Positions 1 through 64,000 of a DNA stretch of 64,000 bases are shown here, piece by piece (the first letter of the stretch is position 1; each line of letters begins with the position of its first letter). This DNA is from Flavobacteria bacterium RIFCSPLOWO2_12_FULL_35_11 (lineage in GTDB: Bacteria; Bacteroidota; Bacteroidia; Flavobacteriales; Flavobacteriaceae). The stretch is taken from positions 1,966 to 65,965 of the forward strand of contig MGWK01000032.1 of assembly GCA_001800975.1 (NCBI GenBank). The letters are read 5' to 3'. The translations under genes were made by a program, and so were the position numbers. The notes beneath the pieces were generated by a model that was given only the letters and a program-made list of their open reading frames with translations, had not been told where the DNA came from and searched no databases.

Positions 1-1
1 A

Positions 2-145
2 GATTTCAATATAAGAATGGCGCAATTTTTTGATTACTATTTAAAAGGTGATTTAAAACCTGTTTGGATGGATCGTGGTGTGCCTGCTATAGAAAAAGGA
101 ATCAATCAGGGCTTAGAACTAATTCAGGTTGAAACAATGAATTAA
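2..145 (+). CDS. C-terminal fragment of an S9-family (prolyl oligopeptidase-like) peptidase, truncated by the window edge
   Basis: Frame 2 reads DFNIRMAQFFDYYLKGDLKPVWMDRGVPAIEKGINQGLELIQVETMN*. The RMxQFFDxYLKG...PxWM..GVPA tail is typical of Bacteroidota S9 peptidases. Confidence 0.75.
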   Translation, partial: DFNIRMAQFFDYYLKGDLKPVWMDRGVPAIEKGINQGLELIQVETMN

Positions 146-150
146 GAGTC

Positions 151-274
151 TCAATTTCTCAAGAGAACTGCTTTCTCCTTAAAAGCTCGGTCATAAGCTT
201 TACGCGTTTGTTTCATAAGTTAAATTTAAGATTTTTATTCTTAACTTATTATGCGAGCAAAGTTACCATGTCCA
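151..274 (-). mobile_element. IS3-family left-end remnant (terminal TG, promoter, first 21 codons of OrfA)
   Basis: Minus strand reads 5'-TGGACATGGTAACTTTGCTCGC... then ATG at 216 giving MKQTRKAYDRAFKEKAVLLRN*. This matches the R-x2-Y-x3-FK-x2-AV start of IS3 OrfA HTH proteins. TAACTTTG (-7 element) at 258-265. Confidence 0.6.
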
Positions 275-465
275 GTGAGTGGATTTAACTAAACAGCTAT
301 TCCATTTGGTAATCGTAAAAACACGAAAGTAAATTCTAATTTTGAATTATACAATTCATTCTTTAGAATTATTTAGATCCAAAAATACTTTTTACAATAG
401 AAATTGGAGCAATGAAAATAAGGGTGTTCGGATAAAATTTGGCACGCAATTCCTCGCGAAAAATG

Positions 466-497
466 AAAAAGGACTTAAGTTAAAAACCTAAGTCCTT
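466..497 (-). terminator. Hairpin/terminator downstream of tRNA-Met
   Basis: AAGGACTTA (469-477) / TAAGTCCTT (489-497) inverted repeat, followed by a T-run on the minus strand. Confidence 0.6.
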
Positions 498-507
498 GAT
501 TTGTAAG

Positions 508-581
508 TAGCGTGATCCAGAATTGAACTGGAGACCTCCGGGTTATGAATCCGACGCTCTAACCAACTGAGCTACCACGCC
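508..581 (-). tRNA. tRNA-Met (CAT), probably elongator; CCA not encoded
   Basis: Reverse complement GGCGTGGTAGCTCAGTTGGTTAGAGCGTCGGATTCATAACCCGGAGGTCTCCAGTTCAATTCTGGATCACGCTA folds as a cloverleaf. Anticodon loop TTCATAA, G1:U72 pair (not the initiator C1/A72), TTCAATT T-loop. Confidence 0.93.
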
Positions 582-705
582 ATTTATTAAGGGTGCAAAT
601 ATAAAAAATAAAACTTTTGCAGAACAAAAATTTCCGTTTAATTTTTAAAATATAATTTTTTTTACATAGAATATTTATATATATTGTGCTTTTTAAAAAG
701 AGACT

Positions 706-1089
706 ATGATTACAAAATTAAAATTTGAAATGGAATTTCCAATACAGGCATCGCCGCATATGCTATATCAGTATTTTGGTTCACCTTCGGGTCTTTCAGA
801 ATGGTTTGCAGACAACGTAAATTCCAGAGGAGAAATTTATACTTTTATATGGAATGGGTCAGAAGAAAAGGCCAAAGTGCTTCAGGAGCGTCCCGACGAA
901 AAAATTAAATTCAAATGGCTCAATGACGGTGAAGATAAAACCTTCTTCGAATTTAAAATTGAAGTGGATGAAATCACCAAAGATGTTTCCTTAATTGTTA
1001 CCGATTTTGCTGAAGAAGATGACATGGAAGAATCTAAAATGTTTTGGGAAAACCAAATTGACGAACTTAAACGCACTATTGGCGCTTAA
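706..1089 (+). CDS. START-like (SRPBCC/AHSA1-type) domain protein
   Basis: 127 aa. SPxMLYQY..SPSGLSEWFADNV...YTFIWNG pattern of the Bacteroidota START-like family. Confidence 0.8.
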   Translation: MITKLKFEMEFPIQASPHMLYQYFGSPSGLSEWFADNVNSRGEIYTFIWNGSEEKAKVLQERPDEKIKFKWLNDGEDKTFFEFKIEVDEITKDVSLIVTDFAEEDDMEESKMFWENQIDELKRTIGA

Positions 1090-1106
1090 AAAAATAAGTT
1101 TTTAAT

Positions 1107-1136
1107 AAAAACCTTGAATCGCTTCAAGGTTTTTTT
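1107..1136 (+). terminator. Intrinsic terminator
   Basis: AAAAACCTTGAA-TCGC-TTCAAGGTTTTTTT. Confidence 0.85.
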
Positions 1137-1165
1137 ATGTAGTTTTGTCCCTAAATATTTAAGAT

Positions 1166-1984
1166 ATGATCAATTTTAATGGCATTATGCTCGATAAATC
1201 AAAGGCAATATTACATTCAGGCAACAGGGCTTTTAATTATGGAGATGCGCTATTTGAAACGATTAAAATAGCGGATTCAAAAATTTATTTTTTGGAAGAC
1301 CACTATTTTAGGTTGATGGCTTCCATGCGGATGTTGCGGATGGAAATTCCCTTAAATTTTACCATGGAATTTTTTGAAAGTGAGTTGCTAAAAACTGTGG
1401 AACAAAATAACTTGGAAAATGCAAGAGTACGATTTACGGTTTTTAGAAAAGACGGCGGACTTTACAATCCAATCAGCAATCAAATTGCGTATTTAATTGA
1501 AGCTTCCCCATTGATAAATTCAGTGAAAGAAACCTATTCTGTGGATATTTTTAAGGATTATTATCTCAATTCCGATATATTGTCCACCATTAAAACAACC
1601 AATAAAATAACCAATGTTCTGGCCAGTATTTACGCCTCAGAAAACGGTTTTGATAACTGCATTTTGGTGAATGAAAGAAAATATATTGTTGAAGCAATCA
1701 ACGGAAATATATTTATGGTAAAAGGAAATGCCATTAAAACGCCTCCAATTACTGAAGGTTGCATTAAAGGAATCATCAGAAAAAAAATACTGGAACTCGT
1801 TTCAAAAAGCGATGATTATACGATTGAAGAAGTTGAAATTTCACCTTTTGAATTGCAAAAAGCCGATGAGGTTTTTATCACAAATGCCATTGTGGGTATT
1901 CAGCCGATTACGCAATATAAAAAATACAGTTTCAATACCAAGGTTTCCAAAGAATTGACATTGGCGTTAAGCAAGTTAATTTAA
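1166..1984 (+). CDS. Class IV aminotransferase (aminodeoxychorismate lyase/BCAT-like)
   Basis: NRAFNYGDALFETIK, HYFRL, IKTTN, EAINGNIF and GCIKGIIR motifs of fold-type IV PLP enzymes. Confidence 0.85.
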   Translation: MINFNGIMLDKSKAILHSGNRAFNYGDALFETIKIADSKIYFLEDHYFRLMASMRMLRMEIPLNFTMEFFESELLKTVEQNNLENARVRFTVFRKDGGLYNPISNQIAYLIEASPLINSVKETYSVDIFKDYYLNSDILSTIKTTNKITNVLASIYASENGFDNCILVNERKYIVEAINGNIFMVKGNAIKTPPITEGCIKGIIRKKILELVSKSDDYTIEEVEISPFELQKADEVFITNAIVGIQPITQYKKYSFNTKVSKELTLALSKLI

Positions 1985-2533
1985 GGCCGGATTTTTAGGT
2001 GCATTTGCCCAAATTTGGTATTCACCGCCAAATTCCATCAATTGATTTTTCCACAAAGTAGCGCTTTTTACCTGCAATAAATTCGGATAATTATTTTCTG
2101 TGACAACCCAAGACGATTCCTTCAACTCTTCTTTTAATTGATCAACAGACCATCCTGAATAGCCCAAGAAAAAACGAATGTCGGTATCTTTTAAAAGTTT
2201 GTTATTCAATAATTCATTTAAAGTTTCAAAATCACCGCCCCAATACATGTTTTTGTCTATTTGAATGCTGTTTGGAATCAAATCGGGCGAATTATGAATA
2301 AAATAAAGGTTTTCTTGTTCAACCGGTCCACCATTGTATATTTTGAAATCACATTTTATTTCGGGAATTAAATCATTCAACACAAATTTTGTGGGTCTGT
2401 TTAAAATAAATCCAATACACCCGTCCTCCCCATGTTCGGTTAAATAAATGACCGACCTGTTAAATGCTTTGTCATTTAAAATGGAAGGTTCTGCAACCAA
2501 TAATCTTCCTTTTGATGGATTTTTTGTTAACAT
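1976..2533 (-). CDS. YqgE/AlgH family protein
   Basis: GRLLVAEP..D..FNRSVIYL.EH...G..GFILNRP, GGPV and RFFLGYSGWS..QL motifs. Confidence 0.9.
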   Translation of the reverse strand: MLTKNPSKGRLLVAEPSILNDKAFNRSVIYLTEHGEDGCIGFILNRPTKFVLNDLIPEIKCDFKIYNGGPVEQENLYFIHNSPDLIPNSIQIDKNMYWGGDFETLNELLNNKLLKDTDIRFFLGYSGWSVDQLKEELKESSWVVTENNYPNLLQVKSATLWKNQLMEFGGEYQIWANAPKNPALN

Positions 2534-2573
2534 ATGGTTTTATGAATTAATAAATATAATAAAATTTATTAAT

Positions 2574-2608
2574 AAAAAAAAACTCTCTAAGTTTTTTTAG
2601 AGAGTTTT
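2574..2608 (-). terminator. Intrinsic terminator after HU gene
   Basis: AAAACTCTCTAA / TTAGAGAGTTTT stem with a T-run on the minus strand. Confidence 0.8.
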
Positions 2609-2634
2609 GTGTTATAAGAAATAATTCTTACATA

Positions 2635-2907
2635 TTAGTTTACGGCATCGCTAAGACCAGCTCCAGCTTTAAATTTTACAACATTTTTTGCTGCAATTTT
2701 AATAGTTTTTCCAGTTTGAGGGTTTCTTCCTTCTCTTGCTGCTCTTTTAGATACAGACCAAGTTCCCCATCCAACTAAAGCTACTTTATCTCCTTTTTTA
2801 AGAGCGCCAGTTACATTTTCTGTTAATGATTCTAAAGCTGCTTTTGCGGCTGCTTTTGTGATACCGGCATCAGCTGCCATTGCATCAATTAAATCTGATT
2901 TGTTCAT
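2635..2907 (-). CDS. hup: DNA-binding protein HU
   Basis: [11 protein letters not shown]...[33 protein letters not shown]. Confidence 0.97.
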
Positions 2908-3096
2908 AAATTTAAATGTTAAATTAATTGGTTAAACATATTTTGCCACTAAATAGCTTAACAAAGTTATACGGAATAAGGGTTTGTGCAAGTTTTTGCT
3001 AAAAAAAGTGATCTTTTTGTTGATAAATAACGGTAAATGTTAATAACCTCAATGATTATTAGTGAAATATGTCTGAAGCCCTTTAAAATATAGAGT

Positions 3097-4041
3097 TTAT
3101 TGCATGAATGCATTTTCATGAAATCGAAAGCCGTTTAACAAACTTTTACTGTCCATTTGTTTTTTTCCGGAGAGCTGTAAACTTTCAATAATGAGGTAGC
3201 CTTGAGCAGCTGCAACTTTAATTTCATTTTTGGAAGAGATAATGGTTCCTGTTTTATGGTTGTGTGATGCAGATTCCTTTTTTACATCATAAATTTTAAC
3301 TTTAATTTCATCATCGTTATTTATTAAAGTTGTCCAAGCTGCAGGATATGGATTTAAACCTCTTATTAAATTATAGGTATTGGTTAAAGTGTCACCCCAA
3401 TTTATTTTGCAGGTTTCATTATATATTTTTGGTGCTGATTTTTCTTCAATCTCAGGTTGCTTAAAGGTTTTAACAGTTCCTTTTTCAATTTGCTGCACTG
3501 TTTTTACCACCAAATTACTGCCAACTTCCATCAGCTTGTCGTGCAATTCCCCTAAAATTTCATCTTCGCCAATGGCAACTTCTTCCTGTAAAATAATGTT
3601 TCCGGTATCAATTTTTTCATCAATAAAAAAAGTGGTGACACCCGTTTTAGTTTCGCCGTTAATGATGGCCCAATTAATGGGCGCTGCTCCTCTGTAATTA
3701 GGCAATAGCGACGCATGCAGATTAAATGTGCCGTATGCTGGAAGTTTCCAAACCTCTTTTGGCAGCATTCTGAAAGCAACAACGATTTGTAAATTGGCAT
3801 TTAAGCTTTTTAAACTGGCAATAAATTCTTCACTTTTTAAATTACTGGGCTGTAAAATAGTTAGGTTATGGTCCAACGCATATTTCTTTACTGGAGATTG
3901 CTGTATTTTTTGTCCTCTTCCGGCAGGTTTATCTGGGGCGGTAACCACACCAACCACATTAAATTTTGCTTTTATAAGGGCGTCTAGAGTCGCAACGGCA
4001 AAATCTGGAGTTCCCATAAATACGATGCGTAAATCTCTCAT
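3097..4041 (-). CDS. fmt: Methionyl-tRNA formyltransferase
   Basis: IVFMGTPDFAV, NLHASLLPNYRGAAPINWAI and HDKLM motifs. Confidence 0.97.
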   Translation of the reverse strand: MRDLRIVFMGTPDFAVATLDALIKAKFNVVGVVTAPDKPAGRGQKIQQSPVKKYALDHNLTILQPSNLKSEEFIASLKSLNANLQIVVAFRMLPKEVWKLPAYGTFNLHASLLPNYRGAAPINWAIINGETKTGVTTFFIDEKIDTGNIILQEEVAIGEDEILGELHDKLMEVGSNLVVKTVQQIEKGTVKTFKQPEIEEKSAPKIYNETCKINWGDTLTNTYNLIRGLNPYPAAWTTLINNDDEIKVKIYDVKKESASHNHKTGTIISSKNEIKVAAAQGYLIIESLQLSGKKQMDSKSLLNGFRFHENAFMQ

Positions 4042-5936
4042 TAAAAAGTGCGTTTAAATTTATTTTGCGAAGTTATCGCTAATTTATTTTTTTCAAGGAG
4101 TATTTTCAATGAATTTAAAATCTCAATTTCCGAATAATCTAATAACACCACCAATTCTTGTGATGAAAGCACACGATCTTTCAACAATTCAATAATTTGC
4201 TCTAGTATGGTTTGTGTTGCATTGTTTTTTGCTTTTTTAGCCAAACAATTGTCACAGGTGCCGCAAGGTTCGGTTGCAATTTCATTAAAATAGGAGAGAA
4301 ACTGATTGGTTCTGCATGTTTTTGTGTTTTCAATATAGGAAATAACGGCTTTTAGTTTTTCCGATTTTAAATTATTTTGTTGTTCAATATTTCTTGAAAT
4401 GCTGTTGATGGTATAATTATCGTCTCTTGCGATTAAAAATGACAGTCGAGAGGTCGTGTTTTCATAACTGTAATGCACAATACTATTGCTGTGTAATTCC
4501 TTTAGTTGCTTTACCACTTCATTTTTTGAACAATTTAATTTTTTGGACAGCTTGTATTCATTAATGATGGTGTAATGTTCAAAAATGCCTCCGTAACTTC
4601 TTAAGATGAGTTTAATGAGCTCATTTGAGGAAGGATGGCTGTTTAAATAATCAAAAATTTGAGGATTGTTTACCAAAAATTTGAACGTTGATTTTTTATT
4701 GTAATTTTCATCCAGCAAAACAATATTTTCCCTTTCCAAAACTTTGATGGCACTGTAAGTTAACAACAAGTTAAGGTTATAGGTTGCGCAAAATTCCTGC
4801 AAAGAAAAGTTGAAGGATTGCGTTGGCATTTCACCAAATGAAATGGAATAATACTGATTTAAATGATGGTAAACGAGTTTTACGGTTTTGGTTGTGGCGG
4901 TATTGGCTTCAAATTTGGCCGAAGCTTCATAAAGTGTTGTTTTATTGGCTAAAATGATGGCATAAGATGTTTTTCCGTCTCTTCCGGCTCTTCCTGCTTC
5001 CTGAATATAATTTTCAAGACTGTTTGGTATGTTGATATGAATAACGGCCCTCACATTCAATTTATTGATGCCCATTCCAAAGGCATTTGTTGCCACCATA
5101 ATGGGCGTTTTATCGCTCATCCAATTGGTATAGGCTTCGTTTTTTTCGACATTGGACAATCCGCCGTGGTAAAAACTGCTTTTAAAATTATTTTTGAGTA
5201 AAAAATTGCAGACTTCCTTAGTTTGTTTACGGTTGTTGGTGTAAATAATTACGGAAGCGTTTATTTTGGATAAAATTTGAAGCAGTTTGCCGTAAATATC
5301 CTCTGTAAGGCGCACATGATAAAATAAATTTTCTCTTTTAAATGATTTTTTTATGATTTTGGCTTCTTTTAACCCTAAGTTATTCTGAATGTCTTCCAAA
5401 ACTCGTTGCGTGGCCGTAGCAGTAAGCGCAATAAAAGTGGCGTTTGGCTGCAATTCTTTCAGCAGGCTTAATTTTAAATAGGACGGCCTAAAATCGTGTC
5501 CCCATTCCGAAATGCAGTGTGCTTCATCAATGGCAATAAGCGAAACTTTTAATTGTTTTATTTTTTCCTGAATGAAATCCGATTGCAGTTTTTCTGGAGA
5601 GAGGTATAAAAAATTAAAATCGCCAAACTGTAAATTATCAAATGCAATAATGATTTCGTCCTGACTAAGTTGGGAAGTCAAAGCGATGGCTTTAATATTT
5701 TTTTCCTTTAAATAGTTTACCTGGTCATGTATTAAGGCTATAAGTGGTGAAATTACGATGCAAACGCCTTCTAAAAGCAAGGCGGGCACTTGATAGCAAA
5801 TCGATTTTCCGCCGCTTGTTGGCAACAATACGATGGTATTTTCACCTTTTAATACGGATGTTATTATTTCCTCTTGCGGACTTATAAATTGGTCGTAATC
5901 CCAATATTTTTTAAGTATTTCAAGGGGCGTACTCAT
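4041..5936 (-). CDS. recQ: RecQ family ATP-dependent DNA helicase
   Basis: LPTSGGKSICYQVP, DEAHCISEWGHDFRPSY, ATNAFGMG, YIQEAGRAGRDG and C-terminal CGTCDNC motifs. Confidence 0.93.
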   Translation of the reverse strand: MSTPLEILKKYWDYDQFISPQEEIITSVLKGENTIVLLPTSGGKSICYQVPALLLEGVCIVISPLIALIHDQVNYLKEKNIKAIALTSQLSQDEIIIAFDNLQFGDFNFLYLSPEKLQSDFIQEKIKQLKVSLIAIDEAHCISEWGHDFRPSYLKLSLLKELQPNATFIALTATATQRVLEDIQNNLGLKEAKIIKKSFKRENLFYHVRLTEDIYGKLLQILSKINASVIIYTNNRKQTKEVCNFLLKNNFKSSFYHGGLSNVEKNEAYTNWMSDKTPIMVATNAFGMGINKLNVRAVIHINIPNSLENYIQEAGRAGRDGKTSYAIILANKTTLYEASAKFEANTATTKTVKLVYHHLNQYYSISFGEMPTQSFNFSLQEFCATYNLNLLLTYSAIKVLERENIVLLDENYNKKSTFKFLVNNPQIFDYLNSHPSSNELIKLILRSYGGIFEHYTIINEYKLSKKLNCSKNEVVKQLKELHSNSIVHYSYENTTSRLSFLIARDDNYTINSISRNIEQQNNLKSEKLKAVISYIENTKTCRTNQFLSYFNEIATEPCGTCDNCLAKKAKNNATQTILEQIIELLKDRVLSSQELVVLLDYSEIEILNSLKILLEKNKLAITSQNKFKRTF

Positions 5937-6469
5937 TATTTTATGGAGGCCAGTATAAAATCGGTTCTTTCTTCTATAGTGCCAGTTGGAACCTCAATAA
6001 TCATGTAATCTAATGCAATATAAGTTCTTTCAAGGTGATTGTGAATAGCCAATGCCTGTTCAAAATTCTCATAACGCTCATTGTCAGTAATATAAATTTT
6101 TTCCCAAGGAGCCATCAAAAAAATATAATTGTAACGGTAAAAATTACTGGTATTGATATAGGTTTTTGGGTAATCAATGCTAATATAATTCATATAGGCA
6201 TGAACATCCGGAATTCCCCTGTCGAAAAAAACAATGGAACTATTTTTTGTTTCGGCTTCTAAATACTGGTTTACGCGCCCTTCCAATAACAATTCGCTAA
6301 ACAAAAGCGGTTTTGTTAAAAACAGTTGTTCTGTGCCATTTTGTCTGGCATTTAGCGTAATCTCCCGAGAAATTTCGGGCATACACATAAAATTGCGTTT
6401 TGCCAATTCTTTTATTACAGTAGATTTGCCGGTTCCGGGGCCGCCGGTGATTACAATTTTTGTTTGCAT
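5936..6469 (-). CDS. Predicted ATPase (AAA_28/NadR-like P-loop)
   Basis: ITGGPGTGKST Walker A; FFDRGIPD motif. Confidence 0.85.
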   Translation of the reverse strand: MQTKIVITGGPGTGKSTVIKELAKRNFMCMPEISREITLNARQNGTEQLFLTKPLLFSELLLEGRVNQYLEAETKNSSIVFFDRGIPDVHAYMNYISIDYPKTYINTSNFYRYNYIFLMAPWEKIYITDNERYENFEQALAIHNHLERTYIALDYMIIEVPTGTIEERTDFILASIK

Positions 6470-6584
6470 TCCGCAAAAATAAGGTATTCGTTAAATTATA
6501 CTAAAAATATTCTTGTAATTTTGTCAGCTAAATATTAACATCTATAAAACGGTATTATATTTGCAAACCATTATTTAAAAAAAA

Positions 6585-6866
6585 ATGGATAATAGAACAG
6601 AATTTTATGAAAAGTTAAAGAAAAAATTAGACGAGAGCAACATTTTCCCGTCTGAATATCTTTTTAAATTTATTGTTTCTACCCACGAAGAAAAAATAAA
6701 ACAGGTAGAGGATTTATTTGATTTTAAAGGAGCGGTGATTACCAAAACTTCTTCAAAAACAGGAAAATTCACCAGTGTTTCCATTCACGTAATTATGAAA
6801 AATGCCGATGATATTATATCAATATATGTTGAGGCCGAAAAAATTGAAGGGATTATTTCTTTGTGA
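6585..6866 (+). CDS. DUF493 family protein
   Basis: FPSEYLFKFIV...SSKTGKFTSVS pattern, 93 aa. Confidence 0.85.
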   Translation: MDNRTEFYEKLKKKLDESNIFPSEYLFKFIVSTHEEKIKQVEDLFDFKGAVITKTSSKTGKFTSVSIHVIMKNADDIISIYVEAEKIEGIISL

Positions 6867-6955
6867 TTCCTTTAACAGCACATACCGAAAATAAAAAATA
6901 AATTGCACCGATTTGTTAAATTTAAACAGGTCTTTTTAGGACGGAAAAATCTTTT

Positions 6956-7810
6956 ATGAAACCAACATATTTTTATTTAGCATTGTCACTTATTTTTTTG
7001 CAATCATGTAATTATTTTACGTTTAAAAAAGACAATATTCAGGTGCCTGTTGCGCGTGTGAATGATGTTTATTTGTACAAAGATGATTTAACGGATGTTT
7101 TCAAAAAAGACATCACTGAGCAAGACAGTATAACGCTGGTAAATAATTACATCAACAATTGGATTAAGCAGCAATTATTATTGTCCAAAGCCCAGTTGAA
7201 TTTAGAAAATAAAAATGCAGCGTTTGAAGATTTGGTAAAAAAATATCGTGAAGATTTGTTTATCAACTCATACAAAGAGGCTGTTGTAAAGCAATATTTA
7301 GACACTATAATTACCGAAGATGATATTGATGAATTCTATTTGAATAACAATGAACTTTTCAAGCTTAATGAAGAATTAATTAAGCTAAAATATATTAAAA
7401 TAGGAAAAGAAGCTTCAAATAAAAATGAGCTGATCAGATTGTTTAAATCAACTAAAAAATCAGATTTTGAGAATTTAAAGAAAAAGGTAATTTTATTGCA
7501 GTCCCATCATTTGAACGATTCAATTTGGATTAAGTACAGTGATTTAACGAATGAAATTCCGATTTTAAAAACTGAAGACAAACAGCAGTTGTTAAAAAAA
7601 GAAAATTTTATTCAAAAAGAAGACTCATTAAGCTTATATTTGGTCGCTATTAAAAAGGTGTTACAAAGCAATGAAACAGCGCCAAAAAGTTATATTACGC
7701 CTACTGTTAAGCAAATGATTTTACATCAGCGCAAATTATTATTATTAAGAAATATTGAAGAAACATTAATTAACGATGCAACTAAAAAACAACAATTTGA
7801 AATTTATTAG
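6956..7810 (+). CDS. Lipoprotein, SurA/PPIase-associated chaperone-like
   Basis: Lipobox FLQSC; VARVNDVYLYKDDL; first gene of the surA-MoxR operon. Confidence 0.7.
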   Translation: MKPTYFYLALSLIFLQSCNYFTFKKDNIQVPVARVNDVYLYKDDLTDVFKKDITEQDSITLVNNYINNWIKQQLLLSKAQLNLENKNAAFEDLVKKYREDLFINSYKEAVVKQYLDTIITEDDIDEFYLNNNELFKLNEELIKLKYIKIGKEASNKNELIRLFKSTKKSDFENLKKKVILLQSHHLNDSIWIKYSDLTNEIPILKTEDKQQLLKKENFIQKEDSLSLYLVAIKKVLQSNETAPKSYITPTVKQMILHQRKLLLLRNIEETLINDATKKQQFEIY

Positions 7811-9170
7811 AATGAAACAAAATACAATTGTAATAGCATTACTGTTATTTATTACGGGAATAAATGCGCAAGAGAGAATAAAAATAGACGGAGTTGCTGT
7901 TGTGGTTGGGAAAAACATCGTACTTGATTCTGACATTGATAAATTCAAAAAAGAATTGCAACAACGCATTGAAGGCAAATTAGACATCACAGATTGTGAG
8001 ATTTTGGAGGAAATTATGACGCAAAAATTGATTGCGCACCATGCGGTAATTGACAGCATTGTGACTACAGATGCCGAAATAAACACAGAAGTTGAACGTA
8101 ATATTTCTTATTTCACCCAACAATTGGGAACCATGGAAAAGGTGGTAAAAATGTACGGTTTTAACGATGAAGAAGATTTAAGAAAAGAATTGTTCGAAAT
8201 TCAAAAAGAACAGCTTCTTATTCAAAAAGAAAGAGCGAGCATTACAGAAAAAATTGATGTCACTCCAGAAGAAGTGAGAACTTATTTTAAAAATCTTGAA
8301 AAAGACAGCAACTTGCCCGAATTTAGTGCTGAAATAGAACTGGCACAAATTGTTAAAATGATTAAGCCTTCTGAAGAAGAAATCACTCGTGTTATTGCAA
8401 AATTGAATGAAATTAAAAAAGAACTCGAAGCAGGTTCCATCTTTAGATTGAAAGCTATTATCAATTCTGATGATCCAGCTGTTTCGGGAACCGGGCAAGG
8501 GGCTGCCGGATTGTACACCATTACCAGAGAAAGCGGTTTCATAAAAGAATTTAAAGAAATGGCTTTTAGCTTGGATGAAGGAGAAATTTCCGAACCTTTT
8601 GAATCGGGATTTGGGTATCATATCCTTCTGGTTGAAAAAATTAAGGGACAAGAACGCGATGTGCGCCATATTTTAATTCAGCCAAAGATAAGCAAGGCAG
8701 AATTGGATGCTTCATACAATGAATTGGTGAAAATTAGGGAACAAGTGCTTAAGGGAGAAATGACTTTTGAAGAAGCTGTTGTAAAACATTCTGAAGATAA
8801 AGATACCAAAAACAATAGCGGCTTGTTGTTAAATCCGCAAACAAACGATACCCGTTTTGATTTAACACGTATGGATCCAAATCTTTACAATAAAATTAGC
8901 AGCCTAAAAGCAGGTGAAATTACGGTTCCTTTTTATGATGAAGTCAGGGGAGAATCAAAAATGCATAAAATTATTTTGGTGAAAAGCAAAGAGGATGCGC
9001 ATACCGCAAATTTCACTAAAGATTACGAAAAAATTCAACAATTAACGCTTCAAAAAAAGCAAGAAGAAACTGTTGAAAAATGGGCGAAAGACAAAATTAA
9101 GGATACTTACATTAAAATAAACAACGATTATAAAGGATGTAATTTCAAAAATAACTGGAAAAAGGAATAA
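7776..9170 (+). CDS. surA: SurA-like peptidyl-prolyl isomerase (alternative start 7812)
   Basis: IDGVAVVVG N-terminal domain; two parvulin domains (EFKEMAFSLDEGEISEPFESGFGYHI; RHILI; FEEAVVKHSED). Confidence 0.88.
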   Translation: MQLKNNNLKFIRMKQNTIVIALLLFITGINAQERIKIDGVAVVVGKNIVLDSDIDKFKKELQQRIEGKLDITDCEILEEIMTQKLIAHHAVIDSIVTTDAEINTEVERNISYFTQQLGTMEKVVKMYGFNDEEDLRKELFEIQKEQLLIQKERASITEKIDVTPEEVRTYFKNLEKDSNLPEFSAEIELAQIVKMIKPSEEEITRVIAKLNEIKKELEAGSIFRLKAIINSDDPAVSGTGQGAAGLYTITRESGFIKEFKEMAFSLDEGEISEPFESGFGYHILLVEKIKGQERDVRHILIQPKISKAELDASYNELVKIREQVLKGEMTFEEAVVKHSEDKDTKNNSGLLLNPQTNDTRFDLTRMDPNLYNKISSLKAGEITVPFYDEVRGESKMHKIILVKSKEDAHTANFTKDYEKIQQLTLQKKQEETVEKWAKDKIKDTYIKINNDYKGCNFKNNWKKE

Positions 9171-9171
9171 T

Positions 9172-10125
9172 ATGTCAGACGTTGCTGCATTAAAGGAATT
9201 GGTTGAAAAACATAAAGCGCTTAAACAAGAAATTGGGAAGGTGATTATTGGGCAAAATGAAGCCGTAGACCATATTTTAATTTCCATCTTATGCAGTGGC
9301 CATTCTTTGTTGATCGGCGTTCCCGGATTGGCCAAAACGTTAATGGTGCAAACAATTTCAGAAACGTTGGGACTCGATTTTAAAAGAATTCAATTTACGC
9401 CCGATTTAATGCCTTCCGATATTTTAGGAAGTGAGATTTTGGATGAAACAACCCATTTTAAGTTTTTAAAAGGCCCAATTTTCAGCAATATTATTTTGGC
9501 TGATGAGATCAACAGAACACCGCCAAAAACGCAAGCGGCTTTATTGGAGGCAATGCAGGAGCGGGCAGTAACGATTTCCGGACATCAACATAAATTGGAA
9601 AATCCTTTTTTTGTGTTGGCCACCCAAAACCCAATTGAGCAGGAGGGAACCTATCCGTTGCCGGAAGCACAGTTAGACCGATTTATGTTTTCCATAAATT
9701 TAGATTATCCAAGTTTTAATGAAGAAGTTGAAGTGGTTAAAAGCACCACCAACGATGTGAAAAAAGTAGTCAATACAATTCTTTCTGCCGATGAAATAAC
9801 AAATTTTCAGCGGTTAATCAGAAGAATTCCTGTGGCGGACAATGTGATTGAATATGCGGTGAGATTGGTGTCTAAAACGCGCCCTAATACGGACTATTCA
9901 ACCAAAATGGTAAATGACTACATAGAATGGGGCGCGGGGCCAAGAGCCTCTCAATTCTTAATTTTAGGGGCAAAAGCAAATGCCGCCGTAAATGAGAAAT
10001 ATTCCCCAGATATTGAAGATGTCCAGGCTGTGGCTTACTCAATATTACGCCATCGAATTGTGAGAAATTACAAAGCAGAAGCAGAAGGAATTAGCGAAAA
10101 ACAAATTATTGAATCCTTATTTTAG
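9172..10125 (+). CDS. MoxR family AAA+ ATPase
   Basis: GVPGLAKT, RIQFTPDLMPSDI, DEINRTPPKTQAALLEAMQE and ATQNPIEQEGTYPLPEAQLDRF motifs. Confidence 0.95.
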   Translation: MSDVAALKELVEKHKALKQEIGKVIIGQNEAVDHILISILCSGHSLLIGVPGLAKTLMVQTISETLGLDFKRIQFTPDLMPSDILGSEILDETTHFKFLKGPIFSNIILADEINRTPPKTQAALLEAMQERAVTISGHQHKLENPFFVLATQNPIEQEGTYPLPEAQLDRFMFSINLDYPSFNEEVEVVKSTTNDVKKVVNTILSADEITNFQRLIRRIPVADNVIEYAVRLVSKTRPNTDYSTKMVNDYIEWGAGPRASQFLILGAKANAAVNEKYSPDIEDVQAVAYSILRHRIVRNYKAEAEGISEKQIIESLF

Positions 10126-10670
10126 GCAATTTCTTTATTCTCAAAGAAACTGAACATATTTCCTCCGTATTTTTTTTGGTAACTTAAGTATTTGTGATTT
10201 TTAAAATCGGTTTGTTTGGAGTGCTCAACAACTAAAATACCTTCTTCGCTAAGCAATTTATTTTCAAAAACCAGCGCTACAATTTTCTCAAACAATTCTA
10301 GTTCAAACTCGTAGGGCGCATCAGCAAAAATAATGTCATATTTTGTATTGGCCTTTTCCAAAAACTTAAAAACATCACTTTTAATGGTCGTAATTGATAG
10401 ATCCAATGCTTTGGCCGTGGCATTTATAAATTGAATACACCCTGGATGTACATCAACGGCCGTAATATTTTCGGTGCCTCTCGATCCAAATTCATAGCTT
10501 ATATTTCCGGTTCCCGAAAATAAATCCAACACCGAAATATCATTAAAATAATACAAATTATTTAGAATGTTAAACAACGCCTCTTTGGCCATGTCAGTAG
10601 TTGGCCTTACAGGCAAGTTTTTAGGCGCCTGTATGCGTTTGCTTTTGTGTATTCCTGAAATAATGCGCAT
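10122..10670 (-). CDS. rsmD: 16S rRNA m2G966 methyltransferase RsmD
   Basis: MRIISG...RPTTDMAKEALFNIL, LDLFSGTGNISYE and FADAPY motifs. Confidence 0.93.
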   Translation of the reverse strand: MRIISGIHKSKRIQAPKNLPVRPTTDMAKEALFNILNNLYYFNDISVLDLFSGTGNISYEFGSRGTENITAVDVHPGCIQFINATAKALDLSITTIKSDVFKFLEKANTKYDIIFADAPYEFELELFEKIVALVFENKLLSEEGILVVEHSKQTDFKNHKYLSYQKKYGGNMFSFFENKEIA

Positions 10671-11516
10671 TTATTTAAATTGGTTTAATAAGGTAAAATG
10701 GGAATGGGAAGGGATTTCATTTAATTGTAAAGAAGCATTGTTTGGCTCATAAAACTTTATGTTTCTGATATATTGGTAAACAATGGCATAAAGTTCTGAT
10801 TCCTTTTCAATGTCGCCCATAAGGAACAATTCAAATTCTTCCGGATTTAAATTTAACTGCTCAGCGGTAAAAAGGATGTAATAAATAAAATCTTCTTTGG
10901 TGCTGAAGCTAAAAAAATTAAACAATTCCAGTTTTTTATTTTTGATGACAACAATTTCAAAATGTTTGCCAGTGACATTTACAAAGCAAAAACTGCCTTC
11001 TAAATTTTTGTATTGATTCAGCAAATTTTCAATCAATACCGTTGATGAGTGTTTGTAATCAAATGATTCATAAGTATCCAACAAAAAATTGTTAACATTA
11101 ACAAAAGGAATATACACATTTATTATTTCCGAATTGTCGAGTTCATCGTAGGCGATAAAATCATTTTCAAGAACTTTAATTGTATAATGTAAATATTGCG
11201 CTAAGTTATTTTTGTTGAATAATGGCTTTGGAACTTGGGTAACCAGATTGTTGAAATGTGTCACAAAAACCGACTTATAATTTAGTTGAAGCAGCTTTTC
11301 TCGGGCAAACATTTCTTTAACACACTCCAATTGTTTAAACGGAGAACCCGTGTTGTTCTCAAATTCATAAACGCCGAAAACGCCAATTTTATCTTGTGCT
11401 TTATTATAAACACAAAAAGAAAATCCATCCAAACTAAGTTGGATGGATAGATAGTTATCTTCTAGATTTAAAGAATCTAACTCGTTATTCTTTATCTTTT
11501 TTATCTCCTTTATCAT
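10671..11516 (-). CDS. DUF3822 family protein (likely start ATG 11516)
   Basis: LSIQLSLDGFSFC...LVP..LF...EDFIYYILF pattern; directly upstream of rsmD, as is typical in Bacteroidota. Confidence 0.85.
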   Translation of the reverse strand: MIKEIKKIKNNELDSLNLEDNYLSIQLSLDGFSFCVYNKAQDKIGVFGVYEFENNTGSPFKQLECVKEMFAREKLLQLNYKSVFVTHFNNLVTQVPKPLFNKNNLAQYLHYTIKVLENDFIAYDELDNSEIINVYIPFVNVNNFLLDTYESFDYKHSSTVLIENLLNQYKNLEGSFCFVNVTGKHFEIVVIKNKKLELFNFFSFSTKEDFIYYILFTAEQLNLNPEEFELFLMGDIEKESELYAIVYQYIRNIKFYEPNNASLQLNEIPSHSHFTLLNQFK

Positions 11517-12216
11517 AAAATGGAGGCCAGTTACCGTCCTCGCTAACATCGGTTAATGAACCTACTCTGACAAATTCACCTCTAATTTCTTCACCGCCAA
11601 TGGCTTCTTTTTCTTGTTTTACAAGATTCTCATCCATACCGGCCAAAATTAGGGTTTTATCTACCTTCACTTCAAATACAGGCGCTTTTAATCCCACTAT
11701 TTTTTCAACTTCACCAATCTCAATTTTAAATGTTTGATCAGTTCCTGGGATTTTCATCATGTTTTTATAATCTTTTCCGGCAAAAGAATTTTTCACATCT
11801 TCAAAACCAATGGTGTCTACAACCCTTTCTTCAATTTCTTTTGTGATTCCTCCACCAAGCGTAACCGTTTTTGGAACGTATCTGGTTTGGGTTAATGCAA
11901 ATTTTGCAGTTTCAATAAAATTAATAAGTTCTTCGCCGCTAGTGGTATATTTACCATTTACAGTTTTGTAGGCAACTTCGGCATCACGAATGATTTTCAG
12001 ATTGTTGATTACTTTAGCGTACTTAGCCTTTTTCTCTGTATTGAATTTTATAGGTTTTGTAATTTCAAAATTAATTTTATAAATTAAAAAAATTGAAATA
12101 AGAATTAATGCTGTTGAAAGTATCCAGTGCCATTTTCTAGGGATATAATTTACAATTGCATAGGCTAAAAAAGCGGTAACTACAATACCAACTATTATAA
12201 TCAAAACTGTTGTCAT
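11485..12216 (-). CDS. Conserved membrane-anchored hypothetical protein (likely start ATG 12216)
   Basis: Two N-terminal hydrophobic segments, then a soluble domain ending VGSL......GNWP..YD; overlaps the DUF3822 start by 32 nt. Confidence 0.8.
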   Translation of the reverse strand: MTTVLIIIVGIVVTAFLAYAIVNYIPRKWHWILSTALILISIFLIYKINFEITKPIKFNTEKKAKYAKVINNLKIIRDAEVAYKTVNGKYTTSGEELINFIETAKFALTQTRYVPKTVTLGGGITKEIEERVVDTIGFEDVKNSFAGKDYKNMMKIPGTDQTFKIEIGEVEKIVGLKAPVFEVKVDKTLILAGMDENLVKQEKEAIGGEEIRGEFVRVGSLTDVSEDGNWPPFYDKGDKKDKE

Positions 12217-12322
12217 TTGCGTATTTGTTTTTTTTATGTGTTTAGGCAAATCTACAAATTTTTTTTAATGCGAAAAATTTTTAAGCATAAATCAATTTGT
12301 ATATTTGGTTTTTATTTTAAAT

Positions 12323-13750
12323 ATGACAAAAACAGCACATGAATTTTATGTTAATCTGGTTGAAAAATTTCCATTTGAACCCACAAATTCCCAAAATTTA
12401 TTACTTACAAAACTTACGGATTTTATTCTTGACACCAATAATGATGCTTTATTTATTATAAAAGGCTATGCCGGAACAGGCAAAACTACGACTATTAGTA
12501 CCGTGGTGAATAATTTGTGGCGGATTGGTAAAAAGGCGGTTTTGCTAGCTCCAACAGGAAGAGCCGCCAAAGTTATATCAGGATATTCCAACAAACAGGC
12601 TTTTACGATACATAAAAAAATATATTATCCGAAAAAAAATAAATCGGGTAGCGTAGATTTTACCCTGCAAACAAACAAACATTCAAACACGATATTTTTT
12701 GTTGATGAAGCTTCTATGATTTCCGATTCGCCAGTTGGCGCAAAATTGTTTGAAACAGGTTCTTTATTAGATGATTTAATCTCTTATGTTTACTCAGGCG
12801 TACATTGTAAACTGGTTTTAATTGGCGATACGGCCCAATTGCCTCCGGTAAAACTGGCGATTAGTCCGGCCTTGGACGCTGATAAGCTCACGCTAAATTA
12901 CAAAAAGGAGGTGGTTGAAATTGAATTAAGTGAGGTGATGCGTCAACATGCCGATTCAGGGATTTTGATAAACGCTACGGAATTAAGGCTAATTATCGCA
13001 AATGAAGGTTTTGCTGATTTTCAGTTTCAATTGGGATATCCTGATTTAATTCGGCTAATTGACGGCTATGATATTGAAGACGCAATAAATACCGCCTATA
13101 CAAATATTGGCGTGGAAGATACCACTTTTATTGTGCGGTCAAACAAACGTGCCAACCAGTACAACCAGCAAATTAGAAGTAAAATTCGCGGACAGGAAAA
13201 TGAAATTTCATCAGGCGATTATATTATGGTGGTTAAAAACAATTATTTTTGGCTGGAAGAGACAAGCGAAGCCGGATTTATTGCCAATGGAGATATTTGT
13301 GAAATATTGGAAATTTTCAGCATTAAAGAATTGTATGGTTTCAGGTTTGCGGAAGTAAAAATCAGAATGATCGATTATCCGGATCAGAAACCATTTGAAA
13401 CTGTATTGTTATTGGATACCCTAACTTCTGAATCGCCTTCACTTTCCTATGAAGAATCTAACCGGTTGTACCATGAAGTCGCCAAAGATTTTGCACAGGA
13501 AAAATCCAAATACAAACAGTTGTTGGCCATTAAAAACAGCAGCTACTTCAATGCGCTGCAAATTAAATTCGCCTATGCCGTTACTTGCCATAAATCGCAG
13601 GGCGGGCAATGGAAAACGGTTTTTATTGAACAGCCCTATTTGCCCGAAGGACAAAATATTGAGTATCTAAGATGGCTGTACACCGCAGTTACAAGAGCCC
13701 AGGAAAAAGTGTATTTAATCGGATTCACCGATGCATTTTTTAATGATTAA
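12323..13750 (+). CDS. RecD-like ATP-dependent helicase (SF1)
   Basis: GYAGTGKTT, LAPTGRAAK, VDEASMI, IGDTAQLPPV, YAVTCHKSQG and YTAVTRA motifs. Confidence 0.9.
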   Translation: MTKTAHEFYVNLVEKFPFEPTNSQNLLLTKLTDFILDTNNDALFIIKGYAGTGKTTTISTVVNNLWRIGKKAVLLAPTGRAAKVISGYSNKQAFTIHKKIYYPKKNKSGSVDFTLQTNKHSNTIFFVDEASMISDSPVGAKLFETGSLLDDLISYVYSGVHCKLVLIGDTAQLPPVKLAISPALDADKLTLNYKKEVVEIELSEVMRQHADSGILINATELRLIIANEGFADFQFQLGYPDLIRLIDGYDIEDAINTAYTNIGVEDTTFIVRSNKRANQYNQQIRSKIRGQENEISSGDYIMVVKNNYFWLEETSEAGFIANGDICEILEIFSIKELYGFRFAEVKIRMIDYPDQKPFETVLLLDTLTSESPSLSYEESNRLYHEVAKDFAQEKSKYKQLLAIKNSSYFNALQIKFAYAVTCHKSQGGQWKTVFIEQPYLPEGQNIEYLRWLYTAVTRAQEKVYLIGFTDAFFND

Positions 13751-13881
13751 AAAGCCGTAAAATCAAAAAATTATTCCAAGTAACTTATGTTTCTTAGCGT
13801 CTAATTCCAAAAACATTTTTTGCAATTGTATTTGTTACCCGTCCAAATTGATTATTTTTGCAAATTATTGAAATTATTTAG

Positions 13882-15948
13882 ATGACGAAGAAAATTATAT
13901 TGCCCCCAAAAGCGAAAAAGATCGAGATGAAGCTTGAAATTCATGGGGATGTAAGAATTGACAATTATTATTGGTTAAATGATCGGGAAAACCCAGAGGT
14001 AATAGATTATTTACATACCGAAAATTCCTATTATGAAGCAAAAACTGTTCATACAAAGCAATTTCAGGAAGATTTATTTCAGGAGATGAAATCTCGCATG
14101 AAGGAAGATGATGAGTCGGTACCCTATAAAAAAAACAACTACTATTATATCACCCGATTTGAAAAAGGGAGCCAATACCCAATCTATTCGCGTAAAAAAG
14201 AAAGTTTAGAAGCACAAGAGCAAATTTTGTTCGATGTGAATGAACTTGGAAAAGGATTTACCTATTTTAAATTATCTGGTCTTTCCATAAGCCGAAATAA
14301 CGAATTGGCCTTATTTGGCGTAGATAAAGTAGGCAGAAGACAATATACATTGCAATTTAAAAATCTGGAAACCGGCGAATTGTTTCCTGAAAAAATTGAA
14401 AACACCACCGGAAGCGGAACTTGGGCAAATGACAATAAAACAGTTTTTTATACCCATCAAAACCCAAAAACTTTAAGGAGCGAAAAAATATTTCGTCATA
14501 TTTTAGGTACAGATCCTTCAGAAGATATTGAAGTCTATGTTGAAAAAAACAGGGCATTTAATACTTTTGTTTACGGCACTAAATCCGAAAAATATATTAT
14601 TATTGGTTCTTACAGCACGGTTTCATCTGAATATCGCATTTTGGAAGCGGATAATCCGACAGGAGAATTCAGAATATTTCAACCAAGAGAGCGCTATCAT
14701 GAGTATGATATTGCGCATTACGACGGAAATTTTTACATACTCACCAATAAGGACAAAGCCACCAATTTTAAATTAATGAAAACGCCAGAAATGGCAACTT
14801 CAAAAGAAAATTGGGTAGAAGTAATTCCGCACAGAGAAGATGTTATGTTGGAGGATATTTCAATTTTTAAAGATTTCTTGGTGGTTGAAGAACGTTCAAA
14901 CGGATTAAATAAAATCAGAATTATTCGTTGGGACCAAACCGAAGATTTTTACCTTCCTTTTGAGGAGGAAACTTATTCCGCAGGTGTTTATAACAACCCC
15001 GAATTTGACACCAATATTATCCGTTACGGATATAATTCAATGACGACCCCAAGTTCAATTATAGATTTTGATGTAGTTTCAAAAAGCAAAGAAATAAAAA
15101 AGGAACAGGAAGTTTTGGGAGGAAAGTTTGATAAAAACAATTACAAAAGTGAACGTTTATGGGCAACAGCCCAAGATGGAACTAAAATTCCAATATCATT
15201 GGTGCATCATATAAACACGCCATTAACCAAAGACACGCCGTTACTATTGTACGGATATGGTTCATACGGGCATTCTATTGATGCCGGATTCAGCACAACC
15301 CGATTAAGTTTATTGGATAGAGGCTTTGTTTTTGCAATTGCCCACGTAAGAGGAGGCGAATATTTAGGCCGTAAATGGTACGAAAAAGGGAAATTATTGC
15401 ATAAAAAAAATACTTTCACAGATTTTATTGATTGTGCGAAATTTTTAATTGAAAAAGAATATACCTCAAGCGCACATTTATATGCAAGTGGCGGTTCTGC
15501 AGGCGGATTATTGGTGGGAACTGTTATTAATATGGATCCTGAATTGTTTAATGGAATCATCGCGGCGGTGCCTTTTGTCGATATTTTGACCACAATGTTG
15601 GATGATAGCTTACCGCTGACCACCGGAGAATATGATGAATGGGGAAATCCGAATAAAAAGGCTTATTATGATTATATGAAATCATATTCGCCTTATGACA
15701 ATGTTTCTAAGCAAAAATATCCTAATATGTTGGTTACAACGGGTCTGCATGATTCACAAGTTCAATATTTTGAACCTGCAAAATGGGTTGCGAAACTGAG
15801 AGAATTAAAAATTGATAAAAATATTTTATTGATGCATATTGATATGGAAGCGGGTCACGGCGGGGCTTCAGGGCGATTTGATTCCCTCAAAGAAACGGCA
15901 CGAGACTATAGTTTTGTGATTGATTTGGAAGGAAGAACAAAAATTTAA
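13882..15948 (+). CDS. ptrB: Oligopeptidase B (S9A)
   Basis: HGDVRIDNYYWL, GGSAGG nucleophile, HDSQVQYFEPAKW and AGHGG motifs. Confidence 0.93.
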   Translation: MTKKIILPPKAKKIEMKLEIHGDVRIDNYYWLNDRENPEVIDYLHTENSYYEAKTVHTKQFQEDLFQEMKSRMKEDDESVPYKKNNYYYITRFEKGSQYPIYSRKKESLEAQEQILFDVNELGKGFTYFKLSGLSISRNNELALFGVDKVGRRQYTLQFKNLETGELFPEKIENTTGSGTWANDNKTVFYTHQNPKTLRSEKIFRHILGTDPSEDIEVYVEKNRAFNTFVYGTKSEKYIIIGSYSTVSSEYRILEADNPTGEFRIFQPRERYHEYDIAHYDGNFYILTNKDKATNFKLMKTPEMATSKENWVEVIPHREDVMLEDISIFKDFLVVEERSNGLNKIRIIRWDQTEDFYLPFEEETYSAGVYNNPEFDTNIIRYGYNSMTTPSSIIDFDVVSKSKEIKKEQEVLGGKFDKNNYKSERLWATAQDGTKIPISLVHHINTPLTKDTPLLLYGYGSYGHSIDAGFSTTRLSLLDRGFVFAIAHVRGGEYLGRKWYEKGKLLHKKNTFTDFIDCAKFLIEKEYTSSAHLYASGGSAGGLLVGTVINMDPELFNGIIAAVPFVDILTTMLDDSLPLTTGEYDEWGNPNKKAYYDYMKSYSPYDNVSKQKYPNMLVTTGLHDSQVQYFEPAKWVAKLRELKIDKNILLMHIDMEAGHGGASGRFDSLKETARDYSFVIDLEGRTKI

Positions 15949-16030
15949 AAAAAATTATTAAATTTGCACATTAGATTATTATTCATAAATTCGTATTTGA
16001 AAATATTATATCTGAATTAAATTTTAAAAA

Positions 16031-17068
16031 ATGGCAGAAAATATAGGTATAAGTAACAATATTTTAGACCTAATTGGTAACACTCCCTTAATTAAGTTAA
16101 ACAAAATCACCAAAGACCTTCCTGGCACTTATTATGTAAAGTATGAAGGATTTAATCCTGGACATTCTATGAAAGATAGGATTGCCGTTCATATTATTGA
16201 AGAAGCTGAGAAACAGGGGATATTAAAACCAGGCAGTACAATTATTGAAACAACCTCTGGCAATACAGGGTTTAGCCTTGCGATGGTTAGTGTTATAAAA
16301 GGCTATAATTGTATTTTGGCAGTTAGTTCTAAAGCTTCAGCAGGAAAAATAAATATGTTGAAAGCGATGGGCGCTAAAGTGTATGTTTGTCCAGCGCATG
16401 TTGATGCGGACGATCCCCGTTCATATTATCAAGTTGCCAAAAGGTTGCATGCAGAAACTGCAAATTCCGTTTACATCAATCAGTATTTCAACAAATTAAA
16501 TGTTGATGCACATTACAGTTCAACCGGACCGGAAATTTGGAAACAAACCAATGGCGAGATTACACATTTGGTTGCTGCAAGTGGTACAGGTGGAACAATT
16601 TCAGGTGTTTCCAGATATTTAAAGGAACAAAATCCTAAAATCAAAACATTGGGCGTTGATGCCTTCGGATCGATTTTAAAGAAATTTAAGGAAACTGGTG
16701 AGTTCGATAAAAATGAAATTTATCCTTACAGAATTGAAGGGTTGGGAAAAAATTTAATTCCGACCGCAACTGATTTTGATTCCATAGACGTTTTTGAAAA
16801 AGTGACAGATGAAGCAGCAGCCCATCGCGCCAGAGAACTTACTTTAACAGAAGGTTTGTTTACAGGATATACAAGTGGTGCTGTTATGCAGGCAACTATG
16901 CAATATGCAGAGCAAGGAATGTTTGATGAAAATTCTAAAGTAGTCTTAATTTTACCAGATCACGGTTCTCGTTATATGGAAAAAATTTATAGCGATGAAT
17001 GGATGAAAGAACAAGGCTTTTTTGATTCAGAAAAACAAGCGCTCGCTGTAGTTGAGTATATTAAGTAA
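16031..17068 (+). CDS. capA: PLP-dependent cysteine-synthase-family enzyme, probable cysteate synthase (CapA-type)
   Basis: [15 protein letters not shown] (PLP Lys), ETTSGNTG and GTGGT motifs; adjacent to a cysteate-acyltransferase-like gene. Fold is certain, substrate is inferred. Confidence 0.65.
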
Positions 17069-17075
17069 GTTATAA

Positions 17076-17129
17076 ATGAAACAAAAAAAGGGTTTAAAAA
17101 TTAATTTTTAAACCCTTTTTTTGTTTCAT
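17076..17129. terminator. 54-bp perfect palindrome / bidirectional terminator
   Basis: ATGAAACAAAAAAAGGGTTTAAAAATT|AATTTTTAAACCCTTTTTTTGTTTCAT. Confidence 0.85.
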
Positions 17130-17217
17130 AACATTTGAATAGCAAAAAAAAAATCACTTACTTTGTACCCTTAAAAATGTAATTAGGATAAATACATTTT
17201 ACACAAAAAAACACATA

Positions 17218-18468
17218 ATGAAAGATTTATTTGAAAGAATTGTAAACGATAAAGGTCCATTAGGAAAATGGGCTGAACAAGCCGAGGGATACTACGTTTT
17301 TCCTAAGTTAGAAGGTGAAATCTCCAATAGAATGACTTTCAACGGCAAAAATGTAATTACCTGGAGTATTAATGATTATCTCGGATTGGCAAATCACCCG
17401 GAAGTTAGAAAAGTTGATGCTGAAGCAGCTGCACAATATGGTATGGCTTACCCTATGGGCGCAAGAATGATGTCGGGTCACACAAAATACCACGAACAAT
17501 TAGAAAGAGAATTGGCAGAGTTTGAAAATAAAGAAGCTGCCTATTTAGTGAATTTCGGTTATCAGGGTATGGTATCTGCAATTGACGCTTTGGTTACCAA
17601 AAACGATGTTATTGTATATGATATGGATGCGCATGCATGCATTATAGATGGTGTTAGACTTCATCCCGGAAAAAGATTTACTTTTCAACATAACAATATA
17701 GAAAGTTTAGAAAAAAACCTGCAAAGAGCCACAAAAATTGCTGATGAAACCAATGGCGGTATTTTAGTTATCTCTGAAGGTGTTTTCGGAATGCGCGGTG
17801 AACAAGGGAAATTGAAAGAAATTGTAGCGCTTAAAGAAAAATATAACTTTAGATTTTTAGTTGATGACGCTCACGGATTCGGAACTCAAGGTGAAAACGG
17901 AAAAGGTACAGGTTTTGAACAAGGAGTGCAAGATGGCATAGATGTATATTTTGCAACATTTGCAAAATCTATGGCTGGTTTTGGAGCATTCTTCGCTGCA
18001 AATAAAGATATTATTCAGTATTTAAAATACAATATGCGTTCACAAATGTTCGCAAAATCTTTGCCAATGCCTATGGTTATAGGTGCTTTAAAACGTTTAG
18101 ATATGCTTAGAACCATGCCAGAACTTAAAGAAAAGTTATGGGAAAATGTTCATGCGCTTCAAAATGGTTTAAAAGACCAAGGTTTTAATATTGGAAAAAC
18201 AAATACTTGTGTTACTCCTGTATTTTTAGAAGGTGATATTCCTGAAGCAATGGCTATGGTAAATGACTTACGTGAAAATTATGGAATATTTTGTTCCATT
18301 GTAGTTTATCCCGTAATTCCAAAAGGATTGATTATTCTAAGATTGATACCAACTGCAACACATAATTTAGAAGATGTTAAAGTAACTATCGAAGCTTTTT
18401 CGGCGATCCGTTCTAAACTTGAAAGCGGTATTTATAAGCGCATTGCCGCCTCCATGATGGCGCAGTAA
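17218..18468 (+). CDS. capB: Alpha-oxoamine synthase family enzyme, probable cysteate-C-fatty acyltransferase (CapB/SulA-type)
   Basis: NDYLGL, DDAHG, TFAKS (PLP Lys250) and a second Lys280 in RSQMFAKS, where serine palmitoyltransferases/BioF usually have no basic residue. Confidence 0.7.
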   Translation: MKDLFERIVNDKGPLGKWAEQAEGYYVFPKLEGEISNRMTFNGKNVITWSINDYLGLANHPEVRKVDAEAAAQYGMAYPMGARMMSGHTKYHEQLERELAEFENKEAAYLVNFGYQGMVSAIDALVTKNDVIVYDMDAHACIIDGVRLHPGKRFTFQHNNIESLEKNLQRATKIADETNGGILVISEGVFGMRGEQGKLKEIVALKEKYNFRFLVDDAHGFGTQGENGKGTGFEQGVQDGIDVYFATFAKSMAGFGAFFAANKDIIQYLKYNMRSQMFAKSLPMPMVIGALKRLDMLRTMPELKEKLWENVHALQNGLKDQGFNIGKTNTCVTPVFLEGDIPEAMAMVNDLRENYGIFCSIVVYPVIPKGLIILRLIPTATHNLEDVKVTIEAFSAIRSKLESGIYKRIAASMMAQ

Positions 18469-18481
18469 ACAAAAAGCATTA

Positions 18482-18529
18482 TTCATAAAAAAAGCCTTTT
18501 AGATTAATCTAAAAGGCTTTTTTTATGAA
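18482..18529. terminator. 48-bp perfect palindrome / bidirectional terminator between convergent genes
   Basis: TTCATAAAAAAAGCCTTTTAGATT|AATCTAAAAGGCTTTTTTTATGAA. Confidence 0.88.
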
Positions 18530-18539
18530 GGGCAATTAA

Positions 18540-19226
18540 TTAATAACCTTCAGAGATATTTTTAAGTGCATTTTTATTTAATATTTTAATTTTTTTGCCA
18601 AGCAAATCAATCACGCCATCTTTTTTCAAGTTGGATAATAGCCGTATGGCAGATTCAGTGGCCGTACCAATGGTATTTGCAATTTCTTCTCTTGTTAAAA
18701 TAACGTCTATACAATCTTCATTGTCAATACCGAATATTTCTTCCAAACTTAATAAAGTTTCCGCTAACCTGTCCTTAACCGGTTTTTGAGCCATTTGTGA
18801 AATAGAAGTATTCGCATGACTTAATTGAAGCGATATGTTTTTTATTAAATTTAAAGAAAATTGAGGATTGTCTCTGATGGATTCTAGAATGTCACCTTTA
18901 GGAATAAAACAAACGCGCATATCTTCCAATGCCGTTGCATTCAATCCAACGGGTTCTTCACTTAAAATAGAACGGTGTCCTAAAATATCACCGCCTTTTA
19001 CAAATTTTATGATTTGTTCTTTTCCGTTTGTATTCAGTTTAGTCAATTTACATTTGCCATCTTGAATACAATATAATCCGTTGATAGAATTACCTTCAGT
19101 CATTATATTTTCACCTTTCTTAATAATAAGTGATGTCTTGTGATCTGAAAATCTTTCTAATTCGTCATGCGTTAAAGTTTTAAGAGCGTTAAAACGCTTC
19201 ATAATACAATGTGAACAATTTGACAT
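18540..19226 (-). CDS. fnr: Crp/Fnr family transcriptional regulator (Fnr-like; likely start ATG 19226)
   Basis: MSNCSHC N-terminus, cNMP-binding fold, VCFIP Cys, HTH LTREEIANTIGTATESAIRLLS; divergent from the cbb3 operon. Confidence 0.85.
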   Translation of the reverse strand: MSNCSHCIMKRFNALKTLTHDELERFSDHKTSLIIKKGENIMTEGNSINGLYCIQDGKCKLTKLNTNGKEQIIKFVKGGDILGHRSILSEEPVGLNATALEDMRVCFIPKGDILESIRDNPQFSLNLIKNISLQLSHANTSISQMAQKPVKDRLAETLLSLEEIFGIDNEDCIDVILTREEIANTIGTATESAIRLLSNLKKDGVIDLLGKKIKILNKNALKNISEGY

Positions 19227-19268
19227 ATTAAAAAAGAATTTAGTTAAGTAGTAACATTTGTAAAGGTA

Positions 19269-19276
19269 CAAAAATA
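19269..19276 (-). promoter_or_regulatory. Putative -7 promoter element of fnr
   Basis: TATTTTTG on the minus strand (TAnnTTTG Bacteroidota consensus), about 40 nt upstream of ATG 19226. Confidence 0.55.
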
Positions 19277-19277
19277 A

Positions 19278-19320
19278 ATGATAAATGTCATAATTAGGAA
19301 ATAATAAATCAATATTTTTG
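19278..19320 (+). promoter_or_regulatory. Fnr/Crp-type box plus -7 element of ccoI
   Basis: ATGAT-AAAT-GTCAT (19278-19291), 21-nt spacer, TATTTTTG (19313-19320). Confidence 0.75.
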
Positions 19321-19339
19321 CGATGAAATTGAATTTAGA

Positions 19340-21715
19340 ATGGATTTAGATAATTGTTATCATTGCGGCGCATCGTGTGGAAAAAGCCCGAAAATCTTTG
19401 ATGAGAAGCAATTTTGTTGCAATGGATGCAAAACAGTTTATGAGATATTAAGCAACAACGAGTTAGGTTGTTATTATGACTTACAATTAGCACCGGGAAC
19501 TATTCCTTCCGACATAAAAGGCAAGTATAATTATCTTGAAAATGAAGATATCATTGAAAAATTGTTGGAATTTAATGATACAGAAACTTCCGTAGTTAAA
19601 TTTTTTATACCAAGCATTCATTGCAGCTCCTGTATTTGGATTCTTGAAAATTTAACCAAATTAAATGGTGGAGTAACGACTTCCATGGTTAATTTTCCAA
19701 AAAAAACCGTACGAATCACTTTCAAAAATAAAGCAACTAACTTAAAACAATTGGCCGAATTAATGACTACAATTGGTTATGAGCCTTATATAAGTTTGGA
19801 TGATGCGGATGCAATAAAAAATAAAGTAGATAAAACGTTAATTTATCAGGTTTCAATCGCTGCTTTCTGTTTTGGAAATATTATGTTGCTGTCGTTTCCG
19901 GAATATTTTGATGCCGATGAGTTTTGGTTAGAAAAATACAAGCATGTATTTAGATGGCTCATGTTCGCCATGGCCATTCCTGTGGTTTTTTATTCTGCCA
20001 AAAATTATTTTATTTCTGCCTACAAAGGGCTTTCTCATAAAATTTTAAACATTGATGTTCCTATAGCTTTGGGAGTTTCTGTATTATTTATAAGAAGTAC
20101 TGTTGAAATTGTTTTAAATATTGGCTCAGGTTTTTTTGACAGTTTGGCGGGATTGGTTTTCTTTTTGCTTTTGGGGAAATTTTTTCAGCAAAAAACCTAC
20201 AACTTCTTGTCATTTGAACGCGACTATAAATCATATTTTCCAATAGCAGTCACAAAAATTGCGGACGGAATCGAAAAAAATATTCCTGTAAAAGATATTG
20301 AAAGGGGAGATCGCTTATTGATTAGGAATCAGGAGTTAATTCCTGTCGACGGAATTTTGATCAACGGCAATGCGTCCATTGATTATAGTTTTGTGACGGG
20401 GGAATCTTTGCCAGTAACCAAACAATCTGGCGACAAACTTTTTGCAGGCGGAAAACAAACTGCAGGCGCAATAGAAATGGAGGTTGTCAACACCATTTCG
20501 CAAAGTTATTTAACGCAATTGTGGAGCAACGATGTTTTTAATAAAACAACGGATCACACCATAAAAAACATCACTGACACTATCAGTAAATTATTCACTA
20601 TCAATATTTTAACCATTTCTTTTTTAGCCGGTATTTTTTGGTACTTTTATAATTTGTCAATGGTATTTAATGTGGTTACTGCAGTGCTCATTATTGCATG
20701 TCCCTGTGCTTTGGCATTATCGGCACCATTTGCAATCGGTAATATTTTGCGAATTTTTGGTTATAACAAGTTTTATTTGAAAAATGCCGAAACTGTTGAA
20801 AACATTGCAAAAATTAACACCATTATTTTTGATAAAACCGGCACAATAACTTCAACCGACAAGTCACATTTGATTTATAGGGGAGATACATTAAACATTG
20901 ATGAACTTAAAGCTGTTAAAAGTGTATTAAGGGCTTCAAATCATCCTTTAAGCCGATCGCTTTACGAGCATATTCAGGAAGAAGCATTGGTTGATAAACC
21001 AACTCATTTTGAAGAACTGCTTGGTAAAGGCATCCATGCAATCATAAACAATATGGAACTAAAACTTGGCTCGGCCAGTTTTGTTGGCGCAACTTCTTCT
21101 GAAACGAATGAAACGGCAATTCATGTAAAAATAAATAATGAGTACAAAGGAAGTTATATCTTCAAAAACAGCTACAGAGAAGGAACAAAGCACATTTTTG
21201 AAACGCTTTCAAAAAAATATAAATTGGTAATTCTTTCCGGGGATAACGATGGCGAAAAATCATATTTGGAAAAATTATTGCCAAAAAACACCATTTTTCA
21301 ATTTAACCAGAAACCTGAAAACAAATTGGAATATATTAAAAAATTGCAGCAAAACGGAGAGAAAGTAATGATGGTAGGCGATGGTCTTAATGATGCAGGC
21401 GCTTTGGCACAAAGTAATGTTGGAATTGTAATCTCTGAAAATGTAAATGTATTTTCACCTGCCTGTGATGGAATTCTGGATGCGAAATTTTTTAACAATT
21501 TACCAAAGTTGTTAACTATATCAGCTAAAACCATAAGGATTATTAAGACAAGTTTTATCTTAGCTTTTTGTTATAATGTTATAGGAATGTATTTTGCCTT
21601 AACAGGTGCTTTAACCCCAATAATTGCTGCCATTTTAATGCCTGTAAGTTCAATAAGCATTGTAATTTTCGTGACAATTATGACAAATTTAGTTTCAAAA
21701 AAATATTTGAAATAA
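19340..21715 (+). CDS. ccoI: Cu-translocating P1B-type ATPase CcoI/FixI
   Basis: N-terminal CYHC..FCCNGC domain, HMA IHCSSC, TGES, IACPC, DKTGT, SNHPL and GDGLNDA motifs. Confidence 0.93.
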   Translation: MDLDNCYHCGASCGKSPKIFDEKQFCCNGCKTVYEILSNNELGCYYDLQLAPGTIPSDIKGKYNYLENEDIIEKLLEFNDTETSVVKFFIPSIHCSSCIWILENLTKLNGGVTTSMVNFPKKTVRITFKNKATNLKQLAELMTTIGYEPYISLDDADAIKNKVDKTLIYQVSIAAFCFGNIMLLSFPEYFDADEFWLEKYKHVFRWLMFAMAIPVVFYSAKNYFISAYKGLSHKILNIDVPIALGVSVLFIRSTVEIVLNIGSGFFDSLAGLVFFLLLGKFFQQKTYNFLSFERDYKSYFPIAVTKIADGIEKNIPVKDIERGDRLLIRNQELIPVDGILINGNASIDYSFVTGESLPVTKQSGDKLFAGGKQTAGAIEMEVVNTISQSYLTQLWSNDVFNKTTDHTIKNITDTISKLFTINILTISFLAGIFWYFYNLSMVFNVVTAVLIIACPCALALSAPFAIGNILRIFGYNKFYLKNAETVENIAKINTIIFDKTGTITSTDKSHLIYRGDTLNIDELKAVKSVLRASNHPLSRSLYEHIQEEALVDKPTHFEELLGKGIHAIINNMELKLGSASFVGATSSETNETAIHVKINNEYKGSYIFKNSYREGTKHIFETLSKKYKLVILSGDNDGEKSYLEKLLPKNTIFQFNQKPENKLEYIKKLQQNGEKVMMVGDGLNDAGALAQSNVGIVISENVNVFSPACDGILDAKFFNNLPKLLTISAKTIRIIKTSFILAFCYNVIGMYFALTGALTPIIAAILMPVSSISIVIFVTIMTNLVSKKYLK

Positions 21716-21746
21716 TTTTATTAAATAGTAAAATCTGTAAGCTTAA

Positions 21747-21789
21747 GTGACAATTATCATTTTTTTTTATGGTGGAAAATATATATTTG
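21747..21789 (+). promoter_or_regulatory. Fnr/Crp-type box plus -7 element of ccoS-NOQP
   Basis: GTGAC-AATT-ATCAT (21747-21760), 21-nt spacer, TATATTTG (21782-21789). Confidence 0.75.
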
Positions 21790-21815
21790 TTTTTAAATTA
21801 TTATTAACCAAAAAA

Positions 21816-22028
21816 ATGGAAGTACTTTATATAACAATAGGCGTAAGCATTATTGTTGCCTTAATTTTTTTCTTTGCATTTATTAAATCAGTTAAGTCTG
21901 GGCAGTATGATGACACCTATACGCCTTCAGTCCGTATGCTGTTTGATGATGAACTGGTTATTGTTAAGAAAAAGGAAGATAAAGAATCAACAAGCAATCA
22001 AAATCAATCAAAAATAACTAACAATTAA
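21816..22028 (+). CDS. ccoS: cbb3 oxidase assembly protein CcoS (start ATG 21816)
   Basis: MEVLYITIGVS...SVKSGQYDD..TPSVRML motif. Confidence 0.93.
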   Translation: MEVLYITIGVSIIVALIFFFAFIKSVKSGQYDDTYTPSVRMLFDDELVIVKKKEDKESTSNQNQSKITNN

Positions 22029-22042
22029 ATAATCAAACAAGT

Positions 22043-24220
22043 ATGGAAAAAGAACAATTTTATTATGACAATAAAATCGTAAAAATGTTTCTTTGGGCCA
22101 CAATTCTTTGGGGAATTGTAGGGATGTTGGTAGGGCTGACGGTTGCGCTGCTTTTTATATACCCGGGTTTATTGGAATTTGCGGGATCGGGTGATGCCAT
22201 TTCATGGTTAAGCTTTGGCCGTTTAAGACCGCTGCATACAAATGCAGTAATTTTTGCTTTTGTGGGCAACGGAATTTTTTTAGGAGTTTATTATTCTACC
22301 CAAAGATTGCTTAAAGCGAGAATGTTTAACGAAGTTTTAAGCAGAATTCATTTTTGGGGCTGGCAGGCAATTATTGTTGCAGCTGCAATTACATTGCCTT
22401 TAGGGTTAACATCCTCTAAAGAGTACGCAGAATTAGAATGGCCAATAGATATTGCCGTTGTTGTAATTTGGGTGGTGTTTGGAATTAATTTAATCGGAAC
22501 GATATTAAAAAGAAGGCAACGCCATATTTACGTGGCAATTTGGTTTTATATAGCAACCTTAGTTACCATTGCGGTACTTTATATATTTAACAATTTAGAA
22601 ATGCCTGTATCCGCATTCAAAAGCTACTCGGTTTATTCGGGTGTGCAAGATGCGCTTGTTCAGTGGTGGTATGGACATAATGCAGTGGCATTTTTCTTAA
22701 CCACACCAGTATTGGGATTAATGTATTATTTTGTTCCAAAAGTGGCAAACAGGCCGGTTTATTCTTATCGATTGTCCATTATTCACTTCTGGACTTTGAT
22801 ATTTTTGTACATCTGGGCAGGTCCTCACCATTTATTATATACGGCTTTACCGGAATGGGCCCAAAACTTGGGAACTGTTTTCTCAATAATGTTGATTTTC
22901 CCATCTTGGGGAGGTATGATTAACGGACTGTTAACCTTGCGAGGTGCTTGGGATAAAGTTCGTGAAAATCCGGTATTGAAATTCTTTGTGGTTGCAATTA
23001 CTGGTTACGGTATGGCAACTTTTGAAGGACCAATGTTGTCGTTTAAAAATGTAAACGCAATTGGCCACTATACCGATTGGATAGTTGGTCACGTACATAT
23101 CGGCGCTTTGGCCTGGAATGGTTTTATGGTGGCAGGTATTGTTTATTGGCTGGCTGAAAAACTTTGGAAAACAGAATTGTACTCAAAAAAATTAGCCAAT
23201 ACGCATTTCTGGCTAGGTACTTTGGGCATACTATTTTATGCAATTCCGTTATATGTGGCTGGGTTTACCCAAGCATTTATGTGGAAACAGTTTAATCCGG
23301 ATGGTACTTTAGTTTACGGGAACTTTTTAGAAACAGTGACCCAAATTTTACCGATGTATATGATGCGTGCCATTGGAGGCACTTTATACTTAACCGGTTT
23401 TATTTTATTGGCAATTAACGTCATTAAAACAGCCAGAGCAGGTTCTCCTGTTGAGGATGAATTGGCTGAAGCGGCGCCATTGAAAAAAATTAGCGGACAA
23501 AGAATTGCCGGGGAAGGATGGCATACTTGGTTAGAAAGAAGAACTGTATTGTTCACCATCTTAACCACAATTGCCATTTTAATTGGCGGTTTGGTTGAAC
23601 TTGTGCCTTTAATGTTGGTGAAATCAAACGTTCCTACAATTGCAAGCGTAAAACCATATACTCCTTTGGAATTGGAAGGAAGAGATATTTATATTCGTGA
23701 GGGATGCAACAATTGCCATTCTCAAATGATCCGTCCTTTCCGTTCAGAAGTTGAACGTTATGGAGAATATTCAAAAGCAGGTGAGTTTGTTTACGATTTC
23801 CCATTCTTGTGGGGTTCAAGAAGAACAGGGCCGGATGTGCATAGAGTTGGAGGAAAATACAATGACAATTGGCACTTTAACCATATGTCCGATCCACGTT
23901 CCACATCACCGGGCTCAATTATGCCACGTTATTCTTGGTTAATTAAAAACGATATGAATGCCTCAAATTTGGAAAGTAAAATGAAAGGATTGGTAACATT
24001 GGGTGTTCCTTATACTGCTGAAGAAATTACTGGCGCCAAACAAAAATTGATGGAGCAGGCAAAATTAATTGAAGGCAATTTAAGACAAGATCCCGAATTT
24101 GTAAAAAATTATGGATCAAGCAATATTCAGAATAAGGAAATTGTTGCGCTTATAGCTTATTTACAGCGTTTAGGCACTGATATTAAAGCGAATACAAAAA
24201 CGGCACTAAAAAATAATTAA
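22043..24220 (+). CDS. ccoN: cbb3-type cytochrome c oxidase fused subunit I/II (CcoNO)
   Basis: RPLHTNAVIF, WWYGHNAV, GPHH and GHVH ligands; C-terminal CcoO with EGCNNCHSQ and GSRRTGPD. Confidence 0.97.
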   Translation: MEKEQFYYDNKIVKMFLWATILWGIVGMLVGLTVALLFIYPGLLEFAGSGDAISWLSFGRLRPLHTNAVIFAFVGNGIFLGVYYSTQRLLKARMFNEVLSRIHFWGWQAIIVAAAITLPLGLTSSKEYAELEWPIDIAVVVIWVVFGINLIGTILKRRQRHIYVAIWFYIATLVTIAVLYIFNNLEMPVSAFKSYSVYSGVQDALVQWWYGHNAVAFFLTTPVLGLMYYFVPKVANRPVYSYRLSIIHFWTLIFLYIWAGPHHLLYTALPEWAQNLGTVFSIMLIFPSWGGMINGLLTLRGAWDKVRENPVLKFFVVAITGYGMATFEGPMLSFKNVNAIGHYTDWIVGHVHIGALAWNGFMVAGIVYWLAEKLWKTELYSKKLANTHFWLGTLGILFYAIPLYVAGFTQAFMWKQFNPDGTLVYGNFLETVTQILPMYMMRAIGGTLYLTGFILLAINVIKTARAGSPVEDELAEAAPLKKISGQRIAGEGWHTWLERRTVLFTILTTIAILIGGLVELVPLMLVKSNVPTIASVKPYTPLELEGRDIYIREGCNNCHSQMIRPFRSEVERYGEYSKAGEFVYDFPFLWGSRRTGPDVHRVGGKYNDNWHFNHMSDPRSTSPGSIMPRYSWLIKNDMNASNLESKMKGLVTLGVPYTAEEITGAKQKLMEQAKLIEGNLRQDPEFVKNYGSSNIQNKEIVALIAYLQRLGTDIKANTKTALKNN

Positions 24221-24221
24221 T

Positions 24222-24419
24222 ATGTTAAAATTTATATCACATAATTTTGATGGAATGAACGGAATTGAAATTTACCCGATCATTTCATTATTGCTGTTTT
24301 TTATAGTTTTTGTCACAATGTTAATTATTGTCATAAAAATGCCTAAAAACAGAATCGACGAATTAAGCCAATTACCATTAGATAACGACACTAACAGTAA
24401 AGAAAATAATCATGAATAA
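24222..24419 (+). CDS. ccoQ: cbb3 oxidase subunit CcoQ
   Basis: 65 aa, one TM, ..LPLD motif, located between ccoNO and ccoP. Confidence 0.85.
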   Translation: MLKFISHNFDGMNGIEIYPIISLLLFFIVFVTMLIIVIKMPKNRIDELSQLPLDNDTNSKENNHE

Positions 24420-25056
24420 GAATTCAGAAAAGATATCGGGCTGGAAAAGATTTATGAAATCTATGACCAAAGCTCACGATTTAGGAACCGAAGAAGATAT
24501 CATGCTCGATCACGATTATGATGGCATTAAGGAACTTGACAATGTTTTGCCGCCTTGGTGGCTGGCAGGTTTTTATATAACCATCGCCATCAGTATTTTT
24601 TATATTATTATGGCGGTAGGTTTCAATAAATACAATCAGGATGATGAGCTAAACGATGAAATGACTGCTGCAAAAGAAGAAATTGAAGCCTATAAAGCTG
24701 CAAATCCACAATTATTTGATGATGCAAACATTGTTGCTTATACAGATGCCGAAAATTTGGCAAAAGGAAAAGAACTGTTTACCACCAAAACTTGTGTTGT
24801 ATGCCATATAGCGGATTTAGGCGGAAGTATTGGCCCGAATTTAACAGACAATCGTTGGATTTTAGGAGGAGATGTTAAAAGTATTTTTAATACCTTAACA
24901 AACGGAGGAAGGCCAGGGAAAGGAATGATCGCTTGGGAAAGTACCATCACAAGAGAAGAAAGAATACTATTGGCAAGTTATATTATCTCCATGCAGGGAA
25001 CAAAGCCTGCGGCTCCAAAAGAGGCGCAAGGAGATATTATTTGGCCTGCAGAATAA
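24412..25056 (+). CDS. ccoP: cbb3 oxidase subunit III CcoP (mono-haem)
   Basis: DHDYDGIKELDNVLPPWW; single CVVCH; GPNLTD; GM.AW motifs. Confidence 0.92.
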   Translation: MNKNSEKISGWKRFMKSMTKAHDLGTEEDIMLDHDYDGIKELDNVLPPWWLAGFYITIAISIFYIIMAVGFNKYNQDDELNDEMTAAKEEIEAYKAANPQLFDDANIVAYTDAENLAKGKELFTTKTCVVCHIADLGGSIGPNLTDNRWILGGDVKSIFNTLTNGGRPGKGMIAWESTITREERILLASYIISMQGTKPAAPKEAQGDIIWPAE

Positions 25057-25066
25057 TAAAGAGAAT

Positions 25067-25118
25067 TCATATTAAAAAACAAAAACCCTCTTTTGAGGGT
25101 TTTTGTTTTTTAATATGA
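25067..25118 (+). terminator. Strong hairpin terminator between ccoP and ccoG
   Basis: 24-bp perfect stem TCATATTAAAAAACAAAAACCCTC-TTTT-GAGGGTTTTTGTTTTTTAATATGA. Confidence 0.8.
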
Positions 25119-25235
25119 TTGGTTAATAATAGCCAATTTTTTATTTTTTTTGTCGTCTTTGTAACCAAGTGGTTGATTAATTAATCTTAAATTTACAAAT
25201 TGATAGAAAATAGAGAATTGCCTTTTAAACTTAGC

Positions 25236-26651
25236 ATGAAAACAGAAAATAAAGAGAGATTTAGAGATTCCATTGGAACAATAGATGAAAGCGGAAAGCG
25301 AAATTTTATTTTTCCAAAGAAACCAAAAGGAAAATTATACAATTATAGAACAATCGTAAGCTGGGTGCTTTTGGCATTTATGTTTGCGGCGCCTTTTATT
25401 AAAATAAACGGAAATCAGTTTTTGCTTTTTAATGTTATTGAACGCAAATTTCATATTTTCGGATTCCCTTTTTGGCCGCAAGATTTTCACTTGCTGGTAA
25501 TTTCAATGCTTGTAAGCGTTGTGTTTATTATATTATTTACGGTGGTTTTTGGCCGAATATTTTGTGGATGGATTTGTCCGCAAACTATTTTTATGGAAAT
25601 GATTTTCAGAAAAATAGAATATTTAATTGATGGAGACAGAACCAAACAAATTAAACTGGAAAAACAAGCTTGGAATGGAGAAAAAATTAGGAAACGCGTC
25701 ACAAAATGGATTGCTTTTTTTCTAATATCATTTATAATTGCAAATGTTTTCTTTGCTTACATTATTGGCAGCGATGTTTTAATTGAACATATCACCGATG
25801 GCCCTTTTAACCATATAGGAACCTTAATTAAATTGTTGGTTTTTACCTTGGTATTCTATTTTGTATTCGCTTGGTTTAGGGAACAAGTTTGCATTATTGT
25901 TTGTCCCTATGGCCGATTACAAGGTGTTCTTTTAGACAATAAGTCCATTAATGTAGCCTATGATTTTGTTAGGGGAGAAGGCGAAAAAGGCAGAAAACCG
26001 GTGCGTAAAGGTGAAAATAGAGATGAATCCGGTTATGGTGATTGTGTAGAATGTATGCAATGCGTTCAGGTTTGTCCAACGGGAATTGACATTAGAAATG
26101 GCACGCAATTGGAATGTATTAATTGCACAGCCTGTATTGATGCTTGCGATGAAATAATGGACACTGTAGGTTTTGAAAGAGGCTTGATTCGTTACGCTTC
26201 CGAAGACAATATAGAAAAGAAGGAAAAATTAAAATTTAATGCGCGTTTAATTGCTTATTCTACCTTATTGACCATATTGGTTGGCGTACTTATTACAATG
26301 ATATTTTTAAGAAATGATGTAGAAGCCACCATTTTAAGATTGCCTGGCCAAATTTTTCAAACTACGGAAACTACCGTAAAAAATGTTTATACGTTTAAAT
26401 TGATAAATAAAACCACTGAAAATATTGAGGACATTGAATTTAAATTAATTTCCCATAAAGGAGCAATAGAATTGATAGGCGGACTTTCCAAAGTCGAAAA
26501 ACAAGGATTAAAGGAAGGCACATTATTTATTGAAATTGATAAAAAAGATTTAAATTCGTCAAATGAAAAATTGAAAGTTGGGGTGTATTCACAAGGAAAA
26601 TTAATTGAAAAAACCACCACCACTTTTGCTGGACCAATAAAAATTGATTAA
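25236..26651 (+). CDS. ccoG: Cytochrome c oxidase accessory ferredoxin CcoG/FixG (TTG 25200 is an alternative start)
   Basis: GRIFCGWICPQT, CIIVCPYGRLQ, CVECMQCVQVCPTGIDIR and CINCTACIDAC motifs. Confidence 0.95.
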   Translation: MKTENKERFRDSIGTIDESGKRNFIFPKKPKGKLYNYRTIVSWVLLAFMFAAPFIKINGNQFLLFNVIERKFHIFGFPFWPQDFHLLVISMLVSVVFIILFTVVFGRIFCGWICPQTIFMEMIFRKIEYLIDGDRTKQIKLEKQAWNGEKIRKRVTKWIAFFLISFIIANVFFAYIIGSDVLIEHITDGPFNHIGTLIKLLVFTLVFYFVFAWFREQVCIIVCPYGRLQGVLLDNKSINVAYDFVRGEGEKGRKPVRKGENRDESGYGDCVECMQCVQVCPTGIDIRNGTQLECINCTACIDACDEIMDTVGFERGLIRYASEDNIEKKEKLKFNARLIAYSTLLTILVGVLITMIFLRNDVEATILRLPGQIFQTTETTVKNVYTFKLINKTTENIEDIEFKLISHKGAIELIGGLSKVEKQGLKEGTLFIEIDKKDLNSSNEKLKVGVYSQGKLIEKTTTTFAGPIKID

Positions 26652-27104
26652 ATGAAGTTTAAAATTAGCTGGCCAACAGGCATTATTATTGCAATGTCGG
26701 CATTCATCATATTTATACTGTCTTTTGTTTACAAGGCCACTTTTATGCCTCAATATGACCATCATTTAGTTTCTGATGATTATTATAAAGACGAATTGAA
26801 TTACCAACAGGAAATTGATAAATTGAATAAAGCGGCAACATTGAAGAAAGACGTTACGTTAACTAAAGTGGCTGAAGGTTTGTTAATTAAGTTTCCGACT
26901 GAATTTGATCCCGAAAAAATAACGGGAACAATTTCATTTCAACGACCTTCTAACGATAAAATTGATTTTGAACTTCCCATAAAATTAATAACTGCCGACT
27001 ATTTAATATCAGATGATAATTTGGTGCAAGGAATTTGGAATGTGAAAATTGAATGGGTTATTAACGGCACCACTTATTTATTTAAGGAGAAATTAATGTA
27101 TTAA
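26652..27104 (+). CDS. fixH: FixH/CcoH family protein
   Basis: W..GI......F.......DLV..DYY..EL.YQ..ID pattern; position in the cco operon. Confidence 0.88.
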   Translation: MKFKISWPTGIIIAMSAFIIFILSFVYKATFMPQYDHHLVSDDYYKDELNYQQEIDKLNKAATLKKDVTLTKVAEGLLIKFPTEFDPEKITGTISFQRPSNDKIDFELPIKLITADYLISDDNLVQGIWNVKIEWVINGTTYLFKEKLMY

Positions 27105-27105
27105 T

Positions 27106-27846
27106 ATGCTTTGGACTGCACTTATTTTAGGTTTGGCGGGCGGATTTCACTGTATTGGAATGTGCGGACCAATTGCGTTCATAATTCCGGTTAACAGGTC
27201 CTCAAATACCTCGTTAATTTTTCAAACCTTTTTATATCATTTTGGCAGGTTGTTGAGTTATTCATTAATAGGATTGCTTTTTGGTTTTATAGGAAAAGGG
27301 TTGTATTTGGCAGGTTTTCAACAACGTTTGTCAATTTTAATGGGTGTTATAATGATTGTTACCATTTTAATGCCTGTTTCAGTCTTTAACAAATACAATT
27401 TTTCAAAACCGCTATATAAAATTATTGCTCGGGTTAAATACAATCTCGGAATTTATCTTAACAAAAAATCGAACAAAGCCTTATTTTCAATCGGTTTTTT
27501 TAACGGTCTTTTACCTTGCGGCTTGGTGTATATCGCTGTAATTGGTTCAATTTCAACCGGCAACGCTGTTCAGGGCGCTTTATATATGGCTTTATTTGGT
27601 GTGGGAACGATTCCGATGATGACCGCAGCGGTGTTATTGGGAAATTTTGTAAGTGTATCCTTGCGTGCTAAATTTCAAAAAATTATCCCTGTTTTTGTTA
27701 TTATAATCGGATTATTATTTATTTTGCGAGGACTGGGATTGGGAATTCCATATTTTTCACCTTCTGATGCAAAATTACAGCCAGCAAGTGACCCGGAAAT
27801 TTGTTTAACTTTTGAAAAAATAGACTATAATGCAAGAATCTCCTAA
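27106..27846 (+). CDS. DsbD_2 / TauE-SafE-like membrane protein (cbb3 maturation)
   Basis: GGFHCIGMCGPIA and GLLPCGLVY..FG.GTIP motifs. Confidence 0.88.
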   Translation: MLWTALILGLAGGFHCIGMCGPIAFIIPVNRSSNTSLIFQTFLYHFGRLLSYSLIGLLFGFIGKGLYLAGFQQRLSILMGVIMIVTILMPVSVFNKYNFSKPLYKIIARVKYNLGIYLNKKSNKALFSIGFFNGLLPCGLVYIAVIGSISTGNAVQGALYMALFGVGTIPMMTAAVLLGNFVSVSLRAKFQKIIPVFVIIIGLLFILRGLGLGIPYFSPSDAKLQPASDPEICLTFEKIDYNARIS

Positions 27847-28687
27847 ATTGACGATGGAAGATTTTGAAAAAGTTTCTTCAAATCAAGAACTTTTAAAACT
27901 CATTAAGGAAAAAAATATTCCTTTTGATAAAGTCGCAAAACGATTGTTTTATGAAGTAGAGCTGCGCAATTTACAAATTGAATTGGTGAAGCTGCAACAG
28001 TGGATTACAAAAAATAAAATGCGGGTGGCCATCATTTTTGAAGGACGCGATGCCGCTGGAAAAGGAGGGAATATTCGCAGGTTTACGGAACATTTGAATC
28101 CGCGTGCCATGAATGTGGTGGCATTAACAAAACCTACAGAAATTGAGCGTGGCCAATGGTATTTTAGACGATATATTAAAGAAATGCCAAACACCGGGGA
28201 AATTGTATTTTTCGATAGAAGTTGGTACAACAGGGCTGTTGTTGAGCCGGTTATGGGTTTTTGTACAGAAACTCAATATCAAAATTTTATGGTTCAGGTT
28301 TCTGAATTTGAACATATGATGTATGAAGATGGCATGGTTTTAATAAAATTTTGGTTTTCAATTTCAAAAGAAGAACAATTGTCTCGCTTTAATGCGCGTA
28401 TTGCAACACCTTTAAAACGTTGGAAATTTAGTCCGGTCGACAGGAAAAGTCAGGAGCTTTGGGATCAATACACACATTACAAAGAACAAATGTATAGCCG
28501 AACACACACCAGCTATAGCCCGTGGATTACCGTGAAGGCAAACGACAAAAAATTGGCGCGTTTGGAAAGCATCAGATATGTGCTGTCCCAATTTAACTAT
28601 GAAGGAAAAGAAAATGCTTCCACCATATTATTTCCAGATCCAAATATTGTGATGCGTTATTACCGTTCAGCCAAACAAATTGATTAA
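27830..28687 (+). CDS. ppk2: Polyphosphate kinase 2, copy 1
   Basis: FEGRDAAGKGG Walker A, FDRSWYNR Walker B and KRWKFSPVD lid. Confidence 0.95.
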   Translation: MQESPKLTMEDFEKVSSNQELLKLIKEKNIPFDKVAKRLFYEVELRNLQIELVKLQQWITKNKMRVAIIFEGRDAAGKGGNIRRFTEHLNPRAMNVVALTKPTEIERGQWYFRRYIKEMPNTGEIVFFDRSWYNRAVVEPVMGFCTETQYQNFMVQVSEFEHMMYEDGMVLIKFWFSISKEEQLSRFNARIATPLKRWKFSPVDRKSQELWDQYTHYKEQMYSRTHTSYSPWITVKANDKKLARLESIRYVLSQFNYEGKENASTILFPDPNIVMRYYRSAKQID

Positions 28688-28689
28688 TC

Positions 28690-29478
28690 ATGGAGTCCTA
28701 TAAATTAACCGAAAAAGACGTAGAAATTCTTAACACAAATAAGGGATTAAGAGCTTTATTTTCAAAAGAGCCCTATAATTTAGAGAAGGCTGTCAGGTAT
28801 GTTAGATATGAAAATAAATTAAAAAAACTTCAGGTTGAACTCATAAGACTTCAAACTTGGGCAATTGAAGAAAATGAACGAATTATCATCATCTTTGAAG
28901 GAAGGGATGTGGCCGGAAAAGGCGGTGCAATAAGGCGCGCAACCGAACGGATGAATCCTCGGCATTATCGTATAGTTGCCTTGTCAAAACCTACGGAAGA
29001 TGAGCGATCACAATGGTATTTTCAACGTTATGTAATTCAATTTCCTAAAGCCGGTGAGATCATTTTTTTCGACAGAAGCTGGTATAACAGGGCCGTAGTT
29101 GCTCCTGTAAACGGTTTTTGCACGCAACAAGAATATGAAACTTTCATGAATCAGGTAAATGAATTTGAACGTATGATTACCGAATCGGGCATTCATTTGG
29201 TTAAAATTTACATGTCTATCTCAAAGAAAGAACAAGCGAAACGTTTTGAGGACTTAAAAAGCGACCCATTAAAACAATGGAAAATAACGCCGGTTGATGA
29301 AAGAGCCCAAGAGTTATGGGATGTATATACGTACTATAAAAATAAAATGTTTGCAAAAACAAAAGAAGGCGTAGTTGCCTGGAAAATAATTAAAGCGAAT
29401 AAAAAAACGTATGCCAGGGTAGTGGCAATTAACCATATTTTAAGCAGTATTCCTTATGATAAAAAGAGGGAAGTTTAA
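28690..29478 (+). CDS. ppk2: Polyphosphate kinase 2, copy 2
   Basis: FEGRDVAGKGG, FDRSWYNR and KQWKITPVD motifs. Confidence 0.95.
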   Translation: MESYKLTEKDVEILNTNKGLRALFSKEPYNLEKAVRYVRYENKLKKLQVELIRLQTWAIEENERIIIIFEGRDVAGKGGAIRRATERMNPRHYRIVALSKPTEDERSQWYFQRYVIQFPKAGEIIFFDRSWYNRAVVAPVNGFCTQQEYETFMNQVNEFERMITESGIHLVKIYMSISKKEQAKRFEDLKSDPLKQWKITPVDERAQELWDVYTYYKNKMFAKTKEGVVAWKIIKANKKTYARVVAINHILSSIPYDKKREV

Positions 29479-29481
29479 CTG

Positions 29482-30717
29482 TTAAATTTCTTTGCCTTCA
29501 ATAAACACTTTATCAATATGGCTGTTTCCAAATGAATAGGGAAGGAATCCATAACTTGGAATTTCTTTGGTAATCATGAAATTTGTTTTTTTTCCTTTAC
29601 AAATGCTTCCATGTGTTTTTTCCAAGCCCATGGCATAAGCACCGTTAATTGTAGCGGCATTTATGGCCTCTTCCGGGGTCATTTTCATTTTAATGCAAGC
29701 AGTTGAAATAACAAAGTTCATATTGCCGGAAGGAGTTGAACCGGGATTGTAGTCGGTAGCCAGCGCCAAAGGTAAGCCTGCATCAATCATTTTTCTTGCC
29801 GGCGCATAAGGAATGCTTAAAAAATAAGAACAGGAAGGCAAGGCAACAGGCATGGTACAAGTATTTTTTAAAACTTCAATATCTTCATCTCTCATAAGTT
29901 CCAAATGATCTACAGAAAGGGCTTTGTGTTTTACGCCAACCTGAACACCGCCAATGGCCGTAAACTGATTCACATGAATTTTGGGAATTAAACCATATGT
30001 AACTCCAGCCTTTAAAAGTCGGTCGGTATCATCAACAGAAAAATAGCCAGTTTCGCAAAAAACATCAATGTATTCTGCCAAATGTTCTTTTGCGACCAAA
30101 GGTAAAATTTCATCAATCACTTTATCTAAATAGCCGCTTTTATTGTTTTTAAATTCTGAAGGCAGGGCGTGAGCTCCCAAAAAAGTGGACTTGATGGTAA
30201 TTGGGTAGTTTTCATTCAGTTTTTTTATAACGCGCAACATTTTTATTTCCGCTTCAATTGTCAAGCCATAACCCGATTTTATTTCAACGGCACCTGTGCC
30301 CAATTTCATAATTTCTTCAATGCGTTTTGCAGATTGTTGGTACAAATCTTCTTCGGAAGTTTGTTGTAATTTTATGGCTGAATTTAAAATTCCGCCGCCA
30401 TTGTTCGCAATTTCTTCATAAGAGAGTCCATTTATCCTGTCAATAAATTCCTGCTCCCTATTTCCGGCATAAACAATATGCGTATGGCTGTCGCACCAAG
30501 TTGGAAGCACCATTTTTCCGGTCACATCGATGGTTTTATCAACTTTAATTTTAGGCAAATCTTCCATCTTTCCAAAATCTAGGATAATTTCGTCTTCAAT
30601 CAATAAAAAGGCATTTTTTATGGTGGGAAGCACCTTCATTGCCAATCCGCAAACCATTGTTTTCGGCATGTTTTCAACTTGCAGCAATTCTTTTATATTG
30701 ATAATTAATGTTGTCAT
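29482..30717 (-). CDS. hutI: Imidazolonepropionase (start ATG 30717)
   Basis: PTWCDSHTHIVYAG, EIKSGYGL, FLGAHA, DHLE and ATDYNPGSTP motifs. Confidence 0.95.
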   Translation of the reverse strand: MTTLIINIKELLQVENMPKTMVCGLAMKVLPTIKNAFLLIEDEIILDFGKMEDLPKIKVDKTIDVTGKMVLPTWCDSHTHIVYAGNREQEFIDRINGLSYEEIANNGGGILNSAIKLQQTSEEDLYQQSAKRIEEIMKLGTGAVEIKSGYGLTIEAEIKMLRVIKKLNENYPITIKSTFLGAHALPSEFKNNKSGYLDKVIDEILPLVAKEHLAEYIDVFCETGYFSVDDTDRLLKAGVTYGLIPKIHVNQFTAIGGVQVGVKHKALSVDHLELMRDEDIEVLKNTCTMPVALPSCSYFLSIPYAPARKMIDAGLPLALATDYNPGSTPSGNMNFVISTACIKMKMTPEEAINAATINGAYAMGLEKTHGSICKGKKTNFMITKEIPSYGFLPYSFGNSHIDKVFIEGKEI

Positions 30718-30812
30718 ATTTATAAAATCTTCGCTCAAATATACAGCAATTTTAGAGAGCATAAAAGAGGATTTTTATATTGATTCTAGATTAAGGAAAA
30801 TGCTGTTTTTTT

Positions 30813-30855
30813 AGGACATTTATCATATAATAAAGCGTAATTAGCATTATATTTG
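30813..30855 (+). promoter_or_regulatory. Degenerate Fnr/Crp-type box plus -7 element of pta-ackA
   Basis: AGGAC-ATTT-ATCAT (30813-30826), 21-nt spacer, TATATTTG (30848-30855). Confidence 0.65.
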
Positions 30856-30871
30856 CACAAAATTAAAAATA

Positions 30872-32965
30872 ATGAAAAAAGCCATATATATAGCAACCAG
30901 TGAAGCTAACAGTGGTAAGTCAATTGTCACTTTGGGGTTGATGAGGATGTTGTTGGGGAAAACTGCAAAAGTCGGTTATTTCAGACCTATCATTGACAAT
31001 GTCAAAAAAGGTAAAAAGGACAACCATATCAATACCATTATTTCACATTTTCAATTAGATATTAAGCCTAATGATGCTTATGCGTTTACACGAAGTGAAT
31101 TTATAAATATGCGGAATAATGGAAAAGAAGGGGAAATATTCGACACCATTATTTCAAAATACAAAGCGTTAGAAGAAAAAAACGATTTTATGCTGGTTGA
31201 AGGCACCGACTTTTCAGGTGAAGGAATGGCCATTGAATTGGATGCAAATATTTTAATCGCCAAAAATTTAGGAATCCCTGCAATAATCGTTTCTAGCGGT
31301 GTTGGTAAAACATTGGATGAATTTATAGAAGGATTGCATTTGGCTTATGATTCCTTCAAAGAAAAAGAAGTGGAAGTTTTGGCGGTTATTGCCAATAAAG
31401 TTCAGGAAAAAAACATTGAGATTGTTAAAAACGGCGTTGAAAAAAACTTGCCAAAAGATGTTTTTGTAAATGTGATTCCGTTGATAGCCTCGTTAAACAA
31501 TCCAACTATAAAAGAAATTGCAAAAGCTATTGATGCTAAGATTTTGTTTGGTAAAGAACTTATAAATAACCAAACGACAAGTTTTAAGGTTGGGGCCATG
31601 CAATTGCGGAACTATTTAAAACAGTTAGAAGAAAATTGTTTAATCATTACGCCGGGCGACAGAGCCGACATTATTTTAGGAGCTTTACAGGCTAATATTT
31701 CTACCAATTATCCTTCAATTTCAGGAATCGTTTTAACAGGCGGCATTCTTCCTGAAGAACCTATTATTAAGTTAATTGAAGGTTTGCCTCAAATTGTTCC
31801 AATATTAACAGTTAATGAAGGAACCTTTGATGTGGCCAATAAAATTGGGGCAGTTCGTTCTCATATGTATGCTGAAAATAAAGAAAAAATCAATATTTCT
31901 TTAAATACCTTCGACAAGTATGTTGAAGTTGATAAATTGAATGATAAATTAATTACCTTTAAAAGCACTGGAATTACGCCAAGAATGTTTCAATATAATT
32001 TATTGAAACGCGCAAAAAAGATAAGAAAACATATTGTATTGCCGGAAGGTAATGACGACAGAATTATAACGGCAGCTGCACGTTTGGTTCAGAGTGATAT
32101 TGTTGATTTGACTATTTTGGGAACTAAAAGCAATATTGAAAATAAAATACTTCAATTGGGTCTGAAATTAGATTTAGACAAAGTGAAAATTATCAACCCA
32201 ATAGAATCTGAATATTATCAGGATTTCAGCAATACCTTATTTGAACTTAGGAAAGACAAAGGCTTAACCATTGATATGGCAGAAGATTTGATGAGCGATG
32301 TTTCCTATTTTGGAACGATGATGGTTTATAAAGGATTGGCTGACGGAATGGTTTCTGGAGCAGCGCATACCACACAACACACCATTAAACCTGCGTTGCA
32401 GTTTATTAAAACCAAACTGGGCGTTTCAGTGGTTTCCTCCATCTTTTTTATGTGTTTGGAAGACAGAGTTTCTGTTTTTGGCGATTGTGCTATCAACCCG
32501 AACCCAACTTCTGAGCAGTTGGCAGAAATTGCAATTTCTTCAGCAGAATCAAGCATAAATTTTGGAATGGAGCCAAAAATAGCGATGCTTTCTTACTCAT
32601 CGGGCGCCTCAGGAAAAGGGGAAGATGTTGAAAAAGTGAGAAGGGCTACCGAAATTATCAGGGAAAAAAGACCGGATTTAAAAGTGGAAGGTCCAATTCA
32701 ATATGATGCAGCGGTTGATGCCACCATCGGAAAAAGCAAAATGCCCGATTCTGAAGTTGCAGGACGCGCAAACGTATTAATCTTTCCCGATTTAAATACA
32801 GGAAACAATACTTATAAAGCAGTTCAAAGAGAAACTGGCGCATTGGCAATCGGCCCGATGTTACAGGGTTTAAACAAGCCGGTAAACGATTTAAGCAGAG
32901 GATGCACGGTAGACGATATTTTTAATACCGTAATATTAACAGCAATACAAGCACAAGGATTTTAA
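30872..32965 (+). CDS. pta: Phosphate acetyltransferase (long form with DRTGG domain)
   Basis: SGKSIVTLG N-domain, TPGDRAD, LPEGND.RI, GPIQYDAA and GPMLQGL.KPVNDLSRG motifs. Confidence 0.96.
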   Translation: MKKAIYIATSEANSGKSIVTLGLMRMLLGKTAKVGYFRPIIDNVKKGKKDNHINTIISHFQLDIKPNDAYAFTRSEFINMRNNGKEGEIFDTIISKYKALEEKNDFMLVEGTDFSGEGMAIELDANILIAKNLGIPAIIVSSGVGKTLDEFIEGLHLAYDSFKEKEVEVLAVIANKVQEKNIEIVKNGVEKNLPKDVFVNVIPLIASLNNPTIKEIAKAIDAKILFGKELINNQTTSFKVGAMQLRNYLKQLEENCLIITPGDRADIILGALQANISTNYPSISGIVLTGGILPEEPIIKLIEGLPQIVPILTVNEGTFDVANKIGAVRSHMYAENKEKINISLNTFDKYVEVDKLNDKLITFKSTGITPRMFQYNLLKRAKKIRKHIVLPEGNDDRIITAAARLVQSDIVDLTILGTKSNIENKILQLGLKLDLDKVKIINPIESEYYQDFSNTLFELRKDKGLTIDMAEDLMSDVSYFGTMMVYKGLADGMVSGAAHTTQHTIKPALQFIKTKLGVSVVSSIFFMCLEDRVSVFGDCAINPNPTSEQLAEIAISSAESSINFGMEPKIAMLSYSSGASGKGEDVEKVRRATEIIREKRPDLKVEGPIQYDAAVDATIGKSKMPDSEVAGRANVLIFPDLNTGNNTYKAVQRETGALAIGPMLQGLNKPVNDLSRGCTVDDIFNTVILTAIQAQGF

Positions 32966-34150
32966 ATGAAGATATTAGTTATAAATTCAGGCAGTTCATC
33001 CATTAAATATCAATTATTCAGGATGCCTGAAGAAGAAGTTATTTGTTCAGGATTGGTGGAGCGGATTGGCTCAAAAGATGCCGAAATCCACTATAAATCG
33101 AATCATACCAAAATTGATGAGGTATTAGATATTCCAAATCACACGGTTGGCTTGGAAAAAGTTGTCAATCTTTTATTGGATGAAAAAATTGGCGTTATAA
33201 AATCTACTTCAGAAATAGTGGCCGTTGGCCATAGAGTGGTTCACGGCGGAAGCACTTTTTCAAACACAACCATCATTAATCAGGAAGTTAAAGACAAAAT
33301 AAAAACGTTGTTTTCCTTGGCGCCACAACACAATCCGGCAAATTACGAAGGAATTGTGGTTGCGGAATCATTTTTCCCAAATGCAAAACAAATTGCTGTT
33401 TTTGATACCGCTTTTCACCAAACTATTCCGGTTGAAGCCTATAAATATGCCATTCCGACTAAATTTTTAGTGGAAGACAATATTCGTTTGTATGGTTTCC
33501 ACGGAACAAGCCATAAATATGTTTCGGAACAAGCAATTGAACATTTGGGTCTGAAAAATTCAAAAATAATTACCATTCATTTGGGAAATGGCTGCAGTAT
33601 GACGGCCGTTAAAGACGGAAAAAGCATTGACCACACACTTGGTTTCGGACCGGTTACCGGACTTATTATGGGAACAAGAAGCGGCGATATAGACCACGCC
33701 ATTATTTTTCATTTGGTTAATAATTTGGGATATTCGCTAGATGAAGTGAATAATTTGCTTCAAAAAGAAAGCGGTATGTTTGGTTTAACGGGTTACAGTG
33801 ATTTGCGTGACATTGAATCGGAAGCTGAAAAAGGAAATAAGGAATGTCAGTTGGCATTGGATATGAATGCTTACCGAATTAAAAAATATATTGGTGCTTA
33901 TGCAGCTGCCATGAATGGGCTGGATGCCATCATATTTACTGCAGGAATAGGAGAGAACTCAAGTTTTATAAGAAAGCTGGTTTGTACAAATATGGACTAT
34001 TTTGGAATAGAATTGGATGCCAAAAAAAACAATATCAGGGCAAAGGAACTTACTGAAATTCATACGCAACATTCAAAAACAAAGATTTTAATTGTGCCAA
34101 CCAACGAAGAAGTTGAAATTGCCAAGCAGTCTTTTGAATTGCTCAATTAG
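32966..34150 (+). CDS. ackA: Acetate kinase
   Basis: ILVINSGSSSIKYQL, GHRVVHGG, VFDTAFHQT, YGFHGTSH and FTAGIGEN motifs. Confidence 0.97.
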   Translation: MKILVINSGSSSIKYQLFRMPEEEVICSGLVERIGSKDAEIHYKSNHTKIDEVLDIPNHTVGLEKVVNLLLDEKIGVIKSTSEIVAVGHRVVHGGSTFSNTTIINQEVKDKIKTLFSLAPQHNPANYEGIVVAESFFPNAKQIAVFDTAFHQTIPVEAYKYAIPTKFLVEDNIRLYGFHGTSHKYVSEQAIEHLGLKNSKIITIHLGNGCSMTAVKDGKSIDHTLGFGPVTGLIMGTRSGDIDHAIIFHLVNNLGYSLDEVNNLLQKESGMFGLTGYSDLRDIESEAEKGNKECQLALDMNAYRIKKYIGAYAAAMNGLDAIIFTAGIGENSSFIRKLVCTNMDYFGIELDAKKNNIRAKELTEIHTQHSKTKILIVPTNEEVEIAKQSFELLN

Positions 34151-34161
34151 CTCAATAAGAG

Positions 34162-34203
34162 AAATAAAAAAAGCATTGAAAATTTTCAATGCTTTTTTTA
34201 TTT
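34162..34203. terminator. 42-bp perfect palindrome / bidirectional terminator (ackA/fumC)
   Basis: AAATAAAAAAAGCATTGAAAA|TTTTCAATGCTTTTTTTATTT. Confidence 0.88.
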
Positions 34204-34216
34204 TCAAAATTCAAAA

Positions 34217-35614
34217 TTATTTTAGCGTACCAATCATTTCTTCAGGTTTTACCCAAGCATCATAATCTTCCGCAGTAACATAGCCCAATCGAACGGCTTC
34301 TTCTTTTAAGGTTGTTCCGTTTTTGTGTGCGGTATTGGCAATTTCTGCGGCTTTATAGTAACCAATTTTGGTATTTAAAGCAGTCACCAGCATTAACGAA
34401 TTGTTAACCAATTCTGTGATGCGTGAATAATTTGGTTCAATGCCAACAGCGCAGTGTTCATCAAAACTAGCGCAGGCATCACCAAGCAAACGAGCCGATT
34501 GCAAAAAGTTAACCGCCATAATAGGTTTAAAAACGTTTAACTCATAATGGCCTTGAGTTCCGCCAATGGTAATGGCAACATCATTACCCATCACTTGTGC
34601 GCAAACCATAGTTAAAGCTTCCGCCTGGGTAGGATTTACTTTTCCCGGCATAATGGAACTTCCAGGTTCATTTGCAGGAATAATCAATTCTCCAATACCT
34701 GAACGTGGTCCAGAAGCCATCATACGAATGTCATTCGCAATTTTGTTTAAGGACACCGCCAATAATTTTAAGGCACCGTGACTTTCCACAATGGCGTCAT
34801 GTGAAGCCAACGCTTCAAATTTATTTTCAGCAGTAATAAATGGCAATTTGGTAAATTCCGCTATTTTTTTCGCCACCAAAACATCATAACCTTTTGGAGT
34901 ATTCATTCCGGTACCAACAGCGGTTCCGCCTAGAGCCAATTCAGATAAATGTGACAACGTGTTTTTCAACGCTTTTAATCCGTGATCTAATTGAGAAACA
35001 TAGCCTGAAAATTCTTGACCAACTGTTAAAGGCGTTGCATCCATTAAGTGTGTACGGCCAATTTTTACCACATCTTTAAACGCTTCAGATTTTGCTTTTA
35101 AAGTATCGCGCAATTTTTCAACTCCGGGAATAGTGGTGTCAATAATCATTTTATAACAGGCAATATGCATTCCCGTAGGGAAAGTATCATTGCTCGATTG
35201 TGATTTATTTACGTCATCATTAGGCTGAATTGATTTTTCGCCTTCGCCAATAACGCCACCTAACATTTCGTGAGCGCGATTTGCAATCACCTCATTACAA
35301 TTCATATTGCTTTGGGTTCCTGAGCCAGTTTGCCAAATTACCAACGGAAATTGGTCATCGTGTTTGCCTTCTAAAATTTCATCGCAAACGGCAGAAATAA
35401 TATCACGTTTTTTTTCCGGAAGCACGCCCAAATCACAATTTGCATGGGCAGCCGCTTTTTTAAGGTAAGCAAATCCGTAAATAATTTCTAAAGGCATGGA
35501 GGCTGAAGGCCCAATTTTAAAATTGTTTCGGGAACGTTCAGTTTGGGCACCCCAATATTTATCGGCAGGAACTTCAACATTTCCCATGGTGTCTTTTTCT
35601 ATTCTATATTTCAT
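34217..35614 (-). CDS. fumC: Fumarate hydratase class II
   Basis: [30 protein letters not shown] and [11 protein letters not shown] motifs. Confidence 0.97.
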
Positions 35615-35704
35615 ATTATTATGTTTTTCGATTTTGATGAATCACAAAGTTACCAATTATGGTGTTTTAGTCTATAAAGTTGCTCATTTTTTTTGATTCA
35701 TTTG

Positions 35705-35718
35705 GTGAGAAATATCAC
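35705..35718. promoter_or_regulatory. Candidate Fnr/Crp-type box in the fumC / small-ORF divergent region
   Basis: GTGAG-AAAT-ATCAC (GTGA-N6-TCAC palindrome). Confidence 0.45.
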
Positions 35719-35799
35719 TTTTAAAAAAATAATAATTTGTGTGATAAATTAAAAATAAATACTAATTTTGTAATTATTAAAAAACAACCTTAAAAAGTT

Positions 35800-35970
35800 A
35801 TGGATTTATCGCAGTTTTCAGGATTTTTAGTTTTCTTAACCATTTTTACAATGGGATTTTGGTTAATGATTTTTTTAATAACCTTTGTCGTTCCTTATTG
35901 GTTATTCGGATATTTTAAAGAATCTTGGAAATATAGAAAAGAAGATAAAGCGGCAGCTAAAAAAGAATAA
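35800..35970 (+). CDS. Small membrane protein (56 aa), absent from the ORF track
   Basis: MDLSQFSGFLVFLTIFTMGFWLMIFLITFVVPYWLFGYFKESWKYRKEDKAAAKKE*. TAATTTTG -7 element at 35763-35770, A-rich initiation region and own downstream terminator. Confidence 0.75.
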   Translation: MDLSQFSGFLVFLTIFTMGFWLMIFLITFVVPYWLFGYFKESWKYRKEDKAAAKKE

Positions 35971-35987
35971 TATTACATTAAAGTAAT

Positions 35988-36021
35988 AAAAAAAGGGCAA
36001 TTGAAAAATCGCCCTTTTTTT
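35988..36021. terminator. Bidirectional terminator
   Basis: AAAAAAAGGGC...GCCCTTTTTTT between convergent ORFs. Confidence 0.75.
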
Positions 36022-36035
36022 GTGTTTTGTAATGC

Positions 36036-38495
36036 TTAAAACATTCCTTCCTCGCCGCCATTTTCTTCTCTTTGCGGTCTTTCGTTTTTCTTATTTTGAT
36101 TAAATCTATAGGTGAAATTCAGCATAATTTGTCTTTTTCGCCATTGAAATTCATTTACCGAAATTATAGTAGGAGAAGAAATAGTTGGAGAATAATTGGT
36201 TGAATTTCGCTTTCTTGAATTAAATAAATCGCTGACATTTAACGAGAGCGTTCCTTTTTCTTTCAAGATGTCTTTGCTGAAGGCAAGATTTACATTGTAC
36301 ATTCCTTTTATTTTGGATGTTGCAGATTCTGAAGGCCCCATATACATACCGCTGGTTTGCCAATCTATTCCGCCAGGTAACGAAATTCTTGATTCCAATC
36401 GGGTAAACCAACTTACATTTTCTTTATCATAATTTATTCCATCGAAATCTCCATCGGTCACTGATTTAAAAAAGTTAAAACTGTTGGTCATTTTCCACCA
36501 CTTTAACGGATTGTAATTTGCTGTAAATTCAAAACCATATCGATCTTGTGAACTTAAATTTATGGGTGTCATTATAATTACTGGGGTATCAACTCCATTA
36601 ACCTCTCTAATTTCATCATTTTGCGCCATTTCAATATTGTTAATGGCATGTTGATAGTAAAGAGAAGAATTCAAAGTTAACTTTTCCCATTTTTTTATAT
36701 AACCTAAATCGAAGGAATTGGTGTAAGTAGGGTCTAAATTAACATTGCCTTTTCTAATAAATGTTTGGCTGGTACGTGATTCAAAAGGATTTAAAAACCA
36801 GTGCCCTGGACGTCGCAATCTTCTGCTGTAACCCAATGTAAGGCTTTCACCTTCACTAAATTCCAATCCTAAATTAACAGTTGGAAAAAATTCAGTGAAA
36901 TTTTTGTCGAAATTTTCATTCGTTTGAAGCAGATTAATTTTCCTGTCGGTGTTTTCCATTCTTAAACCCAATAAGTATGAAAATTTATTTACTTTATTTC
37001 CGTATTGAGAATAAAGGGAATAAATATTTTGCTCAAAATCTAAGGTATTTGAAAAATTGGCGTTGTTTACGAATTGGTTTGTTGATGAATCATATCCTTC
37101 AACTACATAATCTGATGTTAATTTGTTTAAATCGGTGTTGAAACCAAATTCAAATTGCGAATTTTTCCCTATCGGCAATACGTAATCACCTTTAATCAAA
37201 ACATTTTTTGAGTTATTGTCTGTTGAGTTTCTTTCAGACTCATTCTCGAATAAAACAGGAAAAATATTAAAATCGGAGATTAAAGCACTGCTATTTTCAA
37301 TGCTTTCTTCATATTGAAAATCTAAGGTCAATTTATGTCCGTCTTTGTTAAAATCGTGCAAAAAATTTAAAGAATACTCTGTGGTTTTGTCATTTTCATC
37401 AGCAAGCTCAACTCGTTTATTGGTACGGGTTAAAATTTTATTTTCATCGAATTCATCACTGATATTTGTTGAAACATCCTCACCATTAGACTCGCGATAT
37501 AAAACGGTACCGGTTAATGAAGTTTTATTCGACAAAAAATATTCCAATCCAAATCGCGTATTGTAACTGTCATGTTGACGGTCATAATCTCTAATTTCAT
37601 TTCTAAAGTCTGGTGTCGTTCCCGTAGGGTTTAAATAAGTCACATCACTTTTTGAATTTCCCGGAGCATTTCTGTAGTTATAACCACCGCTTCCAAAAAA
37701 GTTGGCCTTGTTTGTTCTGTAATTTAGATTGGCTGAAAGACCATAATTATCTGGAATTCCTGCGGAAGCCGAAACAGAGCCATTAAATCCATTAGCCTTG
37801 CCTTTTCGAAGGATAATATTTAAGATTCCTGCAGTTCCTTCTGCATCATAACGCGCTGACGGACTCGTAATAACTTCAACTTTTTCAATAGCATCTGCCG
37901 GCAATTGACGCAAGGCATCCGTACTGCTTAAACCAACCAATCCCGATGGTTTTCCGTTAATTAAGATCCGAACATTTTCACTGCCGCGCAAACTCACATT
38001 TCCTTCCACATCAACAGAAACCGATGGAACATTGTCCAAAACATCGCTAGCAGTTCCGCCTTTTACGGTCATGTCTTTGCCAACATTGTATATTTTTTTG
38101 TCCAATCTTATTTCAACAGTGCTTTTTTCGGCAATAATTTCTACTTCATTTAAAGTTTGTGCATCAACTTGCAAGGTAATTGTGCCCAAATCGGTATTGC
38201 CGTTAATTTCTTTGCTTTTAAATGTTTTTGTTTTAAAGGAAATAAATTCGATTGAAATATCATAAACACCTTTTGCAACTTGAATGTTAAATTCTCCTTT
38301 GGTGTCTGTAATGCCACCGGTTATAATTTTACCGTCTAAAGATTTGATGACGATTGTGGCGTATTCTAAAGGTTGTTTGGTGTCATTGTCGATAACTTTA
38401 CCAGTTATAGTAATTTTTTCAATAGAATTGGTATTTGTTGCTCCTAAACTAAGAGTGATTATGCTTAATATAAATAGAAATATACTTTTTTTCAT
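36036..38495 (-). CDS. TonB-dependent-type receptor / outer-membrane beta-barrel family 3, copy 1 (start ATG 38495)
   Basis: Signal peptide, carboxypeptidase-regulatory-like N-domain, plug (LDNVPSVSVD..G.VSLRG..NV.ILING; IEKVEVITSPSARYDAEG), barrel ending NFTYRFN plus tail. Confidence 0.88.
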   Translation of the reverse strand: MKKSIFLFILSIITLSLGATNTNSIEKITITGKVIDNDTKQPLEYATIVIKSLDGKIITGGITDTKGEFNIQVAKGVYDISIEFISFKTKTFKSKEINGNTDLGTITLQVDAQTLNEVEIIAEKSTVEIRLDKKIYNVGKDMTVKGGTASDVLDNVPSVSVDVEGNVSLRGSENVRILINGKPSGLVGLSSTDALRQLPADAIEKVEVITSPSARYDAEGTAGILNIILRKGKANGFNGSVSASAGIPDNYGLSANLNYRTNKANFFGSGGYNYRNAPGNSKSDVTYLNPTGTTPDFRNEIRDYDRQHDSYNTRFGLEYFLSNKTSLTGTVLYRESNGEDVSTNISDEFDENKILTRTNKRVELADENDKTTEYSLNFLHDFNKDGHKLTLDFQYEESIENSSALISDFNIFPVLFENESERNSTDNNSKNVLIKGDYVLPIGKNSQFEFGFNTDLNKLTSDYVVEGYDSSTNQFVNNANFSNTLDFEQNIYSLYSQYGNKVNKFSYLLGLRMENTDRKINLLQTNENFDKNFTEFFPTVNLGLEFSEGESLTLGYSRRLRRPGHWFLNPFESRTSQTFIRKGNVNLDPTYTNSFDLGYIKKWEKLTLNSSLYYQHAINNIEMAQNDEIREVNGVDTPVIIMTPINLSSQDRYGFEFTANYNPLKWWKMTNSFNFFKSVTDGDFDGINYDKENVSWFTRLESRISLPGGIDWQTSGMYMGPSESATSKIKGMYNVNLAFSKDILKEKGTLSLNVSDLFNSRKRNSTNYSPTISSPTIISVNEFQWRKRQIMLNFTYRFNQNKKNERPQREENGGEEGMF

Positions 38496-38522
38496 GAATG
38501 ATTTATTGGTTATTTTATAGAG

Positions 38523-38567
38523 CAAAGATACATGTTGCGCAATTACTTTTATGTTAACTAGTGTTAA
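38523..38567 (-). promoter_or_regulatory. -7 element with upstream TTAACA direct repeat
   Basis: Minus strand: cgTTAACActagTTAACA, 21-nt spacer, TATCTTTG. Confidence 0.5.
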
Positions 38568-38725
38568 CGACTGTGATTAAAAGTGAAAACGTTTAAGTAA
38601 TATTGTCTTAAATTAAAAATTATTTAACCTATTGAAAATCAATAGATTGATAAATTTTAAATAATAAAATGGGAAGAATGAATTTAATTTTCATTAGGAT
38701 GAAACTGTTAATAAACTCATAAAAT

Positions 38726-39064
38726 TTATAAAATTGATTTTATAAGTTCCGGCGGGCGCCCAATCACAGCTTTATCGTTGTTAATAACAATTGGTCTTTC
38801 AATAAGTTTTGGGTTTTTAACCATTGCCATAATAATTTCTGAATCTGAGAGGTTTTTGCCTTTGTAATTTTCTTTCCAAATTGCTTCGTTTTTTCGAACC
38901 AAATCAATAGGAGGGATGCCCAATAATTTTATGATTTCAGTTAATTCGTCTTTTGAAAGCGGCGTTTCTATATAGTTGATGATTTCAAAAGGCAATTTAG
39001 ATTCCTGCAAAATTGCCAAACCTTCCCTGCTTTTTCCGCAACGCGGATTGTAATAAATTTTCAT
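38726..39064 (-). CDS. arsC: ArsC-family (glutaredoxin-type) arsenate reductase-like protein
   Basis: YYNPRCGKSR...NPKLIERPIV...GRP motifs. Confidence 0.85.
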   Translation of the reverse strand: MKIYYNPRCGKSREGLAILQESKLPFEIINYIETPLSKDELTEIIKLLGIPPIDLVRKNEAIWKENYKGKNLSDSEIIMAMVKNPKLIERPIVINNDKAVIGRPPELIKSIL

Positions 39065-39090
39065 GAATTTTATTTGTCCAAAAATAACGA

Positions 39091-41481
39091 TTAGTAATTT
39101 GGTTTCATTTCTTTTTTCTCAAAATCAATTTTTCTGTCCTTTAAACTTTGATTAAACCGGTAAGTAAAAGACAATAAAATTGTTCGGTATTTATTTTGGA
39201 TGATGCTTTTTGAAAAATAACTCGAATTAAATCGATCTCTGTCGGTTTTACTTGATTTAAAAACATCATCAACAGTTAAACTTATTGAAGCGTCTTTATT
39301 CAATAAATCTTTATTGATGGCGGCACTTGCGTAAGTATAGGCTTTTCTTGTTGAATATGGACCTTTTGAAATCAAATAATGTTTTGCATTTATTTGAATA
39401 TCAAATGCTTTAGGTATTTTTAATTGGGAGAGTAAACTAAAAGTACCGTTAAAACTAGCGTGATTATAATTCTTAACAATGGTTTCATTGGCTAAATTTT
39501 CTATTTCAAAAGTGCCTGATTGGTCAAAATTATACAGATTTATATTTCCTGTAAAATTTAAATTTTTGACAGGTTTATAATTTGAAGTAATATTTACCCC
39601 ATACATATCAACTTTTCCAATGTTAAAAGGCGTAGTTATAATTTTATTTACACCATTAATTTGTTGCCCGGTTTCATAGGAAACATCTTGCCAATAATCT
39701 TTGTAGCTATTAAAATAAAGGGAAGATGAAAATGTGATTTTATTGCCATAATAGCTATAACCCAAACTTGAAGCGTCAACAAAAATTGGATCTAAATTTG
39801 GATTCCCAATGTACGATGATGTTTCGCTATATTTTTGCTCAAAAGGCTGTAAATGTTCATAGGAAGGCGTAAACATTTTTTTTGAATAACTGAGACTTAA
39901 ACTTTTTAAGTCATTAATGGAATATTGTAAATAAACAGAGGGGAAAATTTTGTTGAAATTATTTTTTTGAAAATTATTTAAATTTAAATAGTTGGCTTTC
40001 ATTTCCAAAAATTCCGCTCTTAGCCCTATATTATAATAAAATTTTTCACTTTGATTTTCAAATTCAATAAATGCCGCATTTAACTTTTCTGAATAATCGA
40101 TATTATTTTGAACTGAAGCGCTGGAATATTTAAAAGGAAGTTCCATGTATTCTCCTTTATATCCAATGCTGTAATTTGCTGTTTCACCAATTGGGTTTAT
40201 AAAATTAAGTTCAAAATTTGCTTTTTCTAATTTATTTTTTTCGGTATAAACTAGGTTGCTGAAATTTTGATTGGTGTTTGAAATATTATTGTTAACATCA
40301 TCAAAATCTTTTGTAAATGAGATGTTTGTGGTAAGTTTTTGACCTTCTTTGATAAAATTGTGTTCAAAGTCAACAACAAATTCATACAGTTCATTTTCCA
40401 ATTTTCCAATATGCGTCCTGTCATTTGTAGCTGTTGGTACTTTTGCTGCATTAAAAATACTTGAAGAGGTTATTGTGTTGCTTTTGTTGACTACATTTTG
40501 AAAATTAACACTGGCAGAAATCGTCGTACTTTTTGATAAATAGAAATCTGTGCCAATGGTGCCATAAAAAGCGTCTTTTTTGCTGTTAAATTCGCTGTTT
40601 TCATTCAAAAATGAAGTGGTGTTGTTATTTTCAAAATATTCATTTTCAGAGGAAGCTGACGTTATTGGATTGCTTTTATTATATGATGCATTGACAAAAA
40701 AGTTTAGTTTTTCTGTTTTGTTGTTTAAGGTAATTAAGCCGCCATAATAATCCTTATGCCCACCTGTAGTTGTTAAAGATGCATTTAAACCTTCATCTTT
40801 ACCCTTTTTTAAGATGATATTAATAATACTTAGGGCAGAAGCATCATATTTTGCTCCTGGATTTGTAATCACTTCAATGTTTTCAATTGAACCTGCCGGC
40901 AAAGATTTTAAGGCTTCTGATTTGGATAATGACGATGTTTTACCATTAATTAATACCTGAACATTACCTTGACCTTGAACGGATATATTTCCATTAGGAT
41001 CAACGCTTACCGAAGGAATATTATTTAAAGCATTTGTTGCGGTGCTTCCCGCTGTGGAAATGTCTTTATCCACATTATAAACAATTTTGTTAGGCTTCAG
41101 TTCCAGTGTCTTTTTTTCACCAATAATTTCAATTTCACTTAAAATTTCTGTATCCAGTTCCATTTCAATAATTCCAACATTTAAATCTCTTGAAATGGCG
41201 GAAATGTTCAGATTTTTTGTTTCGTACGAAATAAATTCTACAGAAACGTTGTAGGTTTCTTTTTCAACATCAATCGAAAAATTTCCTTTTTGGTTCGTGA
41301 TACCTCCAAATTTTATGTGATTGGAATCGATACTTTTAAAAATAATGGTGGCATCTTCTAAGGGTTTTTTTGAAGTGGCATCAATTATTTTTCCGGTAAT
41401 GGTGTAAGTTGGGGTGGTATTTTTTTGGCTAAAACTTAATATTGGGGTTAATATAATTAGCAATAACAATAGTTTCCTCAT
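39091..41481 (-). CDS. TonB-dependent-type receptor / outer-membrane beta-barrel family 3, copy 2
   Basis: Same architecture as copy 1 (LNNIPSVSVD.NGNIS; IENIEVITNPGAKYDAS; SFTYRFNQ). Confidence 0.86.
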   Translation of the reverse strand: MRKLLLLLIILTPILSFSQKNTTPTYTITGKIIDATSKKPLEDATIIFKSIDSNHIKFGGITNQKGNFSIDVEKETYNVSVEFISYETKNLNISAISRDLNVGIIEMELDTEILSEIEIIGEKKTLELKPNKIVYNVDKDISTAGSTATNALNNIPSVSVDPNGNISVQGQGNVQVLINGKTSSLSKSEALKSLPAGSIENIEVITNPGAKYDASALSIINIILKKGKDEGLNASLTTTGGHKDYYGGLITLNNKTEKLNFFVNASYNKSNPITSASSENEYFENNNTTSFLNENSEFNSKKDAFYGTIGTDFYLSKSTTISASVNFQNVVNKSNTITSSSIFNAAKVPTATNDRTHIGKLENELYEFVVDFEHNFIKEGQKLTTNISFTKDFDDVNNNISNTNQNFSNLVYTEKNKLEKANFELNFINPIGETANYSIGYKGEYMELPFKYSSASVQNNIDYSEKLNAAFIEFENQSEKFYYNIGLRAEFLEMKANYLNLNNFQKNNFNKIFPSVYLQYSINDLKSLSLSYSKKMFTPSYEHLQPFEQKYSETSSYIGNPNLDPIFVDASSLGYSYYGNKITFSSSLYFNSYKDYWQDVSYETGQQINGVNKIITTPFNIGKVDMYGVNITSNYKPVKNLNFTGNINLYNFDQSGTFEIENLANETIVKNYNHASFNGTFSLLSQLKIPKAFDIQINAKHYLISKGPYSTRKAYTYASAAINKDLLNKDASISLTVDDVFKSSKTDRDRFNSSYFSKSIIQNKYRTILLSFTYRFNQSLKDRKIDFEKKEMKPNY

Positions 41482-41643
41482 AGAAAATTATTTATTTAAA
41501 AATTCATAGCTTTTTTAATCGTTAATTTAACGAATAACATCGTTTTTCATAAACGTAAAAATACACATTATTGTTAATAAACAACGCTTTGACTAATAAA
41601 AATTACTAATTATTACGAAAATTGTAGTTTAAGTCATAAAAAA

Positions 41644-42264
41644 TTAGAAGATGATTTTATGTGATTTTAATTCATTCAACAGTTGCTGGGGAGATTTATA
41701 ATGAATTCCTTGAATTTTAAGCGCCTTGGCAGCAATCACATTTTCTTCATTGTCATCAATAAAAATGGTATTTTCTGGGTTGATGGCATATTTATCAACG
41801 GTGAGTTTGTATATTTCCGGAAAGGGTTTGCGCATTTTTTCCTGTCCGGAAACCACCACACCATCAAAAAATTTAAAAAAAGGAAACAATTCCAATCCTT
41901 TGTCCCATTTTTCGGCGCTCCAGTTGGTAAGCGCATAAATTTTATAGTTCCCTGAAGCTTTTAATTTTTTAAACAAATCAACATTTTCTTCAATTGGCCC
42001 AGAAAACATTTGGTGCCATTGGTTGTAGTACAAGCGAATTAAATCTTCATGTTCAGGAAATTCGGCAATTTTTGCAGCTTCGCCTTCTTCAATGGTTCTT
42101 CCACCATCTTGTTCAGCATTCCAAGCACTGGTGCAAACGTTATTCAAAAACCACTGTACTTTTTTTTCATTGCCATTAAATACTTTTCGGTACAAATACT
42201 CTGGTTTCCAGTCTACCAAAACGCCGCCTAAATCAAAAATTACAGTATCAATTTTGTTTGTCAT
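41644..42264 (-). CDS. HAD family phosphatase
   Basis: IFDLGGVLVDW, LTNWS, KPFPEIY and FIDDNEEN motifs. Confidence 0.92.
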   Translation of the reverse strand: MTNKIDTVIFDLGGVLVDWKPEYLYRKVFNGNEKKVQWFLNNVCTSAWNAEQDGGRTIEEGEAAKIAEFPEHEDLIRLYYNQWHQMFSGPIEENVDLFKKLKASGNYKIYALTNWSAEKWDKGLELFPFFKFFDGVVVSGQEKMRKPFPEIYKLTVDKYAINPENTIFIDDNEENVIAAKALKIQGIHYKSPQQLLNELKSHKIIF

Positions 42265-43370
42265 TACATTTCATTTTTGGTTTCTTTTTGTCCTTGTTGC
42301 ATTAAATAGGCTTTTATAAAATCGTCTAAATCACCATTCATCACCGCTTCCACATTTGCGGTTTCGTGGCCTGTTCTCACATCTTTAACCAATTTATAGG
42401 GGTGAAATACATAATTTCTGATTTGGGAGCCAAATTCAATTTTTAGTTTGTTTGCTTCAATTTCACTTCGTTTTTCGCGTTGTTTTTGCAGTTCAATTTC
42501 ATACAATTGAGATTTCAACAATTGCATGGCTTTGTTTTTATTGTCGAGCTGTGAACGCGTTTCAGAATTTTCAATCATAATTCCCGAAGGTTTATGGCGC
42601 AAACGAACTGCCGTTTCCACTTTATTTACATTTTGCCCGCCCGCACCGCTTGAACGCATGGTTTCCCAAGTAATATCGGCTGGATTGATATCAATTTCAA
42701 TACTGTCATCAACTAGCGGATAAACATAAACGGAAGCAAATGTGGTATGGCGTTTTGCATTGCTGTCGAATGGCGAAATTCGCACCATTCTGTGAACGCC
42801 ATTTTCGCCTTTTAAATAGCCAAAAGCATATTCACCTTCAATTTCTATGGTGACGGTTTTAACTCCAGTAACATCGCCTTCCTGGAAATTTAGTTCCTTA
42901 ACTTTATACTTTTTATTTTCGCTCCACATTAAGTACATCCGCATCAGCATTTGCGCCCAATCACAACTTTCCGTTCCGCCCGCTCCTGCGGTAATTTGAA
43001 GTACGGCGCTTAAATTATCGCCTTCATCGGACAACATATTTTTAAATTCCAAATCTTCCAGCAAAGAAATTGTAACCTCATATTGCTGTTCAACTTCTTT
43101 ATCGGTCACTTCACCATCCGCATAAAAATCGAGCAACACAGTCAATTCATCAAAATGGGTCAATATGGAATTAAAATCTTCCACCCACTTTTTCTTAAAT
43201 CGAAGGTTTCTCATGACAATTTCAGCCTCTTTCGGATTGTTCCAAAAAGCCGGATTTGCAGTGAGTTCTTCCTCGTTTGAAATTTCAATTGTTTTCTTGT
43301 CAATTTCAAGATACGTTTTTAACCTGCCAATGCGTTCCTGTAATTTATTTATATGTTCGTTTGTAATCAT
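42264..43370 (-). CDS. prfB: Peptide chain release factor 2, continuous ORF
   Basis: SPF tripeptide ([13 protein letters not shown]) and GGQ motif; open from ATG 43370 with no internal TGA. Confidence 0.97.
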
Positions 43371-43543
43371 TATTTTATTTAGAACTACAAAAATACCTTT
43401 TCATTTTTAATCTGTGCAAATAAATTTGATTCGCTATATTTCAATCAAACTAATTAGGTATTTTTGGTAAAATCTTTTTTCTTCTGAAAAGACAGAAATT
43501 ATGGATTTAATGTAGAATTACAGATTTTATAAAAATTAAATTT

Positions 43544-45955
43544 ATGAGGTATTTATTATATTTTATTGTCGTCGTGTTTTTCCAAAATGCAGGAGCTCAA
43601 ACTTTTCAGAAAACTAAGGGAATGGAACATTATAAAGGCTATTTCAATTTTTATTATGACGTTTCATCAGATAAAATATATTTAGAAGTTAATAAGTTAA
43701 ATGAAGAATTTTTATATGTTAATGCTCTTGCAGCAGGTGTGGGCTCTAATGATATAGGGTTAGATAGAGGACAATTGGGAGAAACAGCCGTTGTTAAGTT
43801 TGTAAAAGCCGGGAATAAATTATTGTTAATTCAGCCCAATTTAAATTATAGGGCAATAACTGCTAATATTGAAGAAATAAAATCTGTAGAAGAAGCTTTT
43901 GCACAATCGGTTTTATTTGGATTTCCTATAGAAGAGCAGCAGAATGAGCACTTTTTAATTGATGTTTCTTCGTTTTTTTTGGGTGATGCGCACGGAGTTT
44001 TAAAAAGATTAAAAGATACTAAACAAGGAACATATAAATTAGATTTAAGTAAAAGTGCTTTTTATTTGGAAAGAACCAAAGCTTTTCCAAAAAATGTTGA
44101 ATTTGAAACCTTGTTAACCTTTCAAGGGGATGCAGAAGGGGATTATATTAAAAGCGTATCGCCAAATTCATCATTGGTAACAGTTCGTCAACATCATTCA
44201 TTCATTGAATTACCGGATAATAATTATAAAAAAAGACGTTTTGACACACGTTCCGGTTCTATTGGCATTTCATATTTGGATTACGCAACTCCTATTGAAT
44301 CATCAATTAAAAAGCAATTTATAATTAGACACAGATTAGAGAAAAAAAATCCTGAATTGGCTATAAGTGAACCTAAAGAACCAATAATTTATTATTTGGA
44401 CCGAGGAGCTCCGGAACCTGTTAAATCTGCGTTGTTAGAGGGGGGAAGCTGGTGGAATGAAGCATTCGAATCCATTGGCTATAAAGATGCTTTTCAAATT
44501 AAAATTTTGCCGGAGGGAGTTGATCCATTAGATATTCGCTACAATGTAATTCAATGGGTTCATAGATCTACCAGGGGTTGGTCTTATGGCGCAAGTATTG
44601 TTGATCCCAGAACCGGTGAAATATTAAAGGGGCATGTTAGTTTGGGCTCTTTAAGAATTCGTCAAGATTATTTAATTGCCCAGGCTCTGCTTGGTGCAAC
44701 TGAGAAAATGGGAGATGAAAATCCATTGTTACAAATGGCCTTAGCAAGAATTAGACAATTATCAACCCATGAAATTGGTCATACGCTTGGTTTTACCCAC
44801 AATTTTGCATCAAGTTACAATAACAGGGCTTCTGTAATGGATTATCCGCATCCGTTTGTGAAATTAACCGATGGAAATATAGATTTGTCGCAGGCTTATA
44901 CAACGGGAGTCGGGGAGTGGGATAAAGCTATTGTTGCATATTCTTATCAGGATTTTCCTAAGCAAATTAACGAACAATCGGCATTAAATGAAATTATTCA
45001 AAATTCCATTGACAAAGGATTAAAATTTATAACAGATAGCGATACACGTGCGCCGGGTGGTGCTCATATATATGCTCATTTATGGGATAACGGAACTGAT
45101 CCGGCAAAGGAATTAGAGAGGATTTTAAAAATAAGGGCAATAGCAATCAGTAATTTTTCTGCCAATAATATTAAAGATAATGAACCTTATACAGTTTTGG
45201 AAGATGTTTTTGTTCCGCTCTATTTTTTTCATAGATATCAGGCAGAAGCTGCCGCTAAAATGATTGGAGGGATGGAATATTCTTATGCAGTTAAAGGCGA
45301 TGGACAAACTATTGTTAAACCAATAGATCCAAAAATTGAGCGAGAAGCATTACAAAGTTTGCTGAATTCATTTAGTGTGGAAACTTTAAAGATTCCTTCA
45401 GAAATTGTTGCGTTATTTCCTCCAAGAGCTTATGGTTATGAGAGAGGGAGGGAAACATTTAGTTCAGAAAACGGTGTTGCTTTTGATGCTTTAAATGCCG
45501 CGTCAACAGCTGCCGAACTAGTTGTGGAATTGTTATTTCATCCGGAAAGGACCTCTAGAATGGTTCAGCAAAAAGCATTATTTAACAATCAGTTAGGTTT
45601 AAATGAATTGATAGATCAAGTAATTGATTCGACTTTTAAAAAGAATCATTCAAACAATTATGATAATGAAATTCAGCAAAGTATAAATAATGTGGTTTTA
45701 CAACAATTATTAAATTTGGCCAGTAATAACAAAGCAAGTTTTCAGGCAAATTCAATCGCATTGTCTAAAGTAAATGAATTAAGAAATTGGTTAAAAAATT
45801 CCTATTTGAAAGGAATAAACTTAATGTATAGTAATGGATACGCCAATATCATTGATAACTTTTTAAAATTGCCAAATCAGTTTAAAAAGGAACCGATGCC
45901 AAAAATACCAGATGGTTCACCCATTGGAAGTATAAACTGTGATTATAGTTTCTAA
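43544..45955 (+). CDS. Secreted zinc-dependent metalloprotease (EcxA-like; DUF5117/DUF4953-type)
   Basis: Signal peptide; DPRTGEILKG; HEIGHTLGFTH zincin motif; SVMDY Met-turn. Confidence 0.88.
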   Translation: MRYLLYFIVVVFFQNAGAQTFQKTKGMEHYKGYFNFYYDVSSDKIYLEVNKLNEEFLYVNALAAGVGSNDIGLDRGQLGETAVVKFVKAGNKLLLIQPNLNYRAITANIEEIKSVEEAFAQSVLFGFPIEEQQNEHFLIDVSSFFLGDAHGVLKRLKDTKQGTYKLDLSKSAFYLERTKAFPKNVEFETLLTFQGDAEGDYIKSVSPNSSLVTVRQHHSFIELPDNNYKKRRFDTRSGSIGISYLDYATPIESSIKKQFIIRHRLEKKNPELAISEPKEPIIYYLDRGAPEPVKSALLEGGSWWNEAFESIGYKDAFQIKILPEGVDPLDIRYNVIQWVHRSTRGWSYGASIVDPRTGEILKGHVSLGSLRIRQDYLIAQALLGATEKMGDENPLLQMALARIRQLSTHEIGHTLGFTHNFASSYNNRASVMDYPHPFVKLTDGNIDLSQAYTTGVGEWDKAIVAYSYQDFPKQINEQSALNEIIQNSIDKGLKFITDSDTRAPGGAHIYAHLWDNGTDPAKELERILKIRAIAISNFSANNIKDNEPYTVLEDVFVPLYFFHRYQAEAAAKMIGGMEYSYAVKGDGQTIVKPIDPKIEREALQSLLNSFSVETLKIPSEIVALFPPRAYGYERGRETFSSENGVAFDALNAASTAAELVVELLFHPERTSRMVQQKALFNNQLGLNELIDQVIDSTFKKNHSNNYDNEIQQSINNVVLQQLLNLASNNKASFQANSIALSKVNELRNWLKNSYLKGINLMYSNGYANIIDNFLKLPNQFKKEPMPKIPDGSPIGSINCDYSF

Positions 45956-45997
45956 AAGAGTACACATAAAATATAAATTGATAAATCTCAAATTAAA

Positions 45998-47020
45998 ATG
46001 ATGCAAATAAATTTAATTAGCGACACCGTAACCAAGCCAACCAAAGGAATGCTAAAAGCAATGATGGAGGCTGAAGTTGGTGATGATGTTTTTAAAACCG
46101 ACCCGACGGTCAATAAATTACAGGCAAAAATTGCAAAAATGTTTGGCATGGAAGACGCGTTATTTTTTCCTTCGGGAACTATGGCAAACCAAACTGCGAT
46201 TAAAATTCTTACCCAGCCGGGCGATAGAATGTTTTGCGATAAATGGGCGCACGTGTATAACTTTGAAGGTGGTGGCGCTGCGTTTAACTCGGGCGTTACC
46301 TCACATTTAATTGATGGTGATCGCGGTATGTTTACCGCAAAACAATTGTTTGATGCAGTTTCTGGGAGAACGGACATTCATGTGCCTTGGGCCAGTTTGG
46401 TTGTGGTTGAAAATACCACCAATAAAGGCGGAGGCGCTTGTTGGGATTATGAAGAATTATTGAAAATCAAGAAAATTTGTAAAGATCATAATTTGTCCTT
46501 GCATATGGATGGCGCACGTATTTTTAATGCCTTGGTCGCTAAAAAAGAAACGCCTAAACAATATGGCGAAGTGTTTGATACCATATCGGTTTGCTTGTCA
46601 AAAGGTTTGGGCGCACCGGTTGGTTCCGTTTTATTGGGATCTAAACTTCATATTGAAAAGGCATTAAGAATTCGGAAATTATTTGGCGGCGCAATGCGCC
46701 AGGTAGGCTATTTGGCTGCTGCAGGGATTTACGCCCTGGACTATCATATAGACCGTTTGGCAATAGACCATACCCGTGCTAAAGTCATTGGCGTGGCACT
46801 TCAAAATTGTAAATTGGTTAAATATGTTGAACCTATTGAAACCAATATTGTCATTTTTAACGTAATCGATTCAATCAATGAAGAAGATTTTATGAATCGT
46901 TTGAAAAAAGCCGGAATTTCATTAATATCAATGGGGCAAGGTAAATTGAGAATGGTTACTCATTTGGATTTTACTGAAGAAATGCTTGAAATGGTAGTAA
47001 ACACATTAGAAAATATATAA
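45998..47020 (+). CDS. ltaE: Low-specificity L-threonine aldolase
   Basis: SDTVTKPT, VGDDV...DPTV, PSGTMANQ, HMDGARIFNA and CLSKGLGAPVGS motifs. Confidence 0.93.
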   Translation: MMQINLISDTVTKPTKGMLKAMMEAEVGDDVFKTDPTVNKLQAKIAKMFGMEDALFFPSGTMANQTAIKILTQPGDRMFCDKWAHVYNFEGGGAAFNSGVTSHLIDGDRGMFTAKQLFDAVSGRTDIHVPWASLVVVENTTNKGGGACWDYEELLKIKKICKDHNLSLHMDGARIFNALVAKKETPKQYGEVFDTISVCLSKGLGAPVGSVLLGSKLHIEKALRIRKLFGGAMRQVGYLAAAGIYALDYHIDRLAIDHTRAKVIGVALQNCKLVKYVEPIETNIVIFNVIDSINEEDFMNRLKKAGISLISMGQGKLRMVTHLDFTEEMLEMVVNTLENI

Positions 47021-47031
47021 TAAGTAACAAG

Positions 47032-48390
47032 ATGAAATCAAATAAGTTAACAATAATTGTGCTTTTTTTAGCCATAAGCTCCACCGGATTTTCACAATCT
47101 GAAATAGAAAAAATATTGACTGAAATTTCTACGGCTCCTTCTGCGGAACGCATAGAAAAAGACATTGTAAAATTGGTGGGTTTTGGAACGCGCCATACGT
47201 TGTCCGACACGCTTTCTAAAACTAGGGGAATTGGCGCAGCGCGACGTTGGGTAAAAGTTGCTTTTGATGACGTTTCAAAAAATTGCAATAACTGTTTGGA
47301 AGTGAGTTATTTGGGCGATTTGGTGAAAGCTGACGGAAGCAGAATTGTAACTGATACCAAAGTCGTGAACGTGATGGCAATTCAGCGGGGAACAACCTAT
47401 CCAAACAGATATGTAATTATGTCGGGCGATATTGATTCCCGAGTTTCAGATGCCAATAATTTTACGTCAGATTCGCCCGGAGCAAATGACAACGCTACTG
47501 GATTGGCAGGAACAATAGAAGCTGCGCGTGTTTTGAGCAAGTATAAATTTCCTGTTTCCATCATTTATGTGGGTTTGTCGGGTGAAGAACAAGGCTTGTA
47601 CGGCGGTAAAATTTTGGCAAAATATGCCAAAGAGAAAAATTGGGACATTATCGCTGTTTTAAACAATGATATGATTGGCAATATTGAAGGAATTGATGGT
47701 GTCATTGACAACAGCACTTTTCGGGTTTTTTCTGAAGCCATTTCTGTACAAACCACTGAAAAAGAACGCAACAGCATGCGTTTTTATGGCGGTGAAGTGG
47801 ACGGAACTTCTCGACAATTGGCGCGTTATATTGATAAGTTGACAGAAAAATATATGACCAATTTAGACGCGATTATGATTTACAGGCTCGACAGGTTTGG
47901 AAGAGGCGGCCATCACCGGCCTTTTAATGATGAAGGTTTTACGGGTGTAAGGATTATGGAAACGCATGAAAATTACAACCGCCAACACCAAGATCTTAGG
48001 GTTGAAAACGGGATAAAATATGGTGATGTGCTGGAAGGCGTAAATTTTGGGTATGCCGCAAAATTAACCGCAGTAAATTGCTTGACATTGGCTTCTTTGG
48101 CGGCAGCGCCGTTAGAACCTCAAAATGTGATGATTGCAGGAGCCGTTGAGCCATCAACCCGTTTAAAATGGGATGATGTTGCCGATAAAAACAGCATCGG
48201 CTATAAAATTTATTGGCGCGATACCACTTCACCTCAATGGCAATACAGCCGATTTGTTGGCAAAACTACCGATTATACCTTGAATAATATTGTTATTGAT
48301 AATTTCTTGTTTGGCGTGGTTAGTGTAGGAGAAAATGGCGCGGAAAGTTTGGTTCAGTTTCCAAGAAAATTAATTCCTAGAGGGATGTAA
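47032..48390 (+). CDS. M28 family peptidase with C-terminal Fn3-like domain
   Basis: SPGANDNATG, SGEEQGLYG, LNNDMIG and GGHHRPF motifs; signal peptide. Confidence 0.88.
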   Translation: MKSNKLTIIVLFLAISSTGFSQSEIEKILTEISTAPSAERIEKDIVKLVGFGTRHTLSDTLSKTRGIGAARRWVKVAFDDVSKNCNNCLEVSYLGDLVKADGSRIVTDTKVVNVMAIQRGTTYPNRYVIMSGDIDSRVSDANNFTSDSPGANDNATGLAGTIEAARVLSKYKFPVSIIYVGLSGEEQGLYGGKILAKYAKEKNWDIIAVLNNDMIGNIEGIDGVIDNSTFRVFSEAISVQTTEKERNSMRFYGGEVDGTSRQLARYIDKLTEKYMTNLDAIMIYRLDRFGRGGHHRPFNDEGFTGVRIMETHENYNRQHQDLRVENGIKYGDVLEGVNFGYAAKLTAVNCLTLASLAAAPLEPQNVMIAGAVEPSTRLKWDDVADKNSIGYKIYWRDTTSPQWQYSRFVGKTTDYTLNNIVIDNFLFGVVSVGENGAESLVQFPRKLIPRGM

Positions 48391-48433
48391 TTAAGTTTTA
48401 ACAATTCCGACTTATTTAAAAATAGATAAAGGA

Positions 48434-49057
48434 ATGAAAAATATATTGTTAATAATACTGGTTTTTGCAACAGCAAATATTGATGCACAATCCATACTTA
48501 CAAAAAAATCAAAAATGTCAGATAAATTAGAAATTGCCACCTTGGCTAACGGTTGTTTTTGGTGTACTGAAGCCATTTTCCAAAGATTAAATGGGGTAGA
48601 AAAAGTAACATCGGGATATGCTGGAGGGAAAGTTAAAAATCCAACCTATAATGAAGTTACTTCAGGGGAAACAGGACATGCAGAGGTGATTCAAATCCAA
48701 TTTAATCCTTCAGTAATCACTTTTCAGGAAATTTTGGACGTATTTTTCGCAACCCATGATCCTACAACTTTAAACAGGCAGGGTTATGATGTTGGCACCC
48801 AATATCGTTCCTCCATATTTTACCATTCAACAGCACAAAAAGAAGTTGCTGAAGCATTTATTAAAGCATTGACCGAATCCAAAGTTTTCGATAAAAAAAT
48901 AGTGACAGAAGTTACTCTGTTTGAAGCTTTTTATGATGCCGAAGCATACCATCAAAATTATTATAATAACAACAAAAATCAAGGTTATTGTGTGGCGGTA
49001 ATCAATCCGAAATTAGATAAATTCATCAAAAAATACAAGGACAAATTAAAGAAGTAG
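48434..49057 (+). CDS. msrA: Peptide methionine (S)-sulfoxide reductase with signal peptide
   Basis: GCFWCTEA, GYAGG, DVGTQYRS and AEAYHQNYY motifs. Confidence 0.96.
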   Translation: MKNILLIILVFATANIDAQSILTKKSKMSDKLEIATLANGCFWCTEAIFQRLNGVEKVTSGYAGGKVKNPTYNEVTSGETGHAEVIQIQFNPSVITFQEILDVFFATHDPTTLNRQGYDVGTQYRSSIFYHSTAQKEVAEAFIKALTESKVFDKKIVTEVTLFEAFYDAEAYHQNYYNNNKNQGYCVAVINPKLDKFIKKYKDKLKK

Positions 49058-49092
49058 TTATGGTCAAATGACTATAATTTAACTAATTAGGT

Positions 49093-49362
49093 ATGCAAAA
49101 AAAGTATCAATTGCTCTTGTTAAGCATTTTTTTTGATGGGTTGGGGATGCTTTCTTTCGCAATTCCATTTATTGGAGAGTTTTCAGATGTTGTTTGGGCG
49201 CCTTTATCGGCGTTTTTAATTTACAAAATGTATGGAGGAACTTTAGGAAAAGGAGTGGGAATCATTTCTTTTGTTGAAGAAATCGGTATTTTAGGAACTG
49301 ATTTTTTGCCAACATTTACTTTAACATGGATTTATAAATATTTCATAAAAAAGGAAGAATAA
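49093..49362 (+). CDS. Small hypothetical membrane protein
   Basis: 89 aa hydrophobic ORF; GEFSDVVWAP...EE......D..PTFTLTW pattern. Confidence 0.75.
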   Translation: MQKKYQLLLLSIFFDGLGMLSFAIPFIGEFSDVVWAPLSAFLIYKMYGGTLGKGVGIISFVEEIGILGTDFLPTFTLTWIYKYFIKKEE

Positions 49363-49671
49363 TTAGGCTTCTTTAAAAAATCTTTTAAAACCCATTCTCG
49401 ACAATGTTTTTTTTGAAAATGCGGAAAAGAATTTATATTGCCCGAAAAGAAAACCAACCAAAGGCAACGTGAATTGATAAATTAAAAATATCAACACAAT
49501 TCTTACAGGCCAAAATAACCAAGGATTTGTGGTTTCTCTATCTAGACCAATTAAATTTGTCAGCGGTTTTGCAACCCAGGCGGCAAAAGAACCATTCACA
49601 GAAAAAACAATAATGATTAAGAGAACTTGATAGTTAGAAGTTAATCCCCAGCGCTGTTTTAATTTTTCCAT
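49363..49671 (-). CDS. DUF6787-like membrane protein
   Basis: MEKLKQRWG......I..VF...GS; YQ..L...G.LFGQ..FF pattern. Confidence 0.75.
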   Translation of the reverse strand: MEKLKQRWGLTSNYQVLLIIIVFSVNGSFAAWVAKPLTNLIGLDRETTNPWLFWPVRIVLIFLIYQFTLPLVGFLFGQYKFFSAFSKKTLSRMGFKRFFKEA

Positions 49672-49891
49672 TTTATTTATTTTCCGGGCAAAAATACATT
49701 TATATTTTTAAATCTGGAGCTTATTAATTTCTGCTCCAATTTTTATAATAAATTGTGCAATTATTAAGGGCACAAGAAAGTTTTTTACAATTTTTTTTGA
49801 ATTTATCACAAAATATAATGACATAATCCTCGTTTTGATAATAATTTTAAACAGAAAAATGTTCATTAAAAAATCTAAAAACACAAAATTT

Positions 49892-50380
49892 ATGAAGAAA
49901 TTAATTTTTATGTCCGTATTCTTATTGGGAATTATTTTTACGTCAAATGGTCAAGACATTGCGAGAAATGCATTAGGAGTGCGCTTGGGGGACAATGATG
50001 GTTTTGGCGGTGAAATATCTTATCAGCGTGAATTGGGCGAAGCTACCCGTTTAGAATTGGATTTGGGTTTTAGAAGCAATAAGTATTCTGACGCTTTTAA
50101 ATTAACCGGAATTCACCAATGGGTTTGGAATATTGATGGCGGATTTAATTGGTATGCCGGTTTTGGTGCAGGAATAGGTTCTTGGAGTGCCGGCAATGAT
50201 TATATGGGAACTGATGATGATGGCCTTTTTTTAAACGCTGACGGAAATATTGGCATTGAGTATAATTTTGACATTCCATTGCTGATGTCCTTAGATTTTA
50301 GGCCTGAAGTTGGTTTGGTTGGGGATTATGGTAAAGATACCGATTTGGATATCGCACTTTCTTTGCGCTATCAATTTTAA
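49892..50380 (+). CDS. Small outer-membrane beta-barrel protein (start ATG 49892)
   Basis: Signal peptide, alternating beta-strand pattern, C-terminal LRYQF beta-signal. Confidence 0.8.
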   Translation: MKKLIFMSVFLLGIIFTSNGQDIARNALGVRLGDNDGFGGEISYQRELGEATRLELDLGFRSNKYSDAFKLTGIHQWVWNIDGGFNWYAGFGAGIGSWSAGNDYMGTDDDGLFLNADGNIGIEYNFDIPLLMSLDFRPEVGLVGDYGKDTDLDIALSLRYQF

Positions 50381-50402
50381 TCATTATAAGTCATAAAAAA
50401 TG

Positions 50403-50426
50403 AAATGCGCCATTGGCGCATTTTTT
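50403..50426 (+). terminator. Intrinsic terminator
   Basis: AAATGCGCCA-T-TGGCGCATTTTTT. Confidence 0.75.
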
Positions 50427-50479
50427 ATTATTTGTCATTAATTTTTTTTTACCTTTCAAAAAAATTTAAAAACTTTTGA

Positions 50480-51784
50480 ATGAAAAAAATAGCATTGCAT
50501 TGGCAAATATTACTGGGAATGGTTTTGGGTATTTCAGTTGGTTTATTAATGACACAATTTGAGGGCGGCAAAGAAATTGTGCAGGATTGGATAAAACCTT
50601 TAGGCACTATTTTTATCAATTCATTAAAGTTAATTGCAGTACCGTTAATTTTGGCATCGCTTATAAAAGGGGTATCCGATTTAAAAGATATTTCAAAGCT
50701 GTCCAAAATGGGCGGGCGAACAATAGGTTTGTATATACTTACAACCGTAATTGCAGTTTCTATTGGGTTATTATTGGTCAATATCATTAAACCAGGCGAT
50801 TCAATTTCTGAAAATACCAGACAGGAATTGGTGCAGAATTATAGCAGAGATACAGAGAAATATAAAGAAGAAGCGGCCATTCAACAAGAAACCGGCCCAT
50901 TGCAATCATTGGTTGACATTGTTCCGGATAATATATTTGGTGCGGCATCAGACAATAAAAACATGCTTCAGGTCATATTTTTTGCGTTGCTTTTTGGCAT
51001 TGGGTTAATTTTAATTCCTGAAGAAAAATCGGCACCGGTTAAAAACTTTTTTGATGGTTTTAATGAAGTGATTTTGAAAATTATTGACTTAATTATGCTG
51101 GCGGCGCCATATGGTGTTTTTGCATTATTAACGGCTTTGGTAGTTGAATCTCCAAGTATAGATTTGTTTAAGGCACTCATTTGGTACGCATTTACCGTAA
51201 TTTTAGGCTTGTCAATCATGTTGGTTTTTTACTATTCTCTAGTATGGATAATAACAAAAAAGAGTCCTTCATTTTTCTTTAAGGGAATTTCACCGGCCCA
51301 ATTATTGGCATTTTCAACAAGCAGCAGTGCCGCTACTTTGCCGGTAACTATGGAAAGAGTCACAGAACATTTAGGTGTTGATGAAGAAGTAAGCAGCTTT
51401 GTGTTGCCTATTGGCGCTACCATTAATATGGATGGCACCAGTTTGTATCAGGCAGTGGCAGCAGTTTTTATTGCGCAGGCTTTTGGCATGGAATTGTCAT
51501 TATCGGTGCAATTGGGAATTATTGTTACCGCAACATTGGCGAGCATAGGATCAGCAGCAGTGCCGGGTGCAGGAATGGTAATGTTGGTGATTGTTTTGGC
51601 GCAAGCAGGGATTCCTGAAGCTGGTTTGGCATTAATTTTCGCTATTGACAGACCATTGGATATGTGCAGAACAACCATAAATGTGACAGGAGATGCTGTG
51701 GTTTCAATGATTGTGGCAAAATCATTGGGAAAACTTCAAGACCCTGAGGTAAAAAACTGGGATGATACTTATAAGAAAGAATAA
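50480..51784 (+). CDS. Dicarboxylate/amino acid:cation symporter (GltP/DAACS)
   Basis: AFSTSSSAATLP, PIGATINMDGT and DRPLDMCRTTINVTGD motifs. Confidence 0.95.
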   Translation: MKKIALHWQILLGMVLGISVGLLMTQFEGGKEIVQDWIKPLGTIFINSLKLIAVPLILASLIKGVSDLKDISKLSKMGGRTIGLYILTTVIAVSIGLLLVNIIKPGDSISENTRQELVQNYSRDTEKYKEEAAIQQETGPLQSLVDIVPDNIFGAASDNKNMLQVIFFALLFGIGLILIPEEKSAPVKNFFDGFNEVILKIIDLIMLAAPYGVFALLTALVVESPSIDLFKALIWYAFTVILGLSIMLVFYYSLVWIITKKSPSFFFKGISPAQLLAFSTSSSAATLPVTMERVTEHLGVDEEVSSFVLPIGATINMDGTSLYQAVAAVFIAQAFGMELSLSVQLGIIVTATLASIGSAAVPGAGMVMLVIVLAQAGIPEAGLALIFAIDRPLDMCRTTINVTGDAVVSMIVAKSLGKLQDPEVKNWDDTYKKE

Positions 51785-51794
51785 TTACGCGCAG

Positions 51795-52205
51795 TTAATC
51801 TAAAAATCTATTTTTTAATTCAAGGGAAGGAATCATACATCTTTCCCTTTTGCCGAAAAACTTGTATCTGTTCTTCGCAATATAGCTGTACAGCCAATCC
51901 CGAAAGGATTTAGGAATTACAATAAAAAAATAAAGGAATTTAAATCCACCGTTTAAAAGTTTTGCAATTCTCAGTATTGCAGTCGATTTTTCATAAATTT
52001 TTTGATCATCAATCAGAACAATTGAATCTAAATTCAAATTTTTTAAATTGAAATGTAACATTATTTCTTTTGCAGCGTCTGATTGAAATGAAGCGAATAA
52101 AAATTGTTCTTTTTTGTCGTGTTTGATCACAAAATTTACCGATGCATTGCAAAGGTTACACACACCATCAAAAAGAATAATTGATTTGTTTTCAAAGTTG
52201 TTCAT
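51795..52205 (-). CDS. DCC1-like thiol-disulfide oxidoreductase (DUF393)
   Basis: FDGVCNLC...RDWLY..IAKNRY..FGK...C motif. Confidence 0.92.
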   Translation of the reverse strand: MNNFENKSIILFDGVCNLCNASVNFVIKHDKKEQFLFASFQSDAAKEIMLHFNLKNLNLDSIVLIDDQKIYEKSTAILRIAKLLNGGFKFLYFFIVIPKSFRDWLYSYIAKNRYKFFGKRERCMIPSLELKNRFLD

Positions 52206-52303
52206 GAAGCAAAATTATAGTTTTAAAATGAAAAATTCTTTTTAACATAAAATTAATAATTACTCTCAACGGCAATTTTTAAATTAGATAAAACAATAAC
52301 CAA

Positions 52304-52996
52304 ATGATTAGGATTGAAAAACTTCATAAATCTTATCCAATAGGAAAAGATTTTCTGCACGTATTAAAGGGCTTGGATTTACATATTAAAGAAGGTGAAT
52401 TTGTATCTATTATGGGGTCTTCCGGTTCCGGGAAATCTACCTTATTAAATATTGTTGGTTTGTTGGACGGACATGATACCGGTAAATATTATTTGAACGG
52501 ACAATTAATTGAAAATTTAGATGAGAAAAAAGCCGCAATTCTAAGAAATAAGTTTTTAGGTTTTGTATTTCAGTCGTTTAATTTAATTAATTATAAAAGT
52601 GCACTAGAGAATGTGGCTTTGCCATTGTATTATCAAGGGATGGCCAGAAAAGATCGCAACAAGGTTGCGTTGCAATATTTAGATAAAGTGGGTTTAAAAG
52701 ACAGGGCTGAACATTTACCGAGTGAGCTTTCAGGAGGAGAAAAACAGCGAGTGGCTATTGCGCGCGCTTTGGTAACCAATCCAAAAGTTATATTGGCCGA
52801 TGAGCCAACGGGCGCACTTGATTCAACGACTACGCATTCAGTAATGGAATTGTTGAAAGAAATTAATCGTGAAGGGATGACTGTTTTTGTAATTACTCAC
52901 GAAGAAGATGTTGCCGGAGAAACTGACAGAATTGTGCGTTTAAAAGATGGTGTAATTATTAGCGATGAGAGAGTTCAAAAAAAAGCAAAAGTATAA
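52304..52996 (+). CDS. ABC transporter ATP-binding protein (LolD/MacB-like)
   Basis: GSSGSGKST, LSGGEKQRVAIARAL and ADEPTGALD motifs. Confidence 0.95.
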   Translation: MIRIEKLHKSYPIGKDFLHVLKGLDLHIKEGEFVSIMGSSGSGKSTLLNIVGLLDGHDTGKYYLNGQLIENLDEKKAAILRNKFLGFVFQSFNLINYKSALENVALPLYYQGMARKDRNKVALQYLDKVGLKDRAEHLPSELSGGEKQRVAIARALVTNPKVILADEPTGALDSTTTHSVMELLKEINREGMTVFVITHEEDVAGETDRIVRLKDGVIISDERVQKKAKV

Positions 52997-52999
52997 GTT

Positions 53000-54232
53000 A
53001 TGTTTGATTTAGACCGTTGGCAGGAAATTTTTCAAACAATCAGTAAAAACAAACTAAGAACGCTTCTTTCTGGTTTTACTATTGCATTTGCCATTTTGTT
53101 ATTTACTCTTTTATTTGGCGTTGGCAATGGATTAAAACACACTTTTGAAAAGCAATTTTCCAGCGATGCAGCAAATTCCGTATATATTAGAGCAGGCGTA
53201 ACAACCAAACCTTATAAAGGATTGCAAAGCGGAAGAACTATTCAGTTTAGAAATGATGATGGCAAGTTTATCAATGAAAAGTTTGAAGATGAAATTCAGT
53301 TTTTTAGCCCGAATGTTGAACGATACAATGTTCAGGCAATCTATGAAGGAGAACATAACAACTATACGGTAAGAGGCGTTTACCCAGATTATCAACCATT
53401 GGAATCCGCAGAAATAAAAGACGGCAGATTTTTAAGTTATTTAGATTTAAAAAGTAAAGCAAAAGTTGTTGCCATTGGAAGGTTGGTTGAAAAAGATTTG
53501 TTCGGCAATAAAAATGCCTTGGGAAAAAATATTAGTTTAGATGGCATTTCATATAAAGTAGTGGGTGTTTTTAGTGATCCTGGAGGCGACCAAGACGAGC
53601 GGTTTATTTATACGCCGTTTAGTACAGCACAAGGAATGTACAGAATAAATGATGAATTAGACAGATTCGGACTTACTTATAATCCGAAATTAACTGTAGA
53701 TCAAGCACTTGAGTTCTCAAATCTGCTTACCAAAGTGCTGCAAGAGAAACACAATGTAGATCCAAGAGACCAAGCGGCTATTCGAGTTCAAAATTATGCT
53801 GAAGGCACTAAAAGTGTCAAACAATTTATGACCGTATTAAATGTAATCATACTTTTTATTGGAATAGGAACCTTGGTTGCCGGTATTATAGGCATTAGCA
53901 ATATTATGGTGTATATCGTAAAAGAACGCACCAAAGAATTAGGGATTAGAAAAGCGCTGGGAGCAACCCCAAATTCAATCATTGGGATGATAATGATGGA
54001 ATCAATATTTGTGACTGCTGTAGCTGGTTATGCGGGATTGTTAATAGGTGTTTTTACCCTAAAAGCCATCGGAAAAAGTTTAGAAAAATATTTTATTCTG
54101 AATCCAAGTGTTGAAACTTATGTAGTTGTTGGAGCAACAATAATTTTAATAATTGCCGGTACCATTGCAGGATATATTCCAGCTAAAAGAGCAGCAAGCA
54201 TCAAACCAATAGTAGCCTTAAACGACGAGTAA
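53000..54232 (+). CDS. MacB/FtsX-like ABC permease 1
   Basis: NKLRT.L, periplasmic domain, VKERTKELGIRKALGA motif. Confidence 0.93.
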   Translation: MFDLDRWQEIFQTISKNKLRTLLSGFTIAFAILLFTLLFGVGNGLKHTFEKQFSSDAANSVYIRAGVTTKPYKGLQSGRTIQFRNDDGKFINEKFEDEIQFFSPNVERYNVQAIYEGEHNNYTVRGVYPDYQPLESAEIKDGRFLSYLDLKSKAKVVAIGRLVEKDLFGNKNALGKNISLDGISYKVVGVFSDPGGDQDERFIYTPFSTAQGMYRINDELDRFGLTYNPKLTVDQALEFSNLLTKVLQEKHNVDPRDQAAIRVQNYAEGTKSVKQFMTVLNVIILFIGIGTLVAGIIGISNIMVYIVKERTKELGIRKALGATPNSIIGMIMMESIFVTAVAGYAGLLIGVFTLKAIGKSLEKYFILNPSVETYVVVGATIILIIAGTIAGYIPAKRAASIKPIVALNDE

Positions 54233-54233
54233 T

Positions 54234-55481
54234 ATGATAAAGTTTTTATTTGACACAGATACTTGGCAAGAAATATACAGCAGCATTCGTAAAAACAAAA
54301 TACGTACCGGGATTACCATCATTGGTGTAATGTGGGGTATATTTTTATTGGTTGTTTTATTGGGCGCCGCAAAAGGCGTTGAGAATAATTTCAATAGATT
54401 ATTCGGAGATTTTGCAACTAACAGCGTATTTGTTTGGGCACAACAAACAAGCAAACCGTTCAAAGGTTTTCAGGAAGGAAAAGGAATTACCTTAAAAATG
54501 TCTGATTTAGACAATATCAAAAAAGAAATTAAAGGGCTTGAATTTGTCATACCGCGTCATCAAAACCAGGCTTTAGCCGTTAATAAGTTTAAAACAGGGA
54601 CGTTTGGGATTTTTGGAGATTATCCTGAGTTTGATAAAGTTCAGAAGCGAAATTTAGTTTATGGCAGATTTATTAATGACAATGACATCATTGAAAAAAA
54701 GAAAGTTTGTGTCATTGAAGAAGAAATTTATAAGCAACTTTTTGATAAAGGTGAATTTCCAATAGGGCAATATATTAAAATAGACAATATCAATTACAAT
54801 GTAGTTGGAATGTATAAAGAAGGACAAATAGGATCAGGCGGACCGCAAGGAAGTATTCATATTCCATTTACAACATTTCAACAAGTTTACAATAGAGGAG
54901 ACAGTGTGGGCTGGATGATGATTACGGGGCAACCTGGTTTTGACATTACGCAAATAGAAGCAGATGTTAAGTTACTTTTAAAAAATTTACATAAAGTACA
55001 CCCTGAAGACGAAAGGGCATTTGGAAGCTTTAATTTGGGCAAAGAAATAGCAAAAGTGACAGGCTTTTTAACTGGAATGCAGTTTTTAACATGGTTTGTT
55101 GGAATTGCAACTTTAATTGCAGGCGTATTTGCCATTGGAAATATCCTATTAATTACGGTTAAAGAAAGAACTAAAGAAATAGGAATCAGACGCGCTTTGG
55201 GCGCAAAACCTTGGGAGATAAAACGACAAATAATTTTGGAATCTGTTTTTTTAACAAGTATTGCAGGCGCATTGGGAATCATATCCGGAGGGGTTGTTTT
55301 AATGATTATTGATGCCACTTTGGGACAAGGAGAAGAACCAGCCTTAACAAACCCAACTGTTGATATTCCTGTAATTATAATAGCAGCAATAACGCTGGTA
55401 GTTTTAGGAACATTAATCGGGTTAATTCCTGCACATAAAGCAGTAAGCATTCGACCAATAGAAGCATTAAGAGAGGAATAA
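54234..55481 (+). CDS. MacB/FtsX-like ABC permease 2
   Basis: KNKIRT, VKERTKEIGIRRALGA and PIEALREE motifs. Confidence 0.93.
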   Translation: MIKFLFDTDTWQEIYSSIRKNKIRTGITIIGVMWGIFLLVVLLGAAKGVENNFNRLFGDFATNSVFVWAQQTSKPFKGFQEGKGITLKMSDLDNIKKEIKGLEFVIPRHQNQALAVNKFKTGTFGIFGDYPEFDKVQKRNLVYGRFINDNDIIEKKKVCVIEEEIYKQLFDKGEFPIGQYIKIDNINYNVVGMYKEGQIGSGGPQGSIHIPFTTFQQVYNRGDSVGWMMITGQPGFDITQIEADVKLLLKNLHKVHPEDERAFGSFNLGKEIAKVTGFLTGMQFLTWFVGIATLIAGVFAIGNILLITVKERTKEIGIRRALGAKPWEIKRQIILESVFLTSIAGALGIISGGVVLMIIDATLGQGEEPALTNPTVDIPVIIIAAITLVVLGTLIGLIPAHKAVSIRPIEALREE

Positions 55482-55533
55482 TCAATCTTTCAATTTTTAA
55501 TAAAAAATAACATAAACTGAAAATCAATCACTA

Positions 55534-56658
55534 ATGAAAAAAACAATAATTTTTGGATCAATAGCAGTAGCGCTAATAGCTGTTTTGGCTTGGTTTGGAG
55601 CAAAGAACAGCAAATCTCCAATTCAATATGAAACAGAAAAACCATTTAAAACCAATATTGTCAGAAAAACAGTGGCTACAGGAAAAGTAATTCCTTTGGA
55701 AGAAGCAGAAATTAAACCAAAAGTTTCAGGAATTATTGAAGAAATATTTGTTGAAGAAGGCGCAAAGGTTAAAGTTGGCGACTTAATCGCAACTATTAGG
55801 GTGGTGCCAAATGTGCAGTCTTTAAACAGTGCCCAAGGAACCGTGAAAACAGCCCAATTGCGTTATAGCAATACAAAAACATTGTATGACAGAAATAAAG
55901 GTCTTTTTGAAAAAGGGGTTATTTCCAAGCAAGAATTTGAAACGGCTGAATTAAACTACAACAGCGCCAGACAAGATTTAAACAATGCCCAAAACAATTT
56001 GGACATTATTAAAAAAGGTTCGGCAGCGGGTATGGGTAAAACCGCCAATACTTATGTTAAAGCCGAAATCTCAGGAACAATTTTAGAAATACCGGTTCGT
56101 ATTGGTACCCAGGTTATTGAAAGCAACACATTTAATGCGGGAACTACCATTGCAACTATTGCAGATATGACCAAAATGATTTTTGAAGGGAAAGTTGATG
56201 AAGCTGAAGTAGGGAAAATTAAAAACGGAACAGTTTTGGAAGTTTCTTTGGGCGCTATTGAAAAGAAAAAATACCCTGCAAAATTAAACTTTATTGCGCC
56301 AAAAGGAACTGAAGAAAATGGTGCTGTACAGTTTAAAATTAAAGGCGACGTAACTTTGGATGATGAATTTTTTGTTAGAGCGGGCTATAGCGCCAATGCT
56401 GACATTGTATTGGAAAAAAAGGACAGCGTGCTCTCAATTAAAGAAGCATTGTTGCAATTTGATAAAAAAACCGATGCTCCTTTTGTGGAAGTAAAAACTG
56501 GTGATCAGGTTTTTGAAAGAAGAAATGTTGAGTTGGGTATTTCAGATGGCGTAAATGTTGAAATCATTAAAGGCGTTACCCTAAAAGATGAAATTAAAAT
56601 TTGGAATAAAACCTCCAAAAAGGAAGGTGAAGATAAAGATGAAGAAGAAAGCGATTAA
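55534..56658 (+). CDS. Efflux periplasmic adaptor (MacA/HlyD-like)
   Basis: ATGKVIP....IKPKVSGII; AEISGTI; VDEAEVGKI; GYSANADI motifs. Confidence 0.92.
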   Translation: MKKTIIFGSIAVALIAVLAWFGAKNSKSPIQYETEKPFKTNIVRKTVATGKVIPLEEAEIKPKVSGIIEEIFVEEGAKVKVGDLIATIRVVPNVQSLNSAQGTVKTAQLRYSNTKTLYDRNKGLFEKGVISKQEFETAELNYNSARQDLNNAQNNLDIIKKGSAAGMGKTANTYVKAEISGTILEIPVRIGTQVIESNTFNAGTTIATIADMTKMIFEGKVDEAEVGKIKNGTVLEVSLGAIEKKKYPAKLNFIAPKGTEENGAVQFKIKGDVTLDDEFFVRAGYSANADIVLEKKDSVLSIKEALLQFDKKTDAPFVEVKTGDQVFERRNVELGISDGVNVEIIKGVTLKDEIKIWNKTSKKEGEDKDEEESD

Positions 56659-56681
56659 ACATAAAATTTAGCGGAAATTTT

Positions 56682-56716
56682 AAAAGCGTTTTAATTTAAA
56701 TTAAAACGCTTTTTTT
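56682..56716 (+). terminator. 32-bp perfect palindrome terminator
   Basis: AAAAGCGTTTTAATTT|AAATTAAAACGCTTTT followed by extra Ts. Confidence 0.8.
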
Positions 56717-56775
56717 ATATCTTTATCAGAATGCTTTTTAGGAGCAACCGTATATTGTTCTTTTGTTAAAACTTT

Positions 56776-56789
56776 ATGATTTTTATCAG
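56776..56789 (+). promoter_or_regulatory. Candidate Fnr/Crp-type box upstream of the 127-aa hypothetical gene
   Basis: ATGAT-TTTT-ATCAG; only a degenerate -7 (CGAATTTT) at the 21-nt spacing. Confidence 0.55.
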
Positions 56790-56848
56790 CGGTAAATCAA
56801 AAGAAAATTACGAATTTTATTGAATAATATTTTAAAACCAATTCGAAA

Positions 56849-57232
56849 ATGGAAAGTCAGTTAGTATTCTTAAGTGATCTGAACTTTAACTTAGATGTTT
56901 GGAAAAGAGAGTTGAAGTTTCAAGAAAGTGAAATGGATTATTTTGAAGAAAAGTTAGAGCATATTGTTATGCGTAGCCCCGGAACTGAGGTTCTGGTTCA
57001 ATTAGAAGGTTTTCAGAATAAGATAATCCGTGAACGCGAAGTTATGGGTCATTTAAGGCATAGAATTCGAATGAAAAGGAGAGAATTGGCACATCAAGGC
57101 CATATTGAAAAAAATAATGAGGCGCAATTTCATGAAAAACAAGTGTTGTTAAAAGATGAAATGAAAACATTTGTAAATATGCATTACCAGCTTAAGGAAA
57201 AGATGATGGATTTCTTCCTGAAATATTTGTAG
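56849..57232 (+). CDS. Hypothetical all-helical protein
   Basis: 127 aa; W..EL.F...E...FE..L...V and L..FQN pattern; His-rich; own terminator. Confidence 0.8.
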   Translation: MESQLVFLSDLNFNLDVWKRELKFQESEMDYFEEKLEHIVMRSPGTEVLVQLEGFQNKIIREREVMGHLRHRIRMKRRELAHQGHIEKNNEAQFHEKQVLLKDEMKTFVNMHYQLKEKMMDFFLKYL

Positions 57233-57253
57233 ATAGTAACTGAATAATAAATA

Positions 57254-57285
57254 AAAAAAATCGGAGTGAAAACTCCGATTTTTTT
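57254..57285. terminator. Bidirectional terminator
   Basis: AAAAAAATCGGAGT-GAAA-ACTCCGATTTTTTT. Confidence 0.9.
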
Positions 57286-57300
57286 GTTTAAAAGTTATTT

Positions 57301-58545
57301 TTAGGAATGGAATTCAGTAATTGTTTTTTTAATGATCGAAACGCAATCCAATAATTGTTCTTCATTCATCACCAAAGGTGGCGCAAAACGAATAATGTTT
57401 CCGTGAGTTGGTTTTGCCAATAAACCGTTGTCGCGCAGTTTTAAACATATATCCCAGGCAGTTGAACTGTTTTCACTGTCATTAATCACTATAGCGTTTA
57501 ACAAGCCTTTACCGCGCACTAATTTTATTAAAGTTTGGGTATCAATAAATTTTTGCAATTCACTTCTGAAAAGTTTTCCCAATTTGTCTGCATTTTCAGC
57601 CAAAGCTTCATCTTTAATCACTTTTAGTGCGGCAATGGCCACAGCAGCAGCTAATGGATTTCCTCCAAAAGTTGATCCGTGTTGTCCGGGTTTTATCACC
57701 TCCATAATGTGGTTATTTGCCAAAACTGCCGATACCGGATAAACGCCGCCACTCAATGCTTTTCCTAAAATTAAAATATCGGGAATTACATTTTCATGAT
57801 TAACAGCCAATAATTTTCCTGTTCTAGCGATACCTGTTTGCACTTCATCGGCAATAAATAAGACGTCATATTTTTCGCACAACGCTTTTGCTTTCGCCAA
57901 ATAACCTTCCGCAGGCACATAAACGCCAGCTTCTCCCTGAATAGGTTCCACTAAAAATCCGGCAATATTTTTGCTCGATTTTAGCGCTTCTTCCAAGGCA
58001 GATATATTATCATAGTCAATTTTTATAAATCCTTCCGTAAAAGGCCCGAAGTTTTTGCGGGCTTCCTCATCATTTGAAAAAGAAATGATGGTGGTTGTAC
58101 GTCCGTGAAAATTATTTTTACAAACAATTATTTGAGCCTGATTTTCAGGGATTCCTTTTTTCTCATAAGCATATTTTCTGCAAAGTTTAATGGTAGTTTC
58201 CACTGCTTCTGCACCAGTGTTCATTGGCAAAACTTTGTCGAAACCAAAAAAATCGGTTACATATTTTTCATATTTCCCCAATACATCATTGTAAAAGGCC
58301 CTAGAAGTTAAAGTTAAAGTACTTGCCTGATCATTTAATGCTTTTATTATTTTAGGGTGGCAATGTCCCTGATTAACAGCGGAATACGCCGATAAGAAAT
58401 CGTAATAACGTTTACCGTCCACATCCCAAACATACACGCCTTCTCCTCTCGTTAAAACTACAGGTAAAGGGTGGTAATTATGCGCCCCGTAATTATTTTC
58501 TAAATCAATTGCTTGTTGTGATGAAATTTTTTCTGAAACCATCAT
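57301..58545 (-). CDS. rocD: Ornithine--oxo-acid transaminase (likely start ATG 58545)
   Basis: [47 protein letters not shown] and GKALSGG motifs. Confidence 0.96.
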
Positions 58546-58783
58546 GGTAAAAAAATTATAATTTAAAACTCTCAATTCCTCCTTTAGGAGAGAAATCATC
58601 CTCATATTTTTTGCAAATTACAAAATATTTCAAACTTATAATCTGGGTTAATTGTTTATTTTAATTGTGAAAATTTCTTTCAAAAAAAGAATATTGTATT
58701 ATTCTAAATTTTGTCATAAAAATTACATTTCTTTCGAAATTAATTAAATAAATTTGCATCAACTAAAAATAAAAATTTAAGAA

Positions 58784-59200
58784 ATGAAAAAATCAGTATT
58801 GATACTAGGATTGGTAGCATTCTTCTTTGCTAGCTGCGGTGAAACAAAGAAAGAAGAAATAAAAAAAGAAGTGGAAACACCAGTTGAGGCCGCTAAAGAA
58901 GAAATTAAAACAACGGATGATTATCTTGCGTTAGGAAAAGAATTATTTACATCAAAAACGTGTGTTACTTGTCATCAACCAGATGTAAAAGTAATTGGAC
59001 CGTCTATTAAAGACATCAATAAAAAGTATACTGAAACAAACGGAAACATTGTAGCATTCCTAAAAGGAGAAACTCCTGCAATTGTTGATACAGATCCAGG
59101 CCAAGTTGCCATTATGAAAGCCAATTTAGATGGTTTTGTAAAAAACTTAACCAGTGAAGAGCTTGCTGCATTGGCAGTTTACATGAACAGTATAAAATAA
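58784..59200 (+). CDS. Lipoprotein c-type cytochrome (class I, mono-haem)
   Basis: Lipobox FFASC; CVTCH; GPS; distal Met (AIMKAN). Confidence 0.9.
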   Translation: MKKSVLILGLVAFFFASCGETKKEEIKKEVETPVEAAKEEIKTTDDYLALGKELFTSKTCVTCHQPDVKVIGPSIKDINKKYTETNGNIVAFLKGETPAIVDTDPGQVAIMKANLDGFVKNLTSEELAALAVYMNSIK

Positions 59201-59221
59201 TCAGGTTAAAATTATTAATTG

Positions 59222-59252
59222 AAAGCATCCCAAAATTCGGGATGCTTTTTTT
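59222..59252 (+). terminator. Intrinsic terminator
   Basis: AAAGCATCCC-AAAATTC-GGGATGCTTTTTTT. Confidence 0.85.
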
Positions 59253-59276
59253 ATGCAAAAATGGTACATTTGCAAC

Positions 59277-60692
59277 ATGGCAAGAAAAAACAAGCAATTT
59301 ATTTTTGAGAATATTGAAGTGATTGATGCGGGAGCGCAAGGCAAAACAATTGCCAAGGCGCCGGACGGATGCGTGATATTTTTATCCAACGCAGTTCCGG
59401 GAGATATTGTTGACATTAAAACCGGGAAAAAAAGAAAAGCCTATTTTGAAGGCACAGCCATAAAGTTTCATAAATATTCAGAAAAGCGCACCCAACCTGT
59501 TTGTCAGCATTTTGAATTTTGCGGCGGCTGTAAATGGCAGGATATGGCTTACGAACACCAATTGGCCTATAAAGAAAAGGAAGTTATCAATAACTTGAAA
59601 CGCATTGGGCATTTAGAATTGCCAGAACCGACACCTATTTTAGGCTGTGAAAAAATTTATTTTTACAGAAATAAAATGGAGTTTTCATTTTCCAATAGCC
59701 GTTGGCTCACTTTGGAAGAAATAAATTCCACTGAAGAAATAGACAACAGAAATGCTTGTGGTTTCCATATTTCTGGAATGTGGGATAAAATTTTGGATAT
59801 TGAAAAATGCCATCTGCAGGAAGATCCTTCCAACCAAATCAGGAATTTCGTCAAAGAATTCGGCATACAAAACGGACTCGAATTTTACAATCCGCGAGAA
59901 CAATCGGGTCTTTTGCGAACCATAATGATTCGAATTTCATCAACAGGTGAAATGATGGTGGTTATTCAATTTTTAAAAGATCATAAAGAAAAAAGGGAAG
60001 CTTTATTGAATGCCTTAATTCAGGAATTTCCAAAAATAACCTCGCTTCAATATGTCATAAATCCAAAAGGAAACGACACTTTATACGATCAAAATATTAT
60101 TTTATTTAGCGGAAGAGATCATATTTTTGAAGAAATGGAAGGCCTTAAATTTAAAATTGGGGCAAAATCATTTTATCAGACGAATTCGGCTCAGGCTTAT
60201 GAATTGTACAAAATTACGCGTGACTTTGCCAATTTAACCGGAAATGAAATTGTATTCGATTTTTATACCGGCACTGGAACCATCGCTCAATTTGTAGCCA
60301 AAAACGCCAAAAAAGTGATTGGTGTGGAATCGGTTCCGGAAGCGATTGAAGATGCAAAACAAAACGCAAAATTGAACAACATTAATAATGTCGAATTTTT
60401 TGCTGGGGATATGAAAGATGTTTTTAATGACAATTTCATTAAAACGCACGGACAGCCAGATGTGATAATTACCGATCCGCCGCGTGACGGGATGCATAAA
60501 AATGTGGTGGAAAAACTCTTGGAAATTTCGCCAAAACGCATTGTTTACGTAAGTTGCAATTCGGCAACGCAAGCCCGCGACTTGTCGTTAATGAAAGAAC
60601 AGTACGATATTATTAAAACCCAGGCAGTAGATATGTTTCCACAAACCCATCACGTGGAAAATGTTGTACTTTTGGAATTAAAATCAAAGTAA
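59277..60692 (+). CDS. rlmD: 23S rRNA m5U1939 methyltransferase (start ATG 59277)
   Basis: TRAM domain, C..F..CGGC.WQ, YRNKMEF, FYQTN, DPPRDG, YVSCNSAT and DMFPQTHHVE motifs. Confidence 0.95.
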   Translation: MARKNKQFIFENIEVIDAGAQGKTIAKAPDGCVIFLSNAVPGDIVDIKTGKKRKAYFEGTAIKFHKYSEKRTQPVCQHFEFCGGCKWQDMAYEHQLAYKEKEVINNLKRIGHLELPEPTPILGCEKIYFYRNKMEFSFSNSRWLTLEEINSTEEIDNRNACGFHISGMWDKILDIEKCHLQEDPSNQIRNFVKEFGIQNGLEFYNPREQSGLLRTIMIRISSTGEMMVVIQFLKDHKEKREALLNALIQEFPKITSLQYVINPKGNDTLYDQNIILFSGRDHIFEEMEGLKFKIGAKSFYQTNSAQAYELYKITRDFANLTGNEIVFDFYTGTGTIAQFVAKNAKKVIGVESVPEAIEDAKQNAKLNNINNVEFFAGDMKDVFNDNFIKTHGQPDVIITDPPRDGMHKNVVEKLLEISPKRIVYVSCNSATQARDLSLMKEQYDIIKTQAVDMFPQTHHVENVVLLELKSK

Positions 60693-60694
60693 TA

Positions 60695-61147
60695 ATGAGA
60701 AAATATTTAATATTGTTATTCATCTTGAGTTTTACGCTTATAAACTGTGAAAAAGATGATATTTGTATTGAAACCACCACGCCAAAATTGATTGTTGTTT
60801 TTTATGACAATGCAATTCCTGTTGAAAAAAAGGACGTAACCGTTTTAACAGTTTGGGCAGAAGGGCAAGCGAATCTTTATGACAAGAAATCAACTGATTC
60901 TATTTCTATTCCTTTAGATTTAAATCAGAACAGGACGACTTATATTTTCGACAATAAAACTATTAAAGACACAATTGAGTTTACCTACGAAAGAAAAGAT
61001 GTTTTTGTTTCTCGTTCTTGCGGTTATAAAACCATTTTTGAAAATTTACAAATAGAAAGCAGAAGTGCGAATTGGATAAAAAATGATACCATTAAAAACA
61101 CAACCATCGACAATGAAACAACTATTCACCTTTCTATTTTTCATTAG
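60695..61147 (+). CDS. DUF6452-like lipoprotein
   Basis: Lipobox LINC-EKDDIC; FVSRSCGYK motif. Confidence 0.78.
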   Translation: MRKYLILLFILSFTLINCEKDDICIETTTPKLIVVFYDNAIPVEKKDVTVLTVWAEGQANLYDKKSTDSISIPLDLNQNRTTYIFDNKTIKDTIEFTYERKDVFVSRSCGYKTIFENLQIESRSANWIKNDTIKNTTIDNETTIHLSIFH

Positions 61148-61805
61148 TTTTTTAGTTCCGGCAGCTTTAAATGCCCAGCAAAAAACGGATACCGTTAAAA
61201 CGAAAGAAAGTTACGGTTTGCGAGTTGGCGTTGACTTGAGCAAGCCTGTAATTTCTTTCTTGGATGACAAATCAAAAGGGTTGGAACTGGTTGGAGATAT
61301 GCGTATTTTAAACAACTATTATGCGGCGGTTGAACTGGGTTTTGAAGATAAAATTTCCGAGGAAGATTATATGAATTATACCACAAAAGGTTCCTATATA
61401 AAAGTTGGCGTAAACTACAATGCCTATAAAAACTGGATAGGAATGACCAATGAAATTTATGTTGGCGCAAGATATGGGTTTGGTTTATTTAACCAAACAT
61501 TGAACAGTTATACGCCAAATGTTAAGGGAACTTATTTTATTCCGGTTGAAGTTTTGCCAAATACAGAGTTTAAAGATTTATCGGCACATTGGGCCGAATT
61601 GGTTTTTGGGATAAAAGCTGAAACGTTTAAAAATTTATATTTGGGTTTTAGTTTTAGTTTCAAAACAATGATAAGCACCAAAGAACCAACCAATTTTAAA
61701 AATCTTTACGTTCCAGGTTTTAATCGTGTCTATTTAAACGATACCGGATTCGGCCTAAATTATACCTTAAGTTATCTGATCCCAATTATTAAAAAAGAAA
61801 AGTAA
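61113..61805 (+). CDS. DUF6048-like outer-membrane beta-barrel protein (start ATG 61113)
   Basis: Signal peptide; YGLRVGVDL; YVPGF; beta-strand alternation. Confidence 0.78.
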   Translation: MKQLFTFLFFISFLVPAALNAQQKTDTVKTKESYGLRVGVDLSKPVISFLDDKSKGLELVGDMRILNNYYAAVELGFEDKISEEDYMNYTTKGSYIKVGVNYNAYKNWIGMTNEIYVGARYGFGLFNQTLNSYTPNVKGTYFIPVEVLPNTEFKDLSAHWAELVFGIKAETFKNLYLGFSFSFKTMISTKEPTNFKNLYVPGFNRVYLNDTGFGLNYTLSYLIPIIKKEK

Positions 61806-61842
61806 TTTTCAGTACTTTTAAAATTTAAATCCTTTTTGGCTT

Positions 61843-62790
61843 ATGAAAAATATTCCAAGTGTAGATTTATCCGATTTTTTATCGGGAGACACTGCAAGAA
61901 AACAGAAATTTATAAAAGAAATTGGCGAAGCTTATGAAGAAATTGGCTTCGTTGCGCTTCGCGGACATTTTTTGTCGGATGAGCTGACCGAAAATTTATA
62001 TAAAGAAGTAAAAAACTTTTTTGATTTGCCTGATGAAATTAAGCAATCTTACGAAATTGAAGGAATTGGCGGACAAAGAGGTTACACTTCCTTCGGAAAA
62101 GAAAGCGCAAAAGGCAAAAAGCAAGGTGATTTAAAAGAATTTTGGCATTTCGGGCAAGAAGTGGTTGGCAATGATACGTTGAAAGCGGAATATCCGAAAA
62201 ACGTCATTGTAAATGAAATTCCTAATTTCAATATCGTTGGAATGGAAGCTTATAAAATGCTTGAAAAAACAGCCATTTATGTGTTGCGGGCTTTGGCTTT
62301 GTATATTGGTTTGGATGAAATGTATTTTGATAAATATGTGGTTAACGGAAACAGTATTTTACGTCCTATTTACTATCCGCCAATAATTGGAGAGCCAAAA
62401 GGCGCTGTTAGGGCAGCCGCACACGGCGATATCAATTTAATCACGCTTTTAATGGGTGCTTCAGCAGCTGGATTGGAAGTTCAAAATAAAAAAGGAATTT
62501 GGATTCCCGTTACTTCTTTACCGGAACAATTGGTCGTGAATGTAGGCGATATGCTGGAACGGCTGACTAACAATAAATTGCGATCAACCATTCATCGCGT
62601 TGTAAATCCACCCCGCGAAGACTGGGAAAAACCACGATATTCCATCCCATTTTTTACCCATCCTATTAGTGAAATGAAATTAAATTGTTTGCCGGAATGT
62701 ATTAATGAGACCCGTCCGAAAGTATATGAAGATATTACGGCAGGAGAATTTTTAAACGAGCGTTTAAGAGAATTAGGTCTAATAAAATGA
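61843..62790 (+). CDS. Isopenicillin N synthase-family 2OG-Fe(II) dioxygenase
   Basis: DIOX_N start (IPSVDLSDF; GGQRGY), HGD...H (AHGDIN; STIHRV) and RYS motifs. Confidence 0.92.
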   Translation: MKNIPSVDLSDFLSGDTARKQKFIKEIGEAYEEIGFVALRGHFLSDELTENLYKEVKNFFDLPDEIKQSYEIEGIGGQRGYTSFGKESAKGKKQGDLKEFWHFGQEVVGNDTLKAEYPKNVIVNEIPNFNIVGMEAYKMLEKTAIYVLRALALYIGLDEMYFDKYVVNGNSILRPIYYPPIIGEPKGAVRAAAHGDINLITLLMGASAAGLEVQNKKGIWIPVTSLPEQLVVNVGDMLERLTNNKLRSTIHRVVNPPREDWEKPRYSIPFFTHPISEMKLNCLPECINETRPKVYEDITAGEFLNERLRELGLIK

Positions 62791-62960
62791 TGGAAAACAA
62801 AGTAGTTTCATTTTTCACATTTGGGCTGTTTCTGCTTTTGGCAGGTGCCATTTCAAAAGTGTTTCATTGGTCCCAATCGAATTTATTGATGGGAATCGGA
62901 CTCGTTTTTGAACTTTTGGCAGCCTTGCTATTTGCTTGGAAAAAGGTCAATAATAAATAA
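62787..62960 (+). CDS. Small two-TM protein (57 aa), GldL-N-like motif, absent from the ORF track
   Basis: MMENKVVSFFTFGLFLLLAGAISKVFHWSQSNLLMGIGLVFELLAALLFAWKKVNNK*; ATGA overlap with the upstream stop. Confidence 0.78.
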   Translation: MMENKVVSFFTFGLFLLLAGAISKVFHWSQSNLLMGIGLVFELLAALLFAWKKVNNK

Positions 62961-62998
62961 TGTTTCCCTAATTTAGCTTATATTTTTTTGAGTTAACT

Positions 62999-63349
62999 AT
63001 GAGTAAAAAAAAATTAAACAGTTTAGAAGATTTAGGTGGATTTGTGTTTTCGACAAATGACAACTTCGAATTTGAAAAAGCTGAAGAACAAGCTTTGTTG
63101 CCGCCTAAGCAACAGTTTTTGGAAGCCAAATTTTCGAATAAAGGAAGAGGAGGAAAGACAGTCACTGTTATTACAGGATTTGTGGGTTCTGAAGAGGATT
63201 TAAAAAATCTGGGAAAACTGCTTAAAACTAAATGCGGGGTTGGCGGAAGCGTAAAAGACAATGAAATTATAATTCAAGGGAATTATAGAGATAAAATAAT
63301 GGAAATCCTTAAAAATGAAGGATATAATATAAAACGCGTAGGCGGATAA
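62999..63349 (+). CDS. yciH: SUI1/YciH translation initiation factor-like protein
   Basis: KGRGGKTVT, LKTKCGVGGSVKD and IIIQG motifs. Confidence 0.93.
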   Translation: MSKKKLNSLEDLGGFVFSTNDNFEFEKAEEQALLPPKQQFLEAKFSNKGRGGKTVTVITGFVGSEEDLKNLGKLLKTKCGVGGSVKDNEIIIQGNYRDKIMEILKNEGYNIKRVGG

Positions 63350-63352
63350 ATT

Positions 63353-64000
63353 ATGAATAAAATTGCAGCTTCAGAATTAATTCTGAACCCAGATGGAAGT
63401 GTGTATCACTTAAATTTAAAACCCGAAAATATTGCAACCAACATTATTTTTGTTGGTGATCAAAACAGGGTGCCAAAAATAGCCATGCACTTTGAATCCA
63501 TCGAATTTGAAACGCAAAAAAGGGAATTCAGAACAATTACCGGCACTTATAAAGGAACAAAAATTTCAGTAATTTCAACAGGTATTGGTCCTGACAATAT
63601 TGATATAGTCATGAATGAGCTTGATGCTTTGGTAAATATCGACCTAAATACAAGAACTGTAAAAACAACGCATACGAAATTAAATATTGTCAGAATCGGT
63701 ACTTCCGGTTCTTTGCAAGGTGATATTCCTGTCGATAGTTTTGTTTTGGCGAAATACGGATTGGGTTTTGACGGACTGCTTCAGTCATACGATTGTGAGC
63801 ATATTTTAGAAGCTGAAATGGAAGATGCTTTTATAAAACACACCAACTGGAGTCCGCGAAAATCGAGACCTTATCTGGTAAAAGGAAGTGAATTGTTAAT
63901 ACAAAAATTGAAAAGCGACAAGGTTTTTATTGGCGTTACTGCGACTGCCGGCGGTTTTTACGGTCCGCAAGGGCGCGTGCTTCGTTTGGCGATACAAGAT
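63353..64000 (+). CDS. Nucleoside phosphorylase (uridine phosphorylase-like), truncated by the window edge
   Basis: SELILNPDGSVYHL.L, VGDQNRV, KREFRT, STGIGPDNIDIV.NELDAL, RIGTSG and FYGPQGR motifs. Confidence 0.92.
   Translation, partial: MNKIAASELILNPDGSVYHLNLKPENIATNIIFVGDQNRVPKIAMHFESIEFETQKREFRTITGTYKGTKISVISTGIGPDNIDIVMNELDALVNIDLNTRTVKTTHTKLNIVRIGTSGSLQGDIPVDSFVLAKYGLGFDGLLQSYDCEHILEAEMEDAFIKHTNWSPRKSRPYLVKGSELLIQKLKSDKVFIGVTATAGGFYGPQGRVLRLAIQD

Follow-up and report, generated by a model that had tools for sequence, protein, structure and literature searches.

A 14-base palindrome that lies between an fnr-like gene and ccoI in the 64,000-nucleotide stretch of DNA analysed here (hereafter the window) very probably serves, judged from its sequence, as the DNA site for a low-oxygen regulator of the FNR type. 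Sites of this type occur upstream of ccoI, ccoS and pta at a non-random spacing to the −7 promoter element, both the sites and the spacing are conserved across genera, and the genes that follow them are a low-oxygen set. We consider it likely that an FNR-type dimer of Bacteroidota uses the palindrome as its operator; this dimer would most probably be encoded by the neighbouring gene, would activate in a class II-like manner and would repress fnr itself. The identity of the binding protein, the direction of its effect (activation or repression), the transcription start sites (TSSs) used in this host and the sensing of O2 are what we infer from the features described below.

The boxes and their distance to the −7 element

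The window belongs to a species of Lutibacter (Flavobacteriaceae; G+C content 34%), and its fnr-like gene is ~100% identical to one in a Lutibacter MAG. This gene (18540–19226, minus strand) encodes a Crp/Fnr family protein of 228 aa, with the Pfam domains cNMP_binding and HTH_Crp_2. Divergent from it, on the plus strand, runs ccoI (19340–21715), which encodes a fixI-type copper P1B ATPase and is followed on the same strand by ccoS (FixS/CcoS; 21816–22028), ccoNO (a fused CcoNO; 22043–24220), a small ORF between ccoNO and ccoP (24222–24419), ccoP (24412–25056), ccoG (25200–26651) and ccoH/FixH (26652–27104). The genes from ccoS through ccoH (21816–27104) are tightly packed and probably form a single operon. 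On the 3′ side of ccoH we found a gene for a DsbD_2-family membrane protein, two PPK2 genes, an amidohydrolase gene on the opposite strand, pta (30872–32965, plus strand) together with ackA (32966–34150, plus strand), and fumC on the opposite strand. We saw no upstream sensor of the FixLJ type in the window. The gene names of the initial annotation proved right, the assignments being a Crp/Fnr regulator, a P1B ATPase of the CcoI type, FixS/CcoS, a fused CcoNO, pta and ackA.

The palindrome common to the divergent fnr and ccoI promoters, box 1 (ATGATAAATGTCAT, 19278–19291), is separated from the ccoI −7 element (TATTTTTG, 19313–19320, plus strand) by a gap of exactly 21 nt (19292–19312), and the coordinates thus bear out the distance given in the initial annotation. 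Box 2 (GTGACAATTATCAT, 21747–21760, plus strand) lies upstream of ccoS-ccoNOQP-ccoGH, and box 3 (AGGACATTTATCAT, 30813–30826, plus strand), whose weak distal half-site reads AGGAC, lies upstream of pta-ackA. Both are followed after 21 nt by the −7 element TATATTTG (21782–21789 at ccoS and 30848–30855 at pta, both on the plus strand), so that all three promoters carry TAnnTTTG, as TATTTTTG at ccoI and as TATATTTG at ccoS and pta. That this spacing recurs at ccoS and pta had been thought unlikely to arise by chance. Within the window, the composite KGAY-N4-RTCA-N22-TAnnTTTG indeed occurs three times, at ccoI, ccoS and pta; 100 dinucleotide-preserving shuffles yielded no match, and a chance origin of the composite motif is excluded. 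TAnnTTTG by itself was not enriched in the window (113 observed versus 112 expected).

A PWM built from the ccoS promoters of other genera only was applied to the 64-kb window. Its four best sites there were at 19278, 21747, 56776 and 30813, all of them intergenic, and the sites ranking below these four were weaker and lay inside genes. Box 1 obtained the top score in the window (20.0 bits), followed by box 2 (14.3 bits), a candidate box 4 (third-best, 14.2 bits) and box 3 (12.6 bits). The consensus RTGAY-WWWT-RTCAY that the initial annotation had drawn from five sites did not hold up, as it fits just two sites of the window and the pta site departs from it with AGGAC; the consensus that the sequences give is [A/C]TGAY-AWWT-RTCAT.

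TSS mapping in F. psychrophilum shows that the −7 box spans −12 to −5 (PMC9723704). Because of this placement, the box centre would fall at −40.5 with a 21-nt gap and at −41.5 with a 22-nt gap; for ccoI, this would put the TSS at ~19325 and the centre of box 1 at −40.5. With the TSS taken from the related genus in this way, boxes at 21/22 nt occupy the class II position (centre near −41.5), in agreement with the centre near −41 that had been suggested for box 1. No recognisable −33 element (TTG/TTTG) was found at the ccoI and pta promoters of the window, which fits activator dependence and is not proof of it; the Flavobacterium promoter has been quoted as TTG-N17-23-TAnnTTTG (10.1101/172254).

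To follow the fnr/ccoI region in other genomes, we collected 79 loci by Fnr protein search. The box, as ATGAY-N4-RTCAT, was present upstream of fnr in all of ~50 Lutibacter genomes (Fnr identity 76–100%), and the gap on the ccoI side to TAnnTTTG was 21 nt in nearly all of these ~50 loci, with a spacer whose sequence drifts. Galbibacter, Joostella, Capnocytophaga and Paenimyroides likewise have the box ahead of fnr. Over all loci fetched with Fnr, the distances from box to TAnnTTTG peaked at 21 nt (81 cases) and 22 nt (14 cases), and smaller peaks at 1 and 9 nt corresponded to the fnr side. The divergent order of fnr and ccoI is kept in Lutibacter and Capnocytophaga; in Galbibacter and Joostella, the same locus contains a ccoS-type box ~2.5 kb ahead of fnr.

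The ccoS promoters were assembled without use of the motif, by picking 80 ccoS loci from >30 Flavobacteriaceae genera with the CcoS protein alone. A TGA-N6-TCA palindrome was present in 79 of the 80, located 61–81 nt ahead of the start codon, and, counted from the box, the T and the A of the −7 element stood at exactly 22 nt in 77 and 78, respectively, of the 79. Since the leader has taken up indels, so that the distance from box to start codon drifts over 20 nt, while the gap from box to −7 element is fixed, these data point to selection on the spacing and not to shared ancestry alone. Stacked without gaps, the promoters read AAA-n-[A/C]TGAY-AAAT-[G/a]TCAT-n-TTTT, followed by a stretch of ~17 positions with little information and by TA-n-T-TTT-[G/A]. 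The promoter-proximal half-site TCAT (79/79) was stricter than the distal half, and the TTTT found right behind the box family-wide, which precedes the −7 element by 17 nt, occupies the place expected for a −33 element. The gap between box and −7 element at ccoS was 22 nt in Galbibacter, Joostella, Paenimyroides and a Flavobacterium, and 21 or 22 nt in Lutibacter. From these alignments, 22 nt is the norm of the family, with 21 nt predominating at ccoI, ccoS and pta of Lutibacter.

The boxes of 66 pta loci, collected by protein search, fell at 21/22 nt (n = 25), 23 nt (n = 1), 43/44 nt (n = 15) or 52–54 nt (n = 5) from the −7 element and at no other distances. A pta box at 21/22 nt was seen in two separate clades, namely the close relatives of the window and, in the form CTGATTTTGGTCAT, many Flavobacterium species. 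In most other Lutibacter the pta box is usually GTGACAAAAGTCAC and lies 43 nt away, and in a few genomes the distance is 52–54 nt. The boxes at 43 nt are mostly GTGAC-N4-GTCAC and could be the site of a different Crp/Fnr paralogue. Expressed as centres, gaps of 21/22, 43/44 and 52–54 nt correspond to approximately −41.5, −62.5 and −72.5, the steps between them amounting to about two and one helical turns. CRP and FNR act from similar positions, −41.5 at class II promoters and −61.5 and −71.5 at class I promoters. Helical phasing of this kind suggests an activator that contacts RNA polymerase, as a simple blocking repressor does not need it. At class II Fnr promoters the site overlaps the −35 region, with the Fnr site at −42 (PMC5934665). 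The initial annotation had made its reading depend on conservation in orthologous promoters, and the motif is kept in the fnr/ccoI region of ~50 Lutibacter, in 79/80 ccoS promoters and in the two pta clades.

On the fnr side, a −7 element had been placed 1 nt from the box. Such an element is literally there (CAAAAATA, which is TATTTTTG on the minus strand; 19269–19276, which would centre the box at ~−20.5), but the positionally conserved element lies 9 nt away (TACCTTTA, 19261–19268, minus strand, which would centre the box at ~−28.5). Most Lutibacter species have TACATTTG at 9 nt from the box on this side, and Capnocytophaga and Paenimyroides have the fnr-side −7 element at 8 nt. In the close relatives of the window, TACCTTTA at 9 nt is overlapped by a perfect TATTTTTG at 1 nt; a few species have the 1-nt element alone, and in one clade the fnr −7 element is 32–33 nt away. 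On this comparison, TACCTTTA at 9 nt is more likely to be the fnr −7 element than the one at 1 nt, which is unlikely to represent the ancestral promoter. Whichever of the two elements is used, the box would lie between about −35 and −14, inside the core promoter. It is reasonable to suppose that a bound dimer would repress fnr, although the case is weaker than that for activation; as the fnr-side position varies by clade (1, 8–10 or 32–33 nt), autorepression may not be universal.

Genes downstream of the motif in other genomes

A database scan of one genome per species for ATGAY-N4-RTCAT-N21/22-TAnnTTTG returned at least 120 loci. The matches listed were nearly all from Bacteroidota (Flavobacteriaceae, Chitinophagaceae, Cytophagales and Sphingobacteriales), with some from Ignavibacteria and Chlorobiota, and several of the few matches listed from other phyla had no gene start downstream. 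The unselected boxes present in these loci spiked at 22 nt, with 13 cases over a background of ~0.5 per bin, and had minor peaks near 44 and 54 nt.

The 102 proteins encoded downstream of the matches listed included 8 FixS/CcoS proteins, 10 cytochromes c, 3 universal stress proteins (Usp) and 8 radical-SAM proteins with a HemN-type N-terminus, one of which was checked and scored above the NCBIfam HemN cut-off. Because ccoS and hemN are each one gene in several thousand, 8 of 102 represents a >100-fold enrichment. Also downstream of the matches listed were genes for pyruvate phosphate dikinase (PPDK)/PEP synthase, 2-oxoacid:acceptor oxidoreductase (OFOR), the B12-dependent ribonucleotide reductase NrdJ, a peroxiredoxin, a thioredoxin-reductase-like flavoprotein and a glutamyl-tRNA reductase-like protein (recognised by eye), as well as pta, ccoI, ccoN, a RIC/YtfE-type gene and a Crp/Fnr paralogue. 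By these family assignments the downstream set is a low-oxygen set, made up largely of high-affinity or O2-independent alternatives.

In F. psychrophilum, O2 limitation induces the cbb3 operon, with which hemN and a monoheme cytochrome c are co-expressed, and hypoxia also induces a peroxiredoxin and genes of heme synthesis; the hypoxia study names neither a regulator nor a motif (PMC9723704). The motif-linked set overlaps this measured response in cbb3, hemN, cytochrome c and peroxiredoxin, and the box with its spacing is a candidate explanation for the hypoxia-induced cluster.

The Fnr-like protein and the rival readings

The Fnr-like protein matched the Pfam families cNMP_binding (67.3 bits, cut-off 27.5), HTH_Crp_2 (59.1, cut-off 27) and Crp (28.6, cut-off 21), and thereby has the N-terminal cNMP-binding-type beta-roll and, at its C-terminus, the Crp-type helix-turn-helix of the Crp/Fnr superfamily. 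The best NCBIfam family was Fnr (NF008365) with 85.6 bits, below the cut-off of 228. All sequence matches in the PDB were Crp/Fnr proteins, the closest being 2gau (E = 1.8e-26), a Crp/Fnr-family regulator of P. gingivalis, with A. fischeri FNR lower down; the N-terminal 70 residues gave weak cNMP-domain matches at most among the PDB chains.

We used A. fischeri FNR (5cvr) as the reference for alignment, and the E. coli FNR sequence was confirmed against it. Residues C4 and C7, which form an N-terminal CxxC, correspond in this alignment to FNR C20 and C23, and C106, in the beta-roll, to C122; these cysteines are conserved in 72–73 of 73 orthologues. The position of FNR C29 is occupied by N, S or T in all 73 and never by Cys, so that among the four cysteines that ligate the cluster in E. 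coli FNR (C20, C23, C29 and C122) the equivalent of C29 is missing. A further cysteine, C53, is conserved in 68/73 orthologues and is located in the strand matching FNR ‘LYAIRSG’, which presumably adjoins the C122 strand in the FNR fold; on this alignment C53 may be the fourth cluster ligand. O2 would then be sensed through an Fe-S cluster held by C4, C7, C106 and possibly C53. The case for O2 sensing by a [4Fe-4S] cluster is weakened by the NCBIfam score, far below its cut-off, and by the missing Cys29 equivalent.

In the recognition helix (TATESAIR versus VETISR in FNR), Glu and Arg are kept, Ser212 is replaced by Ile and Val208 by Thr. Glu209 and Arg213 of FNR read the TGA core of the site, and V208 and S212 discriminate FNR sites from CRP sites. 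The Thr/Ile changes in the helix go together with ATGA replacing TTGA at the outer end of the box. A loop conserved among the orthologues, GKEQI, aligns with GDEQI (activating region 3) of FNR.

In the preferred reading, the regulator, when active and presumably at low O2, would bind [A/C]TGAY-N4-RTCAT as a dimer. At ccoI, ccoS-ccoNOQP-ccoGH and pta-ackA the dimer would sit at about −40.5/−41.5, against the −33 region, and from this class II position the activator would touch RNA polymerase. Activation would switch on high-affinity respiration, its copper supply and assembly factors, and acetate fermentation. At fnr, where the box is 1–9 nt upstream of the −7 element, the dimer would hinder the polymerase and so bring about autorepression. 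A more detailed version of this model has an FNR-type activator of Bacteroidota working under the positional code of E. coli sigma-70 (~−41.5, −62.5 and −72.5), although the primary sigma factor of the phylum reads a −33/−7 promoter, with the CxxC, C53 and C106 as cluster ligands and the Thr/Ile pair reading ATGA. We advance this version tentatively, with the balance tipping slightly against all of its parts being right together; if true, it would give Flavobacteria a first concrete and testable model of how transcription is activated and O2 sensed.

The palindrome may instead be a real Crp/Fnr operator that is bound by a paralogue other than the neighbour, or whose signal is not O2 but, for example, NO, redox state, a nucleotide or carbon status, a possibility that we regard as unlikely. 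Flavobacteria carry several Crp/Fnr paralogues, one of which is itself encoded downstream of the motif, and the adjacent fnr-like gene therefore need not encode the binder. The neighbour protein, below the FNR family cut-off and without the Cys29 equivalent, would agree with another binder or another signal, and the outermost base of the box, which varies among A, C, G and T, together with the CRP-like GTGAC...GTCAC boxes at class I positions, would agree with another binder. However, the box is found in the fnr promoter region of every Lutibacter examined and of four other genera, and a box in the promoter of a regulator’s own gene is the usual comparative-genomics link between regulator and motif. 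As for the signal, the RIC/YtfE-type gene among the downstream genes speaks for something other than O2, this family being tied in other bacteria to nitrosative and Fe-S damage, but the four conserved cysteines speak for O2, as do the downstream genes, which are high-affinity or O2-independent alternatives (cbb3, HemN, NrdJ and OFOR) and some of which are hypoxia-induced in F. psychrophilum.

The remaining alternatives concern what the box does at the promoter. It is improbable that the regulator represses ccoI, ccoS and pta, masking the −33 region from −41 in air and releasing these promoters at low O2. Simple occlusion needs no gap fixed within 1 bp across >30 genera; boxes recur at helical-turn positions (22, 43 and 53 nt), and a site at −62 or −72 occludes nothing; and the ccoI and pta promoters of the window are without a −33 element, as activator-dependent promoters would be. 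What a repressor would explain is that the box abuts or overlaps the −33 region, and repression has been proposed for the same box at fnr. The fixed spacing to the −7 element would also be expected if the box were a part of the promoter, for example an UP-like element or an upstream element read by an alternative sigma factor, rather than the site of a dimeric regulator; the greater conservation of the proximal TCAT (79/79) than of the distal half, and the TTTT that comes next, could be read in the same way. This is very improbable in view of the evident two-fold symmetry of the box, which has the TGA-N6-TCA arrangement of Crp/Fnr sites, its use in both orientations at divergent promoters, its occurrence also at 43 and 53 nt, and the usual sigma-A TAnnTTTG as the downstream element. 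A coincidence of three 21-nt spacings, for which the AT-rich intergenic DNA of a genome at 34% G+C, with 113 copies of TAnnTTTG in the window, might seem an easy source, has a negligible probability, given the shuffles without a single composite match and the retention of box and spacing in hundreds of orthologous and non-orthologous promoters.

Known systems and further sites

Compared to the class II sites of E. coli FNR, the box has the same 14-bp palindromic form, an identical TGA-N6-TCA core and a predicted centre at ~−40.5/−41.5; it likewise abuts the upstream promoter element, and its alternative positions are whole helical turns away. The protein resembles E. coli FNR in its Crp/Fnr fold, in the Glu and Arg that read DNA, in its equivalents of C20, C23 and C122, and in being a regulator with a site in its own promoter. 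E. coli FNR has sites at −41.5 and is autoregulated. The box had been described as distinct from the E. coli TTGAT-N4-ATCAA, which holds for the outermost base only, as the core TGAY-N4-RTCA is the same. This base is A or C in the distal half and always A in the proximal half (read as T at position 14), whereas in E. coli FNR sites it is T. The promoters also differ, being of the Bacteroidota −33/−7 type (TAnnTTTG) here and of the −35/−10 type in E. coli. The site would work like that of FNR; the family score, Cys29, Ser212 and the outer base depart from FNR wholly or in part.

The proteobacterial regulators FixK, FnrN and Anr target fixNOQP/ccoNOQP, fixGHIS/ccoGHIS and hemN. The genes found here resemble these anaerobox regulons in comprising cbb3 genes, the ccoGHIS maturation genes and hemN, and family and box core are the same; the differences are the phylum, the promoter type and the addition, in the Flavobacteriaceae set, of pta-ackA, PPDK, OFOR, NrdJ and Usp. 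Within the same superfamily and phylum are the P. gingivalis 2gau protein, HcpR and B. thetaiotaomicron BT4338/MalR, which are tied to nitrosative stress or carbohydrate use (for MalR, PMC8510549) and are not known to be tied to the cbb3 oxidase. In the searchable papers we found no report of a fixed spacing to the −7 element for the 2gau protein, HcpR or MalR. An anammox-reactor study (PMC8510549) took the Crp/Fnr homologue of its Flavobacteriales to be MalR. The ‘CRP-like motif’ described for Chlorobaculum (10.1101/172254) lacks a spacer and is not the same motif. A search of the openly accessible full-text literature found no published description of an FNR-type box in Flavobacteria.

The RNA polymerase of Bacteroidota uses an unusual −33/−7 promoter. 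To our knowledge, very little is known about transcription activation in this phylum, and few of its regulators have defined sites. The present analysis yields a portable rule, in which [A/C]TGAY-N4-RTCAT precedes TAnnTTTG by 21–22 nt or stands one to three turns of the helix further upstream, and which can be used for annotating marine, freshwater and fish-pathogenic Flavobacteriaceae. It also yields a candidate regulator together with a predicted regulon for low oxygen (the cbb3 oxidase with its maturation genes, hemN, NrdJ, OFOR, PPDK, pta-ackA, cytochromes c and Usp). The classic spacing rule of E. coli activators is apparently extended to a phylum with unusual promoters, and whether the contacts between activator and polymerase are conserved with a divergent sigma factor becomes testable.

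Candidate box 4 (ATGATTTTTATCAG, 56776–56789, plus strand) is intergenic and lies 59 nt before the gene of a 127-aa helical protein; TAnnTTTG is absent at 21/22 nt from it. The family of the 127-aa protein was not recognised, and the protein has a weak likeness to proteins downstream of the motif elsewhere (E = 0.011 and 0.089). We list this site as a candidate member of the regulon. Three more occurrences of TGA-N6-TCA in the window were discarded as boxes, the one at 34176 because it is the stem of a terminator hairpin and those at 35705 and 45978 because of a low PWM score.

In one RNA-labelled run with the locus, the stored contig covers the whole fnr-ccoI intergenic region, with no transcript ends readable from it. 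The DNA of the locus was found mostly in groundwater, soil and sediment metagenomes.

Two-box layouts and a conserved spacer end between fnr and ccoI

We compared the fnr-ccoI intergenic regions across Lutibacter species (loci L001-L058) and found that the final 10-11 nt of the spacer separating the predicted Fnr-type palindrome (the box, with a TGA-N6-TCA core) from ccoI are conserved as AATAAAT[C/G]AA (window 19302-19312), whereas the first half of this spacer shows no such conservation. This conserved stretch directly adjoins the ccoI -7 element (TAnnTTTG) on its upstream side; one possibility is that it extends the -7 region, another that it forms a second site. Two boxes, 9 nt apart, were observed in the intergenic region of Lutibacter maritimus (L044) and of a Lutibacter MAG (L046). 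In both loci, 9 nt separate one of the boxes from the fnr -7 element. The other box has the ccoI -7 element at a distance of 21 nt in L. maritimus, and no TAnnTTTG follows the corresponding ccoI-side box in the MAG. From this layout, it looks as if both roles of the single box in the window were split between two boxes.

The composite motif in other genomes

The composite motif (box, gap of 21/22 nt and TAnnTTTG) was also found, at 22 nt, in sister phyla of Bacteroidota, namely in two Ignavibacteria loci (L192 and L205) and one from Chlorobiota (L178), and the box-spacing rule may be valid beyond Bacteroidota. Approximately 123 nt downstream of the motif, both Ignavibacteria loci have the start of a pntA-like transhydrogenase gene. 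A second Crp-family protein, lacking N-terminal cysteines, is encoded directly downstream of the motif in L227 and possibly in L198; its position in L227 suggests a regulator cascade. We also detected a conserved 603-aa protein (MKKTHSFHIPVMGIGFTIDTPLKVAQYG...) after the motif in three unrelated genomes (L161, L229, and L232). The single copy scanned (L161) gave no NCBIfam match, and the gene is a candidate low-oxygen gene.

Other TGA-N6-TCA sites in the window

The third-best match in the window to the weight matrix (PWM) built from ccoS promoters of other genera was ATGATTTTTATCAG (56776-56789), with TAnnTTTG absent at 21/22 nt from it. An ORF (56849-57232) starts 59 nt beyond this site and encodes a 127-aa helical protein, which had no Pfam family and showed weak similarity (E = 0.011) to, and colinearity with, small proteins whose genes come after the composite motif in two further Flavobacteriaceae (L174 and L179).

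Upstream of fumC, which is on the minus strand, GTGAGAAATATCAC (35705-35718) lies 52 nt from TAACTTTG (35645-35652, minus strand), a distance that fits the 52-54 nt class known from some of the pta promoters analyzed here. Because its PWM score is low (3.1), GTGAGAAATATCAC may be a chance occurrence or a site for another paralogue. TTGATAAATCTCAA (45978-45991) closely resembles the E. coli-type FNR consensus, and its score with the Flavobacterial PWM is also low (2.6); only 6 nt separate its end from the point (45998) at which the coding sequence of a beta-eliminating lyase begins. Although aaaaaaagcaTTGAAAATTTTCAAtgcttttttt (34166-34199) contains TGA-N6-TCA, we rejected it as a regulator site: located where the convergent genes ackA and fumC meet, it forms a hairpin with runs of A and T on its flanks and has the appearance of a terminator acting in both directions.

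Second pta palindrome and genes after the cco cluster

In pta upstream regions of Lutibacter species other than that of the window (L098, L102, L106, L116, and L119-L122), we noted a further palindrome (TGGTTAACCA or TGGTTGACCA) located between the -7 element and the class-I-position box (43/44 or 52-54 nt from that element), with two copies in L120. The window's pta promoter lacks this palindrome, to which a different regulator probably binds.

On the same strand as the cco cluster, and after it, are the genes for a DsbD_2-family membrane protein and then two tandem PPK2 (polyphosphate kinase 2) proteins (27106-29478); these genes may share a transcript with those for oxidase maturation.

Follow-up and report, generated by a model that had tools for sequence, protein, structure and literature searches.

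The gene rocD lies on the minus strand of the window, as the whole 64-kb stretch of DNA analysed is called here, and its product was assigned as an ornithine--oxo-acid transaminase by a family profile search (678 bits for TIGR01885 against a cut-off of 378), with which the source annotations agree. On its upstream side the gene faces a divergent cytochrome-c-like lipoprotein gene, after which comes the RlmD gene. Read along the minus strand from 58621 to 58543, the leader has the layout GTAATTTG-caaaaaatatga-GGAUGAUUUCUCUCC-UAAAGG-AGGAAU-UGAGAGUUUUAAAUUAUAAUUUUUUUACC-AUG, and the features of the region are the following.

57254..57285, minus strand: intrinsic terminator-like hairpin (14-bp stem, then a T-run), end of the monocistronic rocD transcript
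57301..58545, minus strand: rocD, ornithine--oxo-acid transaminase, 414 aa
58546..58574, minus strand: AU-rich spacer of 29 nt from the element to the rocD start codon, with a U7 tract at 58549-58555
58567..58605, minus strand: extent of the match to covariance model R1 (48.5 bits, E = 3.8e-7)
58575..58580, minus strand: 3' box AGGAAU, proposed 3' strand of helix P1
58581..58586, minus strand: linker or loop N16-N21, UAAAGG, with the conserved AAG at 58584-58582
58587..58601, minus strand: 5' box, GGAUGAUUUCUCUCC, nucleotides G1-C15, a single copy in the window
within 58587..58601, minus strand: G1G2A3 and U13C14C15, proposed pseudoknot stem S1
58596-58590, minus strand: A6-C12, proposed 5' strand of helix P1/S2
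58597..58599, minus strand: AUG within the 5' box, opening an upstream ORF that starts MISL
58605-58600, minus strand: AUGAGG, read in the window sequence
58614..58620, minus strand: TAATTTG promoter box, like the Bacteroidota sigma-A '-7 box', part of GTAATTTG (58621-58614)
58784-59200, divergent from rocD: cytochrome-c-like lipoprotein gene

Regarding the start of the transcript, it probably falls near 58610-58607, a few nucleotides past TAATTTG, because this box follows the published TAnnTTTG consensus. The 3' box of the window is purine-rich and Shine-Dalgarno-like, stands 29 nt from the rocD start codon, and is directly followed by UGAGAGUUUU. The leader features listed in a preliminary description of this DNA, made from the sequence alone, are all physically present on the minus strand (58621-58545). 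The single-sequence fold of the window leader was at chance level (z = +0.10 and +0.23 relative to dinucleotide shuffles), and the exact 14-mer, found once in the window, had one match at two or fewer mismatches in 34 of 100 shuffles; therefore, the window alone proves nothing.

As for the orthologous leaders, 80 rocD loci, one genome per species, were fetched by protein homology and had 77-97% protein identity; the initial protein search aimed at distant rocD had returned relatives of at least 87% identity only. A covariance model, R1, was built on 63 non-redundant leaders and matched 65 of the 80 loci, once each, with scores between 31.7 and 56.9 bits; every one of these matches was directly upstream of rocD and on its strand, and in the whole 64-kb window the model had one significant match, that of the rocD leader. 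The other 15 loci, to which Vicingaceae-labelled MAGs, F. cauense, F. limnosediminis, F. humi and some others belong, gave no match with R1. The motif-bearing genera were Lutibacter, Gelidibacter, Urechidicola, Flavivirga, Winogradskyella, Dokdonia, Aequorivita, Salinimicrobium, Mangrovimonas, Mariniflexile, Ichthyenterobacterium, Xanthomarina, and many Flavobacterium, including F. psychrophilum.

Metagenome contigs were scanned by exact pattern, and this returned at least 120 loci, in which invariance is built in by the selection on the pattern. Among the 120 metagenome matches listed, 105 have a rocD start 26-80 nt downstream; the rest are about 12 chance matches in GC-richer coding DNA, which have no promoter box, and three loci interrupted by contig ends. 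A second copy of the motif was detected by R1 neither in the 64-kb window nor in those contigs, which add up to about 800 kb, and the motif was not found before any gene other than rocD in the homology loci, the listed metagenome matches and the window. It is because of these two counts, together with the lack of a second copy, that the sequence comparison is taken to reveal a real element, with very strong conservation and with specificity for rocD; very probably, this is a regulatory element of the rocD mRNA in Flavobacteriaceae and close relatives that has not been described before. Thus, the preliminary description was right to suppose a gene-specific and strongly conserved element in this leader, and the text 'GATGATTTCTCTCC...GAGGAAT', for which it suggested similar copies upstream of rocD in other Flavobacteriaceae, corresponds to what the covariance model recovered at the 65 loci.

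The anatomy of the element was defined on 154 non-identical leaders, 60 of them homology-fetched. Their layout starts with the promoter box; GGAUGAUUUCUCUCC comes 10-20 nt later, AAG-N-AGGAAU after a linker of 5-74 nt, and the rocD AUG after roughly 30 nt rich in A and U. A GTAATTTGC-like box is found 10-20 variable nucleotides upstream of the motif in nearly all orthologous leaders, so that the position downstream of a promoter-like box, already pointed out for the window, is a conserved trait. The 5' box, G1-C15, is invariant apart from A3>G at two loci, C12>U at four, and changes of G1 at homology-fetched loci; it is directly followed by one variable base, N16. The 3' box has AGGAAA as its single exception, and U-G is favoured after it.

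Regarding the distances, the linker measures 5, 6, 7 or 8 nt in the short forms, which account for 111 of the 154 leaders, and up to 74 nt elsewhere; it ends in A-A-G-N, and the additional nucleotides of the other genera sit in the region N16-N21, as P2 hairpins. The spacer from the element to the AUG is 27-36 nt long in 138 of the 154 leaders, with a mode of 30-31 nt, and the spacers longer than 36 nt contain additional self-contained hairpins; indeed, only compact hairpins are tolerated as insertions between the element and the AUG. An A occupies position -3 before the rocD AUG, as is typical for Bacteroidia start sites.

The two boxes suggest a conserved candidate fold, P1, in which AUUUCUC would pair with G(N)AGGAAU. 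For its core (A6-U11 with A22-U27), 99.7% of the cells are pairable and none vary; in the covariation counts over the leaders, no covariation was detected in P1 or in S1, the counts being equal to those of shuffles. The next pair has a different behaviour: G20 is kept in 126 of the 129 leaders where N21 cannot pair with nucleotide 12, and in 13 of the 25 where C12:G21 or U12:A21 is possible, and its replacement is U, C or A, also in the four C12>U leaders (Fisher p = 8e-9 with kinship ignored; about 4-5 lineages). This semi-compensatory pattern supports the view that the 3' strand provides nucleotide 12 with a partner in all cases, either adjoining P1 or across a one-nucleotide bulge. Orthologue covariation, the check that the preliminary description had put forward, thus gave a divided answer: this pattern and two compensated pairs in an optional hairpin (P2b, below) on one side, and an invariant P1 on the other.

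The predicted stability of P1 depends on the form of the element. In the window, where N21 is G, the core has the extended P1 (G5-U13 with G20-U28) as its fold of minimum energy, with -7.8 kcal/mol; the CUCC/GGAG hairpin favoured in the preliminary description can form there too, with -4.7 kcal/mol, so the conserved register prevails over it. The alternative CUCUC/GAGAG pairing fared no better, GAGAG being confined to the window and its near-identical relatives. In the commonest form P1 is worth only -2.3 to -2.9 kcal/mol, with a probability in the thermodynamic ensemble of about 0.15. Compared with dinucleotide shuffles, structure is slightly reduced in the cores, in the spacers and in the leaders as a whole (z +0.3 to +0.4). 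Since P1 is weak and the leaders are less structured than shuffles, the model predictions point to either a marginal fold that needs a locking partner, or a largely single-stranded recognition sequence.

A second stem, S1, may form between G1G2A3 and U13C14C15; it is pairable in 98.4% of the cells and invariant, and where A3 is replaced by G, in two variants, a G.U pair is still possible. Together, P1 and S1 may build an H-type pseudoknot of about 27 nt, the geometry of which fits: S1 of 3 bp, loop 1 of 2 nt (U4G5), S2 of 7 bp, and an A-rich loop 3 of at least 3 nt (N16-A19), which is the site of all the insertions. As for these insertions, several independent long linkers, those of loci L153, L093, L166, L059 and L055, fold as hairpins (z of -2.1 to -2.7 against shuffles), and some linkers of 29-33 nt are unstructured. 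RNAalifold, run on 14 aligned leaders with linkers of 40-42 nt, returned P1 (AUUUCU:AGGAAU) along with two inner helices, P2a and P2b; in P2b two pairs were changed on both sides, G-C<>A-U and A-U<>G-C.

From these data, a model for the action of the element can be drawn, in which the 5' end of the rocD mRNA would carry it as a cis-acting RNA. The boxes GGAUGAUUUCUCUCC and AAG-N-AGGAAU would join through the weak helix P1, made of A6-C12 with G20/21-U27 and including one U.G pair and a one-nucleotide bulge; P1 would close a conserved CC...AA loop, into which some genera have inserted the hairpin P2, and the pairing of G1G2A3 with U13C14C15 could convert the whole into the compact pseudoknot. 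A signal of the rocD pathway, either a small molecule (as in a riboswitch) or a dedicated RNA-binding protein, would then lock this marginally stable fold. The consequence would be on the loading of the 30S subunit onto the unstructured AU-rich spacer, or on 5'-end-dependent decay; these two effects are favoured because 3-13 nt separate the element from the inferred 5' end, and its distance to the AUG is nearly fixed, at about 30 nt. The comparison shows conservation, gene specificity and a constraint on the RNA, as opposed to DNA or a peptide; we infer part of the fold, the direction of control and the effector, the latter from the function of rocD only. That the element is a signal-stabilised 5'-UTR structure controlling rocD translation or mRNA stability has, in our estimate, about an even chance of being correct.

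The main threat to this RNA model comes from the ends of the transcripts. The transcript evidence consists of assembled contigs, and such contigs routinely lose transcript ends. For F. psychrophilum (locus L080), the rocD contigs of two unrelated RNA runs, with depths of 255 and 3, begin exactly at position 1461 of the locus, the second A of the conserved AAG between the boxes; in a third run, a metatranscriptome contig identical to L080 begins at 1449, within the 5' box. In the window, two runs, the type of which is not recorded, gave contigs that end at 58590 (C12) and leave the DNA upstream uncovered. The 3' box is certainly transcribed, as is at least part of the 5' box; the coincident end at 1461 may have arisen in assembly, or may mark either processing within the loop or a start of transcription further downstream.

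Alternatively, the element could be a determinant of processing or stability: an endonucleolytic cut at A^AG, conceivably a self-cleavage, or protection of the 5' end, would set the half-life of the rocD mRNA. The end shared by two unrelated runs, the contigs that reach 1449 and C12, and the location of the element a few nucleotides from the predicted 5' end all fit this scheme. However, assembled contigs are prone to such end losses, the three positions (1449, 1461, and C12) differ from one another, and the element has no resemblance to the known self-cleaving ribozymes in Rfam. Such a role is rather unlikely, and it is compatible with the signal-stabilised 5'-UTR element, with which it could coexist.

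Contigs that begin past the 5' box, as the two from F. psychrophilum do, would also fit boxes that are DNA sites for one or two transcription factors, just downstream of the rocD promoter or overlapping it, in a logic similar to that of RocR/AhrC on the roc genes of Bacillus. The boxes are indeed about 5-40 bp from the promoter box, ATTTCT and AGGAAT make an imperfect inverted repeat, and the sequence is invariant with no covariation. A dyad operator has symmetric half-sites at a fixed spacing; here, instead, the half-sites are 5 to 74 bp apart, with steps of a single base pair among the short forms, the DNA inserted between them forms hairpins with compensated pairs, and the repeat is imperfect in all 154 leaders. 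Its mismatch is always a T opposite a G, tolerable in the sense RNA as a U.G pair and not in a DNA dyad. Furthermore, no conserved regulator gene adjoins rocD across the orthologous neighbourhoods, a single-gene regulon is unusual for a transcription factor and more typical of a cis-acting RNA, and other RNA contigs cover part of the 5' box. The operator is therefore an unlikely explanation; owing to the variable spacing of the boxes, the hairpin linkers, the U.G-tolerant repeat, the lack of a neighbouring regulator and the one-gene regulon, the element looks like one that acts as RNA, rather than as a DNA operator or a leader peptide.

The leader peptide deserves a separate discussion, because the box AUG is present in 152 of the 154 leaders and the two exceptions have GUG, also a start codon. 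Ribosomes that initiate there (MISL...) might occupy or unfold the leader, or might sense an amino acid, for which leader-peptide attenuators and the ornithine-sensing SpeFL peptide of enterobacteria would be the nearest analogies; the first four codons are identical everywhere, and gene callers sometimes place the rocD start upstream of the motif. Yet, codons 2-4 have zero synonymous changes across genera, the ORF varies from 5 to more than 30 codons, and its stop may be anywhere or be replaced by an out-of-frame run into rocD; it is in frame with rocD in 12 of the 154 leaders only, and each of the three frames is used, in one leader or another, to read through the 3' box. As the synonymous changes are lacking and the length, stop and frame of the ORF are variable, the constraint appears to be on the nucleotides and not on the peptide. 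In addition, the 154 leaders have no runs of codons for Arg, Pro or other regulatory amino acids, and no terminator, nor a terminator/antiterminator pair, was detected in the rocD leader, so that the features of a leader-peptide attenuator are missing; the U7 tract, considered as a terminator tract, has no adjacent hairpin and is not conserved. Control through this upstream ORF is consequently improbable.

Finally, it is highly improbable that the purine box, AAGNAGGA, is a distant SD-like site for ribosomes with a free 16S tail (for instance, lacking bS21), masked by the pyrimidine box: the 16S 3' tail (...CCUCCUUUCU, taken from an oligo in PMC13000453) offers 6-8 nt for pairing with AAGAAGGA or AAAGGAGG, and the 5' box is also complementary to the purine box, but the latter ends 27-36 nt before the AUG, far beyond the 5-10 nt of a GGAGG-like Shine-Dalgarno site, the F. 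johnsoniae bS21/ASD studies give rpsU as the one strong-SD gene, with rocD unmentioned, and the invariant GGAUG and the CC...AA loop are left unexplained. The sequestration of an SD sequence, the mechanism first proposed for this leader, meets the same difficulty of distance, and G20 and G21 occur together in 13 of the 154 leaders, all from one Lutibacter subclade. Of the preliminary description, then, the general reading as a cis-regulatory RNA stands, with an RNA switch or a protein-binding site as the best interpretation, and the specific mechanism is not supported.

Regarding pairings of the element with the rest of the leader, examined as possible expression platforms, the 3' box is more complementary to the start region than shuffles are, by 0.6 kcal/mol, and is not more so than to other coding windows; this pairing does not track the variable flanking bases, and the 5' box has no excess complementarity to the spacer or the coding region. 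A sequestor helix between AGGAAU plus 3 nt and codons 2-4 of rocD seemed a good candidate in many lineages, with one position that seemed to co-vary; it was rejected because the swapped-probe control gave p = 0.48 after de-duplication and other coding windows were equally complementary.

As for known families, the Rfam 15 scans had no match at E <= 10 in the window between 57000 and 60000, none at E <= 1 in the leaders of 14 orthologous loci, and a tRNA as the sole gathering-score match of the whole window, in line with the earlier remark that no named RNA family is recognisable. In the literature searched, no paper linking rocD to an RNA motif or a riboswitch candidate was found, nor was the 14-mer found in print; the transcriptome study of F. 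psychrophilum reports 64 structured 5' regions (Table S7), and rocD is not among them (PMC9723704). The element appears exclusively upstream of rocD, an association with a gene of a single pathway that is expected of riboswitches, and its best reading is a cis-regulatory mRNA leader family, either a riboswitch candidate or a protein-binding site, previously unrecorded.

By analogy, the closest systems in working principle are the preQ1-I, SAM-II and guanidine-III riboswitches, although the rocD element is a member of none of them. The points in common are a core of about 27-35 nt that is almost wholly conserved, with a possible H-type pseudoknot; the combination of two strands, one of pyrimidines and one of purines, with an A-rich loop, and a poor predicted nearest-neighbour stability; and the location in the 5' UTR of a single metabolic gene, with one loop that tolerates a variable insertion. 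Unlike them, the rocD element has no sequence or model match to any of the three, it ends about 30 nt before the AUG, whereas their 3' strand overlaps the ribosome-binding site, and it occurs in an organism that does not use SD sequences; in addition, its putative pseudoknot has no covariation. The orphan Bacteroidota RNA motifs (the Weinberg/Breaker entries of Rfam and the regions in PMC9723704) are likewise conserved before one gene family in one lineage; compared to them, the rocD element stands out by its unusually invariant sequence and its weak predicted structure.

Other systems are related by function or by shape. The U-rich strand that weakly pairs with an AGGA strand, including a U.G pair, recalls the fourU and ROSE-type thermometers. 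However, what RNA thermometers mask is the ribosome-binding site itself, and they are not invariant motifs tied to one gene family; the AGGA box here is about 30 nt from the AUG. In Bacillus subtilis, the same enzyme is regulated through RocR, sigma-54 and AhrC, presumably by the availability of arginine or ornithine; that control operates at the DNA level, through a -24/-12 promoter and an enhancer-binding protein, whereas the rocD promoter box described here belongs to the sigma-A TAnnTTTG type and lacks a GG-N10-GC element, and the constraint points to RNA. SpeFL, the ornithine-sensing leader peptide of Gammaproteobacteria, is likewise encoded by a short leader ORF ahead of a gene for ornithine metabolism, but its function needs a conserved peptide and coupling to Rho or to a terminator; the peptide of the rocD leader is not conserved beyond MISL, its conservation being at the nucleotide level.

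A more specific version of the preferred reading, the cis-regulatory RNA, is that the element is a new riboswitch class, with an H-type pseudoknot of about 27 nt as an aptamer for ornithine, arginine, proline or a close intermediate of the pathway; this is a tentative proposal, and we know of no natural riboswitch for any of these compounds. If true, the aptamer would set the translation or the decay of the rocD mRNA in bacteria that do not rely on SD-based initiation, and would reveal how initiation is gated when there is no SD sequence to hide. If functional in any form, the element represents an unrecorded cis-regulatory RNA family placed over the step by which the carbon and nitrogen of ornithine and arginine reach glutamate and proline metabolism. 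Its carriers belong to a large and ecologically important group, in which marine and freshwater Flavobacteriaceae and the fish pathogen F. psychrophilum are included. The element thus offers a compact, gene-specific test case for post-transcriptional switches acting on translation in Bacteroidia, the ribosomes of which ignore Shine-Dalgarno sequences, and for the question of whether RNA sensors for such amino-acid-pathway metabolites exist in nature.

As a separate observation, rocD is among the highly expressed genes of F. psychrophilum. Regarding the start of the coding region, ATG 58605 and ATG 58599 are both in the rocD frame in the window; the first, which the preliminary description had noticed at the probable 5' end, is confined to one Lutibacter subclade, the conserved AUG being that at 58599-58597. 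An N-terminal extension of rocD from either of them was considered and rejected on account of the 12 in-frame leaders mentioned above. Gene callers have nevertheless produced rocD models of 434 aa in Lutibacter, with the start upstream of the motif, and the comparison of the leaders shows that these models take in the non-coding element.

Public gene calls for the rocD of the window vary between 414 and 434 amino acids, and the longer model extends over the conserved leader element upstream of the gene:

58543-58605, minus strand: region containing the conserved non-coding motif, which the 434-aa rocD model (start ATG 58605) translates

Judged by reading frame, the 434-aa models are probably mis-started, since just 12 of the 154 non-identical rocD leaders compared have the N-terminal extension in frame.

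As for the transcript, two unrelated RNA-seq runs yielded contigs sharing the same first base in Flavobacterium psychrophilum (L080:1461), located between the two boxes of the element; in the window, contigs stop at 58590, which is C12 of the motif and falls within the 5' box. Such ends may mark a site of cleavage or another transcription start, or they may be artefacts of assembly.

The surroundings of rocD, together with the tRNA gene that is the sole Rfam match at the gathering score across the 64-kb window, are the following:

Features of the window around rocD and elsewhere
507-581, minus strand: tRNA-Met (CAT) gene, Rfam match at the gathering score
54234-56658, downstream of rocD: MacB-like permease and membrane-fusion (RND/MacA-type) protein
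57254-57285, between rocD and the convergent ORF 56849-57232: strong hairpin of 14 bp with A-runs and T-runs on its flanks
58784-60692, upstream of rocD and divergent: cytochrome-c-like lipoprotein and RlmD

No gene related to arginine or ornithine metabolism occurs among these rocD neighbours (54234-56658 and 58784-60692), and the genes upstream of rocD vary from genus to genus. The hairpin at 57254-57285 looks like a bidirectional terminator; it accounts for the weak, sub-threshold sRNA matches found at the same position.

Regarding alternative pairing, the long linkers of five leaders (L057, L038, L045, L061 and L077) carry within their insertion a second copy resembling AGGAAU/AGGAAA (GAAGGAAUAAAGG). 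In this subfamily, the copy adjoins the 3' arm of P2b, one of the hairpins inserted in long linkers, and it would offer the 5' box an alternative pairing partner. In F. psychrophilum, codon 3 of rocD is GUA and not GUU, and a second UCAGUUC lies within the coding region:

L080:1521-1527: UCAGUUC at rocD codons 7-9, perfect complement of GAAUUGA in the 3' box

The minimum-energy fold of this leader pairs via the UCAGUUC at codons 7-9; pairing of this kind failed its controls.

Two further observations concern the spacer that separates the motif from rocD. Several Flavobacterium-like leaders (L154, L148, L135 and L186) have an identical small hairpin, CCCATAACGAGTTTGGG, inserted in it, a candidate for a small hairpin element that is repeated or mobile. 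In one subfamily (L070, L077 and L079) the spacers reach 105-109 nt, with two additional hairpins and ∼40 more nucleotides from motif to AUG; therefore, the ∼30-nt spacing rule is not absolute.
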